Shown: one piece after another, positions 1-10,064 of the stretch | Numbering within the stretch: position 1 is the stretch's first letter | Layout: each line of letters opens with the position of its first letter | Source: Escherichia phage CBA6 | Length of the DNA stretch: 10,064 bases | Direction: 5' to 3' (one strand) | Sequence record: KM389298.1 | Program-made: the position numbers and the translations under genes | The notes under the pieces: model-generated | Told to the model about the DNA's origin: nothing | Seen by the model: the letters and a program-made list of their open reading frames with translations, nothing else | The model's database searches: none

Positions 1-1495
1 GAACTTTGATCAGTATTTGGAATCGGCTGTAATCACCTTTGAAGTCATATCCTTCTTCCATGGCCGGACTGGCAATAACACAAGGTGTTTTTGTCCTGAA
101 GGCATTTTCCATAATATCCATCAACGCCTTTCGAGTGCGTGGCACATGGATAAAGTTCTGGTATTTGCTGAATTTTTGTATTGCTAATGCGCGATCATAG
201 CTCACTGTATGTATGATGCCAGATTGCCCTGGATGGAATGCGATTATTTCATCAATGTATTCCGTCAGCCTTTTCATTTCATAATCGCCCATGTTGTTGG
301 TCATCTTAACGATGGGCATATAGTTGACTTTCCGATTTTCAATTGGGATTGGATTTCCAATCTGTATTGAATGATAATCCCCCTGGCGGATACCCAAGGA
401 ACGGGCATATGAATCGATTCCGCAGATTGTTGCCGACATATGAACATGGTAATCGGCTTTCCTGAACAATCCAAATTCACTTACATCAGAAGGCATGACG
501 GGTTTAAACCGAATAAAGTCATCTCCCTTTTCCTGTACGATAAAGGTGCTGGCCTTTGTCTGAGACATAATACCACAATAATCACTCAGATTGTGTAGTA
601 CATCGATAATGTCGGCGAGTTTCATCACCTGGCTTTCACTCAGGCGGTCATCTTCAACCAATTCTTCAAGAACTTCCAACAAAGACTCCACTTTAAGATG
701 GAGGTCTTCAAACATCGAATGCATTTCACCGGACAAGGAATACAACTTGCCCAAGACATAGTCCTTGGTGCGTTCTACGATATCGGCAATGATAGAGACT
801 ATCTCCTTCCCTTCGGGGATAGTTCGCAGCCCATCCACAGCCTTTGTATTGTATTCCATTATCGTGTGCTCTAGGAGCGTAGAGGGCATCTTATGACACT
901 CGTCTAAGATCAGCATATCGGAACGGTTTTCAGGCTTCATACAGATGGTGGTGCACATCTCAATCATCATAGCTGCATTAGTGCAACGCAATGACGAAAT
1001 ATCAGTCCATAAATTGCGCGCCTGTACATAAGGACAACGGCGTTTGCTACAATGCCCGTCGCGGCATGCTATACGGCATTGCACGGCGTTGTAATACACA
1101 TCTGGGTGTACGTGGCAACGATAGTTCTTCTTGCCTTTCAGGATGTCTATCGCCACCGCCTTTTCAGCAGCATACTGATCTTGTAGACCTTTGGTGGGCG
1201 TACTGATAGACGTGCGGAATTGCCCATAAGGATCGGCCTGTAAAACCAAATGGCGAATCACTTTATGAATTGTTGTCCCGATCAAAGATTTCCCCACGCC
1301 AGTTGGGGCTTCAATGATCACGTGTTTGACCTTTTTGTTGACCAAGGCATCAACGGCTTCGACGATACATTCCATCTGGCCTTGGTTCGCCTTGTCATAT
1401 GGAAATTCGTTTTTGGCAAGGCTTTGTATTTCTTCTATAGGAACCTTACGGCCTATGGCGTCAATCGCCTTTCGGTATTGATTAAATGCTGTCAC
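1..1495 (-). CDS. XPD/DinG/Rad3-family (Fe-S) superfamily-2 DNA helicase, N-terminal portion; 3' end lies beyond the left edge of the window
   Basis: Manual minus-strand translation is open from 1495 to position 1. It contains Walker A 'EAPTGVGKS', a four-Cys cluster (CHVHPDVYYNAVQCRIACRDGHCSKRRCPY) between Walker A and a 'LDECH' DEAH-type box, the arrangement characteristic of XPD/DinG helicases. Start assigned to GTG at 1495..1493, preceded by SD AAAGGAGGAA with about 6-nt spacing; an in-frame stop lies just upstream at 1559..1561. Confidence 0.7.
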   Translation of the reverse strand, partial: MTAFNQYRKAIDAIGRKVPIEEIQSLAKNEFPYDKANQGQMECIVEAVDALVNKKVKHVIIEAPTGVGKSLIGTTIHKVIRHLVLQADPYGQFRTSISTPTKGLQDQYAAEKAVAIDILKGKKNYRCHVHPDVYYNAVQCRIACRDGHCSKRRCPYVQARNLWTDISSLRCTNAAMMIEMCTTICMKPENRSDMLILDECHKMPSTLLEHTIMEYNTKAVDGLRTIPEGKEIVSIIADIVERTKDYVLGKLYSLSGEMHSMFEDLHLKVESLLEVLEELVEDDRLSESQVMKLADIIDVLHNLSDYCGIMSQTKASTFIVQEKGDDFIRFKPVMPSDVSEFGLFRKADYHVHMSATICGIDSYARSLGIRQGDYHSIQIGNPIPIENRKVNYMPIVKMTNNMGDYEMKRLTEYIDEIIAFHPGQSGIIHTVSYDRALAIQKFSKYQNFIHVPRTRKALMDIMENAFRTKTPCVIASPAMEEGYDFKGDYSRFQILIKV

Positions 1496-1546
1496 GTTGT
1501 TCCTCCTTTGGGTTCTGTTATAGTTTACCCGAATTCCAACAACGAA

Positions 1547-1572
1547 AAAGCCGAGGCATTAACCTCGGCTTT
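1547..1572 (-). terminator. Rho-independent terminator hairpin, likely bidirectional, downstream of the HU gene
   Basis: Seen in sequence: AAAGCCGAGG-cattaa-CCTCGGCTTT, a 10-bp stem flanked by T-runs on both strands. On the minus strand it is followed by TTCGTTGTT. Confidence 0.55.
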
Positions 1573-1580
1573 CTCTTTTA

Positions 1581-1601
1581 GCCTAACACGCTGTGCTAGG
1601 C
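1581..1601 (-). terminator. Second stem-loop immediately after the HU stop codon, forming a tandem pair with 1547..1572
   Basis: Seen in sequence: GCCTAACAC-gct-GTGCTAGGC. The 9-bp stem is fully paired only in the minus-strand RNA (one G-U wobble); on the plus strand the same position is an A-C mismatch. Confidence 0.35.
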
Positions 1602-1620
1602 ACGACCGCTCTGAATGTGA

Positions 1621-1899
1621 TTACTGGCCGTTGGCGGCAGCTTTCAGACCTTCGCCGACTTTGAATTTAACAACATTTTTCGCTTCGATCTGAATCGCTT
1701 GCCCGTTCAGCGGGTTGCGGCCAGTGCGCGCTTCCTGATGTTTAACTTCAAACGCGCCGAAGCCGACGAATTGGACAGATTGGCCAGCTGCGACTGCAGT
1801 TTTTACGCCGTTGATAAAGGATGCCACGATCTTCTCTGCTTCGCCTTTGGTCATACCCTGAGTCTGGGCGATGTGAGCGATAAAATCAGTACGGTTCAT
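1621..1899 (-). CDS. HU/IHF-family (DNABII) histone-like DNA-binding protein, 92 aa
   Basis: Translation MNRTDFIAHIAQTQGMTKGEAEKIVASFINGVKTAVAAGQSVQFVGFGAFEVKHQEARTGRNPLNGQAIQIEAK... carries the HU signature (GFGxF, RTGRNP arm). Start taken as the internal ATG at 1899..1897, preceded by GGAG; the 12-codon extension in the track has no SD. Confidence 0.85.
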   Translation of the reverse strand: MNRTDFIAHIAQTQGMTKGEAEKIVASFINGVKTAVAAGQSVQFVGFGAFEVKHQEARTGRNPLNGQAIQIEAKNVVKFKVGEGLKAAANGQ

Positions 1900-1982
1900 T
1901 CGGATTACTCCAGTTAGTTGTTTACAATGTTTCACTACAAGAGGACTACAGCTTACCTAACAAATATTATTGAATAAAGCGT

Positions 1983-2774
1983 TTATTTGCCGACGTTCAG
2001 CATTTTACCTGAGCCGGATCCGTCAACGATCAGAGTACATTTTCCACTATTGGCACATGATTGTAATACCATGTTATATTCATGTTGAAGATATTCAGGC
2101 GTCAGCGAAGTGGTCAGTTTCTGGTTCGCTTGGGCTTCTTGCTCGCGAATTTCAACGTTCTTTCTTGCCGTATCCAATCGTTTGTCCGCCATAACATTAT
2201 CACGGATAGACTGCTCAATAGAAGGATCCGTCAGCGCCTTTTTGACCAACACGCGTGTGATTGTGAACATGCCAGGCGCAGCAGTCTCTAATTGTTGCTG
2301 AGTGCGGTCTTTAATCATCTTCTCTAATTCAGCACGTTGGGTGTGAATTGTCATAGAATCAAGAGAAGAAACGGCGTCCATCGAAGAAGATGCTGCAGCA
2401 GTTTTAACTAGATTGAAACCCACCGCTATCGTGCCATCATCGAGTTCGGCGCTCTGGCCAGCAAATTTGGTATGGAACCACGGAACCTTTGCGACATTGG
2501 GTGTGTAATAAACATCCACATCCAAGTCTTCCAGAGTCAGGTTGTCTTTGGCCTTTGGCGTCATTTTAGTCAGACTCACAACGGCTTCTTTGGTCGTGTA
2601 AACATCCACGCTTGAAACAAAGCTGGTGTAGATCCCCGCTGTTACAGGGTTCATGTCTACTTCACCCCATTGGGTGCGAACGCCGACATTACCTTCATCG
2701 ATAACGCCACCACAACCAGAAAGTAGACTTGCAGCCAGAACCATAATTGCACCGAACACCAATTTCTTGAACAT
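1983..2774 (-). CDS. Lipoprotein with SPFH/band-7 (stomatin/prohibitin/HflKC-like) domain
   Basis: N-terminus MFKKLVFGAIMVLAASLLSGC has a signal peptide and lipobox (LSG-C). The body resembles SPFH domains (e.g. ...LEDLDVDVYYTP... and ...RVLVKKALTDPSIEQSIRDNVMADKRLDTARKNVEIREQEAQ...). ATG at 2774..2772 overlaps the upstream stop (TGATG). Confidence 0.6.
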   Translation of the reverse strand: MFKKLVFGAIMVLAASLLSGCGGVIDEGNVGVRTQWGEVDMNPVTAGIYTSFVSSVDVYTTKEAVVSLTKMTPKAKDNLTLEDLDVDVYYTPNVAKVPWFHTKFAGQSAELDDGTIAVGFNLVKTAAASSSMDAVSSLDSMTIHTQRAELEKMIKDRTQQQLETAAPGMFTITRVLVKKALTDPSIEQSIRDNVMADKRLDTARKNVEIREQEAQANQKLTTSLTPEYLQHEYNMVLQSCANSGKCTLIVDGSGSGKMLNVGK

Positions 2775-2983
2775 CAATGTACCCCTTCAAAAATGTAGAT
2801 ATATGCACCCAATGTGAGTGCGGTTATTGTAACCGAAGAAATCAGCAGCAGGAAAGTTACCCTCACCCGTTTGCGCCAACGTTTACTTCGGTAGATTTTA
2901 GTCTCTTTCAAGTATTTGAAAAAGAAAAATAAAATGAATGTTGAAATTACGAATATGAACAGGTAACGAATTAATCCGATCAT
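2774..2983 (-). CDS. Small hydrophobic membrane protein, 69 aa, about two predicted TM helices
   Basis: MIGLIRYLFIFVISTFILFFFFKYLK...VTFLLLISSVTITALTLGAYIYIF has two hydrophobic stretches separated by a basic loop. ATG at 2983..2981 lies one base after the stop of the upstream gene (TAAAATG); its stop overlaps the lipoprotein start. Confidence 0.55.
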   Translation of the reverse strand: MIGLIRYLFIFVISTFILFFFFKYLKETKIYRSKRWRKRVRVTFLLLISSVTITALTLGAYIYIFEGVH

Positions 2984-2984
2984 T

Positions 2985-3167
2985 TTACACCTGCGTTTTC
3001 CACAATCGCTTGATATTGTTGTTGAACTGGAACAAATCATAATCACCCAGAGCATTCTTCAGGCGCTGCGCTTCTTCAAATGTTGGAACCTCAACATGAA
3101 AAGCGATCCCAGGAACCTGGGGAATATGCCAAACGCGAAATTTAAGTTCAAACGGTTTATTCGACAT
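2985..3167 (-). CDS. Hypothetical protein, 60 aa
   Basis: ORF with ATG at 3167..3165 preceded by GGGAGA; overlaps the upstream gene by 11 nt and sits within the coupled gene string. No recognisable motif. Confidence 0.5.
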   Translation of the reverse strand: MSNKPFELKFRVWHIPQVPGIAFHVEVPTFEEAQRLKNALGDYDLFQFNNNIKRLWKTQV

Positions 3168-3444
3168 GGGGTTCTCCCTGAGACAGTATGGTTTTCATCT
3201 GTTCACGCGTGATAATTGTTTCAACAAGATTCTCGTCAATCATCATTTCGTTTAACAGTTCACAACCCAGCACGTGTGGTCGCGCCATATACGGCATGGC
3301 GTTGAGTTTTTCTTCTATGTCAAGAACGCGCTTGACAGTCAGACCCATAGAAGAAAAGGGAACAGGATAAAAGAATGAAATGATCTGATTATCCATCCCG
3401 TTTGAAAATCTCACTAATAATACATCACACCATACACCGGACAT
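3157..3444 (-). CDS. Hypothetical protein, 95 aa
   Basis: Start assigned to ATG 3444..3442, preceded by GGTGGAGGTG and located one base after the stop of the 223-aa gene (TAATATG). The longer 108-aa form in the track would overlap the upstream gene by 38 nt and lacks an SD. Confidence 0.55.
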   Translation of the reverse strand: MSGVWCDVLLVRFSNGMDNQIISFFYPVPFSSMGLTVKRVLDIEEKLNAMPYMARPHVLGCELLNEMMIDENLVETIITREQMKTILSQGEPHVE

Positions 3445-3445
3445 A

Positions 3446-4117
3446 TTACACCTCCACCGAGTGGGATTTAAGTAGTTCATCAATTCCTTTCTGCCCCATG
3501 TAAGAGAACGGGGTACGCTGGTAGAACGCCCACAGGACTAATTGAACGACGGCGCGGGAACGGCTTTCGGAACGCATCTCAAGTCCGCGAAAATGTGGTG
3601 ATTCGGCAGTCCATTGGATCTCTTCACCCAGGTCTTCGTTACAATCCACCGAAATGCGGAATTTATGACACAACGCGTCTACTTCTCCGTAAGCATCAGT
3701 GGAAACCCTGAGTTGTTCTGCATGCGCCCAAGAAGTCGTAACAATCCGTTCGCCCATCACTTTGTCAGAAACAAACCAATCAATCGATTGAGTGAAATCA
3801 TCGAAGTGATCAATACGATAGATAATCCCATGACCTTCCATACATTTCATGGCATGATAACGTGCGTCAATTTCATTATTGTGCATCGCGTTGAAGTCGA
3901 TGTAAACCCGCCTCGCCAACACAACGTCTTCTGGCTTCAAAGAGACCATCGTCGTGTCATTCATCGTGTAATGAAGGATGCCTGTACCACGCCCACAGTC
4001 ATGTTGGCAATACACGTATTTGTCCCCACCAACACGGGCATAAGCAATATAACAAGGTTCTGAGAATCGAAGGTTTCCTTGGTCTGCGCCAAGGATGATA
4101 GGATAAGATTTGTCCAT
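3446..4117 (-). CDS. Hypothetical protein, 223 aa, Cys/His-rich, function unknown
   Basis: Long ORF on the same strand as all neighbours, first gene after the 4140..4160 hairpin. No motif I can assign confidently. Confidence 0.7.
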   Translation of the reverse strand: MDKSYPIILGADQGNLRFSEPCYIAYARVGGDKYVYCQHDCGRGTGILHYTMNDTTMVSLKPEDVVLARRVYIDFNAMHNNEIDARYHAMKCMEGHGIIYRIDHFDDFTQSIDWFVSDKVMGERIVTTSWAHAEQLRVSTDAYGEVDALCHKFRISVDCNEDLGEEIQWTAESPHFRGLEMRSESRSRAVVQLVLWAFYQRTPFSYMGQKGIDELLKSHSVEV

Positions 4118-4130
4118 AATATATATCTCT

Positions 4131-4160
4131 CAAATAAAAGGCGGTTTAATAATAACCGCC
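4131..4160 (-). terminator. Rho-independent terminator between the 269-aa and 223-aa genes
   Basis: Minus-strand RNA: GGCGGTT-attatta-AACCGCC followed by TTTTATTTG. Strong only on the minus strand. Confidence 0.6.
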
Positions 4161-4174
4161 CGATTGTTATTGAA

Positions 4175-4984
4175 TTACTTTATATCACCAACATACATGT
4201 TCAGGGTTTCATCCCATTCTAAACGAACACGAATAGTGCCAGAATCGTTAGGGAAAGACAACTTACTAGACATATGTTTGTTGGCATACGTTCCGCTCTT
4301 GTTTACGGGATAATCGTTCCCTTCACTAATAGCAAATCGTTTAAAATTCCGGCTTACCATCATATTGATGTTCGGCCATGGTAGTTGTTCACGCAGAGTT
4401 TTACACAATATGATCTTTCCGTTGCATCGGAATGACACAAATAAATCATTTGGAGAAGAATAGCGTTGTTCTTGCGGACACAACTGTCGTATTGAAATAA
4501 ATTCGGACTCATCATTATTTTCTACCGGAGGCTTCATGGATTCTTCTCTTCTCTTTTCAACATATTGTTCGAAAGCCTTTTGACCCACAGGTGGGAGCGG
4601 ATTATTGGTGACAGGCATAACGGCTGGTTTGATTTCCGGCTTCTCCGCGGATGATGTGCGAGCGACTCGAAGTTTTTCCTGAGCCTCTAAAATCCTTTCT
4701 TGGCGGGTTTTGGGTTTAGTTTCAACCTTAGAGCTAAAATCGCAGACCGTAACCCAATCACCCTGATCATTGCGCTTGGCAACCAGAGTCAGTTTATAGA
4801 TGATGCCCTGCAGCTTACTTTCGCGCATAGTGTCTGCGAACCAGAAAGCACAACCCTGCTCGAACTTTTCAGCGAAGATGACGCGCCCGTCTTCGTGAAT
4901 CAGAATGACCTTTGCTTTGTTGGGCGCGAACACCTTATTCTTTTCAACGATCGATTCAGCGATCTTTTTAGTAATAATCATCAC
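4175..4984 (-). CDS. Hypothetical protein, about 269 aa, two regions joined by a Pro/Lys/Glu-rich linker
   Basis: Long ORF; SD AAGGAA lies 7 nt before GTG 4984..4982 (ATG at 4981 is an alternative start). The leader GAAAGGAAATACTTC resembles the leaders at 6889..6910 and 7448..7470. No recognisable catalytic motif. Confidence 0.65.
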   Translation of the reverse strand: MMIITKKIAESIVEKNKVFAPNKAKVILIHEDGRVIFAEKFEQGCAFWFADTMRESKLQGIIYKLTLVAKRNDQGDWVTVCDFSSKVETKPKTRQERILEAQEKLRVARTSSAEKPEIKPAVMPVTNNPLPPVGQKAFEQYVEKRREESMKPPVENNDESEFISIRQLCPQEQRYSSPNDLFVSFRCNGKIILCKTLREQLPWPNINMMVSRNFKRFAISEGNDYPVNKSGTYANKHMSSKLSFPNDSGTIRVRLEWDETLNMYVGDIK

Positions 4985-5031
4985 GAAGTATTTCCTTTCA
5001 GTTCAATGGAAGTTAAATTTTAACCTGAAAA

Positions 5032-5352
5032 TTATCTTTGATTTCCAACGAAATTAGTCGCTATTTCCCGACACATAGTCAGATCTTTGATCGTCTGTTT
5101 GCTATTGTCGGCAGCGGACTCCATCATTGGCAAATCTAAAGCATTCTCTATTTGATCCACGCTGTAGAGATCAAGGCGTTTCAACTCACCTTCATAATCT
5201 GATAAAAGGATGGATGTATCCTTATCGTCGGGGTGAAATTGTTGATAAGTAGACAACCAGGCCGCACATATATTCAATTTGCTGGCCGGAGTTGCCATAA
5301 CTTGGAATGATGCTAACATAGAAAAGAATAACAAGAATATTATGTTTCTCAT
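5032..5352 (-). CDS. Small exported (periplasmic/secreted) protein, 106 aa
   Basis: N-terminus MRNIIFLLFFSMLASFQVMA-TPAS is a typical Sec signal peptide with an AxA-like cleavage site. ATG 5352..5350 preceded by AAGGAG; overlaps the upstream stop as ATGA. Confidence 0.65.
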   Translation of the reverse strand: MRNIIFLLFFSMLASFQVMATPASKLNICAAWLSTYQQFHPDDKDTSILLSDYEGELKRLDLYSVDQIENALDLPMMESAADNSKQTIKDLTMCREIATNFVGNQR

Positions 5353-6038
5353 CTTTCGTTCTCCTTCATCATATTGTCGCAGTCAATCCGTGTTTGCTTG
5401 AGTTCACGCGAAAGCCTTGGGTCGTCTAGATTGACAGACAAATTAGTAGAAAGATCTTTCAATCCGTTCTGAACACGATCCTCATAGTAATAATCATTTT
5501 CTACGAGCCATGCTCTCAGCCCCAACGCACGTGTCCGCCATTCCTTTTTCAAACGTCGATCTGATTCTTGGTCGGCACTATATTCAAACACCTTGATGCA
5601 TTGGTTGCCATCATTGATCAGATCCAAATGTCGACGCCCGATTTGCACACCCTTCTGTAATGCCGGAGAGGGGAGAGAACGGCATTGCCTTACAGTCATA
5701 CGGCCTTGTGTGCCCATACGGCCAGTCATGATGAGATCGCCAGCCTCCATGCCTCCTCGGTTAAATTCATCGTCGTTCATATATCCTTTCAGGTTGAATG
5801 CGCCTTGCTTATATCGATTAAACTCGATACCAGCATTTACAACGGCATCTGTGACATTACCTGTGGCCCAGAGTTCAGAAAAGTTCTCTATGGAACCAGT
5901 TTTGTCTATAGCCACGGCTTGGGAGAACCCAGCACAGTAGGAAAGATCAGACCACAGTTTTTCACCTGTGGAATTCAGCTTGGCGGTGGCAGGAAGTGCC
6001 AGACCAGCCAGCACAACCGCGATGATTAAACGTTTCAT
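5349..6038 (-). CDS. Exported protein with cleavable signal peptide, about 229 aa
   Basis: Start assigned to ATG 6038..6036 (MKRLIIAVVLAGLALPATA-KLN), preceded by AAGGAG at 7-nt spacing. The 22-codon N-terminal extension in the track has no SD. Confidence 0.7.
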   Translation of the reverse strand: MKRLIIAVVLAGLALPATAKLNSTGEKLWSDLSYCAGFSQAVAIDKTGSIENFSELWATGNVTDAVVNAGIEFNRYKQGAFNLKGYMNDDEFNRGGMEAGDLIMTGRMGTQGRMTVRQCRSLPSPALQKGVQIGRRHLDLINDGNQCIKVFEYSADQESDRRLKKEWRTRALGLRAWLVENDYYYEDRVQNGLKDLSTNLSVNLDDPRLSRELKQTRIDCDNMMKENER

Positions 6039-6066
6039 GGTGATTCTCCTTATTTCATTGGATAAA

Positions 6067-6095
6067 ATGATAGGGCTGTCACCATGTTGAGTAAA
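6067..6095 (-). promoter_or_regulatory. Candidate sigma70-type promoter for the exported-protein gene pair
   Basis: Minus strand: -35 TTTACT (6095..6090), 17-bp spacer, -10 TATCAT (6072..6067), located in the 84-bp gap upstream of the 6038 start. Confidence 0.35.
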
Positions 6096-6122
6096 GGGTT
6101 TCAATAAACTATCGTATTCAGA

Positions 6123-6572
6123 TCAGTATCGACTATCACTGACCGTTCTGTATCGCACCCCTTGAAACTGTTTAGCGAGTTTAACAAATTCCATCGCTGG
6201 CAAATCAACTTTGTAGACCTTCATGCGCTGTTTGCCGTCCATGTTCAACGCAGCGACAAATCGGTGAGAACCGTCAACAACGTAATTGTCAGAAGACACC
6301 CAAACTCGACCCATGGGCTTCTTATTTCTGATCTGCTTCATAATCTTCCAGACCTTCATTTTATTGATTTCGTTCTGGGTAAGACGAAGCATTTTGATAG
6401 GCACTTGCGCAGCATCTATAGACACGCCGTTGTCTTCAAGATATTTGTGAAAATCTTCTTGTTTGTCTGCATCGATTTGCGGCATAGAAGAACGAGAAAG
6501 CCCGAGGTTCCCAACAGGAATCCTCAGGCCATTTATGATATTCATCCAGTCAATAAAGGATGTAAGGAACAT
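6123..6572 (-). CDS. ParB/Srx-fold (ParB-like nuclease / sulfiredoxin superfamily) domain protein, 149 aa
   Basis: Segment ...MLRLTQNEINKMKVWKIMKQIRNKKPMGRVWVSSDNYVVDGSHRFVAALNMDGKQRMKVYKV matches the ParB/Srx pattern (hydrophobic strand, then DG-x-HR-x-x-A, then hydrophobic strand). ATG 6572..6570 preceded by GAGGTG. Confidence 0.5.
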   Translation of the reverse strand: MFLTSFIDWMNIINGLRIPVGNLGLSRSSMPQIDADKQEDFHKYLEDNGVSIDAAQVPIKMLRLTQNEINKMKVWKIMKQIRNKKPMGRVWVSSDNYVVDGSHRFVAALNMDGKQRMKVYKVDLPAMEFVKLAKQFQGVRYRTVSDSRY

Positions 6573-6609
6573 GACACACCTCGGGATATAGGGTTATCCC
6601 TTAGTTAGT

Positions 6610-6888
6610 TCATTCGGACTTAAACAACAATTCGCGAACAGAAGTCCCAACGATATTCTGGGTGTTCAACAAACGAGTTAAATCATCCATGTCATATGCT
6701 GAATTGGTGATATGACGCAAGATAATCGCCAACATTCCCTCCAGCGCTCTCCGATTGTTATTCTCTTCAATGTCAAACTTAATTTCAACAAATCGAGATA
6801 GCATTCTGGATTGAGCATGAGTTTCGTTGGTTTTGCTCTGTATAATATCTTTGATTTCCGAACGAGCAATACTTCTTTGATCTGTCAT
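6610..6888 (-). CDS. Hypothetical protein, 92 aa, starting MTDQ
   Basis: ORF with ATG 6888..6886 preceded by AAGGAA. Its leader and first four codons are near-identical to those of the 6941..7447 gene. Confidence 0.6.
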   Translation of the reverse strand: MTDQRSIARSEIKDIIQSKTNETHAQSRMLSRFVEIKFDIEENNNRRALEGMLAIILRHITNSAYDMDDLTRLLNTQNIVGTSVRELLFKSE

Positions 6889-6946
6889 GATATAGTTCCT
6901 TCATTTCAAATGGGCGGGGCAAAGATACCCCGCCGTGGGTTTATAG
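6877..6946 (-). repeat. Copy A of a ~70-bp regulatory cassette: TATAAA box, GC-rich stem-loop, CATTTGAAATGAAGGAA leader, ATG ACA GAT CAA
   Basis: Aligned by eye to 7436..7505 at roughly 80% identity. Stem-loop GGCGGGG-n8-CCCCGCC at 6913..6934. Confidence 0.6.
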
Positions 6947-7447
6947 GGTAATAAGTGATACGGTAAAAACCATCGTCCCATCTGTTGTCATTTTTCTTGA
7001 AACTGGGAAGACGCGAGGCTGGCAGAATATCCATTCTTTCTCCATGGACGCCAAGTCCAGCATATCCATTTCTGATTCATCGTCTTTGTTCACAAATTTT
7101 TCTAGAGAACCAAAGACATTAAGCCCCTCTGGGAGTCCGTTTCGATGTTTGTAACAAATGCGAGCAACAGCTCTGGTTCCATACGATTTAGAAAATTGTT
7201 TGGCCACATGCTTCAGTTCGCTGAAACTAAGACAAGAATCCCATGTCTGAAACATGTCTCCTCGTTCAAACATCATCTCCAAACGCGCAACGTCCTCTTT
7301 AGGCAACCCGCGATAAAGTGTGGTCATCTGCGGTTCGCGTAATTCTTGCACCAGACCACGGATGGCAGGGGAAACAGTGCCAGGGCGCATGATGTGGGAC
7401 TTATCATGGACGAGGTAAAATAAATCTTGAATTTGTTGATCGGTCAT
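6941..7447 (-). CDS. Candidate mono-ADP-ribosyltransferase (R-S-ExE class), 168 aa
   Basis: Three motifs in the order and approximate spacing of R-S-E ADP-ribosyltransferases: 'TLYRG' (aromatic-Arg), 'LSFSE' (S-x-S) and 'EKEWIF' (E-x-E followed by hydrophobics). ATG 7447..7445 preceded by AAGGAA. Assignment is from motifs only. Confidence 0.45.
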   Translation of the reverse strand: MTDQQIQDLFYLVHDKSHIMRPGTVSPAIRGLVQELREPQMTTLYRGLPKEDVARLEMMFERGDMFQTWDSCLSFSELKHVAKQFSKSYGTRAVARICYKHRNGLPEGLNVFGSLEKFVNKDDESEMDMLDLASMEKEWIFCQPRVFPVSRKMTTDGTMVFTVSLITL

Positions 7448-7505
7448 GATGTATTTCCTTCATTTCAAATAGGCGGGGTAATCATACCCCACCCTAAGTT
7501 ATAGA
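7436..7505 (-). repeat. Copy B of the ~70-bp regulatory cassette (TATAAC box, stem-loop, shared leader, ATG ACC GAT CAA)
   Basis: Stem-loop GGTGGGGTA-tgat-TACCCCGCC in minus-strand RNA (plus-strand 7472..7493). Identity to copy A covers leader, SD, start codon and codons 2-4. Confidence 0.6.
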
Positions 7506-7506
7506 A

Positions 7507-7746
7507 TTAACTGATGTGCTTCAGAAGAGCGAAGAGGATCGCGGCCTTGGCTTTCACCTTTCCGACGACGCCTGTTTCGACATCGACTTCTTCGGCAACC
7601 CAATCTTTTCCCTTCTTGCTGATGATAACATCGCGGCGCTGGGCATATACTTCTTTGGTCGCATACACACGACGGAACCCTTTAGCGCGGAGCAAGCCCC
7701 AATTACGATCAATCTCCACTGAAGTTTCTACTATTTTGTTCTTCAT
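7507..7746 (-). CDS. Hypothetical small basic protein, 79 aa
   Basis: ORF with ATG 7746..7744 preceded by AAAGGTAAG; lies downstream of the promoter candidate at 7798..7826. No recognisable motif. Confidence 0.55.
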   Translation of the reverse strand: MKNKIVETSVEIDRNWGLLRAKGFRRVYATKEVYAQRRDVIISKKGKDWVAEEVDVETGVVGKVKAKAAILFALLKHIS

Positions 7747-7797
7747 GATATAATCTTACCTTTCAACCTGGTGAACCCATCGTTCGCCAGTTATTGA

Positions 7798-7826
7798 ATA
7801 ATACGCATTTGCCTTATAGAAGTAAA
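7798..7826 (-). promoter_or_regulatory. Candidate sigma70-type early promoter
   Basis: Minus strand: -35 (G)TTTACT at 7826..7821, exactly 17-bp spacer, -10 TATTAT at 7803..7798; sits between a terminator and the 7746 start. Confidence 0.4.
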
Positions 7827-7830
7827 CCCC

Positions 7831-7861
7831 TAAAAGTAAAAATCCCCAACGTTTGTTGGGG
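7831..7861 (-). terminator. Rho-independent terminator downstream of the ACP-like gene
   Basis: Minus-strand RNA: CCCCAAC-aaac-GTTGGGG followed by ATTTTTACTTTT. Confidence 0.6.
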
Positions 7862-7869
7862 ATCTTCAG

Positions 7870-8196
7870 TTACTTGCGCAGGGCAACCACGTATTCGGCA
7901 AGTTCACCCATGGTCGGGTCGTCGCCTTTACCGCCCAGCCAGCCATCAGAGATCTCGACATTGAACTCTTCTTCTAGTTCCATGACGATTTCGATGGCAT
8001 CAAGATCGTCGCCGCCGAGGTCTTTCTTGGTGCGGAGGCCAGCCAGTTTATCCAGGGCGTCATTCATAATCACTTCCGCGTCGACGATGCCTTTGATGCT
8101 GCTCTTGTCTTCGTCACTGACTTCCAGGTTCAGATTGTCAGTGGCGTACTGAGCCAGGTGACGCATTACTTCAACATAAGTTGGTTTGTTTGACAT
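7870..8196 (-). CDS. Acyl carrier protein (ACP)-like protein with Asp in place of the phosphopantetheine-attachment Ser, about 108 aa
   Basis: Core ...KKDLGGDDLDAIEIVMELEEEFNVEISD... aligns with canonical ACP helix II (E. coli ...[27 protein letters not shown]...), but the conserved DSL Ser is Asp (codon GAT at 8015..8013, checked on the DNA). Start taken as ATG 8196..8194; ATG 8202..8200 is an alternative. Confidence 0.7.
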   Translation of the reverse strand: MSNKPTYVEVMRHLAQYATDNLNLEVSDEDKSSIKGIVDAEVIMNDALDKLAGLRTKKDLGGDDLDAIEIVMELEEEFNVEISDGWLGGKGDDPTMGELAEYVVALRK

Positions 8197-8215
8197 AAGC
8201 ATATCTCAAAATGAA

Positions 8216-8231
8216 GGCGGGTTTCCCCGCC
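8216..8231 (-). terminator. Stem-loop between the large upstream gene and the ACP-like gene (weak terminator or RNA processing/stability element)
   Basis: GGCGGG-gaaa-CCCGCC followed on the minus strand by TTCATTTTGAG. Same stem composition and YATTTGA tail as the other intergenic hairpins. Confidence 0.4.
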
Positions 8232-8239
8232 AGTTGAAT

Positions 8240-10064
8240 TTAGATTTTGACTTCTTTTTCAGACAGTTCGGCAGTGACGGTGTATTTCACCCCATCAACT
8301 TCCACATCCATAGTGGATTCTTCCAAATCCAGGTCGGTAAACCAACCATGGCCTGCAACAATCCCATAAACTACCTTGGACAGCGTTTTGTTCAGGGCGC
8401 GGACTTCGTTAATGGCTGCTTTTGCTGCATCACCAATCCAACTTTCGATCAGCTTTTTCTGAGTCTCTTCCGGTACGCTGGTGATCATCGGCGATTTAAC
8501 AAACGCATTGTATTCAGCCAGGGCATTAGCGATCAGCTGATCAGCGACATTCAGTTTTTTACCGTCCGTCTGTTTTTTGATAACAGACGCGATGCTCGGC
8601 AGTGAAGATGCGCCTTTGATTTTCACATTCAATTCACGACTCATATAGACATCGGTTGATTCTACAGAAGAAGTCTTCGGTGAAAATCCATAGTCGCGAA
8701 TGCCGTTTGCTGACAGGAAATCAGCCGCTTCTTTGCCATATTTTGAAGCCAGACCCGTAGCGTTGCCTTTTCCAACCAGTTCATCACGGTAGAATTTCAG
8801 AACTTTCTGTTTTGCCTTCAATGCTTCACGGCGCACATTGTCTGCAAAGAATTCAGCAGCACTGATATTCTTTGTCATGGCGCGGTTAACCATTGGGACA
8901 CTTTCCAGATTTACAATGAAGACTTCCGGCCCACCAAACACATGAACACCCATGGCAGTCAAATCCTGTGCCACCTTAGCCCGAACAATCGGAGAATCTG
9001 CAGTGATAGGCATTGTTTTCAGGTTGATGATACCATCCTTGACAATGGTGTAATTGCGATAACGCCATGTATCCAGCTCTTCAGGAAGTTCATATTTCTT
9101 CTGTACAAACTCGGGCACAACAACCGTTCCGTGTTGAACTGTCTGCACACTGATGTTAGGACGTTCTGAATTATAGACCAAATTGCTGATCGGGACAATC
9201 CCTTTATCATCTGCTGGATTGAATTCCGGCGTCCAATCTTCGTGCTCGGCCAGTTTGAGCGCCAGGGCTTTACGCTCTTCTTTAGAAGTCGCATTCGCAA
9301 TCTCTTCGGCCAACTTGTCTTCGGTGTCGTCAACTTTTTGTATAGTACCGCGCCCAATGCTCTTGTAAGAGAATAGCGGATGCTTGGTGACGATAGAGAC
9401 ATCTGCTTCAGCCAAATACGTCAGAACATCAACAATGGTGGTGGCGTCTTCAGCCGGAACCATATTATAATCGATGCCATCAACTCCTCGCAGAGATTCG
9501 TCTACGATAGCCTGAGTCAGATCGACTTTGATGTTGGAGTAATCCTGCTTGGTGAAACAGTTGCTGTATTGTTTGATGAAGCGGACGTCACCCGTTTTCT
9601 TCAGCGCAGCCCAAACCAAATCTGCGTCCATGGTATACACGCCGTAAAATGCCAGCACGTATGCCGCTTGGATGTCTGCCAGATTATCCAGCTGGTCGAT
9701 CATGTTGGGGTTTACAACCCACAGCTGAGAAACGCTTTCAGGGATGCTGACGTGGCCAATAGGGTGCTCTTCATCAGGATGCACGGCTAAAACAGTCGCC
9801 ACGCCATTTTCAACATAAATGGCATGGGTGTAAACCAGGGGAACATCGACCACCACTTTCGGTGAAGAAGTTTTTAGCACGTTTTCCAATTCGGTCTGAT
9901 ATTCATTCTGGCCTTCAGCGAATACGTGGGTCGCACCAGAACGTTCTGCCATTAGCGCCAGCAGTTCGCGATTACAATACCAACCGTATTCGATGAAGGT
10001 AATGTTATCAAACGCTTTGGGCAGTACTTCAGCGGCATCCAGGATTTCATTAGAACGCCAGCAG
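8240..10064 (-). CDS. Large hypothetical protein (at least 570 aa in window, probably longer); N-terminus likely beyond the right edge
   Basis: ORF 8240..9952 in the track; the same frame stays open with protein-like sequence (…SNEILDAAEVLPKAFDNITFIEYGWYCNRELLAL-MAERSG…) from 9953 to 10064, and no SD precedes ATG 9952. No Walker A, polymerase, ligase or other catalytic motif recognised. Confidence 0.6.
   Translation of the reverse strand, partial: CWRSNEILDAAEVLPKAFDNITFIEYGWYCNRELLALMAERSGATHVFAEGQNEYQTELENVLKTSSPKVVVDVPLVYTHAIYVENGVATVLAVHPDEEHPIGHVSIPESVSQLWVVNPNMIDQLDNLADIQAAYVLAFYGVYTMDADLVWAALKKTGDVRFIKQYSNCFTKQDYSNIKVDLTQAIVDESLRGVDGIDYNMVPAEDATTIVDVLTYLAEADVSIVTKHPLFSYKSIGRGTIQKVDDTEDKLAEEIANATSKEERKALALKLAEHEDWTPEFNPADDKGIVPISNLVYNSERPNISVQTVQHGTVVVPEFVQKKYELPEELDTWRYRNYTIVKDGIINLKTMPITADSPIVRAKVAQDLTAMGVHVFGGPEVFIVNLESVPMVNRAMTKNISAAEFFADNVRREALKAKQKVLKFYRDELVGKGNATGLASKYGKEAADFLSANGIRDYGFSPKTSSVESTDVYMSRELNVKIKGASSLPSIASVIKKQTDGKKLNVADQLIANALAEYNAFVKSPMITSVPEETQKKLIESWIGDAAKAAINEVRALNKTLSKVVYGIVAGHGWFTDLDLEESTMDVEVDGVKYTVTAELSEKEVKI

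Follow-up and report, generated by a model that had tools for sequence, protein, structure and literature searches.

The cages formed by SPFH proteins (HflK/C, prohibitin, stomatin, flotillin and erlin) have been resolved only recently, and their effect on the membrane that they enclose is debated. HflK/C of E. coli and the prohibitins are cage formers that face the periplasm or the intermembrane space. In a second arrangement, that of the SPFH-NfeD operons (E. coli QmcA-YbbJ, PDB 8z5g; YqiJ-YqiK; Pyrococcus PH1511-PH1510), the gene of an SPFH protein and that of a small membrane protein are co-directional and either overlap or adjoin one another; the defining feature of NfeD is an OB-fold domain at its C-terminus (PMC4208085), and QmcA faces the cytoplasm (PMC2636767). 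Stand-alone SPFH proteins are represented by groups such as the prokaryotic 'SPFH4' prohibitins described by Hinderhofer et al. 2009 (PMC2636767).

Our study concerns a phage locus that shares features with each of these systems. It lies within a 10,064-nucleotide stretch of sequence record KM389298.1 (Escherichia phage CBA6), referred to here as the window; this DNA is 97-99% identical to Vi01-like phages, and its source is a Vi01-like Kuttervirus phage (Salmonella/E. coli). The locus encodes a 263-residue SPFH lipoprotein and a 69-residue two-TM hairpin in the same co-directional, overlapping layout as the SPFH-NfeD operons. With HflK/C and the prohibitins the phage protein has in common a Band_7 match above threshold, a complete modelled protomer, an N-terminal membrane anchor and a predicted orientation away from the cytoplasm. 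It differs from them in that its anchor would be a lipid-modified cysteine and not a TM helix, in that there is a single gene where HflK/C and PHB1/2 have a pair, in being phage-borne with a dedicated two-TM mini-protein partner, and in a sequence too distant for a match to the PDB or to the HflC equivalog. QmcA matches the fold of the phage model at E 7e-9, but is cytoplasm-facing, whereas the phage protein is a predicted exported lipoprotein. The closest cellular relatives of the phage protein are, like SPFH3/4 (PMC2636767), single-TM and stand-alone, and lack an NfeD partner. As the best explanation of the locus as a whole, to which we assign a probability of about 0.6, we propose an array of cassettes in which the hairpin and the SPFH lipoprotein are the sole conserved unit and form a dispensable envelope complex.

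The SPFH lipoprotein

The first-pass annotation of the window had placed an SPFH/band-7 domain in the 263-residue product (1983..2774, minus strand; phrog_200), and this is confirmed by Pfam, where Band_7 (PF01145) is matched at E 3.2e-13 with 50.6 bits (cut-off 23.6), over residues 24-216 of the protein and positions 2-176 of the 176 in the profile. The AF2 monomer model (pLDDT 84.5) displays the fold over its whole length, and Foldseek aligns it from end to end with the cages of prohibitin, erlin, HflK/C, stomatin and QmcA (E 1e-12 to 1e-8; 230-283 aligned columns; probability 1.00). In the model, SPFH1/2 is followed by a 40-residue helix, a second helix and C-terminal strands, the full set of elements of a cage-forming SPFH protomer. 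Only the fold search succeeded in this respect; neither the sequence nor its family profile matched any PDB chain. Annotations of this gene have included an SPFH domain since 2011, and peptides of an orthologous SPFH lipoprotein were found by MS in a preparation of phage Sajous1 (PMC10892097).

The structural matches raise the question, in line with the membrane-proteostasis idea of the first-pass annotation, of whether the protein mimics HflK/C, its cage capturing or displacing host FtsH on the periplasmic side and so changing the proteolysis of membrane or phage proteins. HflK/C-FtsH structures are among the Foldseek matches (9cz2, 7vhq, 7wi3; E 6e-12 to 2e-8), the predicted periplasmic orientation is like that of HflK/C, and some depositors have labelled the protein a 'regulator of protease activity HflC'. 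In fold, however, prohibitin, erlin and stomatin are at least as close as HflK/C, no PDB chain is matched by sequence even when a profile is used, and the window protein has no match with the NCBIfam HflC equivalog. The window and every related locus carry a single SPFH gene and not a K/C paralogue pair, and the named carriers are all large virulent phages, with no lysogeny decision to tune. We consider such mimicry unlikely. Membership of the HflC/HflK family itself was rejected, as NCBIfam HflC/HflK (TIGR01932 / HflK) matches nothing in the window protein; for two TM-anchored relatives the HflC equivalog reaches 27 bits where 134 are required.

The protein was also correctly taken to be a lipoprotein. 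Its N-terminus, MFKK-LVFGAIMVLAASL-LSGC, has the n-region, the h-region and the lipobox [LVI][ASTVI][GAS]C of a lipoprotein signal peptide (2712..2774, minus strand), with the lipobox LSG-C21 (MFKKLVFGAIMVLAASLLSG-C21) followed by Gly at position +2. This lipobox is conserved in the family, being kept in 129 of the 161 full-length members in our census, and among these 129 the +2 residue is Gly in 58, Thr in 22, Ser in 13, Phe in 12 and Asp in 2. The signal for retention in the inner membrane of E. coli, Asp at +2 (PMC4623201), is absent here. With Gly at this position the rule predicts transfer of the SPFH protein to the outer membrane, where it would be parted from a hairpin in the inner membrane, and this counts against the model that we favor. 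Other +2 residues (Gly, Phe, Tyr, Trp or Pro) were reportedly found by Seydel et al. in 1999 to be capable of keeping lipoproteins in the inner membrane as well. A pair of cysteines, Cys240 and Cys246 (CANSGKC; 2037..2057, minus strand), is present in 57 of the 129 lipobox-type members against 2 of 27 TM-anchored members, and a disulfide between them would agree with an exported location. Alignment further shows that the helix is 11 residues shorter in the 263-residue protein than in its TM-anchored relatives.

The two-TM hairpin and its pairing with the SPFH gene

The 69-residue product encoded immediately upstream (2774..2983, minus strand; phrog_11680) is the two-TM micro-protein that had been proposed, with hydrophobic segments at residues 1-26 and 40-62 on either side of a basic loop. 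The net charge of this loop is +8, while the mean among the hairpins is +2.3, and an acidic residue near the C-terminus is conserved. The suggested analogy to NfeD-like partners fails, because the protein has no Pfam match and no room for an OB-fold, with fewer than 10 residues that belong neither to the membrane segments nor to the loop; an identity as NfeD was therefore rejected.

The view of the last two genes as a pair, by comparison, is upheld by their co-conservation. A two-TM mini-ORF lies directly upstream of the SPFH gene in 19 of 21 viral loci, as against 3 of 426 control ORFs (counts in which kinship is ignored); the 21 loci are diverse non-Kuttervirus contigs whose SPFH proteins share only 33-54% identity. 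The hairpin ORFs in the 19 loci encode 49-72 residues and end -1 to +28 nt before the SPFH start, so that a co-directional gene for a small membrane protein adjoins the SPFH gene across lineages. In phiEa2809 the hairpin ORF is unannotated and overlaps the SPFH gene by 1 nt, and the pair also occurs in metagenome or Burkholderia contigs among unrelated neighbors. Four TM-anchored SPFH homologs, which stand alone among housekeeping genes, have no hairpin, and neither does the one TM-anchored viral locus (L039); a hairpin is also absent from one lipobox-type locus (L033), which counts against our model. Searches with the hairpin sequence recovered only three near-identical clusters and nothing beyond close relatives, and hence its homology between lineages is judged from architecture, position and weak motifs. 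Several records do not annotate the hairpin gene. Carriers of the cassette have Salmonella, Erwinia, Burkholderia, Acinetobacter and Synechococcus as hosts. Many large virulent phages thus carry the pair, of which the conserved hairpin seems not to have been described before.

We also considered a device for lysis, in which the hairpin could be holin- or antiholin-like, or the pair could form a spanin-like bridge between the inner membrane and an outer-membrane lipoprotein. The basic loop, however, predicts an N-out/C-out arrangement, the opposite of the topology of two-TM holins; the hairpin also lacks a charged tail at its C-terminus and has hardly any periplasmic residues that could form a bridge across the envelope. 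Two-component spanins combine an inner-membrane subunit that has a periplasmic coiled-coil with a small outer-membrane lipoprotein, whereas this hairpin has no periplasmic domain and the phage lipoprotein is a 263-residue SPFH protein. The genomic setting can be read both ways, since in Kuttervirus and phiEa2809 annotated spanin genes precede the cassette by a few genes, but elsewhere it adjoins RNA ligase and RNase T genes and not lysis genes. Although the outer-membrane destination predicted by the Asp(+2) rule and the fact that holin and spanins are reported as not reliably identifiable in one published Kuttervirus annotation (PMC6486243) leave room for such a device, neither protein is matched by the PHROG lysis families, and we regard a function in lysis as very unlikely.

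Natural isolates bear on the importance of the pair for phage growth. In STP07, residues 1-17 of the hairpin are fused in frame to residues ~198-263 of the SPFH protein, which destroys both genes, and in Liang dang 541 and BRM 13314 only SPFH residues 198-263 are left. Kuttervirus isolates that have lost the pair in nature are viable, and the pair is dispensable for lytic growth. Dispensability is one of the features that would fit a specific role against superinfection, in which an outer-membrane lipoprotein resembling T5 Llp or lambdoid Cor would exclude superinfecting phages or mask a receptor, with the hairpin blocking DNA entry in the manner of Imm; non-essential envelope proteins of virulent phages often serve in this way, with T4 Imm (83 aa) and T5 Llp as examples (PMC9409062), and the predicted periplasmic location is also in keeping with it. 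The Imm, Sp, Llp and Cor families show no similarity to the pair, and conservation across very different hosts argues against the masking of one particular receptor, which makes this a possible but doubtful reading.

Organization and conservation of the five-gene block

The pair stands at the end of a block of five ORFs, all on the minus strand, whose positions and junctions are as first described: 223 residues (4117..3446), 95 residues (3444..3157), 60 residues (3167..2985), 69 residues (2983..2774) and 263 residues (2774..1983). The first two genes are separated by a gap of 1 nt (TAAtATG), the second and third ORFs overlap by 11 nt (ATGTCGAATAA), the third and fourth are again 1 nt apart (TAAaATG), and the fourth and fifth share 1 nt (TGATG); a Shine-Dalgarno-like purine-rich stretch is found 6-14 nt 5' of all five starts. 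This tight packing is a real local property, since genes elsewhere in the window are spaced by 37-83 nt, with a 4-nt overlap at 5352/5349 as the sole exception. A terminator-like G+C hairpin with an 8-pair stem, of which 5 are GC, followed by TTTATTTG (4139..4161, minus strand), lies directly upstream of the first gene. In the Kuttervirus genome the block occupies a variable slot between spanin-like genes and HU/helicase genes.

The four consecutive junctions of at most 1 nt in gap, the equally tight packing in all Kuttervirus relatives and the terminator-like element speak for the original proposal of a translationally coupled functional module, in which the five products would work jointly and in fixed stoichiometry. 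This proposal is not borne out by related genomes, in which the five genes are not co-conserved, but lie apart and in different order. Agtrevirus has only the ImpD-like and DUF7425 genes of the block; Taipeivirus has these two together with a gp17-like gene and a LysM gene, and lacks the hairpin and SPFH genes; phiEa2809 has the hairpin and SPFH genes and the gp17-like gene in a different order, and lacks the ImpD-like and DUF7425 genes; and in further viral contigs the hairpin and SPFH genes are the only members of the block. Furthermore, the LysM gene is variably present or absent between the block genes, in the window a deletion has left only a remnant of the middle gene, the ImpD-like alleles within Kuttervirus are ~35% identical where the other block genes exceed 90%, and natural deletions have removed the last two genes alone. 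Joint action of all five products is thus highly improbable. The block instead appears to be a patchwork of independent accessory cassettes (ImpD-like with DUF7425, gp17-like, and hairpin with SPFH), of which the hairpin and the SPFH lipoprotein would be the sole conserved functional unit.

Within the window there is no match to the T4-type late promoter TATAAATA, and matches to sigma-70-like promoters are at background level only; a literature search for Ackermannviridae transcriptomics returned nothing usable. The six proteins tested against the PADLOC anti-phage defense models gave no match at E <= 0.1, and an NCBIfam search gave no meaningful match.

Model of the hairpin-SPFH complex

We propose that the pair most likely forms a dispensable, periplasm-facing scaffold complex that acts on the envelope. 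With its signal peptide and lipobox the SPFH protein would be exported and lipidated, and its SPFH domains would as a result face the periplasm, where the modelled protomers may oligomerize into a ring or cage on a membrane surface. The charge distribution of the hairpin suggests an inner-membrane protein whose basic loop lies on the cytoplasmic side, while its two short ends, including the conserved acidic C-terminus, reach the periplasm. It could thereby supply the transmembrane component that is absent from the lipid-anchored phage SPFH protein, unlike which the single-gene cellular relatives have a TM anchor of their own.

The role of this scaffold complex would most likely be envelope-level protection of the infected cell, through the exclusion of a secondary infection or through stabilization and insulation of the inner membrane; a specific control of FtsH is less likely. 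The exclusion reading discussed above overlaps with this physiological role. More tentatively, the pair may be a widespread and hitherto unrecognized two-gene system of large virulent phages of diderms, in which an SPFH cage on the periplasmic side fences the inner membrane or sequesters a membrane machine of the host such as FtsH, the fencing being directed against superinfecting phages or membrane-attacking abortive-infection effectors. If true, this would constitute a new class of phage modules for envelope counter-defense or exclusion, and also a minimal system of an SPFH protein and its partner that is amenable to genetics. A lipid-anchored phage SPFH protein with an obligatory hairpin of 55-70 residues would serve as a model that is very small, dispensable and easy to handle, and it would give a function to a gene that phage genome papers leave unexplained (PMC13239085).

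The upstream genes

The three upstream proteins had been described as devoid of recognizable motifs, which holds for the 223-residue protein in that it has no Pfam family, but not for the 95-residue (DUF7425) and 60-residue (GP17) products. The first of these, labelled 'ImpD' (3446..4117, minus strand; phrog_5426), yields an AF2 model with a pLDDT of 87.5 and a pTM of 0.85 and without a significant fold match in the PDB. Its gene forms a cassette with that of the DUF7425 protein (PF24200; 3157..3444, minus strand; phrog_5397), which matches positions 1-94 of the 95 in the profile with 173.9 bits (E 8.4e-52); the two are co-located in Kuttervirus, Taipeivirus and Agtrevirus. Inside Kuttervirus the ImpD-like gene occurs as two alleles of ~35% identity, while the remainder of the block is >90% identical. 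A plasmid origin of 'ImpD' is unsupported, with no tblastn match among 72,556 plasmids, and the name is therefore a mere label.

The 60-residue ORF (2985..3167, minus strand) consists of residues 1-53 of a gp17-like protein and of 7 codons, read out of frame, that once closed a LysM gene now lost. It matches Pfam GP17 (PF17420) with 84.4 bits against a cut-off of 25 (E 6e-24), over profile positions 1-47 of 98 only, whereas the full-length protein of Vi01 (106 aa) covers positions 1-98 of 98 with 174 bits; full-length copies occupy the equivalent position in Vi01, CBA120 and phage 241. Alignment reveals a 437-bp deletion between two TATCAAGC repeats, with the microhomology retained at the junction (3008..3015, minus strand), by which the C-terminal half of the gp17-like gene and the entire LysM gene were lost. 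A 44-nt probe across this junction was unmatched in 50,697 phage records, and the deletion flanks are 569 bp apart in all 15 records among the matches listed. The ORF is the remnant of a gp17-like anti-exclusion gene, inactivated or truncated here by a microhomology-mediated deletion that also produced the TAAAATG junction with the hairpin gene.

The P22 gp17 family is matched in its N-terminal half, the resemblance giving way after profile positions 1-47 to the 7 unrelated residues. P22 gp17 is reported to be needed to counter exclusion by the Fels-2 prophage and not to exclude phages (PMC6486243, PMC9409062); the family is one of anti-exclusion, and its name and the 'superinfection exclusion' label are misleading. 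Our analysis corrects this label as well as the omission of the hairpin gene from annotations. Where strains carry Fels-2-like prophages, the truncation of the gp17-like gene could affect the range of hosts open to therapeutic Kuttervirus phages.

A conserved hairpin and SPFH lipoprotein pair

Our analysis identifies a hairpin and an SPFH lipoprotein as the actual conserved unit in this region of phage CBA6. The hairpin gene (2774..2983, minus strand) encodes a 69-aa protein with two hydrophobic segments, in agreement with the two-TM (transmembrane) micro-protein of the first-pass annotation, and a loop of net charge +8; the gene that follows (1983..2774, minus strand) encodes a 263-aa SPFH product. 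In Erwinia phage phiEa2809, whose SPFH protein is 54% identical, a 64-aa two-TM ORF shares 1 nt with the start of the SPFH gene, the same overlap that the window has; metagenomic and Burkholderia contigs at 45-48% identity carry a 63-66-aa two-TM ORF directly upstream of the SPFH gene, among otherwise unrelated neighbors (RNA ligase, RNase T, radical SAM). A scan of IMG/VR gave 31 loci, of which 21 non-redundant loci from outside Kuttervirus, with SPFH identities of 33-54%, were counted. A two-TM ORF of 49-72 aa ends -1 to +28 nt before the SPFH start in 19 of these 21, against 3/426 control ORFs from the same loci (Fisher p ~1e-28, uncorrected for the shared ancestry of the loci); the association is clean and conserved. 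The hairpin is missing from L033 and L039, the latter being the sole locus of the 21 with a TM-anchored rather than a lipobox SPFH protein. Four TM-anchored homologues (P0051, P0055, P0058 and P0059; n=4) have no adjoining mini-ORF and are flanked by housekeeping genes (thiolase, arginase, pyruvate kinase, PhoU, GST). A gene carrying a Pfam AcrVA2-like domain adjoins P0059, a cellular homologue, on the opposite strand (L042 1268-2413).

Pairwise identity between hairpins is just 10-29%, and a sequence search with the hairpin does not recover the others. They share a layout of a basic residue at positions 4-6, TM1, a net-positive loop (mean +2.3) and TM2, and most have an acidic residue 2-5 positions before the C-terminus, often as [DE]H. 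Several GenBank records leave the hairpin gene unannotated despite an intact ORF, among them phiEa2809 (L004 4804-4998) and phage Guerrero (L003 4178-4381).

The SPFH lipoprotein forms a distinct subfamily

The assignment of the 263-aa product as an SPFH lipoprotein, made in the first-pass annotation, is borne out by a canonical lipoprotein signal at the N-terminus (MFKKLVFGAIMVLAASLLSG-C), by a Pfam Band_7 match of 50.6 bits (cut-off 23.6) and by its AF2 model (pLDDT 84.5). The model has a signal helix and an SPFH beta/alpha core, followed by two helices (184-223, 40 residues long, and 226-242) and short strands at the C-terminus. Foldseek aligns it over 230-283 columns with the cage protomers of prohibitin, erlin, HflK/C, stomatin and QmcA (E 7e-13 to 7e-9); flotillin and vault are matched as well, and none of these families is ahead of the others. 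In sequence the family is remote, and searches of PDB sequences with the protein and the family profile found no chain. Membership of HflK/C was considered and rejected, as the window protein is not matched by the HflC model and two relatives reach 27 bits on the HflC equivalog where 134 are needed.

When 1.84 billion representative proteins were searched with the profile, just 126 clusters reached E <= 1e-30 and 499 reached E <= 1e-10, which marks the group as a small, distinct subfamily. A lipobox is present in 129 of the 161 full-length members, and 27 are anchored by a TM segment. A C-terminal Cys-x(4-8)-Cys pair, Cys240/Cys246 in the window copy, occurs in 57/129 lipobox forms versus 2/27 TM forms, and would agree with an exported, oxidizing location.

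As an SPFH scaffold that has a small partner in the membrane, the system comes nearest in concept to the SPFH-NfeD operon (QmcA-YbbJ). The analogy to NfeD in the first-pass annotation does not hold: the 69-aa partner lacks an OB-fold and so is not NfeD, and the system is oriented the opposite way. In orientation and in the absence of NfeD the system is like HflK/C and the prokaryotic prohibitins (SPFH3/4 of PMC2636767), but the phage protein is no HflK/C member. The system is one of SPFH and membrane partner in a phage-borne lipoprotein and hairpin form. The SPFH domain of the Vi01-like gene has been on record since 2011 (PMC3220722), GenBank names it 'SPFH domain band 7 family protein' or 'lipoprotein', and a 2026 paper still finds it unclear why a phage should carry such a gene (PMC13239085). 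In a limited search of the literature we found no account of the conserved hairpin partner, of the dichotomy between phage lipobox and cellular TM forms, or of the natural deletions described below.

The surrounding genes are independent cassettes

The pair closes a five-gene block whose other members encode proteins of 223 aa (ImpD-like, 3446..4117), 95 aa (3157..3444) and 60 aa (2985..3167). These ORFs, their coordinates and the four junctions between them (TAAtATG, an 11-nt overlap, TAAaATG and TGATG) are as first annotated, and a purine-rich ribosome-binding stretch precedes all five starts. The remaining junctions of the window are gaps of 37-83 nt with the exception of one 4-nt overlap. 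With its tight junctions and a terminator-like hairpin with a T-tail immediately upstream (4161..4139, minus strand), the block is therefore a real, tightly packed unit and is probably co-transcribed. All genes in the window are on the minus strand; a spanin-labelled pair (6041..5349 and 5352..5032) and a gene for a 269-aa unknown protein (4984..4175) precede the block, which is followed by an HU-type DNA-binding protein (1899..1621; Pfam Bac_DNA_binding, E 1e-29) and an incomplete helicase gene crossing the left window end. Between the last two lies a perfect palindrome with a 10-bp stem, AAAGCCGAGG…CCTCGGCTTT (1547..1572); on the plus strand it resembles a terminator, and it might fold in the minus-strand transcript too.

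Over positions 1600-4260 the window shares 97-99% identity with over 100 Vi01-like phages (Kuttervirus, Ackermannviridae) that infect Salmonella and E. coli O157. In related genera the block comes apart. Agtrevirus (ChubbyThor) has the ImpD-like and DUF7425 genes alone between a 302-aa gene and HU; Taipeivirus (Zahir) has ImpD-like, DUF7425-sized, gp17-like and LysM genes, with no hairpin, SPFH or HU gene; and phiEa2809 has hairpin and SPFH, then a homologue of the 269-aa protein, a 157-aa gp17-like gene and HU, with ImpD-like and DUF7425 absent. The ImpD-like gene itself has two alleles in Kuttervirus with a mutual identity of ~35%, that of the window being nearer to a Klebsiella-phage version (78%). 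Each cassette moves independently, and the five genes, not being co-conserved, are not the single module proposed in the first-pass annotation, which is confirmed in its observations and partly supported in its interpretation, in that the pair and the SPFH fold stand. The slot is a hot spot where cassettes are gained, lost and replaced, a general trait of the accessory regions in large virulent phages.

The three upstream proteins had been described as without motifs. This holds for the 223-aa protein, which matches no family except a function-unassigned PHROG, and fails for the 95-aa protein, which is DUF7425 (E 8e-52), and for the 60-aa protein, which falls in Pfam GP17/phrog_1510 (the P22 gp17 family). 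Alignment of the window with Vi01 and phage 241 reveals three arrangements at the gp17-like/LysM site. Vi01-type phages have six genes in the slot, with a 106-aa gp17-like gene spanning the full Pfam profile (174 bits) and then a 102-aa LysM-domain gene; the LysM gene is absent from phage 241 and CBA120; and the window is missing 437 bp between two TATCAAGC copies, which fuses gp17-like codon 53 to the final few LysM-gene codons in a changed frame. On this alignment the 60-aa gene is a deletion remnant, retaining as a result just positions 1-47 of the 98 in the GP17 profile, with the TAAaATG junction as a by-product. A 44-nt junction probe, designed with no 28-nt word in either parental flank, had no match in 50,697 phage records, and the flanks are 569 bp apart in the 15 records listed, so the deletion is either private to the CBA6 genome or an assembly error. 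Gain or loss of LysM (L001 4381-4689 versus L002 4381) is bounded by near-identical AA(A/T)ATGAT stop/start junctions, so the cassette can come and go with the overlapping arrangement preserved. Two labels in this slot mislead: the LysM gene is wrongly called 'endolysin' in RefSeq records, and 'superinfection exclusion protein' for the gp17 family is the wrong way round, because P22 gp17 is needed to overcome Fels-2 prophage exclusion, according to two genome papers with reference to the classical work (PMC6486243, PMC9409062).

A dispensable pair with a possible role at the envelope

Salmonella phage STP07 has a natural in-frame deletion (L005 3950-4201) which joins hairpin residues 1-17 to SPFH residues ~198-263, destroying both genes and leaving a hybrid ORF of 83 aa that is annotated as hypothetical; Liang dang 541 and BRM 13314 (MZ156570.1, ON169963.1) match SPFH residues 198-263 only. 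All three are plaque-forming isolates, and thus the pair is not required for lytic growth in the laboratory. The product is nevertheless made, since mass spectrometry of a purified preparation of a Kuttervirus found the orthologous lipoprotein, with 3 retrievals (PMC10892097).

We propose a model in which the lipoprotein would be exported and lipidated and would assemble as a ring or cage on the periplasmic side of a membrane. The hairpin, predicted to span the inner membrane with the loop in the cytoplasm and the two ends in the periplasm, could be the transmembrane partner of this cage, serving to anchor or retain it or being a client that it encloses, and may take the place of the N-terminal TM helix found in cellular single-gene relatives. 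The main conflict with this model is the lipobox +2 residue, Gly in the window (G, T, S and F in the family; Asp in 2/129), for which the E. coli rule (PMC4623201) predicts transfer to the outer membrane, apart from an inner-membrane hairpin. A specific HflK/C-like action on FtsH is possible in view of the shared fold, past which it finds no support. We favor an envelope-protective accessory function, such as exclusion of secondary infection or stabilization or insulation of the inner membrane, because the pair is non-essential, predicted to face the periplasm and found in accessory-gene slots, and because its carriers are virulent phages of unrelated diderm hosts.

Other genes of the window

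The gene labelled 'o-spanin' or 'Rz-like spanin' in relatives (pair 5032..5352 / 5349..6041) encodes a signal peptide ending …SFQVMA/TP with no lipobox Cys, and its product is therefore without a lipid anchor. Such an anchor is expected of an o-spanin. The gene overlaps the upstream 'i-spanin' gene by 4 nt. One Kuttervirus paper states that it could not identify spanins with confidence (PMC6486243).

A 110-aa ACP-like product (7870..8202, minus strand; Pfam PP-binding, E 3e-7) has DLGGDDLD where E. coli ACP has DLGADSLD. BLASTP pairs the phosphopantetheine-accepting Ser of E. coli ACP with Asp66 of the phage product; if the alignment is right, canonical modification of this phage 'ACP' may not be possible.

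What the first reader, a model, noticed from the sequence alone, without database searches (positions are those of the whole stretch)
5032..6038. Translationally coupled pair of exported proteins
Both products have canonical Sec signal peptides and the genes overlap as ATGA, so they are expressed together and sent to the periplasm or cell surface. Phage early-region exported proteins are classic candidates for superinfection exclusion (T4 Imm/Sp-like), receptor masking or interference with envelope defences. Neither shows a motif I recognise.
Basis: inference. Interest (0 to 1): 0.45.

Follow-up and report, generated by a model that had tools for sequence, protein, structure and literature searches.

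The report
Secreted phage protein pair, mislabelled spanins
Two overlapping genes of a Salmonella Vi1-like (Kuttervirus) phage encode a conserved pair of small proteins exported to the space between the bacterial membranes; databases call them "spanins" (cell-bursting proteins), but they lack the membrane anchors that define spanins, so their real job, probably protecting the infected cell's envelope early in infection, is still unknown.

Summary
On the minus strand, gene A (6038..5349, 229 aa) and gene B (5352..5032, 106 aa) overlap as ATGA. Both have strong Shine-Dalgarno sites and Sec-type leaders ending in AxA cleavage sites.

The window is a Kuttervirus (Ackermannviridae), ~96% identical to phage Mutine. 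The pair is a family-wide core module: A is in 270 phage records, B in 277, always adjacent with a stop/start overlap, even at ~30% identity. Purifying selection is strong.

RefSeq and PHROGs call the pair "i-spanin / Rz-like spanin". That label traces to one entry (phage Marshall), which the SpaninDB curators accepted "taking his word". It fails the defining features:
- A has an 11-13-residue h-region plus P-A-x-A|K in 31/31 clusters, so a cleavable leader and not a membrane anchor.
- B has no lipobox in the window or in 30/37 clusters.
- Mature B is a confident helical bundle, not a Pro-rich tether.

The same paper lists the other ten Vi1-like phages it names as spanin-less. These include SJ2, whose B is identical to the window's.

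B's fold and A's sequence match nothing characterised. T4 Spackle is similar in layout only. The pair has its own highly conserved early-class promoter and was not reported in two virion proteomes.

Best reading: an early, soluble periplasmic complex acting on the envelope. Superinfection exclusion or envelope protection is the leading guess and is untested.

The parts
5349..6038 (-). Gene A: 229-aa secreted protein. The predicted leader is residues 1-19 (6038..5982), leaving 210 mature residues with 4 invariant Cys (C35, C119, C147, C220). PHROG 4260, 'unknown function'; some records call it 'i-spanin'.
   Evidence: Translation. phrog_4260 at 1.4e-156. No Pfam, NCBIfam or PADLOC hit. Alignment A1. 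Leader analysis of 31/31 clusters. dN/dS 0.05-0.07.
5032..5352 (-). Gene B: 106-aa secreted protein. The predicted leader is residues 1-20 (5352..5293). The 86 mature residues are acidic (pI 4.5) and form a helical bundle with 2 invariant Cys (C29, C94). PHROG 3843, labelled 'Rz-like spanin'.
   Evidence: Translation. phrog_3843 at 3.9e-58. Alignments A2 and A3. AF2 model with pLDDT 86. No lipobox. pI and Cys counts.
5349..5352 (-). ATGA stop/start overlap that couples translation of B to A.
   Evidence: Sequence. A stop/start overlap is conserved in 6/6 lineages.
6046..6051 (-). Shine-Dalgarno AAGGAG of gene A, 7 nt before the ATG.
5361..5366 (-). Shine-Dalgarno AAGGAG of gene B, inside the 3' end of gene A.
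6067..6095 (-). Proximal sigma-70-type promoter TTTACT-17-TATCAT. It is the same class as the 'putative early promoter' (GTTTAC...TATTAT) annotated in LIMEstone1.
   Evidence: Scan. Both hexamers are invariant and only the spacer varies between Kuttervirus and Limestonevirus. LIMEstone1 early promoter sequence.
6039..6122 (-). Intergenic leader/promoter region that is more conserved than the genes around it.
   Evidence: It is 92.9% identical to LIMEstone1. By comparison, the gene A CDS is 78.8% identical (55% at third codon positions) and neighbouring intergenic regions are 44-71%.
6036..6086 (-). 8-bp perfect inverted repeat. The 5' arm CATGGTGA (6086-6079) lies in the promoter spacer. The 3' arm TCACCATG (6043-6036) covers the start codon of A. 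The hairpin could mask the start only on read-through transcripts (inference).
   Evidence: No Rfam family. Overall fold z = -1.0, not significant.
7798..7826 (-). Distal early-class promoter (TTTACT-17-TATTAT) at the head of the leftward gene block that contains the pair. It is preceded by a terminator hairpin at about 7862-7837.
   Evidence: A homologous site is annotated 'putative early promoter' in LIMEstone1.
4139..4161 (-). First intrinsic terminator downstream of the pair, after the 269-aa gene at 4984..4175.
   Evidence: The same site is annotated as a terminator in Mutine.

Best explanation
Genes A and B encode two Sec-exported proteins whose leaders are removed by signal peptidase I. 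The mature proteins are therefore soluble in the periplasm. A (about 210 aa) probably carries two disulfides, and B (about 86 aa, an acidic helical bundle) probably one.

They are made together. Translation is coupled through a conserved stop/start overlap, and transcription comes from a dedicated, unusually conserved promoter of the host sigma-70 'early' class. They form an Ackermannviridae-specific core pair with no relatives elsewhere. Strict co-occurrence and coupling suggest that they act as a complex.

They are not spanins. The most likely role is to bind a conserved envelope component, or the penetration apparatus of an incoming phage, soon after infection. That would protect the infected cell through superinfection exclusion or resistance to lysis from without. 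This is functionally analogous to, but not homologous with, T4 Spackle.

Sub-confidences:
- Topology, co-expression and family distribution are shown or follow directly from sequence and comparison (about 0.85).
- 'Not a canonical spanin': about 0.9.
- Early expression is inferred from promoter class (about 0.6).
- Complex formation is inferred (about 0.6).
- The exclusion or envelope-protection role is inference by analogy and context only (about 0.35).
For: **Export and cleavage.** The A family has an 11-13-residue h-region, a Pro at -4 and A-x-A|K in 31/31 clusters. The B family satisfies the -3/-1 rule at one aligned column in 37/37 clusters, directly before the conserved mature N-terminus. 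The leaders are hypervariable while the mature parts are nearly invariant. Cys counts are even and invariant: 4 in A (2 in the one-domain Miltonvirus form) and 2 in B.

**Pairing.** A is in 270 phage records and B in 277, with identical host breakdowns. The genes are adjacent with a stop/start overlap in Kuttervirus, Limestonevirus, Miltonvirus and two divergent metagenomic lineages. The divergent lineages have no obvious SD for B, so B there probably depends on coupling.

**Narrow family.** Only 10 hits for A among 1.84 billion representatives, and 42 clusters for B.

**Early expression.** The promoter TTTACT-17-TATCAT matches the class annotated as early in LIMEstone1. The upstream region is 92.9% identical across subfamilies, against 78.8% for the CDS. 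The late consensus TATAAATA has 0 matches at <=1 mismatch in the window, where 8-14 are expected. Neighbouring genes are of the host-takeover type: a Mod/Alt-like ADP-ribosylase, a P22 gp17-like protein, Lar and HU.

**Not a virion component.** The pair is not marked structural in LIMEstone1 although ORF101, ORF108 and ORF093 are. It is not annotated among the reported Sajous1 virion proteins.

**Spackle analogy.** T4 Sp is 97 aa with a 22-aa leader, a C-x-W near the mature N-terminus and a second Cys near the C-terminus.
Against: - There is no experimental datum on function for any family member.
- There is no homology or fold match to Spackle, Imm, RI or any other exclusion protein.
- Strict family-wide conservation and very low dN/dS are unlike many fast-evolving exclusion or anti-defence genes. 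They would also suit a housekeeping step such as lysis.
- Ackermannviridae have no identified holin or spanin (Mutine paper; Kongari Table 10), so some unrecognised envelope-active lysis proteins must exist.
- A minority Kuttervirus clade carries a lipobox on B: 7/37 clusters, about a quarter of member sequences.
- No dedicated signal-peptide predictor was run.
- The A model was unusable (pLDDT 38).
- Promoter timing is inferred and has not been measured.
Confidence: 0.45

Rival explanations
1. Canonical two-component spanin, as annotated in RefSeq, PHROGs and SpaninDB. [quoted passage not shown] Together they would bridge the periplasm and fuse the two membranes at the last step of lysis.
For: - phrog_3843 is named 'Rz-like spanin'.
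- The Marshall orthologues are listed in SpaninDB as a 'separated' pair.
- The gene order, large then small with overlap, resembles spanin architecture.
- Marshall-type B proteins carry a canonical lipobox, LIAG|C.
- No other spanin is known in this phage family.
Against: - The window's B has no lipobox, and neither do 30/37 clusters or any divergent lineage. A sibling of the lipobox clade has LMAGS.
- C29 follows a charged residue outside the h-region, has I/T/K/M at -1, and is paired in conservation with C94, so it is a structural Cys.
- A has a 12-residue h-region plus P-A-T-A|K, which is a cleavable leader and not a type II anchor, in 31/31 clusters including Marshall.
- Mature B is a confident globular helical bundle with 3.5% Pro.
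- SpaninDB's own data for Marshall: 206-aa periplasmic domain, 35% helix, 0 coiled coils, flagged 'too long', singleton, curator note 'taking his word'.
- The same paper lists Vi01, CBA120, PhaxI, ECML-4, SFP10, SJ2, SJ3, Maynard, AG3 and RC-2014 as spanin-less. The window's B is 100% identical to SJ2's.
- The pair has an early-class promoter, there is no late promoter in the window, and it is not adjacent to the endolysin.
Confidence: 0.04
2. Non-canonical lysis function. The soluble periplasmic pair would either be an anchor-less outer-membrane disruptor that replaces spanins in this 'spanin-less' family, or a lysis-timing regulator such as a T4 RI-like periplasmic antiholin acting on an unidentified holin.
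For: - It is a core gene pair under strong purifying selection across the whole family.
- The family lacks any identified holin, antiholin or spanin, and the 2024 family review is silent on lysis.
- T4 RI is also a ~100-aa helical periplasmic protein whose N-terminus looks like a signal peptide (own knowledge).
- rIIA and rIIB are present in the family.
Against: - The promoter is early-class and there is no late promoter.
- No sequence or fold similarity to any solved structure, RI and holin T included if they are in the PDB copy (not verified here).
- No mechanism is known for outer-membrane disruption by soluble acidic periplasmic proteins.
- The -3/-1 site is conserved in all leaders, which argues for cleavage and against a SAR domain.
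Confidence: 0.15
3. Periplasmic modulator or inhibitor of a host envelope enzyme, stress pathway or envelope-associated defence, unrelated to exclusion of other phages. Examples would be blocking a host hydrolase, protease or nuclease, or an envelope stress sensor, to keep the cell productive.
For: - The proteins are soluble, disulfide-stabilised and small, like known periplasmic inhibitor proteins.
- The family switches between soluble and lipoprotein forms, as the PliC/MliC lysozyme inhibitors do (own knowledge).
- Conservation across phages of Salmonella, Klebsiella, Dickeya, Serratia and Erwinia implies a target conserved in Enterobacterales or in the phage itself.
- The neighbourhood contains host-takeover genes.
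Against: - No PADLOC or Pfam hit.
- No candidate target has been identified.
Confidence: 0.25
4. Virion or assembly component that is exported or membrane-associated during morphogenesis.
For: The immediately upstream ParB-like gene and the nearby vWA gene are confirmed virion proteins in LIMEstone1 and gave spectra in Sajous1.
Against: The pair itself was not reported in either virion proteome although its neighbours were. Sec export with a cleaved leader puts the proteins in a different compartment from cytoplasmic assembly of a tailed phage.
Confidence: 0.03

Closest known systems
Two-component spanins (lambda Rz/Rz1; SpaninDB entry for Salmonella phage Marshall)
   Same: Two adjacent genes, large then small, with overlapping stop/start. 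Both products enter the periplasm and have periplasmic Cys. The Marshall orthologues (about 85% and 70% identical) are the listed 'separated' spanin pair, and PHROG 3843 carries the name.
   Different: There is no type II membrane anchor on A and no lipobox on B, either in this phage or in most relatives. B is a globular helical bundle, not a short Pro-rich tether. No coiled coil is predicted. The promoter is early-class and the pair is not in a lysis cassette. The Marshall entry is a singleton flagged as doubtful by its curators, and all sister phages are listed as spanin-less.
T4 Spackle (Sp, gp61.3), periplasmic superinfection-exclusion protein that inhibits the gp5 tail lysozyme
   Same: Compared with B: about 100-aa precursor, about 20-aa cleavable Sec leader, small all-helical mature protein, one Cys close to the mature N-terminus followed by Trp, a second Cys near the C-terminus, an early gene, and a host phage that carries a gp5-like tail lysozyme.
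T4 RI antiholin (periplasmic lysis-inhibition sensor)
   Same: Small helical periplasmic protein with an N-terminus that looks like a signal peptide, in a T4-like myovirus that also has rIIA and rIIB.
   Different: RI's leader is an uncleaved SAR domain. Here a -3/-1 cleavage site is conserved in every family member. No T-type holin is known in Ackermannviridae, and there is no sequence or fold similarity.
Phage and bacterial envelope-binding proteins that occur in both soluble and lipoprotein forms (T5 Llp / Cor-type lipoproteins; PliC/MliC lysozyme inhibitors)
   Same: The B family switches between a plain SPase I leader (most members) and a lipobox leader (Marshall clade) on an otherwise conserved domain. 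This is typical of binding or inhibitor proteins that work whether tethered or free.
   Different: No homology. Those proteins are beta-rich or much smaller. The target here is unknown.

Membership tests
i-spanin (Rz-like) | N-terminal transmembrane domain that anchors the protein in the inner membrane (type II, uncleaved) | tested here: not met
   The h-region is 11-13 residues, followed by P-A-x-A|K, in 31/31 clusters including the Marshall type. The upstream TTG extension is not conserved. This test is rule-based and comparative; SignalP/DeepTMHMM was not available, and a KD window alone is ambiguous.
i-spanin (Rz-like) | Periplasmic domain dominated by coiled-coil alpha-helices, about 80-130 aa | tested here: inconclusive
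   SpaninDB's own tables for the Marshall orthologue give 206 aa, 35% helix, 12% strand and 0 coiled coils. LIMEstone1's annotation mentions a putative coiled coil. The AF2 model is too poor to decide (pLDDT 38).
o-spanin (Rz1-like) | Lipoprotein signal with a lipobox and the lipidated Cys as the first mature residue | tested here: not met
   The window's B reads MRNIIFLLFFSMLASFQVMA|TPASK, with no Cys in or at the end of the leader. 30/37 clusters and all divergent lineages lack a lipobox. C29 (LNIC) lies after a Lys outside the h-region and co-varies in conservation with C94.
o-spanin (Rz1-like) | Short, largely unstructured, Pro-rich mature domain | tested here: not met
   The mature part is 86 aa with 3.5% Pro. 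It is a confidently predicted helical bundle (pLDDT 86, residues 25-105).
Two-component spanin system | Adjacent, overlapped or embedded gene pair with i-spanin first | tested here: met
   A precedes B with a 4-nt overlap.
Two-component spanin system | Late expression and/or linkage to holin and endolysin genes | tested here: not met
   Early-class promoter. No TATAAATA at <=1 mismatch in the 10 kb. The neighbours are not lysis genes. The family endolysin lies elsewhere in the genome.
Two-component spanin system | Complements lambda Rz/Rz1 lysis defect; null mutant gives spherical non-lysing cells | not testable with these tools
   Needs wet-lab work. No report was found.
T4 Spackle (gp61.3) family | Sequence or structural homology to gp61.3 | tested here: not met
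T4 Spackle (gp61.3) family | Binds and inhibits the tail-associated lysozyme of superinfecting phage | not testable with these tools
   Needs a binding or activity assay, or multimer modelling, with the Kuttervirus gp5-like protein.
T4 Imm-type exclusion protein | Small integral inner-membrane protein with internal transmembrane helices | tested here: not met
   Neither A nor B has any hydrophobic segment beyond the N-terminal leader (sequences; mature GRAVY -0.75 and -0.50).

The most novel reading that the evidence does not exclude
The pair is a new kind of two-protein, anchor-less periplasmic system that is universal in Ackermannviridae. Either it is the long-sought outer-membrane/lysis-control device of these 'spanin-less' phages, working without any membrane tether, or it is a two-component superinfection-exclusion complex with an orphan fold that blocks the penetration machinery of incoming Vi1-like phages.
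Probability: 0.3. Interest if true: 0.7.

Novelty: new variant of a known kind. Interest (0 to 1): 0.4.

Why it matters
Ackermannviridae (Vi1-like phages) are heavily used in food safety and phage therapy. Even so, how they lyse cells and defend the infected cell is essentially unknown: no holin, no spanin, and the 2024 family review says nothing on lysis.

The label 'Rz-like spanin / i-spanin' now sits on hundreds of RefSeq and GenBank records. It is repeated in papers as evidence of a complete lysis arsenal. It rests on one undergraduate-course annotation and fails the defining features of spanins. Correcting it stops a propagating error and reopens the question of outer-membrane disruption in this family.

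The analysis also defines a cleanly delimited, family-wide pair of periplasmic proteins. It comes with its own conserved early promoter and one confident orphan fold, so it is a ready target for a knockout, an exclusion assay and a lambda Rz/Rz1 complementation test.

Tried and rejected
1. **Canonical spanin reading.** Rejected on anchor features.
2. **C29 of B (L-N-I-C) as a deviant lipobox.** Rejected. It lies after a charged residue outside the h-region, the -1 residue is I/T/K/M/L, and it is conserved together with C94 even in the clade that has a true lipobox at Cys15.
3. **Longer gene A from TTG-6104**, which would mimic a type II anchor. Rejected because the extension is not conserved.
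4. **A as a tandem duplication of a B-like domain.** The first hhalign gave a weak hint (probability 12%). Domain-wise profiles with divergent members gave probabilities below 1%. Rejected.
5. **Structure of A.** The AF2 model had pLDDT 38 and was unusable, so no fold search was run on it.
7. **Profile searches.** Pfam, NCBIfam, PADLOC and PDB sequences gave nothing.
8. **Deep searches for distant or bacterial homologues.** The family stays confined to Ackermannviridae-like contigs.
9. **Literature.** Searches for transcriptomics, CRISPRi screens or lysis studies of this family found nothing relevant.
10. **Conserved leader region as a known RNA.** No Rfam hit, and the fold is not significant.

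Full report
**What is there.**
The finding's coordinates exactly span two minus-strand genes. Gene A (6038..5349) encodes 229 aa beginning MKRLIIAVVLAGLALPATAKLNSTGEK. Gene B (5352..5032) encodes 106 aa beginning MRNIIFLLFFSMLASFQVMATPASKLNIC. The stop of A and the start of B overlap as ATGA, and each start is preceded by AAGGAG. The window belongs to a Kuttervirus (Vi1-like, Ackermannviridae) and is about 96% identical to Salmonella phage Mutine. B is 100% identical to the protein of phages SJ2 and Guerrero.

**Are they real, exported and coupled?**
Both genes are under strong purifying selection against Mutine and bering.
- Mature A has dN/dS 0.05-0.07.
- Mature B has 0 nonsynonymous against 5-9 synonymous changes.
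- The leader-coding parts drift faster, at 0.2-0.5.

In the A family, 31/31 clusters show MKR, an h-region of 11-13 residues, a Pro at -4 and A-x-A|K. In the B family the leader is hypervariable in length and sequence. Even so, 37/37 clusters satisfy the -3/-1 rule at the same aligned column, directly before the conserved mature N-terminus x-P-x-S/N-K/N-L-N-x-C-x-A-W.

A longer reading of A from TTG-6104 is not conserved in divergent lineages. Cys counts are even and invariant, 4 in A and 2 in B. That fits intramolecular disulfides in the periplasm, which is an inference. No dedicated signal-peptide predictor was available, so the topology call is rule-based and comparative.

**Distribution.**
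tblastn finds A in 270 phage records and B in 277, with identical host breakdowns: Salmonella 164, Klebsiella 44, Escherichia 28, Dickeya 19 and others. The extra B records are Serratia Miltonviruses, where A is reduced to its N-terminal domain (126 aa) but still overlaps B.

A HMMER scan of 1.84 billion representative proteins with the A profile gave 10 hits. A broadened B profile gave 42 clusters. All are on Ackermannviridae-like contigs. In two divergent lineages (about 30-35% identity; L003, L004) and in LIMEstone1 the pair is again adjacent with a stop/start overlap. There B again has a plain SPase I leader, two Cys and no lipobox. A published core-genome table lists both genes as Vi01-family core genes.

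**The public label 'spanin' does not survive.**
PHROG 3843 (B) is named 'Rz-like spanin', and several records call A 'i-spanin'. The label traces to the SpaninDB entry for phage Marshall. [quoted passage not shown] It also records a 206-aa periplasmic domain, 35% helix, zero coiled coils and singleton status. The Marshall paper is an undergraduate-course genome announcement with no lysis analysis.

Marshall's B does carry a canonical lipobox (LIAG|C). Only 7/37 clusters do, about a quarter of member sequences. A sibling cluster has LMAGS, and the window's B has none. Table 10 of the same paper lists Vi01, CBA120, PhaxI, ECML-4, SFP10, SJ2, SJ3, Maynard, AG3 and RC-2014 as spanin-less. [quoted passage not shown]

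So the defining features are not met. There is no type II anchor on A. There is no lipid anchor on B. Mature B is not a short Pro-rich tether: it has 3.5% Pro and is a confident helical bundle with pLDDT 86.

**What the proteins look like.**
B's model has helices at 25-39, 44-59, 65-69, 74-81 and 85-105.
- Foldseek against the PDB found nothing (best E 2.7).
- BFVD gave a single real match, an uncharacterised protein of Erwinia phage phiEa2809, which I believe is also an Ackermannviridae phage (own knowledge, not checked here).

The A model was unusable (pLDDT 38). Pfam, NCBIfam, PADLOC and PDB-sequence profiles gave nothing for either protein. An idea that A is a duplicated B-like domain was tested and rejected. 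Mature B is acidic in every lineage (pI 4.4-4.9), and A is near neutral.

I fetched T4 sp. It encodes 97 aa with a 22-aa leader, a C-x-W near the mature N-terminus and a second Cys near the C-terminus. It is present in the PDB copy, so the negative fold and profile searches were a genuine test. hhalign probability is 2.6%. The resemblance to B is architectural only. Imm-type topology is excluded by the lack of internal hydrophobic segments.

**Expression.**
The 84-nt region upstream of A is 92.9% identical between this phage and Dickeya phage LIMEstone1, which is in another subfamily. The comparison values are 78.8% for the gene A CDS (55% at third codon positions) and 44-71% for neighbouring intergenic regions. 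The only variable patch lies in the spacer between TTTACT (6095-6090) and TATCAT (6072-6067). This is the same promoter class as the 'putative early promoter' GTTTAC...TATTAT annotated in LIMEstone1. That promoter's counterpart in the window sits at 7826-7798, behind a terminator.

LIMEstone1's annotated late promoter is TATAAATA. The whole window has no match to it even with one mismatch, where 8-14 are expected. The next terminator downstream is at 4161-4139.

An 8-bp perfect inverted repeat pairs the promoter spacer with the start codon of A. It could silence read-through transcripts. This is suggestive only: there is no covariation, the fold z-score is -1.0, and the repeat is not seen in the divergent lineages.

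**Virion test.**
LIMEstone1's proteomics-based annotation marks ORF101, ORF108 and ORF093 as confirmed structural proteins, but not ORF100 or ORF099, which are the pair. The Sajous1 virion list includes the ParB-like, vWA, ACP and SPFH neighbours, and the pair is not annotated among the proteins reported.

**Conclusion.**
Shown or directly supported: a real, translationally coupled, Sec-exported, most probably SPase I-processed soluble periplasmic pair. It is family-wide and family-specific, has an orphan fold and carries its own conserved early-class promoter. It is not a canonical spanin and is not a detected virion component.

Inferred: the two proteins form a complex and act early on the envelope. 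Superinfection exclusion or envelope protection is the leading hypothesis (about 0.35). The alternatives are a host-envelope modulator (about 0.25), a non-canonical lysis or lysis-timing role (about 0.15), a canonical spanin (about 0.04) and a virion component (about 0.03).

Noticed in passing
window 1-10064, both strands: The T4-type late-promoter octamer TATAAATA has no match even with one mismatch. It is the sequence LIMEstone1's authors annotate as a late promoter (L008:384-391). Shuffles expect 8.2 +/- 2.9 (dinucleotide) or 14.4 +/- 4.0 (mononucleotide) matches. Syntenic loci of relatives have 3-7 one-mismatch sites and no exact match. The depletion suggests selection against late-promoter-like sequences in this early block.
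   Followed up: partly
window 6039-6122 (-): The intergenic region upstream of gene A is more conserved across subfamilies (92.9% against LIMEstone1) than any flanking coding sequence. It contains an 8-bp perfect inverted repeat (6086-6079 / 6043-6036) that would occlude the start codon only on transcripts starting upstream of the proximal promoter. This is the same logic as T4 gene e. There is no Rfam match.
   Followed up: partly
window 5293-5352 (-) and the alignment A2 leader columns: The signal peptide of B is hypervariable among otherwise near-identical phages. Within Kuttervirus and its close relatives there are at least eight unrelated leader types, 17-29 aa long, including a lipobox version. 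The mature domain is almost invariant. The cause is unexplained and could be leader swapping or relaxed constraint.
   Followed up: partly
window 2985-3167 (-) and 2774-3055 (-): The P22 gp17-like superinfection-exclusion gene is truncated here to 60 aa, matching only positions 1-47 of the 98-position Pfam model PF17420. It is 106 aa in Mutine. The next ORF encodes a 93-aa hydrophobic, probably two-pass membrane protein (phrog_11680) where Mutine has a LysM-domain gene annotated 'endolysin'. This looks like a local gene replacement.
   Followed up: no
window 1983-2777 (-): A genuine lipoprotein, with leader MMFKKLVFGAIMVLAASLLSG|C and an SPFH/Band-7 domain (PF01145, 3e-13). It is the only canonical lipobox in the window. 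It gave 3 spectra in the Sajous1 virion preparation. Together with the small membrane protein just upstream it may form an SPFH/NfeD-like pair.
   Followed up: no
window 6123-6572 (-): A 149-aa ParB/sulfiredoxin-like protein (DGSHR motif; weak PHROG ParB-like nuclease hits) lies directly upstream of gene A in every lineage examined (L003, L004, L005, L008). It is a confirmed virion protein in LIMEstone1 and gave 11 spectra in Sajous1.
   Followed up: partly
GenBank OR844945.1 (hit H26) and NCBI protein KB816_002863 (P0001): A 7.9-kb record named 'Enterococcus phage Efm 3-10' carries a 97%-identical gene A. A 'Salmonella enterica' assembly carries B on a 157-kb contig. These are probably a mislabelled or contaminant record and a phage contig inside a bacterial assembly.
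   Followed up: no
L005 / L006 (Serratia phage 3M, MH929319.1: 86227-86909): In Miltonvirus the large partner consists only of the N-terminal domain (126 aa, 2 Cys) but is still coupled to B. The C-terminal half of A is therefore dispensable in that lineage, which shows that A has at least two separable domains.
   Followed up: partly

What the first reader, a model, noticed from the sequence alone, without database searches (positions are those of the whole stretch)
6877..7505. Duplicated ~70-bp promoter / stem-loop / leader cassette that includes the first four codons
Two segments (6877..6946 and 7436..7505) are about 80% identical and each spans a TATAA box, a GC-rich stem-loop, the leader CATTTGAAATGAAGGAA-TA-ATC and ATG AC(A/C) GAT CAA. 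A degenerate third copy of the leader precedes the 4984 start, and the hairpin plus YATTTGA tail recurs at 4131..4160 and 8216..8231. This resembles the promoter-early stem-loop cassettes described in hyperplastic regions of T4-type phage genomes, which are thought to drive modular gene shuffling. If so, the genes they flank are recently acquired cargo. In copy A the TATAAA box overlaps the ART stop codon and a TTTACC -35-like hexamer lies 16 bp upstream inside the ART coding sequence.
Basis: partly seen in the sequence, partly recalled or inferred. Interest (0 to 1): 0.55.

Follow-up and report, generated by a model that had tools for sequence, protein, structure and literature searches.

The report
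Repeated regulatory cassette flanking a swappable phage gene
Two copies of a roughly 65-base intergenic cassette (box, GC hairpin, leader and start codon) bracket an ADP-ribosyltransferase-like gene in a ViI/CBA120-type phage, and related phages show that genes are inserted, deleted and replaced exactly at this cassette, much like the PeSL cassettes of T4-type phages.

Summary
Window 6877-6941 and 7436-7500 are a 65-nt direct repeat, 83% identical and 559 bp apart. The window is a Kuttervirus (Ackermannviridae) with its genes on the minus strand. Each copy reads: upstream stop codon, TCTATAAC-type box, 9-10 bp GC hairpin, YATTTGAAATGAAGGAA leader, ATGACNGATCAA.

A whole close genome (SeF6a) holds only these two near-identical copies. 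The copy after the conserved 79-aa gene is almost invariant in three genera (Kuttervirus, Limestonevirus, Taipeivirus) plus unassigned Aglimvirinae phages.

The slot behind it holds the ART-like gene (66 of 271 records), denV (100 records), a lipoprotein-like gene, or nothing. Phage 38 lacks exactly 559 bp and carries a hybrid cassette. Phage ZQ1 has the same ART+hairpin module in a different background, again flanked by cassette copies. Cassette-bounded gene shuffling is therefore well supported.

TCWATAAM-N11-TATKAT recurs 5 times in the genome, against roughly 0.2 extrapolated from the window's chance rate. All five are intergenic and on the gene strand, and in four the TATKAT sits in a hairpin loop. 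This suggests a compact terminator-promoter-leader cassette like PeSL/PmSL. Promoter and terminator activity are untested.

The parts
7436..7509 (-). Cassette copy B, running from the stop codon of the 79-aa gene to the fourth codon of the ART-like gene.
   Evidence: Repeat D1. Model R1 hit E=5e-17 in SeF6a. Nearly invariant in three genera plus unassigned Aglimvirinae phages.
6877..6946 (-). Cassette copy A, running from the stop codon of the ART-like gene to the fourth codon of the 92-aa gene.
   Evidence: Repeat D1. Model R1 hit E=5e-12. In every genome examined, a second hairpin-bearing copy accompanies only the window-type ART allele.
7471..7494 (-). Hairpin B: GGGTGGGGTA-tgat-TACCCCGCCT, a 10-bp stem including G-U pairs.
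   Evidence: MFE -21.9 kcal/mol, z -3.5 on the gene strand vs -15.4 on the antisense strand. 100% of cells paired in 9 sequences; all variation is one-sided to G-U.
6913..6934 (-). Hairpin A: GGCGGGGTA-tctt-TGCCCCGCC, a 9-bp stem.
   Evidence: MFE -19.7 kcal/mol, z -2.8. Weak T tail, CATTTGAA.
7498..7505 (-). It is a member of the intergenic box family TC[AT]ATAA[ACT].
   Evidence: In SeF6a 1-50 kb, 12 of 21 gene-strand hits lie in the 5.2% of DNA that is intergenic. Conserved outside coding sequence across genera; Magnus has TCAATAAC.
7481..7486 (-). TATGAT, a -10-like hexamer in the loop of hairpin B, 11 nt downstream of the box.
   Evidence: Pattern TCWATAAM-N11-TATKAT: 2 hits in the window vs 0.01 expected; 5 in the SeF6a genome, all intergenic and on the gene strand. 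The loop is invariant in B copies.
7448..7470 (-). Leader B: ATTTGAAATGAAGGAAATACATC, with SD AAGGAA at 7460-7455.
   Evidence: The leader family TTGAAA..AGGAA..CTAYATC-ATG has 14 hits at E<=10 in SeF6a (11 at E<0.1), all on the + strand, many of them training sequences.
6889..6911 (-). Leader A: ATTTGAAATGAAGGAACTATATC, with SD AAGGAA at 6901-6896.
   Evidence: Homology with denV-type genomes resumes at 6903, inside this leader.
6941..7447 (-). Cargo gene of 168 aa between the two copies, ART-like (PHROG 832, 'RNA polymerase ADP-ribosylase').
   Evidence: Present in 66 of 271 related records. Absent or replaced in the others.
6610..6888 (-). 92-aa gene downstream of copy A (PHROG 4458, unknown function). 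It starts MTDQ, like the ART-like gene.
   Evidence: Not a paralogue of the ART-like gene: BLASTP finds no alignment at E<=100.
7507..7746 (-). Conserved 79-aa gene upstream of copy B (PHROG 804).
   Evidence: Present before the cassette in every relative examined.
7798..7826 (-). Early-type sigma-70 promoter TTTACT-N17-TATTAT upstream of the 79-aa gene. It probably drives read-through transcription into cassette B.
   Evidence: Belongs to the TTTACTTC promoter-like family of the SeF6a genome.
4139..4173 (-). Divergent relative of the cassette: TCAATAAC-N11-TATTAT, with the TATTAT in the loop of hairpin GGGCGGT/ACCGCC. It is followed by TTTTATTTGAGAG, an SD and an ATG.
   Evidence: Model R1 hit E=0.036 at the SeF6a counterpart.
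6962..6967 (-). It lies inside ART coding sequence, 16 nt upstream of TATAAA.
   Evidence: Sequence. It matches the phage's own early -35 (TTTACT) at 5 of 6 positions, but it is coding, lies outside the repeat, and has no counterpart in copy B.

Best explanation
The element is a compact composite intergenic cassette of Ackermannviridae phages. It resembles the PeSL/PmSL promoter-terminator cassettes of T4-type phages, and it does two things.

(1) Regulation (inferred). In transcripts coming from the early-type promoter upstream of the 79-aa gene, the GC hairpin forms in the mRNA and acts as an attenuator or 3'-end stabiliser. Its T tail is weaker than in the phage's canonical terminators. The leader that follows (TTGAAA...AAGGAA...CTAYATC-ATG) is the phage's standard early-gene translation initiation region. 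The DNA of the same hairpin probably also carries a promoter for the next gene: a TTC(A/T)ATAA(A/C) box at about -31 to -24, and a TAT(T/G)AT -10 hexamer in the hairpin loop. Each cargo gene would then be a self-contained expression unit.

(2) Evolution (shown by comparison). Because the same ~65 nt precede different genes, the cassette serves as a homology patch for the phage's recombination system. An ART-like gene plus a second cassette copy was inserted in register. This created the direct repeat, which can in turn delete the gene precisely.

My estimates by step: recombination-linker role about 0.8; hairpin functional as sense-strand RNA about 0.8; promoter with its -10 in the loop about 0.45.
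For: The repeat is real, and SeF6a holds only two near-identical copies.

Copy B is conserved from stop codon to ATG in Kuttervirus, Limestonevirus, Taipeivirus and Aglimvirinae phages. It is single-copy in 14 IMG/VR contigs, all 152-160 kb.

The slot behind copy B varies:
- ART-like gene in 66 of 271 records, denV in 100.
- A lipoprotein-like gene in YX22, Marshall and Magnus; nothing in ECML-4, phage 38 and allotria.

Breakpoints fall in the cassette:
- Against the denV type, homology ends at 7442 and resumes at 6903. Both positions are inside cassette copies.
- Phage 38 is shorter by exactly 559 bp, the repeat spacing. Its single cassette is B-type up to ...ATACATCATGAC and A-type from there on.
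- ZQ1, from another subfamily, has the same ART allele plus an A-type hairpin inserted in front of the lipoprotein-like gene, again flanked by cassette repeats.

Among the genomes examined, the leader variant ATGAAGGAA occurs only in window-type cassettes (window, CBA120, phage 38, PhiSH19). Other lineages have TGCAGGAA, TTGCAGGAA or TTCAGGAA. This suggests exchange between the two copies.

Hairpin:
- All nine stem pairs are kept in 9 sequences. Four pairs vary, always to G-U, which pairs only on the gene strand.
- Folding is stronger on the gene strand.
- The stems are strong (-16 to -18 kcal/mol), but only 3-4 of the first 8 tail bases are T, against 6 in the terminators at 8231 and 4161.

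Promoter reading:
- TCWATAAM-N11-TATKAT has 2 hits in the window vs 0.01 expected.
- It has 5 hits in the SeF6a genome, all intergenic and on the gene strand. Four have the TATKAT in the loop of otherwise dissimilar hairpins.
- The box itself is about 10-fold enriched in intergenic DNA, on the gene strand only.
- The loop TATGAT is invariant in B copies.

[quoted passage not shown] PmSLs have a Mot box plus a -10 (PMC2839356; PMC4122927).
Against: - No transcript 5' or 3' ends are available. I found no Kuttervirus transcript-mapping study in the library.
- No sigma-70-like -35 lies 17-18 nt upstream of the loop hexamer (TTAATT or TAATTC). Any promoter would be weak or would need an activator.
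- The five box-N11-TATKAT sites are partly paralogous (M1 and M2 are about 80% alike in their 5' halves), so the fixed spacing could be inherited rather than selected.
- Copy A has a 12-nt gap and TATCTT. In ZQ1, copy A has the loop reversed (TAATCA). The A copies therefore do not keep the putative -10.
- Only two near-identical copies exist per genome, unlike the many PeSLs of RB49.
- The phage 38 crossover lies in a 7-nt identity block rather than in the longest one, so the direction of the event (deletion vs insertion) is not settled.
- Single-cassette genomes carry several cassette variants, which may be ancestral rather than products of deletion.
Confidence: 0.55

Rival explanations
1. 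A sigma-70-type early promoter lies upstream of the hairpin, with TATAA(A/C) as the -10 and the -35 inside the upstream coding sequence. Transcription starts at the foot of the hairpin, which then caps the 5' end of the mRNA as a stabiliser.
For: - Copy A has TTTACC-N16-TATAAA. This is close to the phage's own early-type promoters, TTTACT-N16/17-TATAAT.
- Elsewhere in SeF6a and Magnus, a -10-like hexamer is followed by a hairpin and then an xTTTGAA leader: SeF6a 20149-20225 and 25517-25623, and Magnus L012 1196-1275. A hairpin in the 5' UTR therefore does occur in this family.
Against: - TATAAC/TATAAA lacks the -7 T in every variant, and Magnus has CAATAA.
- Copy B offers only TTCTGA as a -35.
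- The -35 of copy A is coding sequence and lies outside the repeat.
- The promoter scan reported neither site.
- The TATAA is part of the box TTC(A/T)ATAA(A/C). In the phage's clear early-type promoters this box sits in the spacer, not at -10.
Confidence: 0.15
2. An ordinary intercistronic attenuator hairpin plus ribosome-binding site, with no promoter and no special role in recombination. The duplication is the scar of a single historical insertion of the ART-like gene, and the variable slot merely reflects general mosaicism of non-essential phage genes.
For: - Hairpin-plus-RBS intergenic regions are common in this window.
- There are only two close copies per genome.
- The genes all run in one direction behind a good promoter at 7826-7798, so no internal promoter is strictly required.
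Against: - Breakpoints of several different architectures fall inside the cassette.
- The same ART+hairpin module occurs in two different backgrounds, each time in register.
- The box, the N11 spacing and the TATKAT are kept in hairpins with unrelated stems.
- The loop of copy B is invariant across genera, which a plain terminator does not require.
Confidence: 0.25
3. Tandem duplication of a gene together with its upstream region. Under this reading the ART-like gene and the 92-aa gene are diverged paralogues that still share their 5' ends.
For: Both proteins start MTDQ, and the repeat includes the first four codons.
Against: - BLASTP finds no alignment between the two proteins, even at E<=100.
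- They fall in different PHROG families, 832 and 4458.
- Similarity stops after codon 4.
- The 92-aa gene occurs with the same start in genomes that lack the ART-like gene.
Confidence: 0.02

Closest known systems
PeSL (promoter-early stem-loop) cassettes of T4-type phages RB49/phi1, PST/T4 and nt-1/KVP40 (Arbiol et al. 2010, PMC2839356; Comeau et al. 2014, PMC4122927)
   Same: - The same parts in the same order: upstream stop codon in AT-rich sequence, promoter-like motif, G-tract/C-tract stem-loop (in PeSLs often overlapping the -10), SD and ATG.
- Located between small non-essential genes.
- Flanks insertions, deletions and replacements between close relatives.
- Direct repeats that can excise the gene between them.
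   Different: - Different virus family (Ackermannviridae).
- No sequence homology was tested or claimed.
- No sigma-70 consensus -35.
- About 65 nt rather than about 100.
- Two near-identical copies plus roughly 3-5 divergent relatives per genome, rather than dozens.
- One copy is locus-fixed and conserved across genera.
- Promoter and terminator activities and mini-circles were shown for RB49 but not here.
PmSL (promoter-middle stem-loop) elements of Vibrio phage nt-1 (PMC4122927), and T4 MotA-dependent middle promoters (Mot box near -30 plus a -10; the geometry is from my own knowledge of T4)
   Same: A bipartite layout: a conserved box about 11-12 bp upstream of a TATTAT-like -10, with no -35 hexamer, combined with a stem-loop, SD and ATG.
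   Different: The box is TTC(A/T)ATAA(A/C), not TGCTT. I did not look for a MotA/AsiA-like activator, and none is known to me in these phages. Activity is untested.
Promoter-coupled terminators in bacteria (Fletcher et al., bioRxiv 10.64898/2026.08.19.745784)
   Same: The same DNA stretch encodes a terminator stem-loop and contributes to the promoter of the next transcription unit.
   Different: There, the stem-loop DNA serves as the -35 and the -10 lies just after the T tract. Here, the -10-like hexamer lies in the loop, and the ATG follows only about 25 nt after the stem.
Intrinsic (rho-independent) terminators
   Same: A GC-rich stem of 9-10 bp with a tetraloop, directly after a stop codon and on the gene strand.
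   Different: The T tract is sub-canonical: 3-4 T in the first 8 bases. The terminator scan did not report these hairpins, and their tail scores are lower than those of the neighbouring terminators.

Membership tests
PeSL (Arbiol 2010; Comeau 2014) | Stop codon of the upstream gene, in an AT-rich stretch, at the 5' end of the element. | tested here: met
   The TAA of the 79-aa gene (7509-7507) and the TAA of the ART-like gene (6943-6941) open the two copies.
PeSL (Arbiol 2010; Comeau 2014) | Early promoter with sigma-70-like -35 and -10 boxes about 17 bp apart. | tested here: inconclusive
   The promoter scan found no site in either copy. The candidates are TTAATT-N18-TATGAT (copy B, -10 in the loop) and TTTACC-N16-TATAAA (copy A only, inside coding sequence). 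Box-N11-TATKAT is statistically enriched, but no activity data exist.
PeSL (Arbiol 2010; Comeau 2014) | Stable stem-loop, typically poly-G/poly-C, positioned within or next to the promoter and acting as a terminator or attenuator. | tested here: met
   GGGG...CCCC stems, -16 to -18 kcal/mol, fully conserved pairing with G-U changes specific to the gene strand. The structure is met. Terminator activity itself was not tested, and the T tail is weak.
PeSL (Arbiol 2010; Comeau 2014) | Shine-Dalgarno sequence and start codon of the downstream gene at the 3' end. | tested here: met
   AAGGAA lies 7 nt before the ATG in both copies.
PeSL (Arbiol 2010; Comeau 2014) | Many copies per genome, concentrated in hyperplastic regions. 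| tested here: not met
   Model R1 finds two copies at E<1e-11 in the 157-kb SeF6a genome and nothing else below E=0.02. Only about 5 sites share the box-N11-TATKAT layout. The leader model gives 14 hits at E<=10.
PeSL (Arbiol 2010; Comeau 2014) | Association with indels and gene replacements between closely related phages. | tested here: met
   The slot holds the ART-like gene, denV, a lipoprotein-like gene or nothing, with breakpoints in the cassette. There is an exact 559-bp indel with a hybrid cassette, and the ART module appears in a second background.
PeSL (Arbiol 2010; Comeau 2014) | Formation of mini-circles by recombination between neighbouring cassettes. | not testable with these tools
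   Requires inverse PCR on infected cells or virions. The expected circle is 559 bp.
Intrinsic terminator | GC-rich hairpin immediately followed by a run of T (at least 5 of 8). | tested here: not met
   Tails are TATTTGAA (4 of 8) and CATTTGAA (3 of 8). Not reported by the scan, which did report 8231-8216 and 4161-4139.
T4-type late promoter | TATAAATA at -10. | tested here: not met
   The cassette has TATAACTT (window B) and TATAAACC (window A). Upstream regions of structural genes in SeF6a instead show CTAAATA-like motifs.

The most novel reading that the evidence does not exclude
Ackermannviridae phages use a family-specific bipartite promoter. It consists of a TTC(A/T)ATAA(A/C) box at about -31 to -24 and a TAT(T/G)AT -10 hexamer exactly 11 bp downstream. 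It has no -35 hexamer, so it probably depends on a phage-encoded activator, in the manner of T4 MotA. The -10 is built into the loop of the terminator hairpin of the preceding gene. This would give ~60-nt terminator-promoter-leader insulators that make each small gene an autonomous, portable expression unit and double as recombination linkers for gene exchange between genera.
Probability: 0.35. Interest if true: 0.65.

Novelty: new variant of a known kind. Interest (0 to 1): 0.5.

Why it matters
Ackermannviridae (ViI, CBA120, Det7, LIMEstone and relatives) are widely used for biocontrol and are being engineered, yet their regulatory elements are essentially undescribed. A 2024 family review contains no mention of promoters, terminators or transcripts, and no paper in the library links PeSLs to this family.

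If the cassette works as proposed, three things follow:
- It extends the PeSL idea of portable promoter-terminator linkers driving modular gene exchange beyond the T4-like phages.
- It offers a natural, defined safe-insertion site with built-in expression signals for engineering these phages.
- It provides a tractable pair of natural variants (ART-type, denV-type and empty-slot phages) in which cassette-mediated recombination can be measured directly.

The box-N11-(-10) motif also gives a concrete candidate for a new promoter class, testable by 5'-end mapping.

Tried and rejected
- **Chance or low-complexity repeat:** rejected.
- **Gene paralogy** between the ART-like gene and the 92-aa gene: rejected.
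- **Known RNA family:** the Rfam scan of 6500-8300 at E<=1 gave only a spurious snoRNA hit.
- **T4-type late promoter (TATAAATA):** does not fit. Upstream regions of structural genes in SeF6a show CTAAATA-like motifs.
- **Fletcher-type geometry** (-10 downstream of the T tract): there is no room and no TAnnnT before the ATG (one search compared with the sequence).
- **d'Aubenton-Carafa-style terminator score:** computed with modern energy parameters, so it is uncalibrated. Even accepted terminators score near or below zero. I used only the relative tail scores.
- **Leader model R2:** it did not recover the SeF6a counterpart of the leader before 4984, so the 'third copy' is not statistically supported.
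- **Literature:** searches for Kuttervirus transcript mapping found nothing usable.
- **Technical limit:** only some fetched loci reached the Python sandbox. Genome-wide motif statistics in Python cover SeF6a 1-50 kb only. The rest of the genome was covered with the DNA search and the covariance models.
- **Not run:** protein-database searches, structure prediction and metagenome scans. The question concerns a DNA/RNA element, and the annotated phage collection answered it.
Full report
**Identity of the window.** The 10-kb window matches Kuttervirus genomes (Ackermannviridae; ViI/CBA120/Det7 group) at 92-96% over nearly its whole length. SeF6a and Mutine are the closest. All genes from about 1900 to 9952 run on the minus strand. 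The order, read 5'->3' on that strand, is:
- a vWA-like protein;
- an acyl carrier protein (7870-8202);
- a conserved 79-aa protein (7507-7746, PHROG 804);
- a 168-aa protein called 'RNA polymerase ADP-ribosylase' by PHROG 832 only (6941-7447);
- a 92-aa protein (6610-6888, PHROG 4458);
- a 149-aa protein (6123-6572).

**The observation.** The repeat finder reports 6877-6941 vs 7436-7500 as a 65-nt gap-free direct repeat, 83% identical and 559 bp apart. The next longest direct repeat in the window is 29 nt. On the gene strand each copy begins at the stop codon of the upstream gene. It then contains (C/T)CTATAA(A/C), a GC hairpin, (C/T)ATTTGAAATGAAGGAA, seven more bases and ATGAC(A/C)GATCAA. 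The hairpins at 8231-8216 and 4161-4139 exist and are terminator-like. The 'third leader' before 4984 is only a loose resemblance and was not recovered by a leader model in SeF6a.

**The hairpin.**
- Both hairpins fold better on the gene strand: -21.9 kcal/mol (z -3.5) and -19.7 (z -2.8), against -15.4 and -18.7 on the antisense strand.
- In nine cassette sequences, all nine stem pairs are standard in every sequence (Kuttervirus, Limestonevirus, Taipeivirus and Aglimvirinae phages).
- Four pairs vary, each on one side only and always to G-U. Such changes keep pairing only in an RNA of the gene strand. There are no double compensatory changes, so the support is modest.
- The stems are strong, but only 3-4 of the 8 bases after the stem are T. 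The two neighbouring canonical terminators have 6, and the terminator scan did not report the cassette hairpins.
- I infer an attenuator or 3'-end-protecting hairpin rather than an efficient terminator.

**Copy number.** A covariance model of the cassette was run over the complete SeF6a genome, which is 99.3% identical to the window in this region. It finds the two copies at E=5e-17 and 5e-12 and nothing else below E=0.02. An exact-pattern scan of IMG/VR for the B hairpin plus tail finds 14 contigs, all 152-160 kb, with one match each. This is therefore not a dispersed multi-copy repeat. Copy B is an old element fixed behind the 79-aa gene, and copy A is a lineage-specific second copy.

**Comparative genomics: the decisive part.** The region occurs in 271 phage records. 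Copy B is present and nearly invariant in all architectures examined. What follows it differs:

| Phage(s) | Order after the 79-aa gene |
|---|---|
| window, SeF6a, CBA120 | cassette B, ART-like gene, cassette A, 92-aa gene |
| phage 38, allotria, UTK0004, ECML-4 | cassette, then the 92-aa gene directly |
| moki, D5lw, many others | cassette, denV, a 12-nt spacer, 92-aa gene |
| barely, BRM 13312, PhiSH19 | cassette, a divergent ART allele, no second hairpin |
| YX22, Marshall, Magnus | cassette, a lipoprotein-like gene |
| Dickeya phage phiD3 | cassette, denV, lipoprotein-like gene |

The ART interior is found in 66 records and denV in 100.

- Against the denV type, homology with the window ends at 7442, two codons into the ART-like gene. 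It resumes at 6903, inside the leader of copy A.
- Phage 38 is shorter than the window by exactly 559 bp. Its single cassette matches copy B at every diagnostic position up to ATACATCATGAC and matches copy A from the next base on.
- ZQ1 belongs to a different subfamily and resembles YX22 in this region. It carries the window-type ART allele followed by an A-type hairpin, inserted in front of the lipoprotein-like gene. The module is again flanked by ...ATTTGAAA on both sides.

So the same ART-plus-hairpin module sits, in register, in two different backgrounds. Among the genomes examined, the leader variant ATGAAGGAA is seen only in window-type cassettes, which fits exchange between the two copies. 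The ART-like and 92-aa proteins are unrelated, so gene duplication does not explain the repeat. Together these results show that the cassette marks the boundaries of gene gain, loss and replacement. The mechanism is inferred: homologous or microhomology-mediated recombination, or circle integration as proposed for PeSLs. The direction of individual events cannot be read from the sequences.

It fits copy A (TTTACC-N16-TATAAA). That -35, however, lies in ART coding sequence outside the repeat. Copy B has only TTCTGA. No variant has a T at the last position of the hexamer, and the scan reports neither site.

The SeF6a genome has a small family of clear early-type sigma-70 promoter-like sequences, (G)TTTACTTCT(TCAATAA|ATAA)...TATAAT. 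One of them lies upstream of the 79-aa gene (window 7826-7798). Each is followed by the same leader as in the cassette.

The cassette's TATAA is part of the box TTC(A/T)ATAA(A/C). In SeF6a 1-50 kb, 12 of the 21 gene-strand occurrences of this box fall in the 5.2% of DNA that is intergenic. On the opposite strand the figure is 2 of 11.

The composite TCWATAAM-N11-TATKAT occurs twice in the window against 0.01 expected; none of 200 shuffles reached 2. It occurs five times in the SeF6a genome, always intergenic and on the gene strand. In four of the five (copy B, the 4161 hairpin, and two sites in the other early gene cluster), the TATKAT hexamer is in the loop of a GC hairpin. The stems of these hairpins differ, and a T-rich tail, an SD and an ATG follow. 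The loop TATGAT is invariant in all B copies.

This matches the PeSL class in which the stem-loop overlaps the -10, and the box-plus-(-10) layout of PmSLs (PMC2839356, PMC4122927).

Against it: there is no sigma-70-like -35; the sites are partly paralogous; and the A copies (TATCTT with a 12-nt gap in the window, TAATCA in ZQ1) do not keep the hexamer. I put promoter function at about 0.45.

**Comparison with known systems.** The element shares with PeSLs its parts, its position between small accessory genes, and its association with indels and replacements. It fails the many-copies criterion, and its promoter and terminator activities are untested. It is therefore best described as a PeSL/PmSL-like variant in another phage family, not as a member by homology. 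I found no paper in the library that connects PeSLs with Ackermannviridae, and a 2024 review of the family does not mention promoters or terminators. A 2026 preprint describes promoter-coupled terminators in bacteria with a different geometry.

**Verdict.** The feature is real and non-random. Cassette-bounded shuffling of the ART-like gene is well supported. Interest is moderate: a known kind of element in a family where it had not been described, with an unusually clean set of natural variants and a testable new promoter-like motif.

Noticed in passing
SeF6a L013 12610, 12632, 19404, 20149, 25530, 29391, 32344, 32636, 36067, 38400, 49382, 49414; window 7505-7498, 4173-4166, about 7790 and about 1960 (minus strand): The box TC[AT]ATAA[ACT] (often TTCTTCAATAA) is strongly enriched in intergenic DNA, on the gene strand only. 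It occurs in the spacer of early-type promoters, directly in front of terminator hairpins, and after stop codons. Its function is unknown.
   Followed up: partly
SeF6a L013 12623, 25517, 32315, 49405; L014 12772, 32039/32055; L015 27591; window 7826-7798: A family of about 7 early-type promoter-like sequences, (G)TTTACTTCT...N16-17...TATAAT. Each is followed 45-55 nt later by the same leader, TTGAAA..AGGAA..CTAYATC-ATG. Two of them (L013 12.6 kb and 49.4 kb) share further sequence (CATAAGCAG.AC.ACAC), so they form a second repeated cassette pair. L014 32036-32067 has the -35 part duplicated in tandem.
   Followed up: partly
SeF6a L015 14945-14875 and 17860-17785 (minus strand): Two paralogous intergenic elements: GTTCTTCAATAAA, then a hairpin with TATTAT in the loop, then a T run, an SD and an ATG. 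Their 5' halves are about 80% alike, and the 3' arms differ in a compensating way (GGGGGATAGGG/CTCTATCCTC vs GGGGAATGGG/CCCGTTCCCC).
   Followed up: partly
L008 (Dickeya phage phiD3) 1856-2611 vs window 7746-7442 and L004 (moki) denV: The 79-aa gene, the cassette and denV are about 91% identical between Dickeya Limestonevirus phages and Salmonella Kuttervirus phages. The LIMEstone paper gives about 59% genome-wide DNA similarity to ViI (PMC3296691). This suggests recent transfer of the module between genera.
   Followed up: partly
L035 (phage ZQ1) about 1060-1085: The loop of the A-type hairpin in ZQ1 (GGGGTAATCATACCCC) is the exact reverse complement of the B loop (GGGGTATGATTACCCC), on an identical stem. 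This is an apparent loop inversion within a palindrome.
   Followed up: no
window 7447-7368 vs L006, L017 and L020: The two ART alleles (window type and 'barely' type) are about 71% identical overall but about 90% identical over the first 80 nt. Homology with 'barely' stops at 7368. This is a recombination breakpoint inside the gene.
   Followed up: partly
window 6612-6573 (hairpin 6600-6583, minus strand): The short intergenic region before the 149-aa gene, (A)CTAACTAAGGGATAACCCTATATCCCGAGGTG, is kept almost unchanged in Kuttervirus, YX22 and Dickeya phages, although the gene in front of it differs. It may carry a late-promoter-like CTAAG motif plus a hairpin.
   Followed up: no
SeF6a L013 7692, 8911, 9842 and 48121 upstream regions: Upstream regions of structural and lysis genes show CTAAATA(T/C) or CTAAGTAA rather than the T4 late consensus TATAAATA. 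This is probably the late promoter motif of this family.
   Followed up: no
L005 (ECML-4) 956-1434; L009 956-1434; L017 828-1234; L012 1275-1732: Some relatives carry an extra small gene directly upstream of the 79-aa gene, so the slot in front of that gene is variable too.
   Followed up: no

Follow-up and report, generated by a model that had tools for sequence, protein, structure and literature searches.

Among described phage enzymes, the closest to the protein studied here are ModB and ModA of bacteriophage T4. ModB is both a mono-ADP-ribosyltransferase and an RNAylating enzyme, with S1, EF-Tu, trigger factor, and L2 as its targets, and ModA ADP-ribosylates both alpha subunits of RNA polymerase. 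The T4 protein Alt is 682 aa long, packaged in the head, and injected. In ModB, the R73A substitution abolished ADP-ribosylation and RNAylation alike, and the RNAylation reaction uses the R-S-ExE site (PMC10468400). T4-like phages are also the setting in which PeSL-mediated shuffling and mobile regulatory cassettes have been described (PMC2839356, PMC4122927).

Here, we analyze a window of 10,064 nucleotides from Escherichia phage CBA6 (sequence record KM389298.1), by which we mean the whole stretch of DNA under study. A sequence-only reading of the window had singled out one open reading frame, at positions 6941 to 7447, as a candidate R-S-ExE ADP-ribosyltransferase (ART) in a phage-like early region. 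We conclude that this open reading frame very probably encodes a catalytically competent, single-domain R-S-ExE mono-ADP-ribosyltransferase of the same family as T4 ModB and ModA, and that the gene is an accessory cassette in a slot that related phages fill differently or leave empty.

Results

Based on megablast searches of a phage collection, the window derives from a Kuttervirus (Ackermannviridae, Cvivirinae), a phage of Salmonella/E. coli. Matches were found in 276 phage records, 132 of which extend over 80% or more of the window, and the best of them (SeF6a, Mutine, phage 38, PhaxI, and FEC14) are about 92 to 96% identical to it. Throughout the part of the window that is annotated, genes are encoded exclusively on the minus strand. 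Read in the direction of transcription, they encode a vWA-like protein, an acyl carrier protein, a 79-aa protein (7507..7746, minus strand; phrog_804, no assigned function), the ART protein, and its downstream neighbor, a 92-aa protein (6610..6888, minus strand; phrog_4458, no assigned function). After these come a 149-aa protein and spanins, then several genes with no known function, and finally genes for an SPFH lipoprotein, an HU-like protein, and a helicase. The window encodes no head or packaging gene. We considered whether the vWA-like gene (8240-9952) is truncated by a stop codon and rejected this, as its translation simply continues past the end of the window. A macro-domain partner was also sought in orf021 of phage CBA120 ("Tk.4-like"), and this candidate was dropped because the protein has no Pfam match.

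The ART gene (6941..7447, minus strand) runs from an ATG start to a TAA stop and encodes 168 aa. We annotate it as a Mod-family ADP-ribosyltransferase based on the open reading frame list, PHROG 832, hhalign comparisons, an AlphaFold2 (AF2) model, and matches of that model to ART folds. The sequence-only reading, which did not state the strand, had reported the motifs LYRG, SFS, and EKE in the order typical of R-S-E enzymes, and a direct check of the codons confirmed both the order and the spacings. The 'R' motif, L44-Y45-R46-G47 (7307..7318, minus strand), falls on strand beta1, and contacts between this motif and the NAD phosphates are predicted. The 'S-x-S/T' motif, S74-F75-S76 (7220..7228, minus strand), lies 28 residues further on (R46 to S74), on strand beta2, and is followed by a helix (residues 79-89). 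After another 62 residues (S74 to E136) comes the 'ExE' catalytic motif, E136-K137-E138 (7034..7042, minus strand), at the start of strand 138-142. An alignment of 47 relatives added an N-terminal motif that marks the subfamily, H14-D15-K16-S17-H18 (7394..7408, minus strand).

As the original call was made on three short motifs, it is reasonable to ask whether these arose by chance, or whether the gene encodes a degenerate pseudo-enzyme, that is, a small phage protein without ART activity. Single-sequence searches would be compatible with either possibility. Searched singly, the window protein had no match in Pfam-A, NCBIfam, or PADLOC even at E<=10, six close homologues were equally blank in Pfam, and a phmmer search of PDB sequences returned nothing beyond a chance match to citrate synthase (E=0.87). 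Precomputed matches to the Pfam family PF26816 (Mod_ADP_RT) exist for two homologues that are 80% and 57% identical to the window protein (P0003 and P0006), with a weak one for P0070, and none is listed for the cluster of the window protein itself (P0001). The local scan was blank even for proteins with a precomputed PF26816 match; therefore, the local library apparently lacks this family. Chance was addressed directly by shuffling the window protein and searching for a relaxed version of the motif triple ([YFWL]RG-x15-45-S-x-[ST]-x40-90-E-x-E-[hydrophobic]). The pattern appeared in 227 of 200,000 shuffles (~0.1%), so that the triad alone is already improbable by chance.

Profile-based searches gave a clear family assignment. 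PHROG 832 ("RNA polymerase ADP-ribosylase") matches residues 2-159 of the ART protein with E=8.5e-16. Among 1.84 billion representative proteins, a profile search recovered 58 relatives. Most of these are 160-215 aa long and have L-x-H-D-K-x-H, L-Y-R-G, S-F-S-E, and E-x-E-W-I motifs in common. A profile search of a 5.8-billion-protein collection retrieved proteins named ModB or ADP-ribosylase at E values of about 1e-18. We built the family profile from a 47-sequence alignment in which identity to the query is 19-33% for members from outside the Kuttervirus clade. Sub-threshold Pfam matches to ADPrib_exo_Tox were seen for 10 of the 47 members and to DRAT for 10, and ART was also matched below threshold.

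The sequence-only reading had made its call conditional on conservation of the R, S, and E residues in homologues, and they are conserved. R46, G47, S74, E136, and E138 are invariant in relatives that are at least 55% identical to the window protein. Across the 47-sequence alignment, G47 and E138 occur in 100% of members, and R46, S74, E77, E136, W139, H14, and K16 in at least 90%. Comparison with close alleles gave pN/pS values of 0.17-0.37 from small substitution counts; the gene is under purifying selection, as judged from these few substitutions.

The same profile aligns with T4 ModB (NP_049636) over 163 columns (hhalign 99.2%, E=1e-19) and with T4 ModA (NP_049635) over 159 columns (hhalign 98.0%, E=2e-13). 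Both hhalign and MAFFT place the motifs in the same register: R46, S74, and E136-x-E138 correspond to R73, S99, and E171-x-E173 of ModB and to R72, S96, and E163-x-E165 of ModA. The full motif counterparts are R73-G74, S99-F-T101, and E171-Q-E173 in ModB and R72-G73, S96-A-S98, and E163-Q-E165 in ModA. T4 Alt (NP_049811) belongs to the same R-S-E superfamily clade and has a similar RefSeq product name ('RNA polymerase ADP-ribosylase/ribosyltransferase'), but it gave no significant match to the profile (hhalign 0.4%, with 19 columns aligned around the ExE strand only). Unlike Alt, the ART protein has only 168 aa, with no large N-terminal packaging region and no extra domain, and its gene belongs to a unit with a sigma70-like promoter in front. 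Since there is no detectable relation to Alt at the profile level, we consider the ART protein to be Mod-type and reject an Alt-type identity, although the PHROG label lumps the two types.

Structure prediction agrees with this placement. It thereby answers, in favor of the call, the other point on which the sequence-only reading had said that it could fail, a predicted structure lacking the ART core. An initial AlphaFold run with a 9-sequence alignment reached pLDDT 64 (about 46-48 for the other four models) and was replaced by a run with the 47-sequence alignment, which gave an AF2 model with pLDDT 94.5 and pTM 0.88. In this model, strand 44-47 contains R46, strand 72-76 contains S74 and leads into a helix, and E138 opens strand 138-142, a predicted layout that is the canonical R-S-E arrangement. 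The features that define the R-S-E clade are thus found in the model, namely, the ART fold, R on beta1, S-x-S on beta2, and ExE starting a later strand. Neither the triad nor the closest structural similarity points to the H-Y-E clade (diphtheria toxin, PARP, DarT, and KptA/Tpt1).

The model matched known ART structures, and the fold-match listing includes Vis (11.3), Certhrax (11.0), C3bot2 (11.0), VIP2 (10.9), an iota-like toxin (10.8), HopU1 (10.6), and Tre1 (10.5). At the profile level, the family matches the solved arginine-specific toxin Vis (4xzj) with E=2e-5, aligning YRG, STS, and ExE (E-A-E in Vis), and matches ExoT, ExoS, and Lmo0066 more weakly. The ART protein differs from bacterial R-S-E toxins and effectors (Vis, C3 exoenzymes, VIP2/iota Ia, HopU1, ExoS/ExoT, and Tre1). 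Identity to these is only 7-18%, it has no secretion, translocation, or immunity partner, and it is encoded by a phage and would act inside the infected cell.

Taken with the conservation of catalytic residues in relatives only 19-33% identical, the full-length homology to ModB and ModA, the ART fold predicted at high confidence, and pN/pS values below 1, these results make a chance origin of the motifs untenable. A pseudo-enzyme or fortuitous resemblance is already largely refuted, and we regard it as exceedingly improbable. The assignment to the R-S-ExE mono-ARTs of the T4 ModA/ModB type, which the sequence-only reading had proposed, is supported.

Within the Mod family, the profile is somewhat closer to ModB than to ModA. 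Like ModB, the ART protein is a single-domain protein, the two align over their full length, and K16 corresponds to ModB K47. Predicted folds are similar too, with TM values of 0.68 to the ModB model and 0.70 to the ModA model in BFVD. ModA is a homologue with the same motif register; unlike ModB, it is more distant from the ART protein. The differences from ModB itself are considerable: pairwise identity is only ~22%, the proteins measure 168 aa versus 207 aa, and their phages belong to Ackermannviridae and Straboviridae, respectively. The first ~28 residues of ModB are absent from the ART protein, the insert between beta4 and the ExE strand is shorter, and H-D-K-x-H stands at the position of E-A-K-K-N in ModB. 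Within this subfamily motif, the sole residue in common with the T4 Mods is K16 (ModB K47, ModA K48). The Kuttervirus branch also lacks an aromatic GFxYW...DGD segment, located between beta4 and the ExE strand, that is present in most subfamily members. With the N-terminal residues and the aromatic segment missing, substrate recognition may differ, and the N-terminal subfamily motif could likewise affect substrate choice.

These comparisons bear on whether the relevant activity could be RNAylation of the ModB kind, with NAD-capped RNA as the donor and RNA attached to host ribosomal/OB-fold proteins, rather than plain ADP-ribosylation of RNA polymerase. The nearer match of the family profile to ModB is in line with this, as is the fact that ModB performs RNAylation via the same R-S-ExE site (PMC10468400). 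However, ModB scores only modestly better than ModA, pairwise identity to ModB is low, and the regions that would bind the RNA or the substrate differ here, with a shorter N terminus and a shorter beta4-beta5 insert. Moreover, no sequence feature separates NAD from NAD-RNA as a donor. We therefore consider RNAylation rather unlikely as the main role, and we favor protein ADP-ribosylation.

Signals for expression are readily recognized around the gene. A ribosome-binding site, AAGGAAA (7454..7460, minus strand), is located 6 nt upstream of the ATG and is annotated as such in the Mutine record. A promoter scan identified a sigma70-like candidate, TTTACT-N17-TATTAT (7798..7826, minus strand), upstream of the 79-aa, ART, and 92-aa genes, and both hexamers are conserved in five loci, with differing spacers. 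The ART gene is thus the second gene of a small putative unit that starts with the 79-aa gene, behind this sigma70-type promoter. The conserved hexamers suggest transcription that depends on host RNA polymerase and is, in other words, early. Of the "phage-like early region" that had been proposed, the phage part holds (a Kuttervirus, at 92-96% identity), and early expression is probable, as judged from the promoter. Our literature search for transcript timing in Ackermannviridae, Kuttervirus, or CBA120 returned nothing relevant.

A GC-rich hairpin (GGTGGGGTA-TGAT-TACCCCGCC; 7472..7493, minus strand) is located between the 79-aa gene and the ART gene, with a predicted RNA folding energy of -20.3 kcal/mol (z -2.9), and all related loci that we examined have it after the 79-aa gene. 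A second copy (6913..6934, minus strand), also of about -20 kcal/mol (z about -2.9), separates the ART gene from the 92-aa gene, and this additional hairpin and leader is present only in loci with the window-type ART allele (the window, SeF6a, Mutine, and CBA120). Each hairpin is part of a longer direct repeat of 65 nt. The upstream copy (7436..7500) comprises the hairpin, the ribosome-binding site, and, from the ART gene, its first four codons, ATG-ACC-GAT-CAA (MTDQ). In the downstream copy (6877..6941), a hairpin and a ribosome-binding site again precede four codons for MTDQ, here those that open the 92-aa gene. These copies (family D1) are 83% identical, are spaced 559 nt apart, and bracket the ART cassette. 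The 92-aa gene therefore has a leader and MTDQ start in common with the ART gene, and in phage ISTP3 both genes diverge together. No further copies of the hairpin-leader were found elsewhere in the window or in positions 1-50 kb of CBA120.

The bracketed slot has different contents in different phages. The genes on either side are conserved across 282 phage records, but the ART gene occurs in only 77, of which 66 are Ackermannviridae and 11 are distant Erwinia jumbo phages (~26% identity). The pyrimidine-dimer glycosylase gene denV is found in 100 Ackermannviridae records and occupies the ART slot in SeSz-1 and Dickeya phage RC-2014. In UTK0004, which has no ART gene, the slot is empty: the locus is 562 bp shorter, compared to a repeat spacing of 559 nt, and retains one hybrid leader copy. 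In ISTP3, barely, and PhiSH19, the slot holds an ART allele that is 55% identical to that of the window. DNA identity to ISTP3 is 82-93% from about 7736 to 7377, which covers the 79-aa gene, the leader, and about 23 codons at the start of ART. It is mostly about 45-55% from 7376 to about 6600, through the remainder of ART and all of the 92-aa gene, and 93-100% from 6592 onwards (149-aa gene). Based on the slot variants and the abrupt change in identity to ISTP3, the ART gene is an accessory, recombinationally exchanged cassette. It is dispensable and not a core gene in Ackermannviridae, and many sister phages lack it.

The arrangement is reminiscent of PeSL shuffling in T4-like phages, in that stem-loop intergenic repeats bracket a variable gene and sister genomes differ by that gene. 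Unlike in the PeSL cassettes, the repeated unit here consists of the hairpin, the ribosome-binding site, and the first four codons, with no internal sigma70 promoter. In addition, a single local pair of copies was found in the sequence scanned (the window and 1-50 kb of CBA120), which does not indicate a genome-wide element.

Exchangeability raises the question of whether the protein is instead an accessory effector for counter-defense or host takeover, directed at a host immunity or stress protein, or at the NAD pool (as an NADase), and not at the transcription or translation machinery. The pattern of carriage can be read in this way, given that ~66 Ackermannviridae genomes have ART and ~100 have denV at the locus, with some empty, and alleles that are only 55% identical sit between flanks that are 88-100% identical, which is typical of host-interaction genes. 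On the other hand, variable presence is, in our understanding, expected equally for a non-essential Mod-type gene. We found no PADLOC or other defense-related match and no link to a known defense target, and a conserved E-x-E with intact R and S favors transfer to protein arginine over NAD hydrolysis alone. An effector of this type is thus unlikely in our estimation, and a Mod-type enzyme that modifies host proteins remains our preferred interpretation.

Discussion

The ART protein of this Kuttervirus locus most likely functions as an arginine-specific mono-ADP-ribosyltransferase that acts on host proteins. We infer the activity, the specificity, and the host substrate from the family relationships and motifs described above. 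In the mechanism that we envisage, NAD+ would be bound in the split beta-sheet cleft, where R46 (beta1) and S74 (beta2) would position it. E138 would serve as the catalytic glutamate, stabilizing the oxocarbenium-like transition state once nicotinamide departs, and E136, the first glutamate of the ExE motif, would specify arginine as the acceptor, as in other ExE enzymes. ADP-ribose would then be passed to arginines of host proteins soon after infection, resulting in mono-ADP-ribosylated host protein.

One could also view the ~60 small proteins with the L-x-H-D-K-x-H motif as a distinct, undescribed Mod-like sub-clade, in which the substrate or donor differs from what ModA and ModB use (it could be a host defense or stress protein, or NAD-capped RNA) and the gene is an exchangeable host-adaptation cassette that alternates with denV. 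The sub-clade would be marked by the N-terminal motif, and its Kuttervirus branch would additionally be distinguished by the loss of the aromatic GFxYW...DGD insert. We regard so separate an identity as doubtful. The gene is already known by homology as an ADP-ribosylase and is an ordinary relative of T4 ModA and ModB.

The existing annotation deserves comment. A 97.6% identical protein, orf140 of CBA120, is named "RNA polymerase ADP-ribosylase", and the same name is used in SeF6a, Mutine, Det7 (gene 48), PhaxI, FEC14, and many other RefSeq records. As nearly identical genes have been annotated before and belong to a well-known family, there is little novelty in the assignment as such. However, the name is traceable to PHROG 832 and is a transferred label, not evidence of a target, and our search of the literature on ARTs of Ackermannviridae, Kuttervirus, or CBA120 found no relevant experimental work. 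The "RNA polymerase" part of the database name is therefore unsupported, and pointing this out is a useful correction.

Mod-type phage ARTs reprogram host transcription and translation, and ModB has recently been shown to join RNA to proteins. At 168 aa, the Kuttervirus relative, carried by CBA120, Det7, and related therapeutic and biocontrol phages, could be a minimal model of substrate choice. The natural variants that carry ART, denV, or an empty slot between flanks with 88-100% protein identity already allow phages that have the gene to be compared with phages that lack it.

Genomic context of the ADP-ribosyltransferase gene

Comparison of the window with related phages shows a slot between the 79-aa gene (7507-7746, minus strand) and the 92-aa gene (6610-6888, minus strand), whose content at 6889-7506 differs across the Ackermannviridae. 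The Mod-family ADP-ribosyltransferase (ART; 168 aa, 6941-7447, minus strand) occupies it in 66 Ackermannviridae records. The pyrimidine-dimer glycosylase gene denV is carried by 100 Ackermannviridae records, and its position in the slot was confirmed for SeSz-1 and the Dickeya phage RC-2014. In UTK0004 the slot is empty, 562 bp shorter, and retains a single hybrid leader copy; ISTP3 carries an ART allele with 55% identity.

The ART open reading frame of the window is bracketed exactly by a pair of direct repeats (6877-6941 and 7436-7500), each 65 nt long, with 83% identity and a spacing of 559 nt. Read on the minus strand, each repeat comprises a GC hairpin, a ribosome-binding site, and the codons ATG-ACn-GAT-CAA. 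Consequently, the ART gene and the 92-aa gene that follows it have a common leader, and both products start with MTDQ. Paired leader copies are confined to loci with the window-type ART allele.

Comparison with ISTP3 places two mosaic boundaries around this region. DNA identity runs at approximately 82 to 93% and then falls sharply, to mostly approximately 45 to 55%, past about ART codon 23 (window position ~7377); it returns to 93 to 100% from the start of the gene for a 149-aa protein (~6600). Between these boundaries the ART and the 92-aa gene thus diverge jointly, as one module. The 149-aa protein itself (6123-6572, minus strand) has weak matches to ParB-like nuclease PHROGs (E ~1e-3).

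Upstream of the 79-aa gene lies a candidate sigma70-like promoter, TTTACT-N17-TATTAT (7798-7826, minus strand), whose two hexamers are conserved across five related loci, with a variable spacer sequence between them. A second promoter-like site, TTTACT-N17-TATCAT, occurs at 6067-6095. The surrounding minus-strand genes include those for a phage acyl carrier protein (PP-binding; 7870-8202), an HU-family DNA-binding protein (1621-1935), and an SPFH/Band-7 lipoprotein (1983-2777). Between the acyl carrier protein gene and a vWA-like gene is a perfect 6-bp GC hairpin, GGCGGG-TTTC-CCCGCC (8216-8231), which scores as terminator-like on either strand.

Family relationships and product name

The subfamily to which the window ART belongs is marked by an N-terminal H-D-K-x-H motif (residues 14 to 18; codons at 7394-7408), with H14 and K16 each conserved in 90% or more of 47 relatives. 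Of this motif, T4 ModA and ModB keep only the lysine. Several family members are fusion proteins. The distant member P0012 (763 aa) joins a Mod-like ART domain (residues ~10 to 146) to a DNA topoisomerase of type IB, matching Pfam Topoisom_I at E = 8e-21 as well as Top1B_N_bact, and P0023, P0057, and P0059 are fused to long uncharacterized regions.

RefSeq records of the ART gene bear the product name "RNA polymerase ADP-ribosylase," which was propagated from PHROG 832, as the SeF6a record states explicitly. RefSeq gives T4 ModA, ModB, and Alt names of this type as well. Relatedness of the window protein is detectable to ModB and ModA, whereas none is detectable to T4 Alt. The "RNA polymerase" part of the ART product name is a transferred label and is unsupported.

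Follow-up and report, generated by a model that had tools for sequence, protein, structure and literature searches.

A short gene of Escherichia phage CBA6 is labelled 'acyl carrier protein' in both RefSeq and PHROGs, and the question it raises is what a phage would do with an acyl carrier protein (ACP) in which the serine that bears the phosphopantetheine is replaced by an aspartate. The window, i.e., the whole 10,064-nucleotide stretch of sequence record KM389298.1 that was analysed, is ~99% identical at the DNA level to the Salmonella phages SS3 and SS9 and the Escherichia phage PhaxI and 96–98% identical to CBA120 and PhiSH19, identities that indicate Kuttervirus DNA (Ackermannviridae, Vi1-like). 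According to the ORF list, every substantial gene of the window is on the minus strand (Table 1), and in the annotation of CBA120 the region is a block of small genes, mostly without an assigned function, with replication genes on its flanks. No FAS, PKS, NRPS, PPTase, or acyltransferase genes were found among the window ORFs with Pfam and PHROGs, nor were any present among the 36 annotated genes within 12 kb on either side of the ACP-like gene in CBA120. In the open-access papers and preprints searched, no statement was found on a missing Ser or a systematic Asp/Glu in its place, and the literature found on the Ackermannviridae ACP-like protein was limited to annotation or proteomics tables, including a virion proteomics table with a single peptide of the protein (PMC10892097). 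A Kuttervirus transcriptome that times the expression of the gene was likewise not found in the literature.

Table 1. Features of the window at and around the ACP-like gene, numbered from the first letter of the window
Feature	Position	Strand	Basis
Strong hairpin (-19.8 kcal/mol) and T-run directly 3' of the ACP-like stop	7837..7868	-	Sequence, fold
CDS, ACP-like protein (108 aa + stop)	7870..8196	-	CBA120 orf142 homologue, phrog_4154
Residues 59-84: loop end, helix II (recognition helix), helix III start	7945..8022	-	17/26 identical to AcpP 31-56
Codon GAT = Asp64, aligned with AcpP Ser36	8005..8007	-	Codon 64 = 8196-189; AcpP alignment
Residues 24-54: hypervariable insert separating helices I and II	8035..8127	-	AF2 model, DNA identity, dN
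GC-rich hairpin then T-rich tract, terminator-/attenuator-like	8216..8231	-	Sequence; structure kept in relatives
C-terminal 607 codons of a 738-aa VWA/MIDAS protein	8240..10064	-	phrog_2426; CBA120 orf143 homologue

The ACP-like ORF runs from an ATG at 8196 to a stop at 7872..7870 on the minus strand and encodes 108 aa. An in-frame ATG at 8202 would lengthen the protein by 'ML', and the homologues begin with MSNKP or MSSKP. That the product is a homologue of ACPs had been proposed from the letters of the DNA alone, and the profile and structure comparisons bear this out. The Pfam PP-binding model (PF00550) matches above its cutoff (31.1 bits; cutoff, 20.8; E, 2.9e-7), over residues 59–103 only, while PP-binding_2 reaches 25.8 bits, under its cutoff of 32, and phrog_4154, the 'acyl carrier protein' profile, aligns from end to end (E, 2.4e-57; residues 1–108 on profile positions 1–108). 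When a family profile built from 23 homologues was compared with PDB sequences, the best 60 of the 113 matches at E ≤ 1 were all ACPs (best E, 1.5e-7), with residues 53–84 aligned to the loop–helix II region of ACPs from bacteria, plastids, and mitochondria. A structure prediction had been suggested as a check on the fold, and the AlphaFold2 (AF2) model (pLDDT, 80; pTM, 0.74) has the four-helix ACP fold, with helices at residues 7–21, 28–38, 45–52, 64–78, 84–89, and 96–107; the best 50 Foldseek matches of the model in the PDB are all ACPs (TM, 0.7–0.79, normalised to the target). The 11 NCBIfam ACP models that were hit each scored far under the cutoff (~35 bits, with 66–106 required; e.g., TIGR00517, 35.3 bits with a cutoff of 70.45). 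The protein is thus a member of the ACP-fold superfamily, yet it fails the tests for a functional carrier, because the Ser is absent and the scores stay at ~35 bits against equivalog cutoffs of 66–106.

The absence of the Ser is a property of the whole family. Asp64, the first residue of the predicted helix 64–78, aligns with the phosphopantetheine-bearing Ser36 of Escherichia coli AcpP, which confirms the replacement that the original prediction had read from the sequence; the codon itself had been placed at 8015..8013, 8 nt off and within the codons for Gly61 and Gly62, and the GAT is at 8007..8005. By direct count, the position is occupied by D in 10 and E in 15 of 25 phage loci and by D in 9 and E in 23 of 32 cluster representatives, with Ser in none, so that an acidic residue is fixed in 25/25 loci and 32/32 representatives. 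The alignment with phage and host ACPs, which had been put forward as a way to see whether the Asp is conserved, supports conservation of the acidic residue and not of a strict Asp, with Glu in many of the homologues. The D/E replacement spans Kuttervirus, Aglimvirinae, Taipeivirus, Limestonevirus-type, Serratia 3M-type, and Erwinia Bue1-type phages, with motif variants such as DLQCDDLD in CRW-SP2 (Aglimvirinae), HLGGDELD in Taipeivirus, DLWFDELD in the Serratia 3M-type, and FAMDELD in the Erwinia Bue1-type phages, and the loss of the Ser is therefore older than the family's diversification.

Two trivial readings of the locus can be weighed at this point, namely that the protein is still a carrier, by way of another residue or an unknown chemistry, or that the Asp arose as an artefact of sequencing or annotation. 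Both the database name 'acyl carrier protein' and the score above the Pfam PP-binding threshold would fit a carrier, whereas the curated AcpP equivalog models, with cutoffs of 66–106 and scores of ~35 bits, would not, and the annotated genes nearby include no PPTase or acyl-ACP enzyme. Starting from GAT, any Ser codon (TCN, AGY) takes two substitutions, as had been noted when a single base error was judged unlikely, and that judgement gains weight from the presence of the same protein in several deposited genomes (100% identical in phages SS9, 38, PhiSH19, and SeKF_64) and from D/E in all homologues examined, whose genomes were sequenced independently. Sequencing error and a pseudogene are ruled out by these identical proteins, the universal D/E, and purifying selection (see below). 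The alignments of the family homologues hold no alternative conserved Ser, so an alternative attachment site is unlikely and attachment at another Ser can be rejected for the family. PPTases transfer onto the hydroxyl of a Ser, so a protein with Asp or Glu at the acceptor position would be unable to receive 4'-phosphopantetheine and would not be an acyl carrier; on chemical grounds, neither a holo nor an acylated form is expected where that hydroxyl is missing. Even the replacement S36T leaves E. coli AcpP non-functional (PMC3340395). Together these points make a surviving carrier or an artefact extremely improbable.

If not a carrier, the protein is nevertheless maintained. A tblastn search placed a homologue, each covering at least 80% of the query, in 270 phage records, and when 1.8 billion representatives were searched exhaustively with a profile, the full-length family amounted to only about ten 50%-identity clusters. 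Between alleles, residues 55–108 (helices II–IV) have a dN/dS of ~0.1 at a dS of 0.5–1.9, which is near saturation, and such a ratio indicates a functional protein under purifying selection and not a decaying relic. Residues 24–54, modelled by AF2 as two extra short helices (H28–38 and H45–52), have a dN of 0.4–0.7. Within the family D63, L65, D66, E69, E75, I82, and D84 do not vary, and M72 and E76 hardly do; the N-terminal helix is also conserved (K4, Y7, V10, M11, L14, A15, Y17, A18, and N21–N23), as is a loop, GW.G..GDDPT.GEL, that precedes helix IV.

The likeness to AcpP lies in the four-helix fold, in the acidity (pI 4.2 vs 4.05 for AcpP), and in residues 59–84 (DLGGDDLDAIEIVMELEEEFNVEISD), where 17 of the 26 positions are identical to AcpP 31–56, among them D35, L37, D38, E41, V43, M44, E47, E48, E49, F50, E53, I54, and D56. 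The acidic recognition helix, which the original prediction had expected to be kept, is thus close to the consensus of FAS ACPs. Compared with AcpP, the phage protein is ~30 residues longer, with the conserved N-terminal helix and the hypervariable two-helix insert, has the extra loop between helices III and IV, and possesses Asp/Glu at Ser36; it is also the product of a lytic phage, and no FAS genes lie near its own. The residues by which AcpP docks (D35, L37, D38, E41, the L42-V43-M44 triad, E47, E48, and D56) are invariant or nearly so in the phage family, and the same AcpP residues dock SpoT and FAS enzymes, helix II being the face that AcpP presents to FAS enzymes, AcpS, and SpoT (PMC3340395).

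This pattern suggests a role in protein binding. The gene product is best read as a pseudo-ACP, i.e., a stable acidic four-helix ACP fold that is not an acyl carrier and that would act as a protein-binding module through the docking surface of helix II. Its partners would most likely be the host protein or proteins that normally dock AcpP via helix II, with glycerol-3-phosphate acyltransferase (PlsB), AcpS, enzymes of FAS and of lipid A synthesis, MukB, SpoT, and IscS as candidate targets, and during infection the pseudo-ACP might occupy or titrate these clients as a permanently cargo-less ACP. Host clients of AcpP are favoured because independent lineages, with differing neighbours and hosts, keep helix II near the FAS consensus, and a universal, slowly evolving set of partners explains a shared helix II better than lineage-specific phage partners do. 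We put the probability that a non-acylatable pseudo-ACP binds host AcpP clients via helix II, and probably titrates them, at somewhat under even. Conservation of helix II could in part reflect the stability of the fold. The carboxylate at the Ser position might mimic the phosphodiester of holo-ACP or might simply cap helix II; D, E, and N are good residues for the N-terminus of a helix, and the acidic replacement therefore need not be a phosphate mimic.

Host-specific mimicry or a recent capture of a host gene was considered and left no sign, in that the family profile is no closer to enterobacterial AcpP than to other ACPs (30.5 bits for E. coli AcpP vs 34.8 bits for the ACP of Bacillus subtilis, with the Plasmodium ACPs also slightly above AcpP). 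As far as the profile can tell, this lack of host-specific mimicry or recent host capture would count against the host-client reading.

The immediate surroundings of the gene point to a separable unit. Relative to CBA120, DNA identity falls to 28–80% at 7860–8160, which corresponds to the ACP-like gene, compared with ~99% on both sides, and the insert (8035..8127) is the core of this divergence island, with 28–68% identity against flanks of ~99%; across Kuttervirus genomes that are otherwise near-identical, the ACP-like protein is 61–77% identical. Upstream, between the VWA stop (8240) and the ACP-like start (8196), sits the hairpin at 8231..8216, and hairpins of differing sequence occupy the same place in CBA120, CRW-SP2 (Aglimvirinae), UPM 2146 (Taipeivirus), and the Erwinia Bue1-type phages, so that the structure, present in four genera with different sequences, is a conserved feature. 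The downstream hairpin (7837..7868), conserved in CBA120 and CRW-SP2, is likely an intrinsic terminator that closes the gene module. The stretch from the upstream hairpin to the start codon contains no sigma-70-like promoter, and expression of the ACP-like gene probably depends on read-through. The whole looks like a hairpin-bounded cassette that is exchanged by recombination, and comparable promoter/stem-loop cassettes occur in T4-type phages. Neither the hypervariable residues 24–54 nor the swapping of alleles is explained by the binding of highly conserved host enzymes.

The large protein encoded upstream offers a different partner, and a role as a non-catalytic subunit of this neighbour had been raised alongside that of a decoy. 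The pseudo-ACP would be an accessory subunit or ligand of the VWA/MIDAS protein, with the Asp/Glu completing the metal coordination of the MIDAS. The neighbour matches phrog_2426 (E, 1e-278), and although most of its VWA domain lies past the end of the window, the full-length CBA120 protein has an N-terminal match to Pfam VWA (31.1 bits) and a complete MIDAS motif (DISGS...T97...D127); none of the motif residues D24, S26, S28, T97, and D127 varies in 37 homologues, the most distant of them at 34% identity. The model of the protein (pLDDT, 87) resembles proteins with a VWA domain and a beta-sandwich (4fx5, archaeal ArnB, and Sec23/24); in the fold search nothing informative turned up for the C-terminal ~400 residues, and a PDB sequence search with the protein gave no match. 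MIDAS sites of the integrin type (I-domain) bind an Asp or Glu of the ligand, and a ligand carboxylate classically completes the metal site, so that an exposed residue at the tip of helix II, whose replacement of Ser is always a carboxylate in the Ackermannviridae, is conceivable as such a ligand, and in this form the subunit proposal is at its strongest.

Gene order gives this pairing further support, as a small ORF, a VWA protein of ~735 aa, and the ACP-like gene follow one another in Cvivirinae, Aglimvirinae, Taipeivirus, and Bue1-type phages, although synteny is generally kept in this phage family and adjacency alone is weak evidence. Across 75 viral loci with a VWA homologue, in which ORFs of at least 50 aa were searched with the HMM of the ACP-like family, including at E values up to 50 without filters, an ACP-like ORF was found solely in Ackermannviridae-type loci. 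In the ~50 other loci, which include the RB43/RB16/KP15-like T4-type phages along with many contigs from jumbo phages or metagenomes, even permissive thresholds brought up no ACP-like ORF within 4 kb. Conversely, Ser-less ACP-like proteins occur in other phages that lack a VWA neighbour, and an obligate pairing, disfavoured by these comparisons, was rejected, each family having been found with no member of the other nearby. Even where both are present, the Serratia 3M-type phages have ~870 nt and another gene between the two, the VWA gene of locus L032 is followed by a different gene, the structurally conserved, terminator-like hairpin separates the two genes, and the alleles of the ACP-like protein differ by ~37% next to VWA proteins that are ~98% identical. 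The subunit option is weakened because the VWA family is found without the ACP-like gene, Ser-less ACPs are found without the VWA gene, and a hairpin lies between them, and we regard a dedicated role at the MIDAS as unlikely.

Beyond the Ackermannviridae, further short ACP-like proteins whose Ser position is taken by Glu or Asp are among the next-best matches of the profile search, and those whose genomic setting could be identified lie on phage contigs. (The search returned 50 D/E domains among ~290 matches, which is not an estimate of frequency given a profile biased towards D/E.) P0046 (NLGADELD) is encoded among genes for ThyX, an HNH protein, and a replication initiator, and P0070 (GVDDLD), on a 147-kb contig, among genes for ribonucleotide reductase, a Gam-like protein, thymidylate synthase, and DHFR. 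The Ser-less proteins of locus L079 (NLGADELD) and of the 147-kb contig L087 (GVDDLD) have a helix II near the FAS-type consensus, and the genes downstream of these two are unrelated; no common neighbour of the Ser-less ACP-like genes was found. In the Aeromonas phages Aswh_1 and ZPAH1, an ACP-like domain with Glu (DLGLDELD; DLGLDELDVIELVMILEEEF) is fused to the N-terminus of rIIB, the fusion protein matching Pfam PP-binding at 32.3 bits on residues 25–68 and the rIIB core at E 5e-99 (phrog_609), and in Vibrio phage 277E43-1 a domain with Asn for Ser (NLGFDNLD) is followed by a C-terminal extension. In these three phages, too, helix II stays close to the FAS-type consensus. Fusion to rIIB as a general rule was rejected, being confined to two closely related phages. 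As these sequences show, the Ser-less ACP of the Ackermannviridae is not an isolated case.

Small ACP-like genes of this kind resemble the phage 'acyl carrier proteins' of phrog_5934, which are likewise small, stand-alone, and located in the early or DNA-metabolism regions of large lytic phages. A member of that group, gp111 of Xanthomonas phage phiXF1, sits between gyrB and gyrA and retains the Ser (EDLGADSLD), and may be a real carrier; the Ser is lacking in the Ackermannviridae family and in L079, L087, the rIIB of Aswh_1, and 277E43-1.

The fusions raise the possibility that the partner is another phage protein or pathway, e.g., the rII system, and that the ACP fold serves merely as an acidic interaction domain. 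The rII system provides membrane or abortive-infection protection. Such a partner would suit the Ser-to-Glu domain on rIIB in Aswh_1 and ZPAH1, the Ser-to-Asn domain with its extension in 277E43-1, and a hairpin-bounded, often-swapped module with a hypervariable segment, features typical of diversification driven by host or defence. It is harder to reconcile with the restriction of the rIIB fusion to that one pair of phages, with the lack of any neighbour common to the Ser-less ACP-like genes, and with a helix II close to the FAS-type consensus, which a purely phage-internal contact would not need; a PADLOC search for a link to defence or anti-defence yielded only one marginal match (E, 0.004). 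We consider a phage-internal partner to be quite unlikely.

For binding to host AcpP clients, known systems offer precedents. In Plasmodium falciparum, a mitochondrial ACP (mACP) with Phe in place of Ser is a binding subunit that contacts its partner through the acidic surface and the residue replacing the Ser (PMC8547962), and the phage protein is like it in being an ACP fold that selection maintains although the acceptor Ser is gone. The two differ in that the mACP replacement is Phe (Cys or Gly in Toxoplasma), co-evolved with the LYR protein Isd11 (Isd11-Nfs1), while the phage residue is always D/E. Outside the Apicomplexa, that study found Ser-less ACPs in one chromerid only (PMC8547962). 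In E. coli, apo-ACP inhibits glycerol-3-phosphate acyltransferase more than holo-ACP does and halts growth (PMC3896788). Apo-ACP and the S36T mutants (PMC3340395, PMC3896788) share with the phage protein a cargo-less state with an intact recognition helix; the former are the host's own laboratory or transient forms, whereas the latter is a diverged, dedicated gene with extra segments. Growth inhibition by apo-ACP (PMC3896788) and the Plasmodium binding subunit (PMC8547962) are therefore precedents for a pseudo-ACP that works by protein binding. The idea of a decoy, as originally predicted, gains indirect support from the FAS-type helix II across lineages and from the inhibition of growth by apo-ACP. 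SpoT has been reported not to bind apo-ACP (PMC3896788), so some of the candidate targets may be out of reach.

A broader version of the host-client reading would make Ser-to-Asp/Glu pseudo-ACPs a widespread, hitherto unrecognised class of phage host-takeover proteins, mimics of holo-ACP in which the carboxylate takes the place of the phosphodiester and that dock on AcpP clients, with the Ackermannviridae as the founding example; docking on, e.g., PlsB, AcpS, MukB, or SpoT would shut down or rewire lipid synthesis, chromosome organisation, or stress signalling. We view this generalisation as possible, on the unlikely side. It is distinct from class membership as such, as the Ackermannviridae pseudo-ACP is probably part of a wider phage class. 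A viral, carboxylate-substituted pseudo-ACP is new, Ser-less ACPs having been known from apicomplexan mitochondria, where hydrophobic or small residues replace the Ser (PMC8547962).

An amended annotation, 'ACP-like protein lacking the phosphopantetheine attachment serine', is due for this gene. A whole family of phages keeps a cargo-less ACP look-alike under strong selection, and unrelated phages have evolved or kept similar modules. ACP is among the best-connected proteins of bacteria, with roles in the synthesis of fatty acids, lipid A, lipoate, and biotin and with binding to SpoT, MukB, and IscS, and we know of no phage protein that targets this hub; the phage family is much used for the biocontrol of Salmonella and E. 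coli O157. Were the VWA/MIDAS neighbour or the rII system served instead, the pseudo-ACP would be a first way in to these phage proteins, which so far lack an explanation. If a host client of ACP is indeed titrated, this would account for a gene that databases mislabel as a working 'acyl carrier protein', supply a naturally occurring scaffold for inhibitors of an essential pathway, and reveal a new strategy of host takeover.

When the window is compared with phage CBA120, the ACP-like gene coincides with a sharp island of divergence (positions 7860-8160), within which DNA identity to CBA120 drops to 28-80% while both flanks remain at ~99%. Among Kuttervirus genomes that are otherwise near-identical, the identity of the ACP-like protein is only 61-77%. 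The gene has the appearance of a cassette that is bounded by hairpins and swapped through recombination. A hairpin followed by a T-tract occupies the position equivalent to that upstream of the ACP-like gene in CBA120 (L001) and at L002, L003, and L045, together representing four Ackermannviridae genera, and because the stem sequences differ between these genera, it is the structure that is conserved. No promoter-like site was found after the hairpin in the window, and this conserved element may act as an attenuator or as a stabilizer of the RNA 3'-end.

Features in the window and at loci of other phages (L-numbers)
Feature	Location	Strand	Details
65-nt direct repeat, two copies	window 6877-6941 and 7436-7500		83% identical
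168-aa protein	window 6941-7447	-	profile match
149-aa protein	window 6123-6572	-	profile match
GC-rich hairpin and T-tract	window 8216-8231		between VWA gene stop and ACP-like start
P0046, stand-alone ACP-like	L079:6001-6297		metagenomic phage contig; Ser to Glu
P0070, stand-alone ACP-like	L087:5001-5249		metagenomic phage contig; Ser to Asp
ACP-like protein	L081:2980-3513		Vibrio phage 277E43-1
ACP	L082:2992-3237		Xanthomonas phage phiXF1
rIIB with ACP-like N-terminus	L084:2992-4236		Aeromonas phage Aswh_1; ZPAH1 likewise

The upstream neighbor, a 738-aa VWA/MIDAS protein (window 8240-10064), belongs to phrog_2426, a family also found at loci L004-L078 and common in large phages, including the Ackermannviridae, T4-types related to RB43, RB16, and KP15, and jumbo phage contigs of 300-450 kb. 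The MIDAS residues are invariant across the family and the core, a VWA domain plus a beta-sandwich, resembles archaeal ArnB and Sec23/24.

Elsewhere in the window, the copies of the 65-nt repeat each lie upstream of one of two consecutive minus-strand genes and, read on that strand, contain a GGCGGGG...CCCCGCC hairpin, a ribosome-binding site, and a start codon, followed by identical first codons (MTDQ). The repeat looks like an intergenic cassette present twice. The 168-aa and 149-aa proteins are both small pieces of domains known from far larger phage proteins; the match of the former to the 1480-position 'RNA polymerase ADP-ribosylase' PHROG profile is confined to its C-terminal ~155 positions, and the latter has a weak ParB-like nuclease match.

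Outside of the Ackermannviridae, the P0046 and P0070 genes belong to large phages that are unrelated and lie there in regions for nucleotide metabolism or replication, with each stop codon overlapping the start of a ~200-aa gene that is unrelated between the two loci. The phiXF1 ACP retains the Ser and its gene is flanked by gyrB and gyrA. Four metagenomic proteins of 216-335 aa (P0034, P0040, P0043, and P0057), with mostly lipoprotein-like N-termini, carry two or three ACP-like repeats in tandem. Some of these repeats keep the Ser, and the others have D, E, F, P, or T at that position.

The ACP-like domain also occurs within longer proteins. The 277E43-1 protein is ACP-like in its N-terminal domain, where Asn takes the place of the Ser, and carries a ~95-aa C-terminal extension. 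In the rIIB proteins of Aswh_1 and ZPAH1, an N-terminal ACP-like domain in which Glu replaces the Ser precedes an HTH and then the rIIB core; these proteins are a natural fusion joining Ser-less ACP modules and the rII system.

Follow-up and report, generated by a model that had tools for sequence, protein, structure and literature searches.

Proteins of the VWA/MIDAS superfamily (PF00092, PF13519, PF13768) bind ligand carboxylates at their MIDAS sites in a metal-dependent manner. In archaeal ArnB (8s05_B, 5a8j), 4fx5, ITIH1 (6fpy) and COPII Sec23/Sec24, a VWA trunk is followed by a β-sandwich, and we find the same arrangement at the N terminus of the phage protein analyzed here. Virus-encoded intracellular VWA proteins are also found in MoxR-VWA pairs, including those of jumbo phages and of tail assembly in the archaeal virus ATV, which have been proposed to act as virion-assembly chaperones and are presumed to bind proteins via their MIDAS (PMC7824862). 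Eukaryotic Ku70/Ku80 finally combine a VWA domain with a β-barrel and a C-terminal arm. We compared these systems to a large gene in a 10,064-nucleotide stretch of Escherichia phage CBA6 (KM389298.1), which in its entirety is referred to as the window. Its product belongs to the VWA superfamily and carries a C-terminal module of ~490 residues.

A phage VWA protein cut by the window edge

The gene and the parts of its product that precede the C-terminal module are as follows.

8240..10064, minus strand: 3' part of the VWA-domain protein gene (residues 132-738 plus stop), defined by the open frame, the orthologues and PHROG 2426
9869..10063, minus strand: last third of the VWA domain (residues 132-196), with the MIDAS residues lying outside the window
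9707..9868, minus strand: five-stranded β-sandwich following the VWA domain (residues 197-250)

The minus-strand frame is open from a TAA at 8240-8242 to position 10063 and comprises 607 sense codons (608 including the stop), a run for which a hand calculation at the GC content of the window (~47%) gives a chance expectation of ~1e-14. An initial annotation of this DNA had described a large gene truncated by the window edge, the largest in the window, and had counted the frame upstream of ATG 9952 as part of it. All of this is borne out: the gene is real, no other ORF in the window comes close to it in length, and ATG 9952, the start used by the ORF lister, encodes an internal methionine, which is residue 169 of the full-length protein. 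The window DNA is 99% identical to Kuttervirus (Ackermannviridae) genomes, namely Salmonella phages SS3 and SS9 and Escherichia phages PhaxI, FEC14 and CBA120. Because the 99% identical orthologues SS9 gp151 and CBA120 orf143 are 738 amino acids long, the window copy lacks residues 1-131 and begins at residue 132. These orthologues supply the missing 131 codons and with them the true N terminus, which the initial annotation had proposed to look for past the edge.

The window fragment alone has no Pfam match, since residues 1-131, with two thirds of the VWA domain, lie beyond the edge. The statement that no nucleotide-binding or catalytic motif can be recognized is thus correct for the visible part, but the impression of a protein with no recognizable domain has to be abandoned. 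The profile-HMM search that had been proposed as a check identifies the family: the full-length SS9 orthologue (99% identical) matches PF00092 over residues 20-182 with 31.3 bits, against a gathering cut-off of 23.8. The VWA domain spans residues ~1-196 of 738 and has the expected α/β Rossmann-like fold. Its MIDAS motif DxSxS...T...D is complete, with Asp-24, Ser-26, Ser-28, Thr-97 and Asp-127 being invariant in 49 sequences with identities down to 34%. By Pfam score, fold and MIDAS motif, the protein is a member of the VWA superfamily. No signal peptide is seen at its N terminus by eye.

An AlphaFold2 model calculated from the 49-sequence alignment has a pLDDT of 86.6, and a second AlphaFold2 model, of residues 197-738 and made from the window sequence itself, has a pLDDT of 89.2 and a pTM of 0.76. 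Structure comparison returned the following entries, each with its two values.

4fx5 (Catenulispora VWA protein): 23.5; 290
ITIH1: 22.4; 266
ArnB (8s05_B): 22.2; 267
Sec24: 16.1; 300
Sec23A: 15.1; 280

The structure-based search suggested by the initial annotation was thus informative for the N-terminal part, where it finds relatives with a VWA domain plus sandwich, but not for the C-terminal module of ~490 residues, which is without a match to solved structures. Sequence and profile searches of the PDB with the protein likewise return VWA matches only.

The gene had further been regarded as an orphan, which it is not. PHROG 2426 ('unknown function', E=4e-301) matches the window fragment from end to end, and a word-indexed search of 5.8 billion proteins yields 237 relatives; nearly all of the 120 listed relatives align over 96-100% of the query, with identities as low as 34%. 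A tblastn search with the C-terminal 489 residues locates the protein in 501 deposited phage genomes, from Ackermannviridae and RB43-, KP15-, Miller- and GAP161-like Straboviridae to Pseudomonas phage pf16, Bacillus phage PBS1 and Rhizobium phages. Bacillus phage SP-15 was added by searching viral models by fold, and jumbo phages and marine relatives have members as well. The carrier phages infect Gamma- and Alphaproteobacteria and Bacillus, yet the family is missing from close relatives such as T4. It is phage-specific: in a set of 185,579 bacterial and archaeal species, each represented by one genome, just 5 loci were found. Searching with a profile made from the C-terminal module alone yields 1,341 proteins among 1.84 billion cluster representatives, 858 of them at E<=1e-30. 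In the best 150 of the 1,341, the module is located at the C-terminal end; most of these proteins have ~700-820 amino acids, and the shorter ones look like fragments. An N-terminal VWA match was present in 10 of 10 module-bearing proteins sampled. VWA domain, β-sandwich and C-terminal module together form a fixed architecture.

Several GenBank records already carry the label 'VWA domain-containing protein', a name also used for the protein in the literature (PMC10892097), and in two Klebsiella phage records the orthologue is labeled 'minor tail protein'. A functional study of the protein was not found in the searchable literature (searches on orf143, Ackermannviridae VWA proteins, Kuttervirus transcriptomes and gene-essentiality maps). 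The family is catalogued and functionally uncharacterized, and its C-terminal module was previously unrecognized.

C-terminal module, gene setting and proposed function

The C-terminal module is encoded, on the minus strand, by the largest part of the visible frame.

8243..9706, minus strand: C-terminal module of ~490 residues (251-738), consisting of a helical bundle, a β-rich domain, long helices and a C-terminal hairpin
8897..9226, minus strand: β-rich subdomain (residues 411-520), delineated by invariant alignment columns and secondary structure
8774..8860, minus strand: long helix (residues 533-561) with conserved Lys-547, Lys-551 and Lys-554 at i, i+4, i+7 spacing
8597..8701, minus strand: most conserved segment (residues 586-620, IRDYGFSPK...STDVYMSRELNVKIKGASSLP), with a mean top-residue frequency of 0.75

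In the 49-sequence alignment, the β-rich subdomain contains two invariant motifs, RPNIS (Arg-432, Asn-434, Ser-436) and RNYTIVKDGI (Asn-468, Asp-474, Gly-475). The long helix with its lysine stripe lies within the sole basic stretch of the protein (pI 9.8), the protein as a whole being acidic (pI 5.0). Invariant positions in the most conserved segment are Gly-590, Phe-591, Pro-593, Asp-602, Tyr-604, Ser-617 and Pro-620. The invariant polar residues of the module (Arg-432, Asn-434, Ser-436, Asn-468, Asp-474, Lys-551, Asp-602, Tyr-604, Ser-617) together with the lysine stripe likely form an interaction or active surface. The module has no match in Pfam, NCBIfam, PADLOC or the PDB, and no PADLOC defense-system family is hit at E<=0.01. 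It resembles no solved structure, which by itself says nothing about its activity, and it may represent a new fold.

We analyzed the genomic surroundings of the gene. In SS9, it is part of a minus-strand block that is flanked by RNase H, helicase and HU-like genes at one end and by clamp-loader, regA, MazG and 5-hmdU-kinase genes at the other. In RB43, the stretch from nrdC.11 to the baseplate genes contains a block of small ORFs on the same strand, most of them unnamed, and the gene lies among these; elsewhere the neighbors include ligase, polymerase, ribonucleotide reductase or PIF1 helicase genes. The gene thus sits among replication and host-takeover genes rather than among virion genes. 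When all ORFs in 81 loci were clustered by BLAST, no neighboring gene family proved to be common beyond Ackermannviridae. A conserved small upstream ORF or other constant neighbor was considered and rejected, the widely 'conserved' extra ORFs being antisense frames inside the VWA gene. The protein is not a paralogue of the neighboring 671-residue SS9 gp157 either (hhalign probability 0.2%). A T4-type late promoter (TATAAATA) is absent from the 20.6 kb around the gene. Gene position and the absent late-promoter motif suggest that expression precedes the late phase and that the product does not end up in the virion.

We propose, by analogy to other VWA proteins and with moderate confidence, that this non-virion, pre-late protein captures an acidic protein ligand via its MIDAS and acts as an accessory host-takeover or counter-defense factor. 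It would be a stand-alone cytoplasmic phage protein in which the β-sandwich packs on the VWA domain and the C-terminal module is always attached. The coordination of the MIDAS-bound Mg2+ would be completed, as is known for VWA domains in general, by an Asp or Glu that the bound protein supplies, and the C-terminal module would then hold, sequester or modify this ligand or a second partner. The target would be a widely conserved bacterial protein or a shared phage component. An accessory role in takeover or counter-defense is suggested because the distribution of the family is wide yet patchy, ranging from Rhizobium to Bacillus phages and missing from T4.

The invariant polar residues of the module are as compatible with an enzyme as with a surface for binding. 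The module could be read as an enzyme of a new fold, recruited or regulated by the VWA domain and functioning as a catalytic takeover factor or in nucleic-acid or nucleotide metabolism, a reading that we consider unlikely. It would account for the dozen or so polar or charged residues that are invariant and spread over the module (in RPNIS, RNYTIVKDGI, Lys-551, D602-x-Y604 and GxSSLP), for the DNA-metabolism gene neighborhoods, and for the length and confident folding of the module in the AlphaFold2 model. However, the protein has no nucleotide-binding or known catalytic motif, the database searches with the module returned no enzyme family, and no metabolic gene co-occurs consistently, with a DNA ligase gene being nearby in just 3 of 90 loci. 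In SS9, the 5-hmdU kinase gene is located ~5 kb from the VWA gene. The ViI pathway of thymidine hypermodification (5-NeOmdU) has been reconstituted from gp67/gp243, gp247, gp226 and gp160, without the VWA protein (PMC8989533), and the family is also present in RB43- and KP15-like phages, which argues against an enzymatic role in this pathway and led us to reject an accessory function in hypermodification.

The ACP-like neighbor and the intervening hairpin

Downstream of the VWA gene, two further features are found on the same strand.

8216..8231, minus strand: GC-rich hairpin GGCGGG-GAAA-CCCGCC with a T-rich tail, a terminator-like match between the VWA and ACP-like genes
7870..8202, minus strand: ACP-like gene of 110 codons without the phosphopantetheine serine (PF00550, PP-binding, E=3e-7)

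The product of the ACP-like gene aligns with Escherichia coli ACP, with GGD-D-LD replacing GAD-S-LD. Since an Asp or Glu occupies the serine position in all 20 distinct orthologues inspected, the protein cannot carry phosphopantetheine. It is very acidic, with a pI of 4.2.

The initial annotation had suggested that the two genes may work together, separated as they are by just a weak stem-loop. The hairpin is not weak: located in a 37-nt spacer, it has six G-C pairs and a GAAA loop and folds in context with ~-14 kcal/mol. It is maintained by compensatory changes in other genera, the stems reading GGCGGG/CCCGCC, GCCGGG/CCCGGC and GGGGGC/GCCCCC (Taipeivirus-like and Erwinia Bue1-like loci), and it is therefore a functional punctuation mark rather than an accident. 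It probably represents a partial terminator or a 3'-end stabilizer. No promoter was found in the 37-nt spacer, so transcription of the ACP-like gene by read-through of the hairpin is plausible.

We next consider how far the pairing extends. Co-occurrence across phage genomes, which had been named as a check, supports it within one family and not beyond. In an iterated profile (jackhmmer) search of six-frame ORFs in 81 loci, the ACP-like gene adjoins the VWA gene in 25, all from Ackermannviridae and with VWA identities of at least 51%. In Ackermannviridae loci with a VWA identity of at least 67%, it is always adjacent and on the same strand, ~40 nt apart; in two Serratia-phage loci the gap measures ~900 nt. 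The remaining 56 loci, among them RB43-like, jumbo-phage and marine relatives, have no ACP-like gene within 6 kb. In distant loci, the genes downstream of the VWA gene gave no ACP-like match in PHROG scans, and together with the negative jackhmmer search this led us to reject these genes as cryptic ACPs. Among deposited genomes, the ACP-like gene is present in 273 phage records, essentially all from Ackermannviridae, as compared with 501 for the VWA protein; in ~228 of the 501 (RB43-, KP15- and pf16-like phages, PBS1, Rhizobium phages) it is not detectable. The ACP-like gene is 46-82% identical to its CBA120 counterpart, whereas everywhere else in the window, the VWA gene included, identity to CBA120 is 97-100%, and the two genes therefore do not appear to evolve as a unit. 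By sequence comparison, the ACP-like gene appears to be swapped or to diverge on its own, independently of the VWA gene.

These data bear on the idea of a two-protein unit, in which, for example, the acidic recognition helix of the ACP look-alike would be held by the MIDAS or the lysine-rich helix of the VWA protein, and the two proteins together would divert host ACP-dependent enzymes. The close same-strand adjacency in Ackermannviridae, the 273 records, the spacer with no promoter, the acidic ACP-like protein with its Asp or Glu at the serine position facing a carboxylate-binding MIDAS, and the one conserved basic stretch in the large protein are all consistent with it. The ~228 genomes and 56 loci without a detectable ACP-like gene, the negative profile scans of distant downstream genes, the conserved terminator-like hairpin between the genes and their unequal divergence argue against it, and we regard a two-protein unit as doubtful. 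Given adjacency confined to one family, the hairpin and the independent divergence, a functional link is possible for Ackermannviridae but unsupported for the family as a whole. The claimed pairing is thus strict inside Ackermannviridae and absent from the rest of the VWA family. Conserved linkage, which the initial annotation had made decisive together with the identity of the protein, is lacking outside this group, yet the protein also does not match a well-known family of unrelated function. Within the reading that we prefer, capture of an acidic ligand by the MIDAS, the ACP look-alike may serve Ackermannviridae as a ligand or co-factor specific to this lineage, but it is dispensable for the function of the family.

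Implications and comparison with known systems

A more far-reaching version of the preferred reading would give the C-terminal ~490 residues both a new fold and a new activity, defining a takeover or counter-defense class that seizes an acidic host protein by its MIDAS and that, in Ackermannviridae, works with the adjacent, fast-evolving, serine-less ACP decoy to hijack the host ACP network. We consider this combination a long shot; if true, hundreds of large lytic phages would carry an unrecognized class of host-takeover or counter-defense factors. It is highly improbable that the protein belongs to the virion or its tail, or that it assists virion assembly as a chaperone like those of MoxR-VWA pairs: the 'minor tail protein' label, the chaperone role proposed for the jumbo-phage and ATV pairs (PMC7824862) and a peptide in a virion preparation favor it, but no AAA+/MoxR gene is adjacent in any inspected locus (SS9, CBA120, RB43, PBS1 and six metagenomic loci), the gene lies in a replication/early block with no late-promoter motif in 20.6 kb, fold searches find no similarity to tail or baseplate proteins, and mass spectrometry of virions of a Vi01-like phage detected 1 peptide each for the VWA and ACP-like proteins versus 196-311 for structural proteins, which indicates a trace contaminant (PMC10892097).

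Among the conserved 'dark matter' of big lytic phages, the family is one of the larger pieces. Its carriers include Ackermannviridae employed to control Salmonella, E. coli O157 and Klebsiella, and also RB43/KP15-like relatives of T4, PBS1, SP-15 and jumbo phages. The identity of the ligand would reveal which host or phage component is gripped from a replication-stage gene block.

We compared the phage protein to the systems introduced above. Ku70/Ku80 have a similar size (~730 amino acids) and a similar order of VWA domain, β-rich part and helices, and some phage family members adjoin a DNA ligase or PIF1 helicase gene; the phage protein is, however, not detectably Ku-like. The MoxR-VWA pairs share with it a virus-encoded, intracellular VWA domain. 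Unlike them, the phage protein has no linked MoxR/AAA+ gene, for which reason we rejected its assignment to these pairs, and its VWA domain stands at the N terminus with a different module behind it; a peptidase domain is absent. Its likeness to trunk-plus-barrel proteins of the ArnB and Sec23/24 type is confined to the first ~290 residues. It lacks a zinc-finger domain or partner as well as any counterpart of the helical and gelsolin-like domains of Sec23/24 or of the tail of ArnB, and its remaining ~490 residues match none of ArnB, 4fx5, ITIH1 and Sec23/24. Within the VWA superfamily, it stands apart in that the VWA domain accounts for just the first ~196 of its 738 residues, and in being a cytoplasmic, phage-encoded protein that is fused to a large module found nowhere else.

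The ACP-like gene and its neighbor upstream

We analyzed the sequence surrounding the gene for the VWA-domain protein and its downstream neighbor, which encodes an ACP-like protein. Three long ORFs are located within the VWA gene, either antisense to it or in a different frame:

8186-8605, plus strand: long ORF within the VWA gene
9380-9790, plus strand: long ORF within the VWA gene
9019-9402, minus strand: long ORF within the VWA gene

Such ORFs were found again in many loci, but this recurrence is due solely to their overlap with a conserved gene, and we thus rejected all three as independent genes. A hairpin separates the VWA and ACP-like genes:

8216-8231, minus strand: intergenic hairpin

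We compared it to the intergenic regions of five relatives (loci L015, L017-L019 and L049). Compensatory changes preserve the hairpin across genera, with the stems reading GGCGGG/CCCGCC, GCCGGG/CCCGGC and GGGGGC/GCCCCC. In the window and in these five loci, a T-rich tract always follows on its 3' side, and after that the ribosome-binding site of the downstream gene.

Beyond the window edge, Salmonella phage SS9 (locus L001) encodes a second large protein of 671 amino acids (14145-16160), which matches no Pfam family and is not similar to the VWA protein. A 5-hmdU DNA kinase (PF18723, E=5.5e-82; 17263-18459 in SS9) is encoded in relatives ~5 kb past the edge. Two distant metagenomic relatives share a conserved block 3' of the VWA gene on the opposite strand (L089, 9228-12981; L090, 9374-13862), comprising an acetyltransferase, an ankyrin-repeat protein, a DUF459/GDSL protein and an MBOAT acyltransferase, together with a ClpB-like AAA+ gene.

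A direct repeat and a gene named ADP-ribosylase

6877-6941 and 7436-7500: 65-nt direct repeat in two intergenic regions, copies 83% identical
6941-7447, minus strand: 168-aa product, RefSeq name "RNA polymerase ADP-ribosylase"

On the minus strand, a GC-rich hairpin is present in each repeat copy, together with a ribosome-binding site and the opening codons of the gene that follows, ATGAC(A/C)GATCAA (M-T-D-Q). The repeat resembles a duplicated terminator-plus-start cassette. The 168-aa product matches the PHROG 832 profile (E=8.5e-16) only at positions 1270-1425 of 1480, and searches of Pfam and NCBIfam returned no match. Its name appears to have been over-transferred from a much larger protein.

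Divergence of the ACP-like gene and its serine-equivalent position

7870-8202, minus strand: "acyl carrier protein" gene without the phosphopantetheine serine

Between 6800 and 10000, the window is 97-100% identical to its close relative, Escherichia phage CBA120, outside the ACP-like gene, whereas identity within it (7900-8200) drops to 46-82%. In a P46FS4-like phage (L014), the ACP-like protein is 92% identical, but the VWA protein just 83%. Judged by these comparisons, 7900-8200 is a local hot spot, putatively of allele exchange or diversification.

The serine-equivalent codon is GAT (8005-8007), and this position is occupied by Asp or Glu in all 20 distinct orthologues. Lacking the phosphopantetheine serine, the protein, as predicted from its sequence, cannot act as a carrier. 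It rather resembles an acidic ACP decoy. E. coli ACP reads GAD-S-LD at this site, whereas the protein encoded in the window reads GGD-D-LD.
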